A stretch of DNA of 64,000 nucleotides, from NCBI RefSeq assembly GCF_009914755.1, contig NC_060935.1. One strand, 5' to 3'. Below, piece after piece: positions 1-64,000 of the stretch. The number at the start of each line of letters is the position of its first letter. Positions within the stretch are counted from its first letter, which is position 1. This DNA comes from the human T2T-CHM13v2.0 reference genome, Homo sapiens. The notes under the pieces were generated by a model, which ran no database searches, was not told the origin of the DNA, and was given only the letters and a program-made list of their open reading frames with translations. A program made the position numbers and the translations under genes.

Positions 1-1955
1 GGGCTTTTTGTACCCATATTTCTTTGAAGGCTCTTTAGGTATTTGAAGGTATTTGGATGTTGTGATCTAATCCATATCTGCATTAGGGGAAACCTCAACC
101 TTAGTAAGTCCGTGGTTCATGAAGACTCATAGAGGAGTCTTGGTGGTTTTGGCTAAGATCTAGGAGAATTCTTGAATTACCAGACAGAAACTCTTGTTCT
201 GTTCCCTCACTTTCTCCCAAACGAAGTCCCTCTCTCTGTTCTGAGCCACGTGGAGTAGGGATTGGGTGACACAAACCTCCCTGTGGCCACCACCACTGGG
301 ACAGTGCTGGGTCATTCCTGAACCCAGCACAGCACTATTTCTCACCCAAGACCTGCTGTGACCACTACCTGGTTACCATGTATGTTCACTGATGGCCCTA
401 GGGCTCTACAATAAGCAGGTGGTGAAGCGAGCCAGGCTTATGTTCTTCCCTTCAGGGTGGTGATTTCCCCCAGGCTCTGGGCAAAGATGTCATCTGGGGG
501 AGGGACTGGAATCAAAAACTTAAGAAACCTACCTAGTATTCTATACTACTCTGGCTAAGCTAACACTCAAACCACAATACAAAGTCCTTCCTGCTCTTCT
601 GTCCCCTTCCCACAAGCAGAGAAACCATCCCCTGGGCCAACACCCCCACAGGCCATTGGGGAGTACTGTCAGGCTATCACTGAAGTTCACATAGGCATGA
701 GGGTTCTTCAGTTAGATTGTAGTGAAGAATGCTGGGCCTGGGACACATTCTTCAGGGTAGTGGGCCCCCCTTTGGCCCAAGGCAGGTCCAGAAATGCCTT
801 CCAAGTGTTGAGGCCTGAAATCCAGGTCCCCAAGAGGCTACTTGGTTCTCTACACCACTGTGACTGAACTGGTACCTAAAGTGCAAGACAAAGTCCCCTT
901 TACTTTTCCCTGTGCTTTTCTAAAGCAGAAGGAATCTCGCCCCATAGCCACATCTGGAACTGTGCTGGGTCTCACCTGAAGCCAGTATGTCTCAGAGTCT
1001 CACTGAAGGCCCACAAGGTATTATTGGGATATCAATGCTGATTATTCAGAGCCCATGGGCTCTTCAGTCAGCAGGTGATGAATTCTGCCAGGATTGGATC
1101 TTTCCCTTCAAGGCAAGGAGTTTCCTTCTCACCCCATGTGTGTCTAGAAATGTTGTCTGGGAACTGGGGCCTGGAATGGGGGCCTCGTGACTCTGCCCTG
1201 TGTTCTATGCTATTGTGGCTGAGCTTGTATCCAAGATGAAAGACAAAGTCCTCTTTACTGTTCTCTCTCCTCTCCTCAAGCAGAAGAAGGAGTCGCTTTC
1301 ATTGCTGTGAACTGTACTAACTGGGGTGTGAGGAGGGGTGGTGCAGGCACTCCTTTAGCAACTCCAGCTGATGTCTCATTAGGTCATATGCTTGCCAAGT
1401 CCACTGGCTCCCAGCTGAGTACAGCTCTAGGGCTTGCCTATGAGTTGCAGTCCTTGTAGCCTAGACTCCCTTTCAAGTTTATTTACAACTCCAGAGCACT
1501 TTAGCTCATGGTGTCAAGGCTTGCCAAAGCTCAAGATCTGATTGCTGGGATGAGCCATTCCCCTTTGGCTGTGGCTGGTCTAAATGCTCCCTCGTGGACA
1601 GGCATTGGCCGAGTTCAGCCAGGTTTTTCTTTCCGCTGTTACAGGGCTGCCCTGAGTTCAATGCACAGTCCACAGGCATTGTGTTCTCCCTCCTCCAAAC
1701 CCTCAGAATCTCTTTTCATACCACCCAGTCACTGCCAGGAGATGGGGGAGAAGTGATATCAGTGATTCAAGACTGTTTTTCCTACCCTCTTCAGTGCCCT
1801 TTTCAGCAATATGAAGGTAAAACTGGGGCTACATTTTCTCAGCTGTTTTGGTTCTTATGAAGGTGCTTTTATGTGTAGACAGTTGTCAAATTTGTTGTTC
1901 ATGTTGGGGAGACAATTGGTGGAAGCTTCTATTTGGCCATCTCCTCTGCCCCTCT
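1..1955 (-). mobile_element. Old L1 (L1M1/L1MA1-3-like) 5' UTR region
   Basis: Minus strand starts GAGGGGCAGAGGAGATGGCCAAATAGAAGC (L1M 5' end, YY1-like GATGGCC); internal repeated units such as ACAAAGTCC near 580, 890, 1245. Confidence 0.75.
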
Positions 1956-2218
1956 CATAGGAGACATTATACAAATAAAGAAACTGGAATTTCTAGAGGT
2001 TTTGACTTGCTTCAGGTCACACTACCATAAAGAGTGAAGATTGGGATTCAAAATAAAGTCTAACTATGAGGCATGCATATTTTTCTAATGCATGCTACCA
2101 TCCACCCAAATGTGCCTGAAAGAGCTTCTGGCTCAATTTAGCTACTCAAGTAAGATGATTACATAGCATACCTCAAAGTAGGGAACTGTGGGGAAAATGA
2201 GATATCTGGAATGAGTGC

Positions 2219-3143
2219 TGCATTAGTCTATTCTCACGCTGCTATAAAGAACTACCAGAGACTGGCTGTGATGGTTAATATTGCTTGTCAACTTGATTGG
2301 ATTGAAGGATACACAGTATTGTTCCTGGGTGTGTCTTTGAGGGTGTCGCCAAACGAGATTAACATTTTAGTCAGTGTACTGGGAAAGGCAAACCCACCCT
2401 TAATCTGAGTGGGTACAATCTAATCAGCTGCCAGCATGGCCAGAATAAAAGCAGGTAGAAGAAGGTGGAAAACTAGACTGGCTAAGTCTTCTGGACTCCG
2501 TCTTTCTCCCATGCTAGATGTTTCCTGCCCTGGGACATCAGACTCCAGGTTCTTCAGATTTTGGACTCTTGCATTTATACCAGTGATTTGCCAGGGGCTC
2601 TCAGACCTTCAGCCACAAACTGAAGGCTGCACTATTGGTTTCCCTCCTTTTGTGGTTTTGGAACTCAGACTGGCTTCCTGGCTCCTCAGCTTGCAGACAG
2701 CCTATTGGACTTCGTGATTGTGAGAGTCAATTCTCCTAATGAACTCCCTTTTGTATATGTATCTATCCTATTAGTTCTGTCCTTCTAGAGAACCCTGACT
2801 AATACACTGGGTGATTTACAAAGATAAGTGGTTTAATTGACTCATAGTTCCACAGGCTGTACCAGAAGGATGGCTAGGGAGGCCTCAGAAAACTTAAAAT
2901 TATGGCATAAGGTGAAGGGGAAGCAGGCGCATCTTACATGGCCAGAGAATCAGGAAGAAAGAGAAGGGTGAGGTGCTACACACTTTTAAACAACCAGATC
3001 TCATGAGAACTCACTCTTATGAGAATAGCAAGAGGGAAGTCCACCCCAGTGATCCAATCCCCTCCCCCCAGGCCCCTCTTCCAACACTGGGGAATACAAT
3101 TCGACATGAGATTTGGGTAGGGACACAAATCCAAACCATATCA
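2219..3143 (-). mobile_element. MSTA-like MaLR LTR split by an MLT2A insertion
   Basis: Ends CCAAACCATATCA (revcomp TGATATGGTTTGG); halves 2219-2266 and 2807-3143 are colinear. Confidence 0.85.
2267..2806 (+). mobile_element. MLT2A2-like ERVL solo LTR
   Basis: TGTGATGGTTAATA...GAGAACCCTGACTAATACA termini; 5-bp TSD CTGGC/CTGGG. Confidence 0.9.
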
Positions 3144-3245
3144 AGGACCCAAAGTGCTTTTTTTAAAATTTTTGGGTGGGCAGCAGGGGCAACACATCAT
3201 TCCCTTTTTTAAGCCATTGTGATGCTTAAGAAAGAGCAAATTTTC

Positions 3246-3570
<325 letters not shown>

Positions 3571-6500
3571 TCAAAGGGCAAAGGCATTGTCCAACAGAGA
3601 TTAATTGTTTTAGGTTGATTTAAGAAAACAGAAGCAAAAACAAAACAAGTTTAGATAGCATGCATCTTTGTAGCTAATGATTGCCTTGTTGTTCAGTTAA
3701 ATTTGGAGAAGTAAAACTATTTGGCTGAAGACATACAAAGTTAAAAGAGAGACAATATTTCCTGTTAAACAGCAGAGATGTCATCTGGGCATGACTTCCA
3801 GACTATCTCACCAAACAGTCATAGAACATGCAAATTGCTGAAAATTGCAGCAGAGTTAGATATCTCAATGCAGCTTGCTGGATAAGACTGAGAAGGCTCA
3901 GGAAATGGCTGGGCAAAAGGACATTTTCAAAGAAATGCAGTTTTTTTAGCTTCATGTGCATGTGATAGCTCTATCAACCCAACAGTAGGTGAGAGACAGA
4001 ATGGCAGACATAGAGAAAAAAAAGTTCAGTCTAAAACCTTGCTCTTGTTTTACAAGTTTTGTGATTATGGGTATGTTTCTTTCACTATTTTCATCCTTAA
4101 TTTTCTATGCCATCGAGACTATATTATATACTTCATAGAGTTATTACAAAGACTAAACTTGATCATGTAAGCAATTCAGATATTCTTCAACTTTGATTAA
4201 AAACAAAGTCAAATAAGCAGTTAATAGGACTTTCGTTTGCTAATACTTTGTTTCCTTGACAATTGTTTATAAATTCTTCAAGTCATGTCTTTCAAGCCAT
4301 CATGAAATTGTCAAAGCTGTTTCATGCTGTTGGCTTCAGCCTTCTAAGACTGTGAAGCTGCCTATGGCCTCAATTACTCTGAGACTACTCAACTCTTTAG
4401 ATTTAATAATATTACTGAAGTGGTCAGAAAATGACAGTCACTTTAGGAATGAGCAGAAGGAACTCTCCTCTTCTCTGAGTTGGCTCAGTTAGAAAGGTCC
4501 AACATTAGGGTGTCTTGGCTCCCAGACGTTAATTAATGTGTACCATCCATCACTGTTACACATTTCTCCAAAATCATACTTCTTAACTTCTTTTATATCT
4601 TACACTCAAAAGAATGCAGATCCAGGATTCAAAGTCCAGTGTTACTCATAGAAGCAGAACTCCTAAACACTCATTTCCACTTGCTTAACAATTTGAATGG
4701 TCTCTCAGATGAGATATAGCACACAACCCAACCACAACCAAAAACTTGCCAGACCGTACGTCATGTTGGCATGTGATTGCAGGAGGACACGGCTCACTAC
4801 TGGCCTCCAGTGTCATAGGTAGAACCTCACCTCAACCTCTGTTTATACTTCACGAGTGTCCAGCTTTTGTTAGCCATTGCTAGGGCTCCAACTCTCAATT
4901 CAAACCATTTCTTTTGCTATGTTCCTATTGTTTCCAGAAACATTCCCTGCTTCCATTCTTCAAATTAAAGTGACAAACTTCACTGTCTTTACTCATACCT
5001 CCTCCTTCCAAAGCTATAATTTTTGCCTTCTTTATTTCTCTACTTTGAGGAGTATTTTAAGTATTAAATTAAATATTAGATACACGAAAGAGCAAAACTG
5101 AGGCTCTGCCAGTTATTTTCTTTTCCAGAAACTAAAGCAAATTCCAGGATGAAGTTCAGACACAACGATGCATTTCTACTCTGAGGTAGAAATTCCTACA
5201 AAATCTGGGGATAGTTTTGCTGGGTGGAGTTAATTTTAGAGGCACAGGTCAATTCCTTCACACAACCCAGGCACCAGCCACAAGAACCACATACAATGTC
5301 AAGGCAGCTACCGTTTGGTTACCTTAGGGTAATTCTGTAGACACTACTTCTCAAGCTCAACTTTGAGATTTTGGTCTTTGTTCTTCCCTTGTTTCCTCTC
5401 TTGAATCTTTTAATTGTATGTACCAAAGACCTTCACATTAAGCCAATTTGGACTGATTGCTTAGATATTTGATTCACATCTTCTTAAATATACTGCATCT
5501 TTGATCAGTCCCCTAGCTCTCAATCACTATCTTGAGAGACTACCAGGGTAGTAATAGCTACTGTCATTTTTAAATTGTCATATGTGACTATATGCCATGG
5601 ACTGTTTGACCCACCAATCTCCTTGCTTATATCAACACCCCTCACTCAGCGACCCCTCTGGCTCTTCACTCATTTTTGCCTTATCTCCTTGTCTCCTATT
5701 TCTCAGTGTAAGTCAGGAGATGTGGCAACCAAGTATTGTAGAGGTACGCAAGTTTGCTTTTCAGTGAACATCTTGGAGTAGAAGACTTGAATTTTTAGAC
5801 TTTCTTCACACTCTGACTACATCATCAGATAAAAGGTGCTAATGCCATCCTTCCCCACTCAAGGGTGGTATATACTTATTTTGGTACAGTTCACCCATCA
5901 CAGTATATGTTTAAAGAAAAATTTTGATTTTCTAAATTAAGATTTTTTGTTCAGGAAATGGCTTACATTTTTTCTTTGTTTGTCTTTCTTAAACTGGAGG
6001 GAGCCATACCAACCTCTATCTCCCGATATCTCTCCCAGCTTCCATTTACAGGGCTAATGGCAAATTTGCCCCTCTTTAGGAAGACCACGGTGACTTTCAG
6101 ATAGAAGGTATTGTCTTTGAGGCTATGGGAGAGGTTGGGAGAAGAACAAGAACAGTGGGACACAGTTCTAGCCATAGAGAAATTTTCAATCTAATGAGGA
6201 CAAAGAGGGACAAAAGTTTCTGGGTTTCTAGGTAGCGTTAAGAGAGGAGTGTTCCTCCTCCACACTCCTAGTAGTGATAATGATAGAGGACATTTCAAAT
6301 GATCCTTGAAAAATATGTAGGTAATGACAATTAATACAGATGATACGTTGCTCAGTAAAAATTTAATTCAAGAGATGTGAAATCTCATGCCAAGTTCTTA
6401 GCTATTATTCTCTAATTCCTTTGCATAGGACTTAATAGGCAAAAAGAAAAAGAAAATTCTTCCAAAAACAAATCAGTGAAGACTGATTCAGACCTCAGAC

Positions 6501-6619
6501 TATACTCAATTTGAAATAGAAGACACAGCATTTGAAATAGCAAGAGATGGAACTAGAAAAAATATTTGGGACTGATTATCAAAATCTTTGACTGGCTTAA
6601 CAAGAAATTTGCAAGTATT

Positions 6620-7290
6620 TTTACTTTATTCCATAAAATTTTTATTGAGCATATACTAAGCATGAGACCTGAAGAATGTGTTAGCGAATGACAGTGTTAA
6701 GCAATTAATTGAGCATGGTAAAGTTTGGAAATAATTTTGTTAGAAACAAAAAAAAACAAAACAAATTTGAGTGGATTGAAGAAACTAAGTGGAGACAGTG
6801 ACTTACTATTTTTTTAAAACATGAATAATGGTGGAAATTGTAGAGATAGAAGAGTAGCTTGAGGAGGCTGGAGTGAAGAAATTTGTGTGTAGGTGGGAAT
6901 TTTGAGTGTGTGTTTGTAGACTAAGAAGTAAAAGAAACTGGGAGGGATAAATTGCATAAATTAGAGTGAGAAAAAATTAAGAAACAATTTTACAGAAGAC
7001 GGTGAATAAATTGAAGATTATACAGATAGAGAAGGCTTAACCTTAGAACAGAGTAAAACTATTTCTTTACTGAGATTGGAAGGAAGGTGGTAAAGATAGA
7101 TAAAACTAAAGTTATACTTTTAGGTAGAGGAGGGAAGTTGAGGACCTTTCTATTCAGTTGCTGCTGTTTTTTAAATGAATAAAGCAAGTCATTTGCTGAA
7201 ACTGGGAAGAGAAAGAATAGCGTGAGATCCTGAGGACAGTTTATGACAATTTCTTTGGAGGCTAAAATTGGGGTTCAGCTAGGGATGTGC
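6620..7290 (-). mobile_element. Degraded L2 fragments
   Basis: TTTATTGAGCATATACTA-type 3' end and purine-rich antisense L2 body. Confidence 0.45.
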
Positions 7291-9044
7291 AAATGAACTG
7301 TTGAGACATATTCTGTGACCAGTTTCACAACTATAAGTAGGTGTGAAAATCACACAAAGAGTTCCATGAATACCACACTGACTGTGATGAAAACTGAAAG
7401 AAAATAAAATCTTAATGACTTGTGAGCATGTGGAGCATTAGCACAAGGTGGTAAGACAAGTTGAATATTTTTATCTTTCATAAGGGCTGCAGACAAGCCA
7501 ACATAGCCTGACAGCAAAAGAGAATGCAAGGTGTTATTTCCTTATTATGCACCTCGGAAAGTCAACGGTGCATAATAAGGATGGGTTTGATTTTTTCTGC
7601 CTTTGAACGCAGGGTATAGTTTTACAGGTTTGAGTTATGGAGTTTTATATCAACGCAATGCAAACTAGGAGGCTTTTCTGAAAATGACCTTAGGGTATTT
7701 CTTATTCAGCACTATTGACCAGTTGAAAACCACCAGAGTCATCAAGCTTTCAAAGCAATTGCCCTTGCATTAAATACCACATCTTTTTCTCTTCCTAATT
7801 TTCCTTCATTTCTCCTTCCTTCCTGCCTTTTTGCTCCTGCTAATACAGGCAAAAGTTCATCTTACATTTTAGTTATGGTATTTAGTAATTGCTTAATCCA
7901 CTAATGCCTACTGGATTATCAGGAGACATTTATATAGCTCTGCTGCTTTGTATTGTGTAGCATCTCTAGATAGTAACATTCATAATCCATCAATAATTAT
8001 AAAGTAAAAACTGAATGAAGAGCAATGAATACATTAAAGCACCGAAGTTTATACAACTATAACAAAACCAACCCCATTATGACAACTCTAATCCTAGTAT
8101 ATTCCTCATTGCTTATTCAAAGATGATTAAAAAATTAATGCTCAGCTCATATTTGGTGCACATTAGAAATATTCCAGAATTTCTAAAGGATTAATGTCAT
8201 ATAGCTTCTTTCTAGCAAGGATCTGGATTGATAAATCATCTGGTTGACATATAGAAAAAGACAGCAGAATTAAAATGTATTATTAAATGAAGTAGAGCTT
8301 GACTAACGACAGAGTAATACAGAAAGGTGTTGAAGAACAATAATTGGGGTTATTGTGTTAAAGATTACAAGGAATCAATATCTTGCAAGGTGAAGGTTAC
8401 AAAGTTTATGTTAAGAAGAAACATAGATTACTGGCCAGGAATTCCTTAAATTATATACAGTTAGATATTGATGTTTTCATATTGAATTGCTGAGCTGATA
8501 CTTTAACACCCACCAAGTTGATTCAACATTCTTTCTGTATTTTAGATTTTTCTCTAGGCTAGCCTATTAGACTTAGTGCCCTTCTTTTATAATAATTACT
8601 TTCTATGCCGGCTTTACAATTCTGAAATTAATAAATAATAACCTACATATAAAATTTTTTAAAAAATCAATATGCTGCCATAACTGTATCCTAGAGTTGT
8701 CATTACTCAATATTTGAAGGGAAATTGGTGTTTTGTCTTATTGCAACAAGAGTTGTTTGTCATTTTGGAAAATCACAAAATCACATCACAATAGAAATGT
8801 TGTGTATGGTATTTGAAAATGCAAAACAACTGTAGCAGTCTGATTTTGAAGTCACAAATAGATTCAAGCATTAGACTGCTTCAATCTGTCTTCAAGTGTA
8901 GTTATGCAAGAATATTTACATATTGAAATCATATTACATTATATTAAAATATTCCCTTTTATTCTCCTTTATAATTAGAGCATTTCATTAATAAATTTTT
9001 GAAATTTTTTGTGCAGATGGGTTATTATCTATTAATTTCAATTT

Positions 9045-9581
9045 AGAATAGTAATGCAGGCCAGGAGTCCAGTCATCTGAAGAGTCAATTGGGACTGAAT
9101 GATATGCTTATATGATTATTCAAAGGATTCAATTTCTTGTGGACTGCTGGACTTATGGCCTTAGTTTCTGCAATGTTGGCATCTACAGAGGATCAAGCAC
9201 AACATGTCTGCTTGATTTCCCTAGGCAATAATAAGGCAGAGAGAAAGAAAGAGGAAATTAGAGGTGAGGTGGGGTGGATGGCAGGGGTGGGGGGAGTGAG
9301 GGGGAGGAAGGGAGAGAGAGAAAGAGAGAGACAGAGAGAGAGAGAATGCGTGAGAAAGAACTGCCCACACCATGAAAGATCAGGGGAAAGTGCTAGAGAT
9401 GGAAACTAAAGACTTTTTGTAATCTAATCTCACAAGTGACATCCCTTTCCCTCTGCCCCATTATTTTCACTAAATACAACTCACTAAAACCAGTCCACAC
9501 TCAATGAAAGGAGATCACATAAGGGCAAGAAGCAGAAGGTGGAGATCACTGGGGCCATCATAGGGCCTGCATGCTACTACA
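9045..9581 (-). mobile_element. MLT1 (F/G/H-like) MaLR LTR with internal (GA)n
   Basis: GATCACTGGGGCCATC...CTACTACA terminus; CCAGTCCACACTCAA motif. Confidence 0.6.
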
Positions 9582-10265
9582 TATGTCTTCTGAGTTTTTT
9601 CAAGGCCTTTCCAGAAAAGAAGAGAATGGGGTCCATATCTTCTTTATTCATCTTCTCAGTTACCTTGCACACCTCATGATCCCCTCTTTTCATCATTATT
9701 TTCTTTCCTCACATTTCAGTTCAATTCACACCATCAAGCTCCTTTTAAAACATATTTCTTTTCTGCCTTTCTCTTTCAAGTCTTTCATAATAGCTAATAG
9801 CCTTAAAAATTCTCTCTCCATTTTGTTCCCTTATTTTTTCCATCTCTCTTCTAGATTTATAAAATGTCACCATTATAATTTATATATGTTGATAATAAGG
9901 AAAATAAAAGAATAACTTCATATTTAGAAGTCACATTCATATAAAGGAAATATAGCCACACTCCCATATTACCATTTCACAAATTCCTTGAAAATTCTCT
10001 GAAGACCCCTACAGAATCTGCAAATCATCATTACTTTCCTCATCTTTATCCTATCCAGCATACTCTTCTCTAAGCATTCTCTTTAGAAATAGATATCAAA
10101 CATCTTATTTGATCTGTTTTGTTTTGTTTAATTTAGTTACCAGAATTAGAATAATTTCTTACATCTTTCAAGGAAAATATTCAATACTTGCTAAAAGAGC
10201 CTTGGAGATATTAAGTAACTTAATCATATTTATAATATAACATATTGTAGTGGAATTAGTATTGC

Positions 10266-11105
<840 letters not shown>

Positions 11106-11106
11106 C

Positions 11107-11280
11107 ATTACCCTGGACAAGTTACATTATCTTTGAGCCTGGATTTGATCACAGATATAAGGAAACCACAGTACCTACATAAACTCCTAAAGGGTTCTTT
11201 CCAAGATGGGTGAATAAACAGTTGTGAAGATACTTTGGAAACTGAAGCATGTTAGACAATCTTAAGGGGTTACTATTATT
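11107..11280 (+). mobile_element. MIR fragment
   Basis: CCCTGGACAAGTTACATTATCTTTGAGCCT core similarity and TATTATT end. Confidence 0.5.
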
Positions 11281-13940
11281 TGCACCATTGTTTCTATGGA
11301 GAAAGGTCTTCCAAGGTCAATATAACATTCATGTATATAAACCTGAGGAAAGTCCATTTGCATATTGGGAATTTTCTATATTTAAAACTTATTTTGATAT
11401 AGATACTATTGTCTGAGTAATTCACACATAAATCCTGATAAGGAAGTTGTCATGGAAATATTTTTACCCTAGTTACGTTTAAAATTTTTTTGCCTGAATT
11501 ACTTTTAAAATTAGATTTGTATGCCTTGGAAACAGAGAGGAAAGAGAAGTGGATTTAGAACAAATGTCAGTACAAAGGTTTGACTTCTGTATCACAAGGA
11601 ATCTGCATAGTGCTGAGTATACAATAGGCAACTAATAAATGTCTTTCATGTAAGGCAGAAGAAGTTTAAAGTCACAACTATATAGCATAGGAAATCTAAT
11701 ATGAAGTATAGGAGAGCTGCTGATTTCTTAGTGAGCTGAGCATCAACAACAAAATGTAGCGGTTAGGCACAGTGAGCTCTCAAGGTAGCCTCCAATATAA
11801 ACAAATCAATGCCAGTATTTGTTATGCTTCACTCTTCTCATATTTTGAATCAAATCACTTTTGAATACTCATGCACATGATGTGCTCTGTGTATAATGGG
11901 GAGCTTTTATATGTTGTTCAGTACTGAGCTTCTCAAAATGCAACTTTACCAACAAAGTTAGCAGAAGAGATGTTGGTAATATATGGTGGTTCTGCAAAAT
12001 CCAGCATGGTCATTTGTAAAAACTAACGTGAACAACTTTTTAAAATCTGGGCTAAAATTTTAAATACTTTCGATGTTACATATAAAATGCAAGTCTGATT
12101 TACTACTCACTTCTGAAAATTCATATTCCAGCTGAGTGCATTCTGCAGGTAGAGAGCAACGAATTAGAAATACTAGTCAAAATAGATGCTAAGAATTTGC
12201 CAGCATCATGCCCATTGATTACCACCATCATTATTGACCATCTAATCAATAAAACAGTACGTTGTTCTGGTCCACGCAAATAGGCCTATTACCTGAAAAT
12301 AAAAAATCCAAAATTAGTTTACAGATACATGATAAATATTGGAGATAAATAAACTTCTCTTTTAATAGATACATATTGAAGTGGGATTAAATCATCTGGA
12401 AGTTAACAGGCACAGGAAAGTTTTAAAATTTCTCTGTTTCCTAGAAGTGCTCTTCCTTAGTGTGTTTCTTTTACATTTTCAACTCTTTCCCTCCCTTTAG
12501 CCATACATTAAAAATTAATGTTTAAGTTCAATACCTAGCATTGTCTACTCTATATAATCTCTCAAATGCATTCCCATTGTTTAACTTCCATTTACATGTT
12601 TATAATACCAAAATTTCTACATCTATCTCAGGCATTTCTCCAGACCAGTATTTCATTGACTCTTACGACTCTTGGCCTAGATATTGCTTCAACCTATCAT
12701 TCATGTATGTGGACTGAGCACACTTGCACCTACTGCCTTGCTATCTTAGAAATGACAGGGAAGGTACTTTAAAATATAATTAATCTATATTAATGTGGAA
12801 GCACAAGTAAATCAGATCATCAATAATATTTGAGAAATTTCTGAAAGGCTAAGCAGATGGTGTGAGATTGACAGAGCATACATTTTGATAGTGAATTCTT
12901 GAAAAAGGCCAGAGAAGGTTTTGAGGGTGAGCCAAGTTCAGAGACAAAGAATACAAAGGAGAGGAAGGGTCTAGGGGTAAGTTTGAAAAATTCATTTCAG
13001 AGAAGGTAGTAATATTTGGCCTTTTAATATATTTATCCATATTACCAACTAATCATCCATCCCCCACCACTCAACTATGCTTGAGTCAAATGATGGGCTG
13101 TCGAGAGATTTACCATCACAGAGAAAAAGTGAGCATTGTCCCTGAGAAGAATGAGGAATCCTAAGGGCTGGAAGATGATCTAGTGGCATCAGTGTGGTTT
13201 CAAATTCTAACCCTTCTACACACTAACTGGAGGCAATCTGTAGTAAACAGATAACTCCTCCTTTAAAGAATAGAGCATCCTAAGATTCAGTAATTAATTA
13301 CTTAAGGAAAAATCATGAAATGGATGCAATTCATTCAACAATAGAAAAACTAGTAACCAGAGACAGAGTTATTAGAACAAAGAGAGGAAGGCTTGTCAAG
13401 AATAATTGCTATCCTTAGATGTACAAATAAGACATATACATTGTGTTAGTTAGACATCTTTGGTGTGAAGCCTCGAAAACAAACAGTAGCTAATTTTAAA
13501 AAGAAATTTATCAGCAGTACATGAAGATGTTCATAGACTACATAGGAGCCTAGAGATCCAGGGTAAGAAATAGAACAGGAACCAGAACAAGGGCAGGTAT
13601 GCAGCAGGAAGAACTATTCTTCTGCAGATTGCACCTTCAAGTAACTATGCTCCACACATCTTGTTTTCTTGATTTTCTTGGAAAAGCAAGTTCTAAAACA
13701 CCGCCTAGTAGAAGTTGAAACACAGGACAGACAGATCGATGAAGAATAAATAATAATGATTGTTAGGTAATGTTTTTGTTTTTGTTATTTCAATGTATTT
13801 TCCAATGCATGTCCTTGACTACAGATAATTTGGGTGTTTCTCTAGTTAGAATCTTGTTATTCAATTTCTAGCTTAATTATATTGTGGTCAGAGTAGGTCC
13901 TCTGAATAGTTTCAATTCCTTTAAATGTATTGAGACTTGC

Positions 13941-14190
13941 GATGTTCCCCTTCCTGTGTCCAAGTGTTCTCATTATTCAATTCCCACCTATGAGAACATG
14001 CGGTGTTTGGTTTTTTGTCCTTGCGATAGTTTGCTGAGAATGATGGTTTCCAGCTTCATCCATGTTCCTACAAAGGATATGAACTCATCATTTTTTATGG
14101 TATTCCATGGTGTATATGTGCCACATTTTCTTAATCCAGTCTATCATTGCTGGACATTTGGGTTGGTTCCAAGTCTTGGCTATTGTGAAT
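13941..14190 (-). mobile_element. L1PA4/5-like ORF2-end/3'UTR fragment without tail (inverted part of a composite insert)
   Basis: Translates to FTIAKTWNQPKCPAMIDWIKKMWHIYTMEY; stops before the G-rich tract and poly(A). Confidence 0.92.
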
Positions 14191-14221
14191 CCTAAGGCCA
14201 GCTGAGAAACAGCCCTGAGAG

Positions 14222-14445
14222 CAGGACTGGCCATATATCTTGCGGGACCAGTGCATAATAAAGATGTCAGACCCCTTATTAAAAAAGCAGGGAGTGGCAA
14301 GTGTGCAGCTAAACATACTAAAATATCAAGCTTTTTCCTTTAAAAATATTGTTTTAGGAAAAAATATTGTATTAATTACAAAACACAGTGGGGTGATAGT
14401 GATACCTGTATAACAACATAAATTTACAAATAGCACAAATATAAT
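14222..14445 (+). mobile_element. MER45-like hAT-Tip100 DNA transposon fragment inside the composite insert
   Basis: CAGGACTGGCCATATATCTTGCGGGACCAGTGCA...TACTAAAATATCAAGCTTTTTCCTTT resembles the MER45 terminus. Confidence 0.6.
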
Positions 14446-17400
14446 AAAAAAAGTATTGAGACTTGCTGTATTGACTAGTATGTGGACTAATACATTTTAC
14501 GAATGTTCTAGATGTGTTTGAAAAAAAATCTGTTCTGCAGTTGTTGAATGCAGTGTTCTATGTATGACCATGAGGAGTCTCATTTACTAATTGGGTGACT
14601 TAAATCTATACCCTTATTGATATTTTGGTTGTCAACTTTTATTTGCTAGTATATGTTAAAATTTTCTCATTATTATTTGTGGATTGTAGTTTTTCAGTGT
14701 ACAGGTCATATACACATTGTATCAGATTTAGCTCCATAAGGTTGATGCTATTGTGAAAGATATTTTAATATTAATTTTGGATTGTTCATTGCTAGAATAT
14801 AGAAATACAGTTGATTTTTATACATTGATTTTGTATCATGCAAACTTGCTCAACTCATTTGTTAGTTCAATTAGCATTTCAGTTGATTCCATAGGTTTTT
14901 CCCAGTAGACAATCATATCTATGAATAGCAAATGTTGTTTCTTCTTTTCCAGTCTCCATTCATTTTATTTCTCTTTGTTATGTTTTTGCACTGAAAAGAA
15001 CCTCCAGTACAATGTTGAATAGAAATAGAGAGAGTGGACATTGCTGCCTTGTTCCTGACTTTTGGAGGGAAGCACCTGGTCTTTTACCACTAAGTATTAT
15101 ATTAGCTGTTGATTTCTATAGATTCCCTTTATCCGATTGAGGAAGTTTCCAGCTTCCAGCTATCTGTAGTTTTCTGAGAGTTTTTATTAGGATTGATGTT
15201 GGATGTTTTTCCAATTATTCTTCTGAATCTATAAATATAATTGTATGTTTTTCTTTTTTCAGTCCATTAATAATTAATTACATTGATTCATTTCGAATGT
15301 TAAAACAATCTTGAATTTCTGGGATAAATTCTACTAGAACATGACATATTGTCTTTGAATATGCTGTTACATTCTACTTGCTCACATTTTAAAACATTTT
15401 TATGTGTGTTCATGGGAAATATTGGTCTGTAGTTTCTTGTAATGCTTTTGCCTGGTTTTGGTATCAGAGTAACACTGGCCTTGTAAAATTAGGTGAAAAG
15501 TATTCCTTTGTTTTGTTTTTCTGAAAGTTTGTAAAAGTTGGTATTATTTTTTACTCAAATTCTTGATATAATTGGCAGTGAAGATCTCTGGGCCTGAAGG
15601 GCTTTGTTTATTTGTTTTCTTTTGTTTTGTTTTTGTAGGAACATCATTAACTACAAATTCAATTTCTTTAATAAGGCTATTCAGGTTACCCTTTTCTTCT
15701 TTAATAAGTTTTGTCCAAGAAATGTGTGCATTTGATACAAGTTGTCAAGTTTATTGGAACACATTGTTCATAACATTCCCTAATTGTTCTTTGAAAGCCT
15801 GTGGAAAGTGTAATAATGTCACTTATATCCTTTCTGATTTTGTTCCTCTGTTCTATCAATTATGGGAAAGTGGGATTGAAATATCCAATTATAACTGTGT
15901 ATATGTCTATATTTCCTTGCACTACCATCAGTTTTCACTCCATTCTTGACCTCAGTAATTTGTATCTTCTTTTTTGACTAGAGCTTTATCAATTTTATTG
16001 ATCTTCTGAAAGTTAACATTTTTAACTTCATTGATTTTTCTGTTAATTTTCTGTTTCCTATTTTATAGATTTTTACTTTGAGCTGCATTATTTTCTTTGT
16101 TTGACTTACTCAAGGTTTATTATTCTCTTATTTTTTAGTTTCATAAGTGAAAAGCTGAGGCCATTCATTTGAGAATTTTCTTCTTTTATAACGTAGGTAT
16201 TAATTGCTATAGATTTTTTTTCCTCCAAGACTGCTTTAGCTACATACCACAAATTTCAGATGTTGTATTGCTATGCTCATTAAGTACAAAATACTTTCTA
16301 ACTTATCTTCTGATTTCTTCTTTATTTAGTAGTGTGTTATTTGGCATCAAAATATTTGGAAATTTTCAAGAGAACCTTCTGTTAATTTTTAATATAACTT
16401 GATTATGGTCAGATAAAACATTCTGTATGATTCTATTTTTTACAGATTTCTTGAGAATTGTGCTTTGACCCACAATACGTTCAATTTATATATTTATTTA
16501 TATAAATTTAGGTATATTCTGCTGTTGTTAGATGAAGTGCTATATAAATATCAGTGAGGTCCAGTTAACTGACAGTGTTGCTCAAACCTTCTATATCTCC
16601 ACTCATATTTTTATCTCCACTTGTTTTATTATTTATTTAGAAAGATGAGTTGAAATTTTTATTTATGATTGTGTATATGTTCATATCCACAATTATATAA
16701 ACTTCTATCAGTTTATGCTTCAGATATTTTGAAGCTGTGTTTTTAGGTGCATAAATATTTAGGATTGTTATGTCCTCTTAATTCATTGACCCATTCATCA
16801 CTCTGAAGTAAAAATCTTTATCCATAGTAGTATTGTTTGCAGTGAGATCTATTTTGTTTGATCTTAATATAGCCACCAGCTCTTTATGTTTATTAACATC
16901 AGCGTGGGATGTATTTTTCCTTCCTTAGGCTTTTTAACATGTTTGTGCCTTTATATTTAAAATAGATTTCTTGTAGCCAACATAGATTAATTCATTGCTT
17001 TTTAAATTTAATCTATCTCTGTCTTTTAATTAGGATGCTTATACCATTTACAATTAATATGATCATTTATATAATTGTATTTAAATCATCTTATTATTTG
17101 TTTTTCATTTGTCCCATTTACTCTTTATGTTATTTCCTCTTCTTGTTTCCTCTCTTGGATCACTAGAGTTCAACTCTTTGCTGTGTTTTCAGTGGTTGCT
17201 TTAGCATTTATTGTATATATTTATTGTATTACAAATTCCACAATATATTGTCATCATTTTGATTTAAAATAAATTATATTTCAAGAGATTTAAGTAAAAA
17301 ATATTCATATTTACATATGCAGTTAGCATTTCTGGTGTGAAAATTCAAATTTCTATTTAGTATTTTTTTTTCTGCCTGAGGAGGTTTTGTAACAGATATC

Positions 17401-18385
17401 AATTTCTGCTGGTGATAAATATTTCCAACTTTCATATGTCTAAACATTTATTTTGCTTTTATTTTGAAAGATATTTCAAACTGTAAACAATTTTAGGTTG
17501 ACAATTTTTTAATACTTTAAAATATTGTTTCAGTGTTTTCAAGGCTGCATTACTTTGAATGAGAAGTTTGCTTTTCAACCTTATCTTTGCACCTGTCTAT
17601 GTAACGTCTTCTACCCCTGGCTGCTTTTAAGACGTTCTCTTCAACACTGGTTTTAAGCAATGTGATTAGCATATGCCTTGGTGTTGTTTTCTTTATATTT
17701 CTTGGCTAGGGTTTCTCAAGATTTATGGATCCATGCGTTTATAATTTTCCTCAAATTTAGAAAATATTTGATTATTATTTATTTAATGTTTTGATCTTTT
17801 CCACTTCTACACACTGCCCAGCCTTGAGGGATTCTAACTGTAAGTTGAGGTTGTCCCAAAGTTCATGAAAGTCTTTTCTGTTTTTTTTTTCATGTGTCTT
17901 TCTCAGTCCCTGTTTTTCTTTTGAGTGCTTTCTATTGTTAGCTTTTCAAATATGTTAATCTTTTCTTTCACAATCTATAACCTGCCTTTAATATCATCCA
18001 GTGCATTTTTTCATTTCCGATACTCTATCTTTAGCTCTAGAAGTTTACTTTGGGGCTTTTTATTCCTTCATGTCTTGATTAACATGTGTAATATTCCTTC
18101 TACTTTTTTGAATATTAAACATACAGTTGTAGTCATCGTTTTAGTCTCTTTGTCTACTAATTAAATCTTGTTATTTTTCTCCTCATCGTGGGCTGTATTT
18201 TCTTACTTATATGTCTTCTTGGTAATTTTTATTGAATGCTAGATGTTATGAATTTTACCTCGCTATGTGCTAGAATTATTACACTCCTGTAAATATTATC
18301 GAGATATTATTTCTGGACATGGTCAAATTGGTTGTAAAGAGGTTTTTTGTTTGTTTGTTTTTTTGTTCGTTTTTTTGTCTTTTGA

Positions 18386-18724
<339 letters not shown>

Positions 18725-20931
18725 TAATTCTTATTATTAGTATTATTACTGAGGTGAGACATTTTTTACTATTGCAACTGTTCTCTGAATTATGAGATTT
18801 CCTACTCTGTTGGAAGAAAGCATTATATCCAGCTCTGTGTTTTTCAGGCATATGTCATTTATATTTTTTGGATGGTTCTGTCTCAGACCTCAAGTACTTT
18901 CATTACATATACAGTACTCATCTGAACACTTAAAGGGGACAATCTAGTTATCATAAGGTTCACCTCATTTGCTTCCTGACCCAGAGAGATTATTCTTCAC
19001 ATGATGTCCAATGTCTTGAGTGGAATTATTCCACATATTTTATTTCATTTTTTAGTTATTTCATGCAGTGTTGTAAATCTAAGTCCTGTTTCTCCATCTT
19101 GATCAGAAATGAATACACACACATACACATATATACATATTAGTTTTTAAGATATAATTTTTTATTTTCTGTGCATACTTTGGGGCTTATCTTTTGCATA
19201 TTTTACATAGTAATCTTTTTTGTTTTAATATGATCCTGTTGCATTTTAGTATTGAAACCTTTCAAATCTGTTTCTGCTGTCTCTCCTTTCTTCCAGTTGT
19301 TGAGCATGGCATCCTTCTTTCTTGTATGTTTACTTAACTTTGACTATGAGTTTATCATTTTCCTTTTAATATTAACTTTGGTTTGTTTCAGGTTTACAAT
19401 CAAAGTGGATTCCTCCAGAGATAATGTGCTTTTGCTTCTGCTAGACATCTAGTAGGTAGTATCAATTTAGAACCTTTATAAGCCAAAAGGTTTTCGGATC
19501 CAGATAGGTAATATAGGTTTTATTTATTTGTTTATTTTCATTTTTGATGTCTTGCTGTGCTCAGTGGTGAGGTTTGCAGGAGATGGAGTTGGGGGCAGGT
19601 AGTTTGCTTCTGGCTTATCCTCACATTGAGGGTTCATCTTGTGGGAGTCCAAGATTTAAATGGAGAGGTTATTTTATTAGAAATCTCACACTGAAAACAG
19701 GCTCTGACATTTGGACTCTGCTCCCAGTGTCAAATGAGGCCATCAAGTCAGCTTTTACTAGTTTATCTCAAAATAATAGATAAAACAAACATCCCTATTT
19801 TACATCAGTACGAACTTGTTTCTCATTTACATTATATGCCAGGAACTGTGAAACTATAGTCGTCTTTACTCTGATATGCAGACTTAACAAGTAAATGCTA
19901 TATGGAAACTGGCATTCCTATTAAAGAGGGATAGGTGAGATCCCTATCTCATCTTTCTGTTCATCTTTTATTGCCCATATAGAGTCACATGAATTTGCCT
20001 ATCATCAAGACAGCAGGGCTGTGTGTAACCCTCTCACCGAGAGAATAAATGTACATAAGATCAATTCTGTGATGTTTTTCATATGAATTTTTTTTAATTC
20101 AGCACTTTTTGTTGATTAAAAAGAAAATTTAATCCAAACAACAAAATCTGCCATATTACTAAAGCAAGAATGCAGAATATATTTTAACTGTGATTATATT
20201 ATATATATAAAGCATGAAGCTTACAATTTTAACTATTTTTAAATTTACAGTTCAGTAGCATTGATTTCATTCACATTATTGTGCAACCATCACCATGAAA
20301 AGTCTCTAGAACTTTTTTATCTTGGAAAACTGAAACTCTACATCTATGAATAACTGAATTTCCCTCTTTCCCAGTCCCAGGCAATCACCATTCTACTTTC
20401 TGTTTCTATGAATTTGACTAATCTAGGTACCACATATAAATGGAATATTACAGCCTTAGTTCTTTCATGACTGGTCTATTTAACTTAGCATGATGTCTTG
20501 AAATTTTATCCATGTTGTTATATGAATAGAATGTATCCAAATTTTATTTGTTTTAAAGGCTGAATAATATTCCATTGTATGTATTTCCTGCATCTTATTT
20601 ATCTGTTCATCTGTTGATGGACATTTAAGTTGCTTCTACCTTTTGGCTATTGTGAATAATGCTGCTATCAACATTATTGATAGTCTTGACTTCTTGAGCA
20701 TCTATAGTACTAGTGCACATTAACTTTGTCATCAGTTGCACAAATGTCTGTTTGAGTCCTTGCTTTCAACACTTTTGGGTATAAACCCCAACAAGGAATT
20801 TTAATTTATTGAGGAAACTCTATACTGTTTTCCATAGTGGCTACACTACTTTATATTCTTCTGACAGTGCACATGTGTTCTAATTTCTCCCCATTCTTCT
20901 CAACACGTATCATTTTCTCTCCATATATATA

Positions 20932-21042
20932 TTTTAGAGATGAGATCTCTCTATATTGCTTAGCCTGGACTTGAACTCATGTGATTCTCCTGTCTTAGCC
21001 TCTTGAGTAGCTGGGCCTACAGGTCGTGTTACCACACCTGGG
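20932..21042 (-). mobile_element. FLAM / free left Alu monomer
   Basis: Single diverged monomer, TTTTAGAGATGAGATCTC...ACCACACCTGGG. Confidence 0.75.
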
Positions 21043-21224
21043 TATTTTCTTTTTCTTTTTGTAATAGCCATCCTAATGGGTATGAAGTAGTATATCATTA
21101 TGGTTTTGATTTGCATTTTCCTAATGATTAGTGATGTTGAACACCTTTTCATGTGCTTTTTGGCCTTTGATATCTTTTTTATTTGAATAATATTTACTCA
21201 AGTTCTTTGCCCATTTTTAATTAG

Positions 21225-21682
<458 letters not shown>

Positions 21683-22078
21683 AGTACTTCTTTAAACATT
21701 CTGCATATTAACCTCTTAGCAGACATATGATTTACAAATATTTTCTCCCATTCACTGGGTTGCCTCTTCACTTTATTGATAGTGTGCCCAATTTTTGATG
21801 CATAATTAAAACATTTTCTGATATAGTTCAATTTATCTATTTTTTCTGTTGTGAAAGCAGTTTTTTTCTAAGACAAAGGATTAAAGTGAATAAAATATAT
21901 TTTATCCCAAGTTTATTAGACTCCTTTATATTTTGAAAAGTTTATCAAAATATTTTGATCTTGAACATAGACACATTAGGCATTTAGCGTGACTCAAAAT
22001 GTGCCTTGACTTATCCATAATTTCTTTTTCATTTTTGATGATGTTTAAAACAATAAGAAAGAAAAATTGTATAATTCT

Positions 22079-22678
22079 TGTGATAGTTAATCTTATACGT
22101 CAACTTGACTGGGCTAAGGGATGGCCAGACACGTGGTAAACATTATTTCTGGGTGTGTCTTTGAAGGAATTCCTGGAAGAGATTAGCATTTGAATCAGTA
22201 TACTGAATAAAAAAGATCACTTTCACCTGGCATCTTCCAATGGTGATGACATTGGGTGAGCACCATTCAATACATTGAGGGCCTAAATCTAACAAAAAGG
22301 TGGAAGAAGGCGAAATTTACTCCCCTTGAACTGGAGCATCCGTCTTCTCTCCTCAGGCTCTGGAGGTCCTGGTTTTTTGGCCTTTGGACTCGGACTTAAC
22401 ACCAGCATCCCTTCACCTACCTCAGCTTCTCAGGCCATTGACTCACACTGAATTACACCATGAGCTTCTCTGGTTCTCCAGCTTTCAGATGATATTTTCC
22501 ATCTCCCTCTCTCTCTCTCCTTTCTCTTTTATTCTTTCTTTCTTTTTTTTTTCTTGGTAGAGTCTCACACTGTTGTTGTTGTTGTTGTAGAACTTGTCAG
22601 CCTCTATAATCATTCATAATCATGTGAACCAACTCCCAAACCTCTCTCTCTCTCTCTCCCCCTCTCTCTCTCTCTATA

Positions 22679-22711
<33 letters not shown>

Positions 22712-22796
22712 GTATATATGTATGTATGGAGGACATTATGTTATATGAAGCCAGAAACAGAAGGAAAAATATCACATGTATATATATACATAAACA

Positions 22797-22847
<51 letters not shown>

Positions 22848-23013
22848 GCGTGTTTATGTATATATATACATGTGATATTTTTCCTTCTGTTTCTGGCTTC
22901 ATATAACATAATGTCCTCCATACATACATATATACATATATATATATATACACACACATATATATATATATATCCTATTGGTTCTATTTTTCAGGAGAAC
23001 CTTGACTAATACA
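22079..23013 (+). mobile_element. MLT2B/D-like ERVL solo LTR
   Basis: TGTGATAGTTAATC...GAGAACCTTGACTAATACA; 5-bp TSD ATTCT/ATTCC. Confidence 0.88.
22689..22958. repeat. 270-bp AT-rich palindrome, (TA)n centre, no spacer
   Basis: Arms compared base by base; only mismatch is T22813/G22834. Confidence 0.97.
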
Positions 23014-25964
23014 ATTCCTTTGGCATCCCACATTTAGATTGTTAGTGTTTTGAAAAGGCAGACAAACATCTTTGAGTTTCAGTAAACCTACACATTTTTA
23101 GCAATTTGATTAGGAGAGCTTAATTTACTGAATCTTTTTCTTCATTTCCCTGATTGCAGTAGAAAATTGGGTTGACAGCTTATATTGTTGATGCTTCATT
23201 TTTAGTTGAGGCCGGGGACTCCCAATTCTTGCCCTTTCATTAAGGTTTATAGTATGTACTGTAGTTTCTTTAGAAATAAAGCAAAACAGAAAAATGTTTG
23301 GTTTTGTAATTGAATCAACTGAGAAGGTACTTAAACCTGATGTTTTCGGTGGCAAATTCATAAAACTGTAAATATTGTGGTGCCTTTTTCGAATTCATTT
23401 TTTAAAAAACTCTCCTTAGAAAAGTTTTTAGAAGACCCAAATATGAACAGACTATTTTGTACCTTAAGAATTTATAGTGAAAATTTTATTTTTGCTTAGA
23501 GCATACTTAACATTGTTCTTAAATGTAATCTCGCTTGCCCTTTTAAATGTGTTGCCCAAAATTTAAACAATAATGCCTGCTGAAGTGTTCTTGGTATTCT
23601 CTGACACACTGTATTTGCTCCTGAGACAAAGCTATAACATTCAAATGATATACTTTCTACTCTTAGAGCCAATATATCATTAAGCTAGTGAAGGATGGCA
23701 GGCTTAGAGTAATGGGCATGCCATGTGTACCAGTCAGAAGGTAAAATGCCAAGTGGGCTTTCTTGTTTCTCTCATATATCAAAATTCATGCATCAGAGGA
23801 GATTGGTTAGTTGGGAATGTAGGGCCCAAACAGCTTCAACTATTCCTTTCATTTCTGTGAGTATTCTCCTGTTTCACATTTTCTCTTCCTTATAAAGGCA
23901 TTTTCACATATAATACATTTATAGTATTAATATGACTTTTTCTTCATTCCTTCAGGAAATAGATTTTGGACTGCAAGAGGTATATTCCATGAGAAAATTA
24001 GACTACTGACTTACAATCTGAAAGAAAAATGTTTGATTGAGTTCAGCAACAGAAGTGAACAATTCATCAATTATATTATGTCATAATTTTATTCCTAAAG
24101 TTATTAGCTTTTGGTTTTAGTAAAGTCTGTGCCTTGAAAATGACCTTCAATAAATTAACATTTTTAGCATTTTGTAGGAATATTTATTTGAATTCTACAA
24201 ATCTCATATTTCATTCTCAGACCAATGAATTTATGTAGTCTTGATTAGTATGGAAATATGTTATTTAGGTGTGAAAAGAACCATGCTCATTTTATTTGAA
24301 ACACTCATTTCATCTGACAATATCTTCCTAAAGCAGAGAGTTGCTGTTGATAAGACAAAAGGTAACGGCTTTGTGGTGCAATGGATAGCACATTGACCTC
24401 TAGCTGAGCCTGGTGTGGACATTCAAAGACAAAAGAAGAAGGGAGTGTAATTTCTAGATGAAGAATACTGTCTTTCCATCTTACACCCTTGGGAGAGAAG
24501 AAAAACAAATCATTTTCACCCCCACCACATAAATACCGAAAGTGTCATAAAGAAATTATAGTTGCGTAACTCCAGGTATATGTAAATTAACATTTTGTGA
24601 GTTTTCATTTTGAGTATTAGAGAAATCCATAATTAAAAACGATTACTGAGTATATATCCAAAGAAAATAAAATCATTATATTAAAGAGATATCTGCACTT
24701 CTATGTTTATAGAAACACACGGTGCTTACTCTGTCCCAGGTAGTGTTTTGAGTGCCTCACATACCTAAGTCATTTATTCTTAATTACAACCTCATGGTAG
24801 AGGGGTTATTTTTATCTCCATTTTGCAGAGGAAGCCGAGACAGAGAGCTTCATTACTTTGCTCATGAGGAACCAGGCAGAGCTACCATCTGCAGCGGCAT
24901 AAGCTGTGTGCCACATGCATCCAGAGTCATCATCACATATATACAGTGGACACAAGATTCCACGTTCATGCCTTCAATTAGTACATTTTGCTGCCTCTTG
25001 TAAATGGCTTGTCAATAATTGGAAATCAATTCCATTACTACTTATGACATATTACTTTTAGAAACATTATGGGTCAAACCTCCAAAGGTTTATTTGGTGC
25101 CTCACAAATTTCCTGGTATTTCAGTAAATAATTTCCTCCTTTCATGTGCCTGATGCTATGAAGTTACAGTTATTCTGTTATATACACAGGACATGACTAT
25201 TAATAAGATAGCTGATTGTCACATATATGTCAGAATTTCTTCATATTTTTAACTTGTATACATTTTCAGGCACGATTTGAAGTATCAAATATGATTTAAA
25301 ATATTTTTTATGGAAATGTGTTGATTTTATGTTCTAAATGCAATACATGACACATTTAATTTTGTTATCAAAAAAACTCATAATTTTACTGCTGATGTTA
25401 ATAAAAGCTTCACATAGAAGAAGACCCACTTCTGAAATTCAATTATTCTTATATAATCCAAAATGCTGTATTTTTTGGGTAGAAGTTTATAACTAAAGTA
25501 ATGAAGCTTTCCTGTTCAAAAGTAAATGGCTGATATTCTGTGATTATACATTCTAGCCAAAGCATCTTTATTAATTATTACATCATGCATTTCTGTTCAC
25601 TTGCTTTCAAAACTGTTTATTAAAGAAGTCCCTAATAGTTCCCACTCAAAGCTTGTTCTCATCTACACATTGAGCTTTAGAACTATATCTCATATCTGTG
25701 TAAGCATTTTACAATAGGCCTGCTTGATTTTGACTTCTGGTATATTTCTAGTCCTTTTGGTTTCAGTGTTTTTTGCACCTTTCTTTATTATTGAAGCCCA
25801 AGGTGTGACAAATAATAAGTGCTGAGGCTCATGAACTGTGTCATTTTTACTTCTGAACATCTGTCTCCTCATTAATAAGAAGTAATCCCATTTACTTCAT
25901 AGAGTTCCAGTGAGAATTGGTTGATATAACATGTTTAAAATATATACTTCAAGTAAGAAAGTGG

Positions 25965-26449
25965 TGTATTTCTTTCCTATGACTGCTCTAAAAATTGCCA
26001 CCAATTTCATTTCTTAAAACAGCACGAATTAATTATCTTTTGGTTCTGGATGCCAGAAGTCCAAGATCACTTTCAATGGGCCAAAGTCAAGGTGTCAACA
26101 GGGTTGCTTTCTTCTGGAGGCTCCAGGGGACAATCCATTTCCTTACCTTTTCTAGCTTCTGGTGGCCACCTACATTCCTTGACCTGGGACCCTTTCCGGG
26201 CATCACTCTAACCCTGGCTACCTTTCTTGCATCTCCTGCTTTCTTGCCTGTAATCAAATTTCTGACTTTCTTTTATCACACTGTGATTACATCAAGGATT
26301 GCCATAAATATTCCTTGATAATAATACCCCCATCTCAAGATCCTTAACTTAATCACATCTGCAAAATCTTTGTGGCTGTATAAGTAACATTCACAGTTTC
26401 CCAGGATTAGGACTTGGGTATCTTTGGGGCCATTATTCACCTTATCACA
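25965..26449 (-). mobile_element. MLT1D-like MaLR LTR
   Basis: GGTTCTGGATGCCAGAAGTCCAAG, TCCTTAACTTAATCACATCTGCAAA; TG...CA termini. Confidence 0.85.
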
Positions 26450-27034
26450 CAGTCTTTTCAAATTCTCTCTTTCTTATCCTTCCAAGTACACACATAGCTA
26501 GGCTGACTTTAAATTAGCATCAAGAAAGTCTCTGATAAGTATCCCAGAATATTCCAATACACTCCTTTAAAAAAACATTAAAATTAAATGCATGCTATCC
26601 TTTATATATTTTGTTCCATATTGCAAAAGTTAAGACTGTCTACCCTCCAAAAAAATCCATGTTCATATCTTTAGATGCTATTCAACATATTTTGGATATT
26701 TGATATGATAGCACCATTGCAAGACATATCAAGGGCAAAAAAGCTGGGGAGGATTGTGTAGTGACCTATATTTTACTCTTTAAAGCAGGATCCCTGAAAG
26801 AGTTAAAAAAGTATTAATAATTATGGTGGAATAACAAGTTTGAACTGCATTGAAAAAATGAGAATACATAGACAGCTACCCAATCCGAAGGATCTATCCC
26901 TTTGTGAATTTCTCCATTGGTGGCAAGAAGGAATGTACTTAGGAAAATCACTTTGCTAACAGAGATTGACAATTCTCTGTTCCTTTGACATATTTAGCAA
27001 AAATTTATTACACAGAATTATGAGAGCACTGTCT

Positions 27035-28085
27035 GTATGTGAAAATTAATTGGGCATCCTCAAAATTAAAAACCTCTGTTCTTCCAAAGGCACTGTTACG
27101 AAAATAATAAGGCAAATCACACACTGGAAGAAAAAACTTGTAGTATGTGACAAAGAGCTTGTAGCCATAATATTTTTTTTAAAGTTGCAACTTAATATTT
27201 ACACAATGCAATTTAAGAAAGGTACGCAAGATTTTTAGACACATCGCAAAATAAAATATCAGATATACAAAGGAATAATAAGCACATGAACAGAAGCCGA
27301 ATATCATTAGTCATTAAATAAAATTGTCAAAAATAATACACCATTACTCACCCATAAGAATAGTAAACATTGATAATATTGAAATACTAAGTTTGTCAAG
27401 CATGTGTTACAACTGCAATACTCATATGCTGCTGAGGAGAATATAAAATGGGATAGTAGTTTATCAGTTTCTTATAAACATACATATATATTATAACAGA
27501 TTTCCAGTCTTTAGTATTTTTAAGACTGAAATTATTAAAACAACATGTCCACATAAAGACTTGCAAATAAATTTTTAAAGCAGCTTCATTCTCAATTGTA
27601 TCAAATTGAGAATAATCCTAATGCCAATCGACATGTGACTGGATAAACATATTATGGCTTATTCACTCAATGGAATACTATCCAACAATAAGAAGAAATG
27701 AACTACTGCTACTTGCAATATGAATGAACGTTACAAACATTATATTGAGCACAAAGAAAGAACAAAACAAAACAAAACAGAGACAGAAACAAAAGGATAC
27801 GTATGGTTAGATTGTATGATTCCATTTATCTAAAAGCTCTAGAATAGGGCAGTCTAATCACTAGTGACAAAAGTAAATTGGTGGTTGCTTGCAGTCGAGG
27901 GTGGAAGGTTATTGTTCTGGAAGACACACTAGGGGACTTTAGGGGTTGATACAACTATTCTATACTGGAAGTGTGGTAGTGGTCACAAGGGTGCAATAAA
28001 CTCATCAAAACTTATTGATGTTCATAGAAATTTGTTGCATTTTATTGTATGGACATTATACCTCAACAAAGTTTATTTCAAAATA
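27035..28085 (+). mobile_element. L1MB/MC-like 3' fragment
   Basis: AAAATTAAAAACCTCTGTTCTTC...ATGGAATACTA...TTATACCTCAACAAAG. Confidence 0.8.
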
Positions 28086-28760
28086 TTTATAACTATCCTT
28101 GTTACAAAAGTTATGCATGTTTATTGTTCTTTGTGGAAAATTTAGAAAACTCAAAAAGTAAAGAGAGTGTGAGAAACAACCGATCCTTAGAATAAAGACA
28201 AAGATGCAATCTGATAGTGTAAAACTACTATATGTTTTATATACCTAGTATGTGTTTAATACCTAACATTAAGCTTTTCCTTTAATCCTTACTTTTCATG
28301 TATTGGATCCTGAATTGTGTTAAATTTCAATCTCAACTTCCTAGGATTAGAGGCCTTCCCAAAGGCTCCTATAGATGTTCTAGAGATATTTTGCTCTAGG
28401 AAAACAAAGGCAAGACCTGTAATCTGAATTTCAAGTAATGAGACCCAGTTTGTGTAAGTCAATTTGAGTACATTCAGACTTATTCCCAGGGCAACTCTTA
28501 GAAGACTTCCTGTTCTATCTCCTCACTTTCCCATCTGCACCTAGACTTGCATCAATCTTGCTATGCTTTATATGAATTTTTGGACATGTATCTAGTCTCT
28601 CGGCATTGTTTCTTGAGTTCAGTCCTTGCCTTGCTCCCTTTGGTATCACACCCTAGTTTCCTCTATTTGTTTCAGACACTAAGAAAACTGCACTGAAAGT
28701 CTTCTCCTGGCCTGTGAGTGATTCCTGACCCACTCTTCCATTTTTACTCTGAGAGTGGAG

Positions 28761-28853
28761 TTTTATCCTTGGAGAATTTCCTTTGAACTGCTTTTATCCT
28801 TGGAGAATTTTCTTTGAACTGCTTTTATCCTTGGAGAGTTTCCTTTGAACTGC
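28761..28853. repeat. 31-bp minisatellite x3
   Basis: TTTTATCCTTGGAGAATTTCCTTTGAACTGC three times, one substitution each in units 2 and 3. Confidence 0.95.
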
Positions 28854-29324
28854 TAATCTAGACTTTCAACACCTCTTTCTGCCTTCAGATCTCTCTCTAC
28901 TTCTTTATTTCCCTCACTGACCTCCAACTATTAGAGTCAGGAAACTGTTGGAAGAAATCCTTCAGATCCTTTAATTCCTTGGTAGCTTGGACGGCAACTC
29001 TGACTTGATTTAATGACACCATTGCCAGGTACATTAACTTATTATCACTTTCACACCTTTAACTGCTTACTAGGTCTGACCTCTACTTTCATTGACAACT
29101 CTGTGGCTTCATTCACGGAAAGAAAATGAATCATTTGCAGGGCAGTCTTTCCGATGCTTCACCTCATTTCCATGTTTCTTATCTCTGAGGTTATAGTAAC
29201 ATGGCAGTAGGAAACTTACACTACTTTTTAGATACATTATAGCTAATTGAAAGAAAAATTGCTTTAGCTAAATACATTTATTGTAAAGCTTTCTCTCCAA
29301 TCATCTCATATATTAATAAATAGT

Positions 29325-29459
29325 AAATTCAAATAGAAATAGTCATCTTTCAATTTAAAAAGTTCAAGAAGTTTTATAACTACTGCTTCAAATTCAAATA
29401 GAAATAGTCATCTTTCAATTAAAAAAATGGTGCATGAGGTTTTATAACTACTGCTTCAA
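29325..29459. repeat. About 65-70-bp tandem duplication
   Basis: AAATTCAAATAGAAATAGTCATCTTTCAATT...TTTTATAACTACTGCTTCAA twice. Confidence 0.9.
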
Positions 29460-31164
29460 GATGAGAATATTTTTTTGTATCTCCAAAAGGCTGATATTTA
29501 AAACTAGTTTATTCTTTCATAATACATTAACATTTAGGGTCTATATGGACAGAGTTGCTTTTAAACAATGATTCACCACAGTTTTTCAGTGGGACTGAAA
29601 GAGAGCAGAAGAAATGTGAACAACCCATAGTGTGTCTATTTACATTTGTATTCGAGATAGCGTGATGGAAGTAGTGTTATGGAATTTATAGCTGGAGCTT
29701 GGCTTTAGTTGAGAAGAGTTAGTTTTATTCTCTGTTAAACAAAAAAAACAAAAGCCCACAAATAATTTTTCTCATCTTTCAGGATATTTTTGTTTGACTC
29801 TAATATTATAATATACTATTAATATGTGTAAAAACATCTGTAAGCACAAAAGTGCTATAAAAATGGCATCTTGTTATATTTATTATGGCATATTGATCTT
29901 TGGACAGAACTAGATGGGAACAGTTTTACTTGTAATCTGAAATGACATCACAGAGTGAAAATTCACACAAATAATTAGAGAGCAATTAGACAATATTTCA
30001 ATCGAAACTGAAAACGGGTAGGAATTTTAACTTGGCATTGCCAAAGCTACGAATTTACTCTATGTAAAACTTACACACACAGATGTATATCAATGCTTGT
30101 GGATGTCTATTAAAATACTTTTATAATAGCGATGGTGGAAACAATCAAAATGTTTATTTTAGGGGTTGAACAAATCCTCATAATATAGTCACATAATCTA
30201 ACACTAGCACCCTTTAAAGAGAAGAAACTAGAAAGAGTGAAAAACGTCTACAATAAATTAGAAAATTGAAATAAAAAGAAAGTGAATGATTTGCACAGCA
30301 GTCTTTCTGATGCTTGACCTCATTTCCGTGTTTCTTATCTCTGAGCTTAAAATAATGTGGCAGTAGGCAACTTACACCACTTTTTGGATACATTACAGCA
30401 AATTGAAATAAAAATTTATAGGTCAAAAAACTGACAATAAATTAGGTCAAAAAATTTGTAATATCAAAAGTAAGAATTATCCCATTTATTTTAATGATTG
30501 ATAGAGAGATGCATATACAGACTTTCACTCAAACACACGTGTAGGAAAAATTAAGAACGTGTAACTTAACATTTACTACTGCAAAATGAAAATGTAGAGA
30601 AGGGTTTTCCTTTCATTGTTTTAAATTGCTTGGTTGTTTAGAATTGTACAATGTAGAAATAAATCTTTTGTAAATTAAATCTATACAATCAATACTTCTG
30701 TAAAGTACATCAGTAGCCAATTAAAAATAAAATGTCACTCTCAAATACGTAAACTATTAAAAGTTATGACAAAAACCACAATTACTTTTGTACCACCCTA
30801 ATATATGGTGTTTAATCATAAACAAACCCATTAGGGATGACGAGAAGATACAATCTCAGCCTAGTGCATTGAACCTAATGACCTGGCCTCAATGGCCTCT
30901 TGCCCTGCTCCTGCCAAATCCTCTCTTGAGTTTTATGTTCCAGGCATTTCAAATACATTTAGACATGACAACAAACTACAAAATTGCATGCCTTTTTGTT
31001 TTTACTCTTCCGATACCATTTCAGAAGTTCCTTTTTCTTGTCTCTACTTGGATAACTACTAAGTTATTCAAGATTGTGCCTTAGTATCAACCTGTTAAGG
31101 AAGAAGTTATCACATCTGTCCCAGATCCTGAATTGGACAACCCTAATTAATAGTCCTATAGTGT

Positions 31165-31328
31165 CTTGGCATACAAGTATCACTGCATTTATCTCTGTAA
31201 TGCCACTATTTATTTAATTGTTTCTACCGCAACTATTTATTTGTTTCTACCACAACTTGGCATACAAGTATCACTGCTTTTATCTCTGTAATGCCACTAT
31301 TTATTTAATTGTTTCTACTGCAAACTAT
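31165..31328. repeat. Tandem duplication (about 70 bp, 91-bp period) in L2-like sequence
   Basis: CTTGGCATACAAGTATCACTGC...CCACTATTTATTTAATTGTTTCTAC at 31165 and 31256. Confidence 0.9.
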
Positions 31329-31605
31329 ATTGTTGGGAAGAGGAATTATATCTTTTAATACCATATCCCGGTACCAATCTCAGTAAGTGTTTTTAGATGA
31401 TTTAATTAAAATCTCTCTCTATATATAGCTTAAATTTTGTATTTAGTTTATTTACCAGTTATAAAATAATGTGCGAGAATCTTGATTTTCAAAATAAATT
31501 CTTCTATCAGATCAACACTTTTGAAAGATCATCTTCATAAAAATGTAACTGAAGGATGTGGAAAAGATCATGGAGGAACATGTGTTAAAGAGCCTAAGTT
31601 AGGCG

Positions 31606-31993
31606 GAATCTAAAAAAGTAAAACTCATAAAAGCAGAGAACAGAATGGTGGTTACTGGAGGCTGGGTGGGGTGGAGTAGGATGGACTGGAAAGAGAAGAT
31701 ATTGGTCCATGGAGACGGTTTTCATTAGACAGGAGGAATATCTTCTGGTGATATATTGCAAAGCACGGTGACTATACTTAATATATTTTATATTTCAAAA
31801 GAGCTAAAAGAATGGATTTAAAATATTCTCACCACAAACAATTTATAAGTATTTGAGGTGATAGATATTTTAATTAGCCTGATTTTATCAGTTTGCAATG
31901 TATACGTGTATCAAAACAACACACTGTACTCCATACATAAATATAATTATTAGTTCTTAATTAAAAATAAAATAAAACTAAAACAATAAAAAA
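31606..31993 (+). mobile_element. L1MA-like 3' end with A-rich tail
   Basis: GGAATCTAAAAAAGT...GAATGGTGGTTAC...TTCTCACCACAAA...AATAAAATAAAA. Confidence 0.85.
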
Positions 31994-33394
31994 CAGGAAC
32001 CTGGGTATTTATCTTGTTTATTCATATTAACTTCTGTGAAATTAAAACAATACAAATTATCTTTCAGAATTCTTGTGTGGGTGAAATAAAGTATTGAATA
32101 TAGAAGCTCTATGTAGATTATTATGAAACATTATTGTATTTAATACTGATAATATAAATTCGAATGAACTCAGTTATTTTTGAGGCATTTTTAGACAAAG
32201 GGCACAAAGCTATTTATTATTTAATGGAGGCCTTATTTCCTTCACCGTGAATTCTATATTTGATAATTCATTTTCCATTTTTAAGATTTAATTTTTTAAA
32301 TTGGCATTATTATAGCATCAGATATTGAAATGGAATTGTACAGGAAATTGGCAATAATTGCTAGAGAAATGAAGGCTAATTACTATACTTACTTTTAACA
32401 CAATGTAAAAGCTCTGACAAAACAAATTAGGAGGTTTTCTCATCACCACAGCAACAATTTTCAACTTTGTTTTGCCTTTCTGAAAATATAACCAGTCAAG
32501 CAAAGTTAATTTAACTTGAGCAGAGTGAAAAATTGATTTGTTTTTACATGATGCAATTAGGCTTTAAAAAAAAGTCAAGTTAAATAATGATAAGCACAGT
32601 TTAATTTGTTTATAAGCCCTTTAGGAACTGTATTTTGAGTTATAGCTAACAAGAAATTGACTATAAAATAAGGAAAAAGATTTGACTGGTGGAATGTCTT
32701 ATTTCTTTTTGTTTGTGTCATTTATTTGAAATTACATGGTTGGTATAAATTAGTAACAACATTTGTATGCATTATGTCCTTCAGAAAGGCTTGTTGACTA
32801 TTACCTATCTATTAAAGAGGGACACACTTAAAATGACTCACTTATTTAACTCAAAATAAATATGCCTCCTCTTAAAGAAATCTACATACTCCAAACACAA
32901 ATGAGGGATATATGACAATATCCTTGAAATCAGGAATGTCTGAATTCTATCCATAACATAGCAACTATAAGCAAATAGCAAAGATTGAACATGAGATGAT
33001 ATTTGATCAAAATAATTATTTTTACTGAAGATTTTTGTGGGTATCCTGGCACTTCAATCTTAAATAATATGAGAAAAAGTAAAACATCAACCATTTATTT
33101 CTGACTAGATTACTTACATTATCTGTGTTCACCAAGATTCCCTTGATTTTTCAAGTTATGTATTTTTATTTACGTTTTGAAAAAAGTTTTGCTAGGTAAG
33201 CTCATCTACTTTCTGACCTTTGCACTCTTCCCTGTTCCTGGAGTTTTCTTCTCTTAGCTTTTTACATGATTGCTTTGCTCATTCTCTTCCTTTAGCTTTG
33301 GGTTCAAATGTCTTCTCCCTTAGAGGGCTTTCCCAATGGCACTATCCCAAAAGGCTTTCCCCAGTAGCCTTCTCTCATTAACTTCGACTTTTTC

Positions 33395-35003
<1,609 letters not shown>

Positions 35004-36809
35004 TTAGGGCAGGTGCCATAAATTAATATGAGTTATAAAATAAATGAATGAACACATATAGTGACTTATAATTGTAGTCTGTGAGTACACATATACTCTC
35101 ATCCCCTAAAAGAGGCAAACGACACATTACTGATATTTATTGAGAGCCTTCTCTGGGTTCAAGACAGTTGTAGAGATATACAGACTAAAAAGTATTTTAT
35201 CTTTTATGTTCTGATTTTGAATGCATGGGTGAGACAAAATAAATTGTAGCAAGCAATATAAAATTGCATAATTTAAGTACTGTAATTTTAGTTTGAGAAT
35301 TCAGAGAAAGAGAGAGAAATCAATGAGAGCTGGTCCTCACTGAGAGCTTGATGGGATTCTAGGCATCTTCAGTACCTTAAAGCATGAGTGTATTTTTGTC
35401 TTCTTGTATTTGAGTACTCAGAAATTTGAAGAGAATTGGGACTGTCACTCTATTTTAAGAAATAGTCTTATTTAATAGGCCAAGGTCCTTTACATGTATG
35501 TGTAAAGTAAATCTCAGAGATAGTTTAAGATACACAATCCACTACTACCATGTGCCTTGCTGAAGTAATTTGAAACCCATGTGGTTTAGTTTTGTGATGG
35601 TGCTGTCTTCACAGATGATACAAATGATAAGTTTTGATGCTGTCAGTCTATGTCCAGGCTTTACAATGGAAACTATGGTTACTACCTGGTCCCTGCATTT
35701 GCAAAGGAGTGCTTAGCATTTGGTATACGACTAACAGCAAGTTCTAGATTTTAGCTCCTTTTAACCTTCTAGTCAAACTAAGCCTTTGATAACCCATTTT
35801 ACTGAAATAACCAATGCCTACATTATCAATTTTAAATTATGAAAAGATACTTAGAGCAATAAGTTCAATGGCAGCTTTTGACCAATAACACATAAACTTT
35901 CTTTTACCTATGTTGGAAATAATTTCTGTCTCAATAAAAAACAATATCAAAGTATCTTGCCAGAATTATTCAATACTAGGTAGAGGTTTTTGGAACCAGT
36001 TATTTCTTGCAAATGTATTATTTAAAATGTGTATATTTTTATATTCATGCTAAGTTAGAGTAGCCTCCAACTGAACCAAACTGACTTAAAATCAATTAAT
36101 TATTCACTGCGAGCTATAATGTTTTAAAAAAGTCACAGATGCAAATTAGACAATTTGGTTCATGATAAACTAAGATACTTCACTTGCTGAAAAACCTATT
36201 TCTTCATATAATTCTATGGATTTTGTATTTGATGTGCTTCCACATTTTTAACACTGCTTTGCCATGCCTTTGTGGACTGCGATGTTGTTTTCTCTCATTC
36301 AGAGACCTGAAAAACTAATTAACTCATTTGAACTGGATGACTAAAGTGCAAAAGTAATCTGTCACAACTAAAAACATAAATTCAATGTTTTTTCCCATCA
36401 CAGTCTAGTGCACTTTTTTCTGTAATGCAGTATAATCAAAAGATTATGAACTTTGAGGTCAGACCAGAGAGCAAATCCTGACTGTCACATATTTCCTATA
36501 TGACCATCAAGTGACTTCACTTCTCTGAGTTTCAATTGCATTGTCTATACAACAACAAAGAGTTAAAAAAGAATAAGACCTATTATGAAGGCTATATTGA
36601 GATTGTAAGAGCTTGGAACATATGAGGCACTCTTCCTGGAATGTTTCCCAGCCCCTCTCTTCTTCAAAATCAACTCCAGGATTATCTAACCACAATGATA
36701 TAATGCAAAGGGTTTTCGGACTGGGAGCAGTTTTTGTCCCTGCTCTGTCACTAACTCAGTCTTTAATCTCAAGCAAGTACATAAGTACATTCGGAATTTC
36801 AGTTGCTTA

Positions 36810-37281
36810 GTGCATCAGTAACAGCCCAGGCCTCTCAGCTCCATAGTCACCCTTCATTGTCCGGCTTCACCAATAGAGGGCGCTGGAAGGACACTGGAGG
36901 AGAGAGGGGCTCTTCCTGGTTTGGGGTGTGCTCATTACTAGCTGACTCCCGGAGGGCAGGCTGGCACCTTCCAGTGGAAGACTTCTCAGACCCGGGAGGA
37001 TAGATTCCAGCGAGGTCCACCACGCAGCACCTCCACAGAAGTCCCTGTCATCCAAGGCCTACACCTACATCCTTTCCAACAATGTCTGGGCTCTTCCAGA
37101 TTGGCGACTTCATTGAACACTCTGCTTTGGTCCTCGAGGTGCGACTGCTCCCTTTATTTCTTGCTTTCCTGTTCTTCAGAGTTCTGAATGCTATTCCCCC
37201 CACCCCAGTAGGTAATTCACTTATATTGTAAATATTTCTTTATATTAAACATTGTTTAACTTCTATCTCTTGGTTAATACT
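36810..37281. mobile_element. LTR41/LTR33-like ERVL LTR
   Basis: CACCAATAGAGGGCGCTGGAAGGACACTGG motif; ATTAAA near 37244; locally GC-rich. Confidence 0.5.
36868..36885 (+). promoter_or_regulatory. Candidate CTCF site
   Basis: CACCAATAGAGGGCGCTG versus core CCASYAGRKGGCRS, one deviation; CpG retained. Confidence 0.55.
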
Positions 37282-37460
37282 CTTAGGAAATAATTAGGTT
37301 ACATGGAATCATCAATAAGTTTTTAAAAAGTAATTTTAATCTCTGATATTCAATGAGATTTAATAGAATATGCTCTTGGCTGTTCTTGGAGAAGTGTGCC
37401 TCATGGATGTATCCTTAGGCATAAGTTATTTTGTTGTGTTGCCAGGGAGTAATGTGAGAA

Positions 37461-37602
37461 GTAATTAGTTACATCCCCAAGAGCACTTACTATGGTAGGG
37501 ATGCTACACTATAGATAAAAAAAATATATCATTGGACCCAACATGCAGAGAACAATCCAAAAGGTGATACACCAATGTGTAATCTGTGCAAACAATAATC
37601 CA
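37461..37602 (+). mobile_element. Class I ERV pol integrase zinc-finger fragment (decayed)
   Basis: Manual translation VISYIPKSTYYGRDATL*IKK/YIIGPNMQRTIQKVIHQCVICANNNP; CxxC-xxNP typical of ERV1 integrase. Confidence 0.7.
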
Positions 37603-37764
37603 AATGTAAATGAACAGCAGGTTATTTGATCATTGCATGCAGAATCCAATTAAGAGTGAGGTATGGTATAAAGACCCAAAAACGAACGGAATGAGGTAAG
37701 AAGTAGAGATATATGGATTAGAATCAAAGATGGTTTTGCTTGAGAATCAGACCAGTTGACTTAG

Positions 37765-37920
37765 ACCAATAGTTCTCAAACAATGATAGTTGTAATTATC
37801 ATCTGAGGAATATCTGCATTAACAAATGTGTCCAAATTTTAACCCAGACTGACTGAACCATCATATCTGGGGTTGGGAATTAGCCTATGAATTTTCAGAA
37901 ACTCTCTACATATTTCTGAC
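37765..37920. mobile_element. MER5-like hAT-Charlie MITE
   Basis: CAATAGTTCTCAAA terminus; CCCAGACTGACTGAACCA...TCTGGGGTTGGG. Confidence 0.6.
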
Positions 37921-39169
37921 GTATTATTTCCTCCTCATCCCCACGAGTTAATTAATAAATAAAAAACTGTTCATGGAGAACATATTATGTGCAAGAGACA
38001 GTGCTAGGTACTGAGCAGTATAACAAGCTCATAAAAAAGACTTTGTGCTCAAGGAGTTTGTCGTCTATTGGAAAAGCAAGAAAAGTAGACTTTTAAGTAA
38101 TACACAACTCCTTCAAGTATGTGTCAGCCATTATACTAAGCATTTTATTTACATATCTCCTTTAGTCTTGAAAATCCAGTAAGGTAGGTAAAATTACTAA
38201 AATTACTTATAGATAAGGAAACTGAAGCTCAGAGGTTAGGTGATATTTTTTCCTCTTAAAGAGACATACAAAGCATTATTAGAGTATAAATGAGGAAGAA
38301 AGAAAGTTCTTTATGAACAAGGGGCCACTGAGGCTTGAACACTAATATTTTTGAGTTCTCAAATTTTGTCTTCTAAGGAATGGAAAAATTATTTGAAACT
38401 GTGATTCTTGTTTATTTCTCTCTTTTTAACTAATTGAAGATTTTATTTTACTTAATTAGTATTCTGGAACTCTTCTTGATTTTTTTCTTTTCCTTAAATA
38501 TAGACACAGACCAAAGATTAAAAACCTATACGGAGTTTTGGCGGCATTGCAGATAATTTAAATGGCTAAAGGAGGTTGGGTGTAAACCAGAGTGAGCGGG
38601 AGATGGGAATGGGATAGGACTCTGTGTAGAAAGTGTAGTCTTGGTTGAACAATATTCATATTTAAATATATTTTAAAATGAATTTTAAATGGGACAAGGA
38701 GACTATACAAACTATCTAGTAGCATATCCCAAGTTCTCAAGCCTGTCTAACTGCAAAGGGATGTTTACAGAGCTTCATTTAAGGTATCTGCTTTCCAACA
38801 TTGAAATCAATTTTTGTTTTCACTTTAAATTCCGGTGGGTTTCTATTGTATTGCATGCTTCTGTGATAGACTCTGCAGTAGGGAGAGGGAGTGAGATGTA
38901 GCATTGGGGTGGGATGGAATCAGAACTGTATGAAGATCCATGAAACCTGAATTTGATCTGGGTGCTCCACTTTACGGAGGATTTTCTCATCTCAACTTAT
39001 TCACACAACCACTAGGTGGGGAAGAAGATATTAAAACACAGTTCTTCATGACTCCACTCCTATATCCTTTACACTAAATGAAGATGAGGCAATTTATGAA
39101 AAGTTATTTGTAGATTGAAGAAAGTCAAACAAAAACAAGTGACAAATTAAAAAAATACCAATATGCTTA

Positions 39170-40400
39170 AGATAGTGGAAGCAAAAAGGCACAGAGAGCT
39201 GAGAGAAGGCATAATGACTGTGCAGAAATCAGGAAAAGCTTCAGGGAGCTTATGGCCTTTGAGATGGACCTTGATGGGTGAATATGCTCCGATAGGTGGA
39301 GTTTGGATAAAATTATAGGCAGAATAAACAGAATTAAACAAAGGGATTAAAGAAGAGATATCTAGGCCATATTCAAGGAATAGAAATTGGTACACTTTAT
39401 TTGAAACTTACAGTAGGTATCAGGAAGATAAGACAAAGACATATAGGTGACTTGGAGTCAAAATACGGATTGAGGAGTTTGTGAACAGGTGTACAAACAT
39501 GGCTAGATCTACTCTTTCAGAAAGGCAATCAAGTAATGGTGTCACTATATTGGAGCATTGAGAGAGTGCCCTAGGTGTGAGTTGAGGGGTCTGATGGGTG
39601 TGTGTGCATGTGTGTGTAACAGTGGGGCTGAAGAGACCCTCCAATAGACACATGAGAAGCAAAATCCCTGAGATTTACCTGCAATATTTTGAGCTGCATA
39701 ATTAAGAGCAAACTAAACTTCATTAACCAGAAGTCAAAAAACAAAACAAAACAAAAAACATCTATTTGAGGAGCCGAGGAGGAGACTGAGAGAGAGGAGT
39801 TGATGTGATATTTTTGCTCACATTTCATTGGAAATACCCGTTGTAGAGATTGTTTCAGGGAGCTGAAAATGTCTATCCGGGGTTTGGGGAGGGGTAAGGC
39901 TAGAGGAATGGATTTAGGAGTCTTTAGTACGAAGGAATTGACTACAATCCCCATAGGCTGTGAAACTGTCAAATGAAAACTGTAAAAAAGAGGAGAAGGG
40001 CAATCATCAAACTTTGAGAATGAATATATTTAGAGATACAGAGGGGGCAGCAGAGCTGGAAAGGACAGCGAGATCAGTAGTCTTGGAGTAGGAGGCATGG
40101 ACAGTGCGAAGTTAATGAAGATGAGGGAGGAGAGGGATTTGTGTTGAGACATAGGACCAGCTGTTTCATTCCCTGATATTTGAAAATGCAGTTTTAGCAA
40201 TTGTGGAGGTGGAAACCAGACTGCAAGGGATTATGTTTTAATTGGATGGTGAGGAATCAAAGGCTGGGAGAAGAGCGTGATCTTTTAATAATTCTGGGCA
40301 TGAAATGTAGGGGGACAGAGCAAAATATTGCATCATTTGCAATTTCTAGGAAGATATTTTTAAGATAGGAGTGATACGGGTATGTTCAGGGACAGAAGGT
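39170..40400 (-). mobile_element. Degraded L2 body
   Basis: Purine-rich antisense L2 motifs such as GGAAACCAGACTGCAAGGG...GGTGAGGAA. Confidence 0.5.
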
Positions 40401-40647
40401 GCTTGGTAATAAATATTTTGATGTGAAAATGGCTAATGCAAGAATTCCAGTGGGAGATATAATACTGGATTTAGAAAGGAGCTGTCTGCAGAGGGAGAAG
40501 TAAGCTTTGTGCTCAAATCACTTTTTTTTTTTTTTCTGACTCCGGAGAGCAGTTTGTGTCCGCCTGGGCAACTTTATTTTTTAAATAGTTGGATTGTTTG
40601 GAGAACATTCTCTGTCTTTTTCTCATGCTCTTTCAACCTTTCAACTA

Positions 40648-40653
<6 letters not shown>

Positions 40654-40705
<52 letters not shown>
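40654..40705. repeat. (CA)n microsatellite, about 25 units
   Basis: Direct reading. Confidence 0.98.
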
Positions 40706-40709
<4 letters not shown>

Positions 40710-41404
40710 GAGGGAGTGGCTCTGAATGTAAAATAATCCAGTATGTCCAAAAGATCCCACTATCCCCCCAGGTAGCTGGGCACCTTATGAGCTGATGTCT
40801 GATTCTCAGAAACGTTACAGCAGAGGGCATTCATCAGGAAATTGAGTTCAAGTAATAGCATGGTCACCTTACCCAGAGGACACTTGCCAGAAATTAAAGA
40901 AAAAAATGCCTCGTGGGCAAACTCATTGCTAATTATATCTTGAAAGTGCTTGAAAATGCAACCTCAGTGGATGCAGAGCGATGAATCAGTGTTTTACTCA
41001 ATATAGTTTGTCCTTCATCATCCAGGCTTCAGATAATTTAGAGAAAACACCAAAAATTCCTTCCCAATCATTCTGAACATGATGAACATGGTGTCCTATG
41101 GGGTACTTGATGTGGCCCTGGAATTATGACTGACAGTATACCTTTATACAGATCAAAGAAACATCCCTGATTATGATGGGAGACATGAAATTACAGCCAA
41201 TTATCTTCAGGTCAGTATAGTGACACTAATTGTTGGGAATAGATAACAGAGTAAACTATTGCATTGTTTAAAATATTTGAGTTTCCTGGAGTTTGCCCTG
41301 TTAGCTAACTCTATGAGTAAAAGTAAAGTCTATGGGTTAACTAGAGGTAGCTCTGTTCTAAGGACTTACCCTAGACCAGTGAGCGCTCTCTCACTCTCAT
41401 TCAT

Positions 41405-41413
41405 TCTCTCTCT

Positions 41414-41449
<36 letters not shown>
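41405..41449. repeat. (TC)n(TG)n compound microsatellite
   Basis: Direct reading. Confidence 0.97.
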
Positions 41450-41451
<2 letters not shown>

Positions 41452-42184
41452 CATTTACTCGATTAAAATGTGGCATAAGTTTCTTTTGGTCCATGTTTCC
41501 AGTTTCCTTAAATGGGTCTCTGTTGTGGAGGTAGTAAAAGATTGGCCTGTACAGCAGAGAAAAGGTGGTGGGCAATATTCCAAAGAGAATTCCAGTGCAT
41601 ATTCCATCACTGTTTTTTTTTTTTGTTTTGTATTTTTCTTTTTAGGAAATCACTCATCATACGGGCATGCTGTCATGAACTAGTGTCCACTGTCAACTTG
41701 AGTCTTCCTTTTCACTTGGGAATATTTGGATGATGCTTCCCAGATAAGGAAACTGAATGAAAGCCAATAATGAAGGCTTCTAATCAGATCTCGAGTGTTC
41801 AGAGATGGGAGGAGTTGCAGGGCCAGCAACACAGACAAAGAGGGCAGTGCCTTTGTTGCATGTGTGTTATTGGCCAGACACATGTGACTTGTAATTCAAG
41901 AGATTTTATCTTCCTGTCCCATCCTGCCATGAATACCATTATTTGTCCACCTTTTATTTGTTTGTTTGTTTTGGTGTTATTAACCGTATCTTCCTTAAGA
42001 GAATCTTACAAAATTATTGAGTCCTTTAAGTGCATTTTTAAAGTCTTGAGAATTATTTTTGCTTTGACCTTTCACCGGAGGCATTATTTTACAATTCCTT
42101 TGCTTGATCTATGTTGGACTTTTTAAAAGCTGCCACAACTCTAGTAGAATTTAAAAATGTAATTTAAAGGATCCCAAACTGCTT

Positions 42185-42600
42185 TAGGATTGATTTCAAC
42201 TACAAGCTATGGAGTTTTGACTATGAGACTTAATAAAATAAGTTTTGTTGTTTCTCCTATAACAAGAAGTCCAGGGTTAGGCAGTTTAAGGTCACTGTAG
42301 CAATCCTGGAGCACTGGTGCTGCAGTTTCAAACATTTTTCAGGCTCCGTCTCTCTTTTCTGCTCTCTTTGGTGTGTGGATTTATTCTCATGATCACCTAA
42401 TGACAACAAGATGGCAGTTATTTCCAATCTTGTTACCACCATCTATTTAGAGAAAAGATAGAAAAGTCACAAGGAGGAAGGGATGGTCTTATATTAGGAA
42501 AACTGTGTTTCCTCAGAAATCCTCCCACCTATCTTACTGGCTAGACTGTGTCACATGGATATTTCTCTACACAAGAGAGGCTACGAATGTGAGATTTCAG
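42185..42600 (-). mobile_element. MLT1J/K-like MaLR LTR
   Basis: ATAACAAGAAGTCCAGGGTTAGGCAG, CAAGATGGCAG, CTGGCTAGACTGTGTCACATGG. Confidence 0.7.
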
Positions 42601-43164
42601 ATGACTGTGCTGCTATTACTAACAAAATTAGAGTTTTTTCTTGTTTTTTTTTAATAAGAAAGGGATCAGTGGTAGTAAACAACATGACCATTTTCTTTCC
42701 TAAGAACATCCCTCCCAAAAATGTTCTGTCCAAAATTAATAGATAAAATGAAGTTTCATAAGAACACAGGAAGAAATAATTGAACAAAAAGAAGTCAGGA
42801 GATTTGATTATAATAGATTAGCTTATTTTGAGCAAGAAACTGGATCAGACCCATCAAAAAGATCTGAAAACATAGTGGTAGTTATTAACCAAATTTATGG
42901 CACATCACTTTTTGGTAACGTTTTGGTCCCTAGCCTGAGGGACTTTCCAACTAGAGCTATTCTTTTGTCTTTGAACAGAATTTCCTCTGAATTCTTACTC
43001 ATTTCCTTGACTTCTGGACACAGTAGTTTTCAGTAGTGGCATTTGTATGTAGAAGCCTTTTTATACGATTTAATTGAGATCAAAGTTTGTTCTATTATTT
43101 AAAATTTTTCTTTAAAATAAGAAATCATAAACATATATGATTTATTAAAAACTTCTTAGTTTTG

Positions 43165-44115
43165 TTTCAATGTGGTAAATATATATAGCACAAAATGGAT
43201 CATTTTTAACAATTCTCAGCATACAGCTAGGTGGCATTAAGTAGATTCATGTTGTTGTACAACCATTACCACTACCCATTTCCAGAACTTTTAATTATCT
43301 TAAATAGGAAATTTGTTCATTTAAACAATCATTCCCCATTCTCTCCTTTTTCCAGCTCCTGGTAAATTCTATTCTACTTTACATTTTTATAAATTTGTCT
43401 ATTCTTGGTATTTCTAAGTGGAATCATACAATGTTTGTCTTTTGTTTCCAGCTTATTTTGGTTACCAGGTTTTCAAAGCTCATCCATATTGTGTATGGAT
43501 TAGAATTTAATCTATTTTTAAGGTTGGGTAATAATCCATTTCATACATTTACATGTATATATACATTGTATATATGAAATGTATATATATAAAACAAACA
43601 AATGTATATACATAATATTTTATTCATTCATCTGTTGACAGACGTTTCTGTTATTTACAACTTTTAGCTGTTGTGAATAATGCTTCTATGAACATGGATG
43701 TACATGTGTCTGTTTGAGTCCCTGCTTTCAATTATTTTAAGTATGTAGTATACTTAAAAGTGAAATTATGACAGGTATTGTGATTCGATGTTTAATTTTT
43801 TTGAGAAACTGCCAAACTGTTTAACTTCCACAGTGGCTGGGTCCTTTTACATTTCAACGAACAATGCACAAGAGTTGTGATTGCTTCATACTCTTGCCAA
43901 CATTTGTTAATTTCCATTTTTTAAATGACAGCCATTTTAATGGATGTGGATTGGTATATCATTGTGATTTTGATTGGCATTTCCCTAATGACTAGTTATA
44001 TTGACCATGTTTTTATGTGTTTATTTGCCATTTGTATATATTTTTCAGAGAAATGTCAGTTCAAGTCCTTTGCCCATTTTTTAATTAGGTGGTTTGCTTC
44101 TTTATTATTGACTTG
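43165..44115 (-). mobile_element. L1MB-like 3' end
   Basis: GTACAACCATTACCACT...TTCCAGAACTTT...AAGTCCTTTGCCCATTTTTTAATT. Confidence 0.85.
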
Positions 44116-44139
44116 TGGTTCTACATTTCAGTAGATTAC

Positions 44140-44330
44140 AGTATTGCTCCTCAAAGATCTGTAATGAATGACCATTTTGTTCTTCTTCAGCCCCTCTCTA
44201 ACTGATGCTTTTGTTAAATGCAATAAAAATAAATTACTAGAAAAATGAAATAAAGTGCACAAATCTCAATTTTATTAGTAGATTCAACTGACATGAAATT
44301 ATATTCCTATATATATAAACAAAACATATC
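44140..44330. mobile_element. Possible Charlie-family hAT fragment
   Basis: CAGT terminus and AATAAAAATAAATTACTAGAAAAATGAAATAAA motif, recalled only. Confidence 0.35.
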
Positions 44331-47138
44331 TTAGACAAAAAGAAAATAATAAAAAATCTGTGCAAATCATTCATTAAAAGTGTGTATATAGATAACATAT
44401 AGAATCACTATTATATTCATAACTTTTCATTTTCTGCAATTATAACTCAACAGAAAATGTAAAAGAAATGATATGTTAAATGCCTAGATCACCATTTGAA
44501 TGAAGACCCTATAAATTAGTATTTAATTGGTGTGACAAATGTTCATGACTCTTGTTTTGATATAATTTGGATTGATATTAATGTTATTCAAAGGAAATAA
44601 CGTATATCTACAAAAGTTTATATGTTTTCTTTTAAAACACAGTACACAGGAATAGAATAAGATTTTAGCAAACTCAAAATAGTAATTTTTAACTTTTTTC
44701 TGTAAAATGAAATTTTAACAATTATCTTCCTTTAGAAACATGGCTGGTTTAACTGAATAAGCCGGGTTCCAAAGCATATTTAACCAAAATGACGTATTTC
44801 AGGCTGAATTAAATATTAAAAGCCACTCATCTATACACATTCACCACTTGGATACTCAAGAATAATATTGATGTGATAGTAGCAAGGACATTTGTTTTTC
44901 TACTTAGTTACTATAGGGCCCAAAATAAAAGATGTGTTTAATCAGTAATAAAATATTAAATCATCTCTTCAATTTTGATTCATTTATTTTTCTTACTGCT
45001 TTTACTTTTAGATCCATCTCTAAATCTCTCATTTTTTTCCCTATTCCAATGCTATGTTATATTTTACTCCATTTCAAACTAACAGACATTATTGAATATC
45101 TTCCAGTATTATACAATAGTGTTAAAACGGTCTCCCAGGAACCAAGTAATTAATTTCTTAGCTATCATATTTACTACTCAGATTCTACGGCATTAAGTCA
45201 GACTTCTCTGAAGATAAATGCAAATTAATTTTCTCATTGCCTCACAATTTAGAATTCTGACTCTGATATAATCAAATAAGCTCCTATGGAGACACAGATT
45301 TAGTTGTTCAACTTGATTTTCTTTCAACAAAATAGCTTCATAAATACTACAAGCAACCGTTCAGTTCTCGTATTTCAATATCTTGTGGAAAAGTACTCTA
45401 TTACTGAAAATGTGCAGACTTTACAAAATGAAGGAAAAAATGAAAAAATAAAATGATTTTCAATGGGTCAATTTAAGCCCAAAGTGCTTAAGGATACAGA
45501 GCAATTTATTTCAATTACTTCAAGCAGTGAGTAAAGGCACACCTGGTGCTGTCTCCAGGCCAATGCACTCCAGTTAACAGGTGTGAATTAATGTTTGCTA
45601 GCATTGATTTCTCAACGGGAGTCACTGCTTCACTTTTTCTTTTTAGCTTCTTTACTAAATGAGTACAAATTCCTATTTCTATGAAAGTAACGAGCACTTC
45701 TTTCTATATTACAACTTGTTCAATTGAAGTGCACATGTTCTCAGCATCAGCTACTCCCTAAAACCTATACTAATTTTAAAAAGCACTTTGATTATCAAGT
45801 TCTTCTTTTAAGTCAGAATAAGCTACTAAAATTGTATGTAATAATCCTGACCACTCAGTGGCTTTACAAGATCTACCCACCTAACTGCTCAACATTTACC
45901 AGTTGTTTTTTCAGTTTTTATGCCAATAAGAATCAGTTCATTGGGTGGTGATCTGAAATCACCAACTAATCTAACTGACTAAAAATTGGAGCTGTAATCC
46001 CTATCTCCAGGGTGTGGGATTGTGGGAAACTGAGGAATTATTTTTCCTTCATCCTGGCTCAAAAGGACTATAAAGCAAAAGTTCTTCACCTTCCCATGCT
46101 CCTAATTATCCATTGATAAATTGATATTAGATTAGATGCAAGATGCACAATTAACCTTAAGGTTGTGATCTCTTAAAATAAGCACTGACTTAACTTCTTA
46201 CCATAATCTGTCATGCAATGTATTGATGTTAAACATGACATTTTTACACTGAGAGAAGAGTATAGCTTCATGTCTGAAAGCAGGAGAATGACAAGGATGC
46301 CACCTCACCAAAGGTAGATAATCAATTTTTCACTAAATCAGTTCTGCATTATATAATGAAGGAATAAATTGTTCAAACAAACCAAAGCTGCATAGAATGG
46401 AAAAAATGCAGACATTTTAAATTAATAATTCAACACAATATGATATAGAGAGCAATCAATGAAGAATTAATAGGAATATTTTTGACAGTTGCAAAAATTT
46501 TGCTTAATGCTTTAAACCCTATAGACATCACATTTTTAATTTATCAATTTATTCAGCACATATTTTTGAGTATCTCTGATGTTCAAGATGCCATGCTGGT
46601 TACTGTGGAAAGTAAATCTGTGACCCAGTGAACAGCTCAGGCTTGCCATTTTTCTCATGCCTCTTTTTCTAAATTCCCAGTGATTTAAATTCTCTTGGTT
46701 ATTTTCACTTCAAGAACCTGTTTCTACAGCACTGCTACCATCGGTAGTTTTTAACTTCCAAAGAATTCCCTTCTTTTAGCTTCTCATGGATTCAGGTATG
46801 GAATGGAATTTCATACAAGCCATTTGTATGTCCTAGACTTTATGAAAATTTGGCATGATGGAGTTTTATCTCACGGGAAGGCAAACAACTTAACTCTTAG
46901 ACAAATTTGATCATAATCATTCCCTATGTTTTGCAACTCATATTCCTCCCCTCCACACTCTTCCTTCTTCCCTGCCTCTCTCATTAACAGTTCTCCCAAA
47001 TCAGCTCCAAAATTCTCATTTGTTTCTTATACAGTGTCCCTTATATATTTCTATTCAAACCAACCCAGGCTCTCAGAGTCTCATTTTTCACAATTTATAG
47101 CTTTACATGACCTCATAAAATTCTTTTGTATTCCTTTA

Positions 47139-48682
47139 AGAAAAAAACACTTTTAAGTTCAAGGGTATCTGTGCACGTGTGCTATATAGGTAAACTTGTG
47201 TCTTGGGAGTTTGATGCACAGATTGTTTCGTCACCCCGGGTTTAAGCCTAGTACCCATTAGTTATTTCTCCTGATCCTCTCCCTCCTCCCACCCTCCACC
47301 CTCCAACCTTCACCCTCCAAGAGGCCCCCGTGTGTTTTGTTTTCCTTTATGTGTCCATGTATTCTCATTGTTTAGCTCCCACTTATAACTAAGACTATGT
47401 GGTATTTGTTCTCCTGTTTCTGTGTTAGTTTGCTGAGGATAATGGCCACCAGCTCCATTCATGTACCTGCAAGACATTATCCCATTGGTTTTTATGGCTG
47501 CAGAGTATTTCATGTAGTATATGTACCACATTTTCTTTATCTAGTGTATCACTGATGGACACTGAGGTTGATTCCATGTCTGCTATTGTGAATAGTGCTG
47601 CAATGAGCACAAGTGTGCATGTGACTTTATAATATAATGATTTATATCCCTTTGGATATATGCCCAGTAATGAGATTGCTGGGTTGAATGGTATTTCTGG
47701 TTCCAAATCTTTGAGGAATCACCACACTATCTTCCACGTGATTGAACTAACTTACACTCCCACCAACAGTGTATAAGCATTCCTTTTTCTCCACAACCTC
47801 GCCAGCATCTGTTATTTTTTGACTTTTTACTAATAGCCATTCTGACTGGTGTGAGATGATATCTCATTGTGATTTTGATTTGTGTTTCTCTAATAATCAG
47901 TGATGTTTAGCTTTTTTTCATATGACTGTTGGCCACATGTATGTCTTCTTTTGGAAAGTATCTTCTCAGGTCCTTTGCCCATTTTTAATGGCATTGTTTT
48001 TTTCTTGTTAATTTATTTAAGTTCCTTATAGATGCTGGATGTTAGACCTTTGTCAGATACTTAGAAAACTGCAGTCTCAGCCCAAAAACTCCTTAAACTT
48101 ATAAACAACTTAAGCCAAGTCTCAGGATACAAAATCATTGCACAAAAATCATTAGTATTCCAATATGCCAACAAGAGGCAAGCCAAGAGTTAAATCAGGA
48201 ATGTAATCCCATTCATAATTGCCTTAAAAATGATAAAATATATAGGAATACAGCTCTCCAGAGAGTGAAAGATCTCTATAAGAAGTACAAAACACTGCTC
48301 TAAGAAATCAGAGATAACACAAACAAATGGAAAAACATTCCATGCTCATGGATAGGAAGAATCAATATCATAAAAATGGCTACAATGGCCAAAGCACTTT
48401 AAATATTTAATGCAATTCCTATTAAACTACCATTTAGAGTCTTCACAGAACTACAAAAAAAACTATTTTAAAATTCATATGGAACAAAAAAGCAGACCGA
48501 ATAGCCAAGGAAATCCCAAGCAAAAAAGCAAAGCTGAAGGCATCATGCCACTTGACTTCAAACTATACTACAGGGATACAATAACCAAAACAGCATGGCA
48601 CTAGTACAAAAACAGACACATAGACCAATGAAACAGAATAGAGAACCCAGAAATAAGGCGGCACACCTACAATCATGTGATT
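47139..48682 (-). mobile_element. L1PA11-15-like insertion with 5' inversion
   Basis: 47139-48058 is antisense 3' end; 48059-48682 is sense ORF2; TSD TTCTYTTGTAYTCCTTTA at 47121-47138 and 48683-48700. Confidence 0.9.
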
Positions 48683-48853
48683 TTCTCTTGTACTCCTTTA
48701 CATTCTATCCCCACCACAAATTTCTGGACCCAGACGACCACTGATATGCTTTTCTAGTCTGTAGACTAGAATTCAAATTGAGTTTCATGTAAATAGAGTA
48801 ACATATTATGTCAACTTTTGTTCCTGGCTTCTTTTGCTCAAACAGTGTTTTTT

Positions 48854-51534
48854 TAAAATTATTATTATACTTTAACTTCTGGGATACATGTGCAGAACAT
48901 GCAGGTTTCTTACATAGGTATACACGTCCCATGGTGGTTTGCTGCACCCACCAACCTGTCATCTACATTAGGTATTTCTCTTAATGCTATCCCTCCCCTA
49001 GCCCCTGATCCCTGACAGGACCTGTTGTGTGATGTTCCCCTCCCTGTGTCCATGTGTTCTCATTGTTCAACTCCCACTTACGAGTGAGAACATGTGGTGT
49101 TTGGTTTTCTATTCCTATGTTAGTTTGCTGAGAATGATGGTTTCCAGCTTCATCCATGTCCCTGCAAAGGACATGAATTCAACATTTTTTATGGCTGCAT
49201 AGTATTCCATGGTGTATCTGTGCCACATTTTCTTAATCCAGTCTATCATTGATGGCCATTTGAGTTGGTTCCAAGTCTTTGCTATTGTGCATAGTGCTGC
49301 AATAAACATACGTGTGTATATATCTTTATAGTAGAATGATTTAAAATCCTTTGGGTATATTCCTAGTAATGGGATTGCTGAGTCAAATGGTATTTCTCAT
49401 TCTAGATCCTTGAGGATCTAGAACTGTCTTCCACAATGGTTGAACTAATTTATACTCCCACCAACAGTGAAAAAGCATTCCTATTTCTCCACATCCTCTC
49501 TAGCATCTGTTGTTTCCTGACTTTTTAATAATCACCATTCTAACTGGCATGAGATGGTATCTTGTTGTGGTTTTGATTTGCATTGCTCTAATGACCAGTG
49601 ATGATGAGCTTTTCTTCACATGTTTTTTGGCTACATAAATGTCTTATTTTAGAAGTATCTGTTCATATCCTTCACCCACTTTTTGATGGGGTTGTTTTTT
49701 TCTTGAGAATTTTTTAAGTTCCTTGTAGATTCTGTATATTAGCACTCTGTCAGATGGATAGATTTCAAAAATTTTCTCCCATTCTGTAGGTTGCCTGTTC
49801 ACTCTGATGATAGTTTCTTTTGCTATGCAGAAGCTCTTTAGTTTAATTAGGTCCCATTGATCGATTTTGGCTTTTGTTGCCATTGCCTTTGGTGTTTTAG
49901 TCATGAAGTCTTTGCTCATGCCTATGTCCTGCATGGTATTGCCTAGGTTTTCTTCTAGGGTTTTTATGGTTTTAGGTCTTAGTTTAAGTCTTTAATTCAT
50001 CTTGAGTTAATTTTTGTATAAGGTGTAAGGAAGGGGTCCAGTTTCAGCTTTCTGCATATGGCTAGCTAGTTTTCCCACCATTTATTAGGTAGGGAATCCT
50101 TTCCCTATTGCTTGTTTTTTTCAGGTTTGTCAAAGATCAGATGGCTGTAGATGTATAGTATTACTTCTGAAGTCTCTGTTCTGTTCTATTGGTCTATATA
50201 TCTGTTTTTGTACCAGTACCATGCTGTTTTGGTTACTGTAGGCTTGTAGTATAGTTTGAATTCAGGTAGCGGGATGCCTCCAGCTTTGTTCTGTTTGCTT
50301 AGGATTGTCTTGGCTATATGGGCTTTTTTTCTGGTTCCATATGAAATTTAAAGTAGTTTTTTTCTAATTCTGTGAAGAAAGTCAGTGGTAGCTTGATGAG
50401 GATAGCATTGAATCTATAAATCCCTTTGGGCAATATGGCCATTTTCAAGATATTGAGTTTTCCTATCCATGCCAATAACAAGTTCTGCAATTGCGGCAGT
50501 AATTAATAGCCTACCAATCAAAAAAAAAAAAAAATCCCAGGACCAGACTGATTCACAGCCAAATTCTGCCAGAGATACGAAGAAGAGCTGGTACCATTCC
50601 TTCTGAAACTATTGCAAACAATAGAAAAAAGAGGGAATCCTCCCTAACTCATTTTATGATGTCAGCATCATCCTCATACCAAAACCTGGCAGAGACACAA
50701 CGACAACAAAAAATTTCAGGCCAATATCCCTGATGAACATCAATGTGAAAACCCTCAATAAAATACTGGCAAACCGAATCCAGCAGCACATCAAAAAGCT
50801 TATCCACCACGATCAAGTTGGCTCCATCCCTGGGATGCAAGGCTGGTTCAACATACGCAAATCAAGAAACATAATCCATTACATAAACAGGACCAATGAA
50901 AAAAACCACACGATTATCTCAATAGTTGCAGAAAAGTCCTTTGATAAAATTCAACACCACTTCATGCAAAAAACTCTCAATAAACTAGGTATTGATGGAA
51001 CATATCTTAAAATATAGGAAGAGCTATTTATGACAAACCCACAGCCAATATCTTACTGAATGGGCCAAAGCTGGAAGCATTCCCTTTGAAAACCAGCACA
51101 AGGCAGGGATGCACTCTCTCACCACTCCTATTCAACATAGTATTGGGAGTTCTGGCCAGGGCAATCAGGCAAGAGAAAGAAATGAAGGATATTCAAATAG
51201 GAAGAGAGAAAGTCAAATTATCTCTGTTTGCAGATGACATGGTTGTATATTTAGAAAACCCCATCGTCTCAGCCCGAAATCTCCTTAAGCTGATAAACAA
51301 TTTCAGCAAAGTCTCAGGATACAAAATCAATGTGCAAAATCACAAGCATTGCTATACACCAATTATAGACAAACAGAGAGCCAAATCATGAGTGAATTCC
51401 AATTCACAATTTCTACAAAAAGAATAACATACCAAGGATTACAACTTACAAGGGATGTGAAGGACCTCTTTAAGAAGAACTAGAATCCACTGCTCAAGGA
51501 AATAAGAGATAACACAAACAAATGGAAAAACATT
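48854..51534 (-). mobile_element. L1PA7-like insertion with 5' inversion
   Basis: 48854-50471 antisense; 50472-51534 sense RT region (LSLFADDM); TSD AAAYAGTGTTTTTT at 48840-48853 and 51536-51549. Confidence 0.93.
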
Positions 51535-52910
51535 TAAATAGTGTTTTTTATATTCATTCATTGTGTTACATATATAGTAATTCATTCTTTTATTGGAGGC
51601 GTATGTTATGGATATACTATAATTTGTTCAAAAATTCATTCATCTGTTGTTGAACATTTAGGATATTTCTAGTTATTGGCTATTATGAATAAAGTTTCTA
51701 CAAGTAGGCCCATCTTCCCATGCACATAAGTTGTCATTCCTGTTAGATAATAGCATGGAAATGAAATGGATAGGCTGTGTGGTCAGTGTATGTTTACATG
51801 TATAATAAACTGTCAAAGATTTTTCCAAATGGGTTGTGCACTTTTACCTTCGCAGCAGTGACGTACGAGAGTGTTGGTTCTTTTGCATCCTATTACCGTG
51901 TAGTATTATCAGTCTTTACTATGTTATTTTAGCCACTAAACATGTAGTAGTATCTCATAATTTTAATTTGGATTTCTCAAATGACTAATGATATTGAATA
52001 TCTTTTGCATGACCTGACTCTTCATATTTTATCTTCTTTTGTAAAGTGTCTGCCTGAATTTTTACCAATATTTTAATTGGAGTCTTTGTCATCTTCCAGT
52101 CAATATGTACTACAAATACTTTCTGTATTGGGGCTTGGCTTTTCCTTTTCATAAAGGTGTCTTCAAACAGAAATAAAGTTAGGATAAAAGTCTCTTTCGC
52201 CTTTTTTTTTAACTTATGGTTTCTACGTTTGATGTGCTATCTATAAAAATGTTTCCTATCTCAAGGTCAAAAGATTTTTGTCTATATGTTGTCTGGAAGT
52301 TTCATAGTTTCAGCTTGTACATTAGGTCTAGGATGTATTTCAGTTTGGTTTTTGGGTATATGATGTGAAACAAGATTTGAGGCTTATTTTCTTCATATTA
52401 ATAATTAGTTTAGCAGAATTTGTTTTAAAAAAAGTGTTCATTCACTATTGAAATACGTTGGCATCTTTAAAAAATCAGTTGACCCTGTAACTGTGATTAG
52501 TATAGGCCTCTGTATTGCATTGCACTGATATTTATGCCTGTTCTTTTGCTAATATCACACTGTCTTGATTAGTAAATCTTAAAATATGTTAGTGTATCTT
52601 CCCTAACTTTGTTTGACTTAGTCAAAATTATTTGGCCATTCCATGTTCTTTGCATGTTTATATACATTTTACAATCAGCTTATCAGTTTTTATGACAACA
52701 TGGCTGGTATCTTGATTGTAATTGAGTTCAATCTATGAATTGTTATGTGGAAAATTGACATGTTAATGGTACTGAGCCTTCCAATCCGTGAATATAATAC
52801 AGCTCTCAATTTACTTGTCTTTAATCATTTCTCTTGGTCATGTTTTATAGTTTTAATGTGCATGTCTTGATTTTTGTCAAATTTATTTTTGTCAAATGTT
52901 CACCTATTGA

Positions 52911-53265
<355 letters not shown>

Positions 53266-53529
53266 TGAAGTACATTGAGTTTTTAAGGTTAAAATGAACT
53301 TGCATTATTGGAAAAGACAGTATTTGTTCATGGTGCATTCTTGTCATATATAGTTGAAAATGATCATCTTACATTTAAAAAAATTGTTGTGTTTGTGTTC
53401 ATTATTCAATGGAAGATATTGATCTGTAGTTTTCTTATAATGTCTTTGTTTTGGTATCAGAGTAATGCTTGCATCACAGAATGATTCAGAAAGCATTCTC
53501 AGTAAATATTTAACATCTATAGATATTTA

Positions 53530-54011
53530 TACTGTCCTGAAAGCAAAGTGAGGTTTCCGGATAAGGACCAATCTATTATTTACAACAGATAATTGGGGCT
53601 GCATGTACAGAAAAGGAATATTTGCACTACAAGAGAAGAGCTCATAAATTATGAATCTGAGAATTTATATAGACTACAAACAGCCCAGTTACCACCTGTG
53701 TCTCCTAAGACACAAGACAAACCTAGAGAAAGTAGAGAAAATGAATCTTCATAATGTAAACAAATCTCTGAGAAATGAATAAGAAGGAGGTCCCAAGTTT
53801 ACCGCTCTCTGTAATGTAAACAAATAACCCAGTGCCTCTTTCCTCTCTGAAATGTAAATCTTTTCTGTGGGTTTAATACTTTCAAAATGTGAAGAACTAA
53901 TATGTCTGGGGAACAAAAGTAGGTATTCTCAGTCTTTGTACATTGTCAAATTCTGTTGCTCAGAAGGCTGGGACCCTTCACTAAGAAATACTGAAAGGAT
54001 TAGCTTCCACA
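53530..54011. mobile_element. Unidentified LTR-like insert in the L1M
   Basis: Non-L1 sequence interrupting colinear L1M, TG...CA ends; family not recognised. Confidence 0.4.
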
Positions 54012-54179
54012 TTTCTTTTCCTATGTTTTCTGAAAGGATTTAGGTAGGATTGACATTATTTCTTCCTTAAACATTGGGTATAATTCACCACCAGTAAAGC
54101 CATTAAGACCTGATGTTCCTTTGTGGAACATTTTCAATTAAAAATTTAATTTTAGCTTATCAGTTGTATAATTTCGTCT

Positions 54180-55350
<1,171 letters not shown>

Positions 55351-55357
55351 CAAACAG

Positions 55358-56031
55358 CTCCAGACCGGAAACAGTTCAGAACTCCACCAAAGAGACACAA
55401 TGAGAAAGCTTATATAAAGTGAATGTGAAAGCAAGGCAAAGAAAATATTTTTTTGGTTAAAGTAGCTTTAAAAATTTTAAGCAAATTAAATTTAGCAGAG
55501 TTTATTTGAACAAAGAACAGTTCATGAATCAGACAGCACTCAGAACCAGAAGAGGTTCAGAGAGCTCTGCTGTAGCAGCATGAGCAGCAGGGTCTGATAG
55601 GCTGAACACAGAAGCAAAGTAAAGAAATTACTTGACTAGCTACAGCGAGGCATTTTCCTTATTTGGGTATGATCTAATGAAAAGTTCCTAGTTATATAAC
55701 TAAAGGCCAGTTGACTGTGGTTGGTTAAGCTTCAGTTTCCTTTTACTGTTTACATCGAATTGAGTTTTTCTTTGCTTGTGGTGGAACCCACGGCACAGGA
55801 GCTGTCTTAGCCTAATGGCCTGCCACTTAATTATTGAAACACTTTATTTGAATGATCCTAGTAAAAAGTTCCTAGTTAGAGGTTGGTTGGCAGTTTCTGA
55901 TGGGTTAAGATGAAGTTTTGCTTACCTAGAATGTGACTGTTTATACCGAGTTGGATCTCAGTTTGCTTATGCAGGAAACCAGGGCACTGGAGCTGCCTCT
56001 GTTTAATGGCCTCCCAATTAATTATTTCAAC
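55358..56031 (-). mobile_element. Two nested related ERV1 LTRs (MER93/MER57F-like)
   Basis: Terminal motif TAATGGCCT..CA.TTAATTATT..AAC occurs twice (ending about 55841 and 56031). Confidence 0.6.
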
Positions 56032-56322
56032 CGGCTGCCTCCTTTCACTTCACCCTTAGTCTGTGGGTGCCACCCTTCTGGTTCTAACCAATAATGTTCT
56101 CCAATACCCACTACACTTGATATGCCATGGACTCTAATTCCTGTCCTGAGCTCAAGGCTGTCAGTCTCTCAGAGTTTCAGGCAGTCCTTCTAGAAAAGGC
56201 AAAACTCATAGTTAGTTTACTTCTCTGAGCTTATTTTTTTCCTCAGATACTGGCCAAATAATTGTGCACCACATTATTGGCATTTTGCTGCCTTCCTACT
56301 GATGATTTAAAAATTTTTCCCC

Positions 56323-56665
<343 letters not shown>

Positions 56666-56779
56666 TCAGAGTTTAATACAAAGTGTCTAGCCCATTGTTA
56701 CTGGAAATTGACATTTCATCTACTTGAATTCACATTATCTTTGTGTGTTATATGTCTTCCTAAGTGGTCTTATATCTTT

Positions 56780-57015
56780 TTCTTCCAGGTGGGTATAAGT
56801 AAATTAACAAGCGTGAGCTCCGAATCCAGATTGCTGTGCTGTTGTCTTGGTTGTGCTACACTACAACTAGCTATATGACATTGCCCAAGCTGCTTAAATC
56901 TCTATGCCCCATTTTCTTCATGAGGTTGTTTAGAGAATTAAATAAATTAATACCAATTAAGCCCTGAGATTATTGCCTAGGACATTTTAAGTGCATGAAA
57001 ATCATTAGGCCTTAT
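56780..57015 (+). mobile_element. MIR
   Basis: CTAGCTATATGACATTGCCCAAGCTGCTTAAATCTCTATGCCCC core. Confidence 0.65.
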
Positions 57016-59271
57016 TGTTCAGTACAACTTTATATTAAATTCAGCCTAACTTAAAGTAAAATCAATAGATGAGTTCCACGTAGTGTTCAAGGAAGCTCAT
57101 TTTACTATCATTATTTGAAATAGCCTAGAGAAGAGTTAATTTTTAGGTTTTTACTAATTTATTTGTTAACTCTAACTATGCATCACCAAGAATTTCTAGA
57201 TGCTAATGTTGTATATTATGCATTCTTAAAATTTCTCCAGGGAACTGAATGTATTACAAATAAGTTTTTTCATTTGTTCCAACTAACTCTGCTCCCATGG
57301 CTTGTAATATCTTGGTTGCAGGTGTCTATATCTTCTAGCGCCCCTTCTTGAATAGTAAATGCTGAAGGTCAAAGCAAACCTTCATGATACAGAGTTTCTT
57401 TATGTGCCTGCTTTCTGCCATAGTAATTTATCAGGAAAAAATAATAATAAACCAACCACAACCTGTGTATTTTCTCCATTTTTCTTCTTCCATGTAGACA
57501 ATGCATATCTCAGATTTGAGTTGAAACTCCTAATTCCTATCTGTAATGAGAAAAACTCCTATGCTTTTTTCTACCAACAATCACAAATAGGAGAATCAAA
57601 GATGACTGTTTAAGACAATAGACATAACAGGACATGTCTCAAAATGTAGCAAATGGATCATAAAAACAGGAAAGATTAATGTCATTTTTCTTTCTTTTTT
57701 TTTCTAATAGATACTATGTAGACCAACACAATGGACATATGTTGTTTATATGTTCCTTTTAGCAAATTTAATTAAGAGACTGAATTTTATTTAATAGTTT
57801 TATATTGAAAAAACTTCTTCCAAGGCAGCAAAAATTTTCACTCAGGAAGAGCCCATTTGCAAACTTCTAAATATCTTTAAATGATGAACGTTTCCTGAAA
57901 TAAAGATAAAACCTGGTATGAATCCTATGTGCATTCCCAGGTCATCTGAACAAAAAATCCCTGGGCTTTGTTTTAAATTCTGTACAAAATATATCTCTTC
58001 AGAAAGGCTGTCCTGAATGATTATGGATGGAAAATATTTTTGCAGTCATGTCGAAGATTAAAAGCATATATGAAATTACAAAGATGAGAATGATCTGACA
58101 TTTTCTTCAGGATATAACATCTTCCAAATAATTTTTTTATTACTGACCTGAGTTTGCGATAGCATGCATGTGCAGTAGCAATATTGAAAAATGCCAGTCA
58201 GAGCAATAGGTGCTACTCAAGTAATTTCAACTTTATATTTCTTCAAATTAAGAGAAAATATTTTATTTTTTCTGAAATTGGCATTCATGAGATATCACTA
58301 GTGAAAAAGTACTCTATTTTGCCCCTAAAAATCCTTTTTTGTTGTTGAAAAAGTTCCAAATTCTGGGAGCGATTATTTAGGAGCTACTTGTTTTTACATC
58401 TGAAATGTGTGACAATTTATTGTACCAATCAGTGTCCTTCCAGTTGCATATGACAGATATATAACTAGGGAAAAAGACATAGTGTTTTTGTTTTGTTTTT
58501 TGCCCACTCCAGAAAGATGCAGGAAAATTATAGCTTTAGCCAGGTCTGGGATATGAATGGGAAGAGGGTGGGAAAAAACTCCAAGATACTCTCCTTCAAT
58601 TTCTTATCTTCTGCTCTCTCTTGAAACATTCCTTTTTTTTCCCCCTCTGTATAATGGCATCCACGTATGGCAAGTGGGAGTTCCAGACTCACATCTATTA
58701 ATTTTTCCCTTCAGCAGACACTGACAACAACTTTCCTTGCTCTCACAGTCAAAAACCTAAGGTAAATGCTGCTTGATTCAGCTTGTTTCAGGAACCTAGC
58801 CTTACGCAATCACAGTTTCCTGGATGGGATGGCATCACTCCCCCTTGCCAGGTCATCTTAGGAAGAAGACATTTGTTATCATTCAACAGAAGAGTCGTCC
58901 ATTGTGACTAAGGGATTTTCTGGTTCTTCACTTATTTAAATTAACAGTATTAAATGGGCATCTATTTCTTTTTGTTACCTACCTCTTGTATATTTTTACA
59001 TGTTTTCATGATCTCAGTTTTAAAAAAGTGTTTAAGAGCTATGCAGATATTTGGCTATTTTGCTTTTCAAGGGACAATGTGGTGATCTATCTTTAATTGG
59101 GCAGCAGAAACTTGGGAAATACTAATGATAAAGCAGCAGGATGGCAGCTGTGAACTTGAATCTCACATCTTAAACTCCAGCATGGGAAGCTGCCTGTCTC
59201 TTAGAGTTAGCTGTGTATGGCTATGCTTTCCTCTCTCAGAGGAACTATCTAGATTTGCTTGTTGCTTCAGG

Positions 59272-59408
59272 CAGTGTTCTGAAACTTTTTAGATTATAAA
59301 TAACAACTGGAAAGTTTGTTAAAAATATAGGTTCACTGGCCGTACCTCACGTCCACTGAAAAAAACAATCTATATTCTTATAATCAGACAAGTCAAGGGA
59401 ACACTGCA
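59272..59408. mobile_element. MER5-like MITE
   Basis: Terminal inverted repeats CAGTGTTC...GAACACTG. Confidence 0.6.
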
Positions 59409-60453
59409 GACGAAATATAGGATGTGTTAGGGGAGCTAGTGGATTACCTTGTCATTTTAACCCTTAGTGGGGGAAAACTGGTAAATGCAGAGCCCAGAGG
59501 GATTATACTGAACTAAAGGAAATGATTTCCTTTCTATGTGTTTAGCTATTTATTCCCTTATCTAAAGCTTTTTTTTCAATCAACATTATTTTTAGTTTTT
59601 AAATTTTTTCATCAGTAGTCTTGTTAATAAAAAAATATATTCTCTGTATCAATGGAAATGTTAAGTGTACTAAAATAAATGTGATAAATATTATAGGGTA
59701 GGTTTTGTTTACATATTTCTTTACGTGTAGTAACTTATTTAATCTTTACCAAAACCCTGTAAGATTATTGGTATCAGTATCTTCTGCTTTTAACATACGA
59801 GAAGGATGGAAGTTCAGAAGAATTATGTTATTGCTTAGGTTGACAACAGACCAGGTCCAAGCACAGAGCTCCCTCATCCACTGCCTACATCCCCAACTAC
59901 CACCACAACAATTGACACAGTGCTTCCTTCTGCTGGCCCAATAGAAGCAGCTGTGCTGGCAAATTCCATCCAATGTATCCTTTCATATATGTTATGTGAT
60001 AATATATTATAAGGTTGTTGACGAGATGAAATGTGAGATCAGATTTCATAGAACTTTTAAGAGTTTGAAACTATAAGCAAATTAGGTGGTATGATGATAT
60101 GTTTCAGGGATATAGAAACCTATCTTTGCACACAGTTTATCATATCTCTATTTCTATTCATTTTATTTTAAATAGACTAAAAGACCATGACTTGTTTTGA
60201 AATTATAAGGTCATAAACAAATTAATATATAATAAAGTTCACTGAGATATGTGTATATACCTGAAAGAACCAGAAGACCAAGGTAACTAGGATTCAAATC
60301 TTGCTCTTCCAATAGCTTCTTACACAAATCTGAGCCACTAACTTTACCTTTTGGGCTCACTTCTATTTATGGAAAAAAACATTGACTAGCTTAATAGTTC
60401 ATACACTTTTTATATTAAAGACAATTTTTATTAATTTTTTTCCATCTATATGA

Positions 60454-60750
<297 letters not shown>

Positions 60751-61630
60751 CCTATATGACCCATTTAAAAAAAACTTTCTCGGGTAGGAAAACTACATTT
60801 AGAAAATAGTTTTTAATTAATTTTCCATTTTCTAATCAATCACAACATACATAGTATATGTGAATATATATTACATATACCCTGTCAATCAGAATTTACT
60901 GGGATGAAATAATTAGTCACAACGCTTGGAAATTTTATCTCAGTTTGAAATGAAGCTGGTCTGTTATTTAGTCTGGGTGAAGGGCACAAATGTATCAAAG
61001 GTCGAGCAGATCACAAGCCTATTTCCATTTTGACTTTCACAGTCTTGTAGGCATCATCTCTGCTTGGTTTCAGTTGAACCAAATGATTTCTCCCAGGACC
61101 AGTTTATGAATCTATGAATTTTAATAGAAATCAGCAAACTGTACTTTGAGATAAAAACTGGAAATAGAGTATGTGGACAGACGGTAAGTGGGAGGTTATG
61201 TTAACTGGAAGATATTAGTGAAAGAATTATGGAATCTAGAAAATGTTTTTCCCCTGTAGTGTAAAACTGCAAGCAGTTCCATATTCATGGAGTATTTTCA
61301 ACATGAACATGCCCATCACGGTGAAAAAAAACTCCCTAACAAATAATTTTTTATATACATTCTTCTTTTAGTCTATGGGATTTAAAATTTCTTTTTAAAA
61401 ATGCTTAACAAAGAATTTCAATTTTTAAAAGAATGATTTGGTTAAAAAAATCAGAGGGAGAAAACCAATAACAGAATGGAAAAACTATCTACCTCATCTA
61501 GTAATACATATACAATGGTCTCAGAAGAGGAAAGAGCCTCCAAATCATACTGCCTCAGTTCTCATTCATTCATTTACTAAATACCTACTGAAGCATGACT
61601 ATCTTAAGCAAATCCTTTCATAGGTATAAA

Positions 61631-62134
61631 GGACTTGCTTTGTCTCAGATAAGACATTGGACTGTAGACTTTTGAGTTAATGCTGAAATGAATTAAGACT
61701 CTGGGGGACTGTTGGGAAGACGTGAATGGTTTTAAAATGTGAGGACCTGAGCTTTGGGAGGGGCCAGGGGTGGAATGATATGGTTTGGTTGTGTCCACAC
61801 CCAAATCTCACCTAGAATTCTAACTCCCACAATTCCCACCTGTCATGAGAGGAATCCAGTGAAAGGTGATTGAATTATGGCGGTGGGTCTTTCCTCTGCT
61901 GTTCTCATGACAGTGAATGAGTATTGAGATCTGATGGTTTTAAAAACTGGAGTTTCCCTGACCAAACTCTCTCTCTCTTTCCCTGCCACCAGTCATGTAA
62001 GACGTGACTTGCTCCTCCTTGTCTTCTGCCATGATCGTGAGGCCTCCCCAGCCATGTGGAACTTTAAGTCCATTATACCTCTTTTTCTTCCCAGTCTCGA
62101 ATATGTCTTTATCAGCAGTGTGAAAACAGACTAA
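61631..62134 (+). mobile_element. THE1B-like 3' LTR (61776-62134) with about 145 bp of THE1-int including the PPT
   Basis: GGGAGGGGCCAGGGGTGGAA followed by TGATATGGTTTGG...GAAAACAGACTAAT. Confidence 0.9.
61867..61877 (-). promoter_or_regulatory. DUX4 consensus motif in THE1 LTR
   Basis: TGATTGAATTA = revcomp TAATTCAATCA, matches TAAYYYAATCA. Confidence 0.6.
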
Positions 62135-62214
62135 TTTTATATATATATATATATATATCTTGATCATTGTGTATATATATATTTATATGTTGTACATATA
62201 TATTTACATATATA

Positions 62215-62560
62215 TTCATATATGTTGTGCAATAATCAAGTCATGGTAGTTAGCTATCCTCACCTCATGTCTTTATCTTTTTATTTTTGGTGGAAAGAAC
62301 ATTCAAAAGCCTCTCATTTATCTATCTTGTAATGTGCAATATCTTGTTGTTAACTATCTGTCATCCTATTGTGCAATAGGATTCCAGAACTTATTCTTCC
62401 TGTTTGATTGTAACTTTGTACCCATTGACCAACCCTTCCCCATCCTCTCCTCTCTCCTCCCTTCCTAGTCTGTGGTAACCACTCTTCTACTCTCTGCTTC
62501 TATGATACCAAAACTTTTTAAAATTAAGATTCCACATATAAGTAAGATCATGTGGTATTC
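62215..62560 (-). mobile_element. L1MA-like 3' end
   Basis: TAACTTTGTACCCATTGACCAAC...GGTAACCAC...GATTCCACATATAAGT. Confidence 0.8.
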
Positions 62561-63003
62561 TCTTTTTTTTTTCTTTTTTCTTTTGTAGACTGTTGTGGCT
62601 GTTCTAGGCAGTTTGTTTTTCCATATTGAAACAAAGAAACTTGCTGAGATTTTTATTGTAATTACTTTGTCTGCATATCGATTTGGAATTAACTTTGGAA
62701 TAATATTGGATATTACAAGCCATGGGTAAGGTATATTTCTCTATTGGTGTATTGGTATTTCTTTATTTCTTTATTTGTTCAGTCTAGATTTTGTTTGATT
62801 TCATTTGTGTAGATTTCATTGATTTTCTCAATTGTTTACCAATTTTCTAGTTAATTAATTGCCACTATTATCTCTATTATCTCCTTTATTCTACCTACTG
62901 TTTTATAAAATTTGTTCTTTTTATAGCTTCTTAAAGCAGAAGCTTAGATGATTTATATTAAACCTTTTATATAATTCCTTTTTTTCTAAAATAAGAATTC
63001 TAC

Positions 63004-63471
63004 TAAATAGTTTACTAGGCCTACCCTAACAAAATTTCACAAGCAGGTATGTTAAACAACAGAAACTTATTGTGTCACAATTGGTTCTGGAGGCTAGAAG
63101 TTTGAGGTCTGGCAGGGTTAGTTTTTTTCTGAGGGCTTTGAGTTAAAGTCTATTCTGTCTCCCTCCTAGCTTCTAGTAGTTTGCTTGGAATCTACGGCAT
63201 TATTTACTTCATAGCGGTATCACCCTAATGTCTCTTCATGTTCACATGGCATTCTTCCTATGAATGTGCCTGTGTCCAAATTTCCACTTTTTATTATAAG
63301 AATACCAGTTATAATAAACAAGAACCCAATCTGTTCCAGTCTATTAACTGGTTACATCTATTAACTGATTACATCTGCAGGGCCCTATTTTCAAATAAGG
63401 TCACACCCTGAGTACTGAGGTTTAGTATGTCAACATGTGAATCTGTTGGGGAAGCAACTCAACTCATAACA
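63004..63471 (-). mobile_element. MLT1B/C-like MaLR LTR
   Basis: GTTCTGGAGGCTAGAAG, CCCTATTTTCAAATAAGGTCACA. Confidence 0.85.
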
Positions 63472-63540
63472 AGCATAATGCTACAACTTCTCTTCTAAGC
63501 ACTGCTATTGCTGCAAATGATTTGGATATGTTGTATACTC

Positions 63541-63774
63541 ATTATTATTCAATTTAAAATATTGTTCTAATTTCCATGGTGATCTTTAAATAAACCCATG
63601 GATTTTTAAAGGCTTGAGTTTAATTCTTTAAAGTCACGTTTAAATAAATTTTTAAAGGCTTCAGTTTAAGGAATTCTTTAAACTTGACTTTAAAGAATTA
63701 AGCCTTCAAAATTCCATGGGTTAATTTAAAAATCACGATGGAAATTAGAACAATATTTTAAATTGGATAATAAT
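63541..63774. repeat. Diverged inverted repeat, about 100-bp arms
   Basis: 63541-63644 versus revcomp of 63677-63774. Confidence 0.9.
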
Positions 63775-64000
63775 ATTTATTATTTAAAGTTATATATATT
63801 ACTCTTATTTCTAATTTATTTATATTATAGAACACATTATTTTTGGTTTATTTTTAATGGCTTTATTGAAGTCCAGTTAACATATGATACAATGCAGATA
63901 ATAGAAATGTTGAATTTGGTTAAGTTTTAAATATGTGCACAGCTGTAAGTCTTCACTAAAATAAAAACAATGAAAATATGCATCGATTTCAAAGTTAATG

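What the first reader, a model, noticed from the sequence alone, without database searches (positions are those of the whole stretch)
13923..14466. Hidden inverted L1 3' transduction carrying a DNA-transposon fragment
Seen: GTATTGAGACTTGC is duplicated at 13927-13940 and 14453-14466 (18 bp with one mismatch from 13923/14449; target TT/AAAT) and the host L1M is colinear across it. Between the copies: 250 bp of antisense L1PA 3' region with no tail, ~255 bp of non-L1 sequence (MER45-like), CATAAA at 14417-14422 and a short A-rich tail on the plus strand. Inference: a plus-strand TPRT product of a read-through L1PA4/5 transcript, where the transduced flank is the non-inverted part and the only L1 sequence is the twin-primed inverted part. 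Repeat annotation would list these as unrelated fragments. An extinct DNA transposon piece would have been moved through RNA.
Basis: partly seen in the sequence, partly recalled or inferred. Interest (0 to 1): 0.75.

Follow-up and report, generated by a model that had tools for sequence, protein, structure and literature searches.

The report
Inverted L1 transduction from vanished source
A 512-base insertion on human chromosome 11 joins a backwards piece of an L1 retrotransposon to a copy of chromosome 1 DNA that includes the end of an extinct DNA transposon; it was likely copied through RNA from an L1 that likely sat on chromosome 1 and is not in today's reference genome.

Summary
A 14-bp duplication (17/18 bp extended, TT/AAAT site) flanks 512 bp inserted into an old L1. 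The non-L1 part has one donor, chr1:165,345,896-165,346,151 (93%). It comprises 31 bp of unique chr1 flank plus 220 bp of a 1,620-bp TIR element that is whole at chr1, so the transposon end was carried as cargo. The second prediction failed: no matching source L1 lies within 20 kb upstream of the donor. The two co-oriented L1s there are too old (77%) or 5'-truncated with none of the piece's marks. New finding: the inverted piece shares an 8-bp ORF2-truncating deletion and three substitutions with one 5'-truncated L1 on chr7, and no full-length parent with the deletion was found. Best reading (0.7): twin-primed 3' transduction from an L1 once at chr1 and since lost, with a gap of at least ~170 nt at the inversion. 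Rival (0.13): a two-RNA chimera templated by the chr7 copy, which lies antisense in a cyclase-gene intron. The mechanism is known; this locus was not found in print; no function is evident.

The parts
13923..13940 (+). Left target-site duplication (14-bp exact core 13927-13940; 18 bp with TT/AAAT endonuclease-type site)
13941..14190 (-). Inverted L1PA piece (end of ORF2 and start of 3'UTR, no tail); 8-bp deletion and 3 substitutions shared with chr7:45,827,900-45,831,386; 4-bp deletion not in the chr7 copy
14186..14190 (+). Inversion-junction microhomology: TGAAT in the window, TGAAA in the donor
14191..14221 (+). 31 bp of unique chr1 flank, ending in the DNA transposon's own 8-bp TSD CCTGAGAG (14214-14221)
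14222..14441 (+). Terminal 220 bp (one TIR onward) of the 1,620-bp TIR element at chr1:165,344,501-165,346,120 (hAT/MER45-type by recall)
14417..14422 (+). Weak poly(A)-signal variant CATAAA (TATAAA in the donor), 19 nt before the last copied base
14442..14452 (+). Short A-rich tail TAATAAAAAAA (last 4 A belong to the 18-bp TSD)
14449..14466 (+). Right target-site duplication (14-bp exact core 14453-14466)
13738..15500 (-). Host old L1 (ORF2 region, 61-63% to other L1s), colinear across the insertion; full extent not mapped

Best explanation
The 512 bp between the duplicated target sites are one insertion that joins an inverted L1PA piece to a copy of chr1:165.346 Mb, and it was likely made by twin-primed reverse transcription of a read-through RNA from a full-length L1PA that likely stood within about 1.4 kb upstream of the chr1 donor and has since been lost. 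Inferred steps: (1) the L1 transcript ran past its own poly(A) site through 31 nt of flank into a DNA-transposon end and ended ~20 nt after a CATAAA/TATAAA signal. (2) ORF2p nicked TT/AAAT on chr11 and copied 251 nt from the A-rich 3' end. (3) The other target strand primed inside the L1 3'UTR (2-nt TG match, mismatched last base) and copied ~260 nt in the opposite orientation. (4) The two cDNAs joined at TGAA, dropping at least 168 nt of L1 3'UTR plus tail and spacer. (5) The same parent likely also made the solo chr7 copy, then failed to fix or was deleted. Shown: TSD, empty-site colinearity, donor, cargo boundary, chr7 kinship, no full-length parent among the deletion-bearing copies found. 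Inferred: the RNA intermediate, a single template, the parent's position on chr1, and its loss.
For: TSD, EN-type site and A-tail. Unique donor, copied across the flank/TIR boundary. 4-nt microhomology at the inversion junction and 2 nt at the 5' junction; about 70% of 5'-inverted L1s have 2-5 bp of microhomology at the 5' junction (PMC2912911 passages). Segment lengths 251 and 250 nt match the somatic medians of 253 and 292 bp (PMC12016303 section 8). 30% of partnered transductions are inverted, and some sources have breakpoint clusters in the transduced flank (PMC13009371 passages). Ages agree: donor vs window 17/251 (about 3.4% per lineage), chr7 3.1% from its relatives' majority, window piece 6/250. 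No full-length L1 with the deletion turned up, as this reading requires. A source L1 lost from an ancestral population is an explanation already offered for other chimeras (PMC13174262 section 13).
Against: No source L1 at the donor and no other transduction from this locus among the 40 scored candidates of each search, so nothing ties the L1 piece to chr1 directly. The gap of at least ~170 nt is far above the median internal deletion of 14.5 bp (bioRxiv 2024.08.27.596794 passages), although only 46% of junctions lie within 20 bp. The shared deletion replaces the last 44 ORF2 residues with HKK-stop. Counting from residue 1275, that removes Lys1236, a poly(A) contact (PMC10830416 passages). The parent would then have needed a tolerated truncation or help in trans, twice. 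The parent would also have carried three rare marks in 250 nt, unusual for an active L1. The chr7 copy has a G at a site where 72 of 2,500 exact-match copies do and the window has C.
Confidence: 0.7

Rival explanations
1. Two-locus chimera. ORF2p primed on a chr1-derived RNA, then switched to a second RNA, the pre-mRNA intron that carries the chr7 L1 antisense (or primed a second RNA from the other strand). No L1 ever stood at chr1.
For: Both templates exist today and no gap needs explaining. The chr7 L1 (-) lies between + strand cyclase-domain exons at 45,819,650 and 45,865,341 (ADCY1 by recall), so its pre-mRNA reads the L1 antisense, as in the insertion. The deletion and substitutions would be ordinary in-place mutations, so no crippled source is needed. 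Two-RNA chimeras are described (PMC13174262), one of them 20 kb away in this window. One pre-mRNA switch was seen somatically (PMC10191854 passages).
Against: It needs two low-abundance RNAs from different chromosomes in one reaction. The somatic pre-mRNA case was transcribed near the target, and the catalogued chimeras have L1 as the 3' part with abundant RNAs or spliced exons at the 5' end. An intronic antisense L1 is common, so the orientation match is weak. The ages do not show chr7 older than the insertion, though the intervals are wide.
Confidence: 0.13
2. Same twin-primed transduction from a lost chr1 L1, but with an ordinary intact parent; the chr7 likeness is coincidence or later gene conversion.
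For: An 8-bp shortening at this site recurs in 4 unrelated copies (chrX, chr4, chr1:170.4 Mb, chr5:82.6 Mb) that differ from the window at 14-60 positions. It avoids the ORF2 problem.
Against: The three-substitution haplotype occurs in 4 of about 13,392 copies, the window included (the two patterns differ by one base, so the ratio is approximate). Its meeting with the deletion by chance is near 1e-3 even after allowing for the choice of sites (my estimate).
Confidence: 0.08
3. A host transcript ran through the 5'-truncated L1PA 11.4 kb upstream of the donor and on to the donor, and was twin-primed with an 11-kb gap or a splice.
For: That L1PA is co-oriented and of similar age, and its distance from the piece (14/250) matches the donor's 17/251.
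Against: It shares 0 of 6 substitutions and neither deletion, including a variant that 12 of 24 close copies share. It is 736 bp with its own short duplication inside a colinear flank, so it was likely never full-length. It leaves the chr7 match unexplained.
Confidence: 0.03
4. Not RNA-mediated: DNA from chr1 and an L1 fragment were captured at a break, or the two pieces arrived separately.
For: The tail is only 7-11 nt and the poly(A) signal is non-canonical.
Against: One 14-18-bp duplication encloses both pieces at an EN-type site, there is no internal duplication between them, and the extra A-rich bases are absent from the donor.
Confidence: 0.04

Closest known systems
L1 partnered 3' transduction with 5' inversion (twin priming); PMC13009371, PMC12350158, PMC12016303, bioRxiv 2024.08.27.596794 (passages read)
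   Same: TSD, EN-type site, A-tail, weak poly(A) signal ~20 nt before the end, two opposite segments of ~250 nt, junction microhomology, donor on another chromosome.
   Different: No sense-strand L1 at all, a gap of at least ~170 nt, no source L1 in the reference, cargo mostly repeat-masked DNA transposon, and a sibling sharing an ORF2-truncating deletion.
Opposite-orientation RNA/LINE-1 chimeras (5S, tRNA, some mRNA) of Law and Burns 2026, PMC13174262
   Same: One TSD around an L1 segment and a non-L1 segment in opposite orientation; twin priming proposed.
   Different: There L1 is the tailed 3' part and the partner is an abundant RNA. Here the non-L1 part bears the tail and L1 is the inverted 5' part. 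This locus was not found in that paper's 6 readable supplement files (mmc7 could not be read).
Orphan transduction
   Same: The tailed, non-inverted part holds only flank sequence.
   Different: An L1 piece is present, inverted, so it is partnered in content.
hAT/MER45-type DNA transposon (name recalled)
   Same: The chr1 donor element has imperfect TIRs starting CAGG and an 8-bp TSD.
   Different: The chr11 copy has one TIR and the chr1 flank, with no transposase-made duplication of its own; it did not transpose.

Membership tests
L1 TPRT insertion | Target-site duplication of about 7-20 bp | tested here: met
   14 exact, 17/18 extended
L1 TPRT insertion | Endonuclease-type site TT/AAAA | tested here: met
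   TT/AAAT, one deviation
L1 TPRT insertion | 3' poly(A) tail absent from the donor | tested here: inconclusive
   7 extra A-rich nt before the 18-bp TSD; the donor's next 10 nt match the target at 8, so internal priming is not excluded
L1 TPRT insertion | Empty site in outgroup species | not testable with these tools
   No primate genomes held; only colinearity with old L1 paralogues shown
3' transduction | Single donor locus above family-level identity, copied with its flank | tested here: met
   93% vs 62-74% for long paralogue alignments; 31 bp of unique flank
3' transduction | Co-oriented full-length source L1 upstream of the donor | tested here: inconclusive
   None that matches within 20 kb in this one genome; a lost, unfixed source cannot be tested without ape genomes
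3' transduction | Poly(A) signal 10-30 nt before the end | tested here: met
   CATAAA/TATAAA variant, 19 nt before the last copied base; that these hexamers act as signals is recalled
Twin-priming inversion | Inverted 5' segment with junction microhomology | tested here: met
   TGAA at the inversion junction, TG with a terminal mismatch at the 5' junction
Twin-priming inversion | Both segments from one RNA, breakpoints close together | tested here: inconclusive
   Gap at least 168 nt plus tail; template continuity cannot be shown
Two-RNA chimera | Two separate template loci both identifiable | tested here: inconclusive
   chr1 donor and chr7 relative found, but chr7 may be a sibling rather than the template
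hAT DNA transposon (chr1 donor element) | TIRs and 8-bp TSD | tested here: met
   CAGGACTAG / CAGGGCTGG ends, CCTGAGAG on both sides, 1,620 bp; 7 of 11 paralogue loci aligned to the same left boundary, 5 of them starting CAGG
MER45 subfamily / L1PA4 subfamily | Match to curated consensus | not testable with these tools
   No Dfam or Repbase library; names recalled. The piece differs at several sites from the window's L1PA3-annotated copy

The most novel reading that the evidence does not exclude
The insertion is a germline chimera of two ordinary cellular RNAs from different chromosomes: a chr1 intergenic RNA at the tail, and a chr7 adenylate-cyclase intron carrying an old antisense L1. It mimics a twin-primed transduction, so some 'inverted L1' pieces in the genome would be passengers from host introns and not L1 transcripts.
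Probability: 0.13. Interest if true: 0.7.

Novelty: new member of a known kind. Interest (0 to 1): 0.42.

Why it matters
It shows a transduction type that source-anchored or tail-anchored catalogues would likely miss: no sense L1, repeat-masked cargo and no source in the reference. The trio of chr1 donor, chr11 insertion and chr7 sibling would mark the place and haplotype of an L1 that left the lineage. If the parent really bore the deletion, an L1 lacking the last 44 ORF2 residues left two fixed offspring, which bears on how strict cis preference and the C-terminal requirement are in the germline. It also shows that a DNA-transposon fragment can be younger than its family. No function of the locus is suggested.

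Tried and rejected
Old L1 1.4 kb upstream of the donor as source: 187/244 identical, rejected. Truncated L1PA 11.4 kb upstream: no shared marks, rejected. Other transductions from the chr1 locus: 1.2 kb upstream and 1.5 kb downstream searched, none among the 40 scored of 41 and of 424 candidates. The three other copies with the substitution haplotype (chr5 and a chr15 pair) lack the deletion; I viewed their 3' flanks but did not align them to chr1, and the upstream-flank search did not list them. A closer relative of the chr7 L1: none stands out, top hits 94-95% (40 scored of 14,261). Polarising the 17 donor differences with paralogues gave 10 window-derived, 5 donor-derived and 2 unresolved, several on near-tied votes; not used for dating. 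An APOBEC-type pattern was considered and not seen in those contexts. Rfam over 13000-36000: nothing at the locus. EN-like sites upstream of the donor: 10 within 1.2 kb, none can be singled out. The trialanine scan's values for residues 1232-1275 were not in the passages seen (bioRxiv 721357). Two older papers (related L1s by 3' transduction, 2003; twin priming, 2001) were not held and were not read. Earlier scan findings were not available.
Full report
1. Observation. The 14-mer GTATTGAGACTTGC occurs at 13927 and 14453 and nowhere else on the + strand of the window. It extends to 18 bp with one mismatch, which puts the nick at TT/AAAT. A second copy within 500 bp either side is expected about 4e-6 of the time under uniform bases. 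With the insert removed, the flanks align across the junction to three old L1 copies at 61-63% without a large gap, so the host is colinear. Between the copies lie 250 bp of antisense L1PA (13941-14190), 251 bp of non-L1 sequence (14191-14441) with CATAAA at 14417, and the tail TAATAAAAAAA.

2. Donor. A search of the whole genome with 14191-14452 gave 8 matches: itself, chr1:165,345,896-165,346,151 (-) at 238/256, and 6 partial family hits of 41-112 nt. At chr1 the segment is the start of a 1,620-bp element with imperfect TIRs and an 8-bp duplication, CCTGAGAG. Long paralogue alignments are 62-74% identical; 7 of 11 paralogue loci align to the same left boundary with unrelated flanks. The chr11 copy begins 31 bp before the TIR and includes the element's own duplication. 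Donor and copy differ at 17 of 251 sites, 15 of them transitions (95% interval 3.9-10.8%). The family name MER45 is recalled, not tested.

3. Source. In 50 kb around the donor (20 kb upstream) the L1 piece matches only two places. One is the 3' end of an old, long L1 1.4 kb upstream (187/244). The other is a 736-bp L1PA 11.4 kb upstream, 5'-truncated with its own short duplication. Against the majority of 24 close copies the window piece has 6 substitutions, an 8-bp deletion and a 4-bp deletion; the 11.4-kb copy shares none. No other transduction from the locus appeared among the 40 scored candidates of each of two searches. The predicted co-oriented source is not in this genome.

4. An unexpected relative. 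A 3,499-bp 5'-truncated L1PA at chr7:45,827,900-45,831,386 (-), with its own tail, a likely 12-bp duplication (10/12) and no transduction, shares the 8-bp deletion and three substitutions. Pattern searches found six copies shortened by 8 bp here: the window, chr7, chrX, chr4, chr1:170.4 Mb and chr5:82.6 Mb. The last four differ from the window at 14-60 sites, so the deletion recurs. The three-substitution haplotype occurs in 4 of about 13,392 copies, the window included; chr7 was missed by that pattern because of a further change. Both together point to common descent. Against this, chr7 has 8 differences of its own, one a variant seen in 72 of 2,500 exact-match copies. None of the deletion-bearing copies is a young close match other than chr7, and no closer relative of chr7 stood out among 40 scored of 14,261 candidates. 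The deletion turns the ORF2 end into MEYHKK-stop, losing 44 residues; counted from residue 1275 these include Lys1236, a poly(A) contact (PMC10830416 passages). The C-terminal domain as a whole is needed for retrotransposition (PMC10830420 passages). I saw no measurement for this exact truncation. The chr7 L1 lies between + strand cyclase-domain exons, so it is antisense in that gene's intron (ADCY1 by recall).

5. Mechanism. Best (0.7): a full-length L1PA within about 1.4 kb upstream of the chr1 donor read through into the flank, and the RNA ended about 20 nt after a weak signal. First-strand synthesis copied 251 nt. The other target strand primed in the L1 3'UTR (TG match, last base mismatched) and copied about 260 nt inverted. 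The cDNAs joined at TGAA, losing at least 168 nt of 3'UTR plus tail and spacer. The parent also gave the chr7 copy and was lost. The segment sizes match published medians of 253 and 292 bp (PMC12016303 section 8), and 30% of partnered transductions are inverted (PMC13009371 passages). The costs are real. The median internal deletion is 14.5 bp (bioRxiv 2024.08.27.596794 passages), although only 132 of 287 junctions lie within 20 bp. The parent must also have moved twice with a truncated ORF2. The main rival (0.13) takes chr7 as the template of a switch from a chr1 RNA. It explains orientation, gap and deletion without a lost element, but needs two rare RNAs from different chromosomes; the one pre-mRNA switch I read of came from near the target (PMC10191854 passages). 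Ages do not separate the two: chr7 is 46/1470 (3.1%) from its relatives, which range 2.4-3.9%, and the insertion is about 3.4% per lineage. The confidences are my estimates. At the 3' end, the donor's next 10 nt match the target at 8, so priming may have been helped by internal pairing; the 7 extra A-rich bases favour a true tail.

6. Comparison with what is known. It works like a twin-primed partnered 3' transduction; 466 of 5,311 polymorphic L1 insertions carry transductions (PMC12350158 passages). It meets the TSD, EN-site, donor, signal and microhomology tests; the source, one-RNA and tail tests are inconclusive; the outgroup test could not be run. Opposite-orientation two-RNA chimeras and lost-source explanations are in print (PMC13174262: outline, passages, sections 9, 13 and 18). 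That paper places L1PA4 after the ape-monkey split, so macaque should lack the block if the recalled subfamily is right. This locus (about hg38 chr11:104,231,650, from an offset given) was not found in that paper's 6 readable supplement files. A search for MER45 with transduction and retrotransposition listed 2 unrelated papers, and a six-term search on lost sources listed none. The T2T repeat paper's transduction table was not seen (passages only) and may bear on the claim of novelty.

7. Verdict. A real, well-spotted insertion with a confirmed donor: a new member of a known kind, with an unusual anatomy and one open puzzle, the chr7 kin with a truncated ORF2. No function is indicated. Interest 0.42; the novel reading has probability 0.13 and interest 0.7.

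Noticed in passing
window 33380-34967: L1PA3 (-) joined to an opposite-orientation 5S rRNA fragment inside one 15-bp duplication (copies at 33380 and 34953). Already listed in PMC13174262 supplement file 2 as hg38 chr11:104251093-104252581. RefSeq shows only the RNA5SP348 part.
   Followed up: yes
G000:C1:165,347,560-165,355,780 (L010): Long old L1 with a 5'UTR-like start and three Alu insertions, co-oriented and ending 1.4 kb upstream of the donor; too diverged to be the source of the inverted piece.
   Followed up: partly
L1PA ORF2 end (L039, L047, L049, L050): An 8-bp shortening at the same place recurs in at least four unrelated L1 copies of different ages; the chr4 copy likely has a shifted breakpoint.
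   Followed up: partly
G000:C15:18,878,458 and 19,706,174 (L063, L064): Duplicated pair of L1PA copies whose 3'UTR stops early, after GGGATAGC, followed directly by an A-run; possibly internally primed.
   Followed up: no
G000:C7:45,832,200-45,832,650 (L040): Tandem array of a unit of about 40 bp, about 0.8 kb from the 5' end of the chr7 L1.
   Followed up: no
G000:C7:104,019,076 and 78,417,648 (L055, L056): Two copies of the TIR element with near-identical left flanks, so duplicated together with their surroundings.
   Followed up: no
window 49031-49292: Another antisense L1PA 3' region whose sequence leaves the L1 3'UTR early; not examined for inversion.
   Followed up: no

What the first reader, a model, noticed from the sequence alone, without database searches (positions are those of the whole stretch)
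22689..22958. 270-bp spacer-less palindrome with a single mismatch inside an ancient MLT2 LTR
Seen: 135-bp arms are exact reverse complements except T22813/G22834; the centre is a (TA)n run, and even the outer (TA)7 tract lengths match. The host LTR is heavily diverged, so the palindrome is very recent or is homogenised arm to arm. Established: AT-centred perfect palindromes extrude cruciforms and are fragile (PATRR-like; TA repeats are WRN/MUS81-sensitive). If transcribed it would give a long perfect dsRNA hairpin. It could also be an assembly or cloning artefact.
Basis: partly seen in the sequence, partly recalled or inferred. Interest (0 to 1): 0.7.

Follow-up and report, generated by a model that had tools for sequence, protein, structure and literature searches.

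The report
Human palindrome built around LINE-1 scrap
A 270-base stretch of human chromosome 11 reads the same on both strands and holds two identical copies of an old LINE-1 scrap; it likely arose from one copying slip at an AT repeat, would be prone to folding and breaking like known fragile palindromes, and has no sign of a function.

Summary
The palindrome is real in this assembly: 22689-22958, one mismatch. It sits in the 3' simple-repeat tract of an old solo LTR (22079-23013). The nearest other copies differ at 4-7 positions, and no donor was found in the genome. So an old scrap was duplicated much later, most likely by a template switch primed at the self-complementary AT tract. Arm identity bounds the age only to under about 14-34 Myr (assumed rates), so 'very recent' is not shown. 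It is rare: none of 55 other AT-centred loci or 29 related LTRs comes close. A GRCh37 catalogue lists no palindrome over 200 bp on chr11, where this one would count 282, so that reference differs here. It resembles a PATRR in size and symmetry but is only 77% AT and has no known breakpoint. No annotated transcript covers it. Verdict: an uncatalogued member of a known kind.

The parts
22079..23013 (+). Old solo LTR (MLT2-type, name recalled), TG...CA ends, 5-bp flanking duplication with 1 mismatch; 935 bp against roughly 460-660 bp in most relatives
22642..22973 (.). Compound simple-repeat tract at the LTR 3' end (CT, TG/CA, TA units) that hosts the palindrome; 332 bp here against 14-144 bp in 23 of the 25 relatives where both anchors could be placed
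22689..22823 (+). Left arm (informative part 22689-22799)
22824..22958 (-). Right arm, reverse complement of the left (informative part 22848-22958)
22727..22778 (+). 52-nt scrap of the LINE-1 ORF2 3' end with a 4-nt deletion, left copy
22869..22920 (-). Identical inverted copy of the LINE-1 scrap
22800..22847 (.). Central AT-dinucleotide tract, 98% AT, one G interruption at 22834; predicted priming point and cruciform nucleation site
   Evidence: role inferred
22675..22696 (.). Left outer junction, TATA then (TG)9; faces (CA)4 then a TA tract at 22950-22973 on the right; predicted return point of the switch
   Evidence: role inferred

Best explanation
This is a near-perfect 270-bp palindrome inside the simple-repeat tract of an old LTR, and it likely arose when a single old arm, already holding a captured LINE-1 scrap, was copied backwards in one template-switch event primed at the self-complementary AT tract. 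Steps: (1, shown) the LTR is old and this position grows simple repeats in its relatives; (2, shown) the arm core is LINE-1 ORF2 sequence with no close donor found; (3, inferred) the scrap was captured into the tract long ago, by repair of a break or as the residue of a larger insertion; (4, inferred) a polymerase stalled or a break formed in the AT tract, the end re-primed on the opposite strand or on itself, copied about 110-125 nt in reverse and returned through TA/CA microhomology, which is switch order 3-2-1-4 in the four-point model; (5, inferred) the central G and the (TG)9/(CA)4 difference came later or at the junction; (6, predicted) it has no function, is length-polymorphic, and forms hairpins or cruciforms now and then.
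For: Arms differ at 0 of 111 informative positions, while the scrap differs from its 11 best relatives at 4-7 of 46-52 aligned positions plus a gap. A relative's frame matches human L1 ORF2p residues 1228-1271 of 1275, E=1.7e-4. Genome-wide pattern searches found only the two arms (31-mer, up to 3 mismatches) or one further hit each; those hits carry 7 mismatches in 53 or are unrelated. Both ends of the duplicated segment fall in self-complementary or alternating tracts. Order 3-2-1-4 with its mirror makes inverted repeats and is 31% of human-chimp events (PMC5453318, passages). Ape switch sites are enriched for AT-rich DNA (PMC7954356, passages). GRCh37 holds a different sequence here, as a polymorphic or unstable locus would.
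Against: No other haplotype or ape sequence could be read, so a single-arm predecessor is not observed. The copied length exceeds the published examples I saw (28 and up to 83 bases). The AT enrichment is for poly(dA:dT), not TA repeats. Identity allows an age up to 14-34 Myr, and older with conversion. The five-unit (TG)/(CA) difference may mean some age. The GRCh37 difference is weak evidence: one TA unit less in the inner tract drops the catalogue length from 282 to 98. The scrap itself gave no Pfam or PDB match (0 of 5 peptides); its identity rests on DNA alignment to relatives.
Confidence: 0.62

Rival explanations
1. An old palindrome, shared with other primates, whose arms are kept alike by repeated arm-to-arm correction (hairpin-templated repair or gene conversion).
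For: Substitution counts cannot exclude tens of Myr. The outermost tracts differ in length while inner ones match, as expected if correction fades outward. A paper title calls the NF1 palindrome hypervariable in humans and conserved in primates (title seen in reference lists only; the papers were not held).
Against: Symmetry ends abruptly in simple repeats with no decayed outer arm: the LTR sequence on the two sides is not complementary. The central G is uncorrected. One event explains everything with fewer steps.
Confidence: 0.23
2. The second arm is an assembly or polishing error, or arose in the cultured cell line, and is not in the human population.
For: GRCh37 chr11 has 0 palindromes over 200 bp under a rule by which this one measures 282. 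TA tracts are hard to sequence (own knowledge).
Against: The arms are not a mechanical mirror: central G and (TG)9/(CA)4 asymmetry. Both LTR flanks are intact and colinear with relatives. Clone-based references are reported to lack true palindromes; the PATRR8 reference was judged a bacterial deletion artefact (PMC4255720; PMC4940405). That this assembly is long-read and not clone-based is recalled.
Confidence: 0.11
3. A small palindromic mobile element inserted at a TA site, or two separate opposite insertions of the same scrap.
For: TA on both sides and inverted symmetry are the look of miniature inverted-repeat elements (own knowledge).
Against: No other copy in the genome; the core is LINE-1 coding sequence; the duplication includes flanking simple repeats base for base.
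Confidence: 0.03

Closest known systems
PATRRs (PATRR17/NF1 187 bp, PATRR8 300-350 bp, PATRR11 445 bp, PATRR22 about 590 bp)
   Same: A few hundred bp, no spacer, near-100% arm identity, AT-rich centre with less AT-rich arms. Predicted hairpin energy -137 kcal/mol, close to PATRR8's -122 to -139 (different programs). Absent or altered in a clone-based reference.
   Different: 77% AT overall against more than 90% (PATRR11/22) and 97-99% (PATRR8). No translocation known at this site in my searches. Arms hold a traceable LINE-1 scrap inside an LTR.
Short-range template-switch mutations (four-point model; PMC5453318, PMC7954356, bioRxiv 10.1101/2023.04.19.537475)
   Same: One-step creation of a perfect inverted repeat in AT-rich DNA; geometry fits order 3-2-1-4.
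   Different: Copied segment about 110-125 nt, longer than the examples I read; no parent sequence available to run the test.
Cruciform-forming expanded (TA)n repeats (S1-END-seq preprint 10.1101/2022.01.19.476973; PMC13645644)
   Same: AT-dinucleotide centre; PMC13645644 reports MMEJ repair at TA breaks favouring templated short duplications (passage).
   Different: The pure tract is only 17 units and interrupted; stability comes from unique-sequence arms; the reported structures were in microsatellite-unstable cells or on extrachromosomal DNA.

Membership tests
PATRR | Several hundred bp long | tested here: met
   270 bp; known range 187-590
PATRR | Nearly perfect palindrome without spacer | tested here: met
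   1 mismatch in 135 pairs
PATRR | More than 90% AT (stated for PATRR11/22 in PMC4940405) | tested here: not met
   77.4% overall, 97.9% centre, 73% arms; I did not find PATRR17's AT content
PATRR | Lies at a translocation breakpoint, broken at the centre | not testable with these tools
   One literature search listed 2 papers, neither about this site by title or abstract; no breakpoint catalogue available
PATRR | Size and symmetry polymorphism | tested here: inconclusive
   GRCh37 differs by inference from a count table; no haplotypes read
PATRR | Cruciform extrusion in supercoiled DNA | not testable with these tools
   Only single-strand folding computed
Template-switch mutation | New segment is a perfect reverse complement of adjacent sequence | tested here: met
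Template-switch mutation | Parent sequence without the inverted copy exists in an outgroup or another haplotype | not testable with these tools
   No other human or ape genome is held
LINE-1 ORF2 3' end (arm core) | Homology to L1 ORF2 | tested here: met
   Core aligns to 11 dispersed copies; one copy's frame matches L1 ORF2p 1228-1271, E=1.7e-4. Direct Pfam and PDB searches of the core were blank
MLT2 LTR (host) | Solo LTR with TG...CA ends, 5-bp target duplication, many diverged copies | tested here: met
MLT2 LTR (host) | Match to the named repeat-library family | not testable with these tools
   No repeat library; name recalled
Miniature inverted-repeat element | Multiple dispersed copies | tested here: not met
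microRNA precursor | Family match at curated threshold and transcription | tested here: not met
   Best Rfam score 55.8 against a threshold of 100; 0 matches at threshold in the window; no annotated transcript in the gene table

The most novel reading that the evidence does not exclude
This is a fragile palindrome caught near its birth: a human-specific, polymorphic inverted duplication that clone-based references lost, one of an uncounted set of TA-seeded long palindromes visible only in complete assemblies. Its LINE-1 marker would let the birth, arm correction and decay of a PATRR-type site be read directly from pangenome haplotypes and apes, and it would act as a germline break or translocation partner at 11q22.
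Probability: 0.2. Interest if true: 0.68.

Novelty: new member of a known kind. Interest (0 to 1): 0.4.

Why it matters
Perfect palindromes over 200 bp are very scarce in clone-based references (only chr3 and chr19 in GRCh37), and known PATRRs were found through patients' translocations. How they are born is hard to study because their arms are nearly pure AT. Here the arms hold unique, traceable sequence inside a datable host, so single-arm against double-arm alleles and mirrored mutations can be scored directly. If it is only a neutral intergenic scar, about 77 kb upstream of PDGFD and 40 kb from the nearest lncRNA, it matters little beyond that.

Tried and rejected
Donor of the LINE-1 scrap: none in the window or genome. 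One copy shares the 4-nt deletion but differs at 7 of 53 positions. These searches are heuristic or mismatch-limited, so a donor is not excluded. Pfam: 0 of 5 peptides matched; the 22-aa core frame had no PDB match. MicroRNA: only sub-threshold hits to TA-rich hairpin families. Mobile palindromic element: no copies. Sibling palindromes: 0 of 49 other C(AT)17G loci exceed 102 bp (54 such loci exist, 50 were listed, one is the target); 0 of 6 further loci picked by hand from the first 100 of 1239 listed matches exceed 60 bp; 0 of 29 LTR relatives score above 20 against 131; 0 of 11 L1 relatives above 9. This is a sample, not a census. Literature: none of 10 searches listed a paper that names this locus in title or abstract, or a T2T-wide census of long palindromes; subscription papers are not covered. 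The two NF1 palindrome papers and one PATRR review were not held. The full coordinate catalogue behind PMC7680136 was not among the 7 supplements held (2 read whole, all 7 word-searched). Supplements of PMC5453318 and the bioRxiv preprints were not seen and might list this site. Earlier scan findings were not available.

Full report
Observation. An ungapped scan places the centre at 22823/22824 and the ends at 22689 and 22958, with one mismatched pair, 22813/22834. Nothing else in the 64-kb window approaches it. The strand folds at -137 kcal/mol against -35.4 +/- 3.3 for 100 shuffles; the left arm alone folds at -16. The central 48 nt are an AT tract with one G, so spacer-less symmetry there is automatic; the informative arms are 111 bp and identical. 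The inner (TA)5 and outer (TA)7 tracts match, but the next tract is (TG)9 on the left and (CA)4 on the right.

Host. The palindrome lies in a solo LTR, 22079-23013, with TG...CA ends and a 5-bp flanking duplication with one mismatch. The other genomic matches are 69-86% identical over their best-scoring stretches. I fetched 29 relatives and could place both anchors of the 3' tract in 25 (L029, L030, L038, L039 dropped). The tract is 14-144 bp in 23 of them, 331 bp of TA-rich repeat in one, and 419 bp with what looks like a LINE-1 end in one. At least 6 of 25 show expanded simple repeats, judged by eye. The site is thus a natural repeat nursery, but the best palindrome score among the 29 is 20 against 131 here. 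The name MLT2 is recalled, not tested.

Arm core. Positions 22727-22778 are not simple sequence. A genome search gave the two arms at 100% and 11 dispersed hits at 81-84%. Over the core these differ at 4-7 of 46-52 aligned positions plus a gap, and they continue into longer homologous sequence on both sides. The open frame of one (L008) matches human LINE-1 ORF2p residues 1228-1271 of 1275 (E=1.7e-4). Pfam gave nothing for 5 of 5 peptides and the 22-aa core frame nothing in PDB, so the identification is through DNA relatives. No donor was found. A 31-mer with up to 3 mismatches hits only the two arms. Two other patterns each gave one more hit: one a LINE-1 copy with the same deletion but 7 mismatches in 53, the other unrelated. 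The scrap is therefore probably old, and its two copies much younger than it.

Age. With assumed rates of 0.4-1.0e-9 per site per year, 0 differences in 111 bp bound the arms' separation at under 13.5-33.7 Myr (one-sided 95%). The chance of 0 differences is 0.46 at 7 Myr and 0.0013 at 60 Myr at 0.5e-9. Matching short TA tracts favour the young end (own knowledge of slippage, not computed); the TG/CA mismatch pulls the other way.

Rarity and other references. PMC7680136 (first part of the text, passages, two supplements read) counted GRCh37 palindromes with a perfect central 8 bases and up to 4 mismatches. It found 718 over 200 bp, all on chr3 and chr19, and none on chr11. Under my implementation of that rule this locus measures 282, so GRCh37 must differ here if the catalogue is complete. 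The difference could be small: losing one TA unit from the inner tract gives 98, and moving the G into the centre gives 34, whereas one unit off the outer or central tract leaves 274-280. Clone-based references are reported to lack PATRRs (PMC4940405, first two of four parts), and PATRR8's reference version was judged a bacterial deletion (PMC4255720, passages). In CHM13, 0 of 49 other C(AT)17G loci exceed 102 bp and 0 of 6 further loci exceed 60 bp.

Mechanism. The simplest history is LTR insertion, growth of the repeat tract, capture of the LINE-1 scrap, then one inverted duplication. An end in the AT tract can pair with itself or the opposite strand, copy back across the scrap and return where alternating repeats again offer pairing. 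This is order 3-2-1-4 of the four-point model, which with its mirror makes up 31% of human-chimp events. That paper favours inter-strand over fold-back switching (PMC5453318, passages), and I cannot tell the two apart, nor either from snap-back synthesis during break repair (PMC13645644, passages). The copied length is above the 28- and 83-base examples I read (bioRxiv 10.1101/2023.04.19.537475, first of four parts). All steps after the anatomy are inferred. I put 0.62 on this, 0.23 on an old palindrome kept by arm correction, 0.11 on an assembly or cell-line product and 0.03 on a mobile element.

What it would do. At physiological salt, 445- and about 590-bp symmetric PATRRs extruded cruciforms and the 187-bp one did not to a significant degree (PMC1851657, first part and passages). 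At 270 bp with a symmetric AT centre this one is in between, so occasional extrusion is plausible but unproven. S1-END-seq found TA cruciforms in microsatellite-unstable cells at expanded tracts (preprint 10.1101/2022.01.19.476973, passages). The gene table shows no transcript over the site, and Rfam hits are far below threshold.

Comparison and verdict. It works like a small PATRR but fails the more-than-90% AT feature (77.4%, against PMC4940405) and has no known breakpoint, so I do not file it as one. PMC7999016 and PMC4057610 (passages) and PMC7954356 (passages) gave background only. Ten literature searches listed nothing that names this locus. It is a real, rare, apparently uncatalogued example of a known kind, probably without function, and its value is as a traceable test case for how long palindromes are born. 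Interest 0.4.

Noticed in passing
window 33380-34967: A 5'-truncated LINE-1 on the minus strand (about 33395-34885; an ORF2 stretch matches L1 ORF2p at E=4e-83) is joined at its 5' end to a 5S rRNA fragment on the plus strand (Rfam E=3.7e-5, below threshold; annotated RNA5SP348). One 15-bp duplication flanks both (33380-33394 and 34953-34967). It looks like a single insertion in which 5S RNA was copied in inverted orientation, a twin-priming-like chimera. The 5S match runs to about 34952, beyond the annotated 34921.
   Followed up: partly
window 22500-22590: A second insertion inside the same LTR: CT/T-rich run, then about 30 bp resembling 21388-21420 (88%; looks like a short Alu end, recalled), then (TGT)6.
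   Followed up: no
window 2267-2806: A second old LTR related to the host (69% over 127 bp at the 5' end, 84% over 43 bp at the 3' end), with no palindrome.
   Followed up: partly
L036 (G000:C13:100199387-100202536): A related LTR whose 3' tract has grown to 331 bp of TA-rich tandem repeat with a 97-bp imperfect palindrome: a possible precursor-like state.
   Followed up: no
L053 (G000:C3:97038540-97041575), L084, L090: Smaller symmetric structures near TA tracts: a 102-bp palindrome with 3 mismatches made of short tandem units (L053), a perfect 60-bp one (L090), and a perfect 36-bp one with unique-sequence arms around a TA centre (L084).
   Followed up: no
L032 (G000:C12:104130348-104133565): A related LTR with what looks like a LINE-1 3' end inserted in the same 3' tract, showing that this site can take up LINE-1 sequence.
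   Followed up: no
window 28761-28854 and 29325-29459: Short tandem duplications: 31 bp x 3 (95% matches) and 65 bp x 2 (90%).
   Followed up: no
window 62138-62223: A degenerate TA tract of about 86 bp just upstream of the first exon of LOC102723879; no long palindrome.
   Followed up: partly
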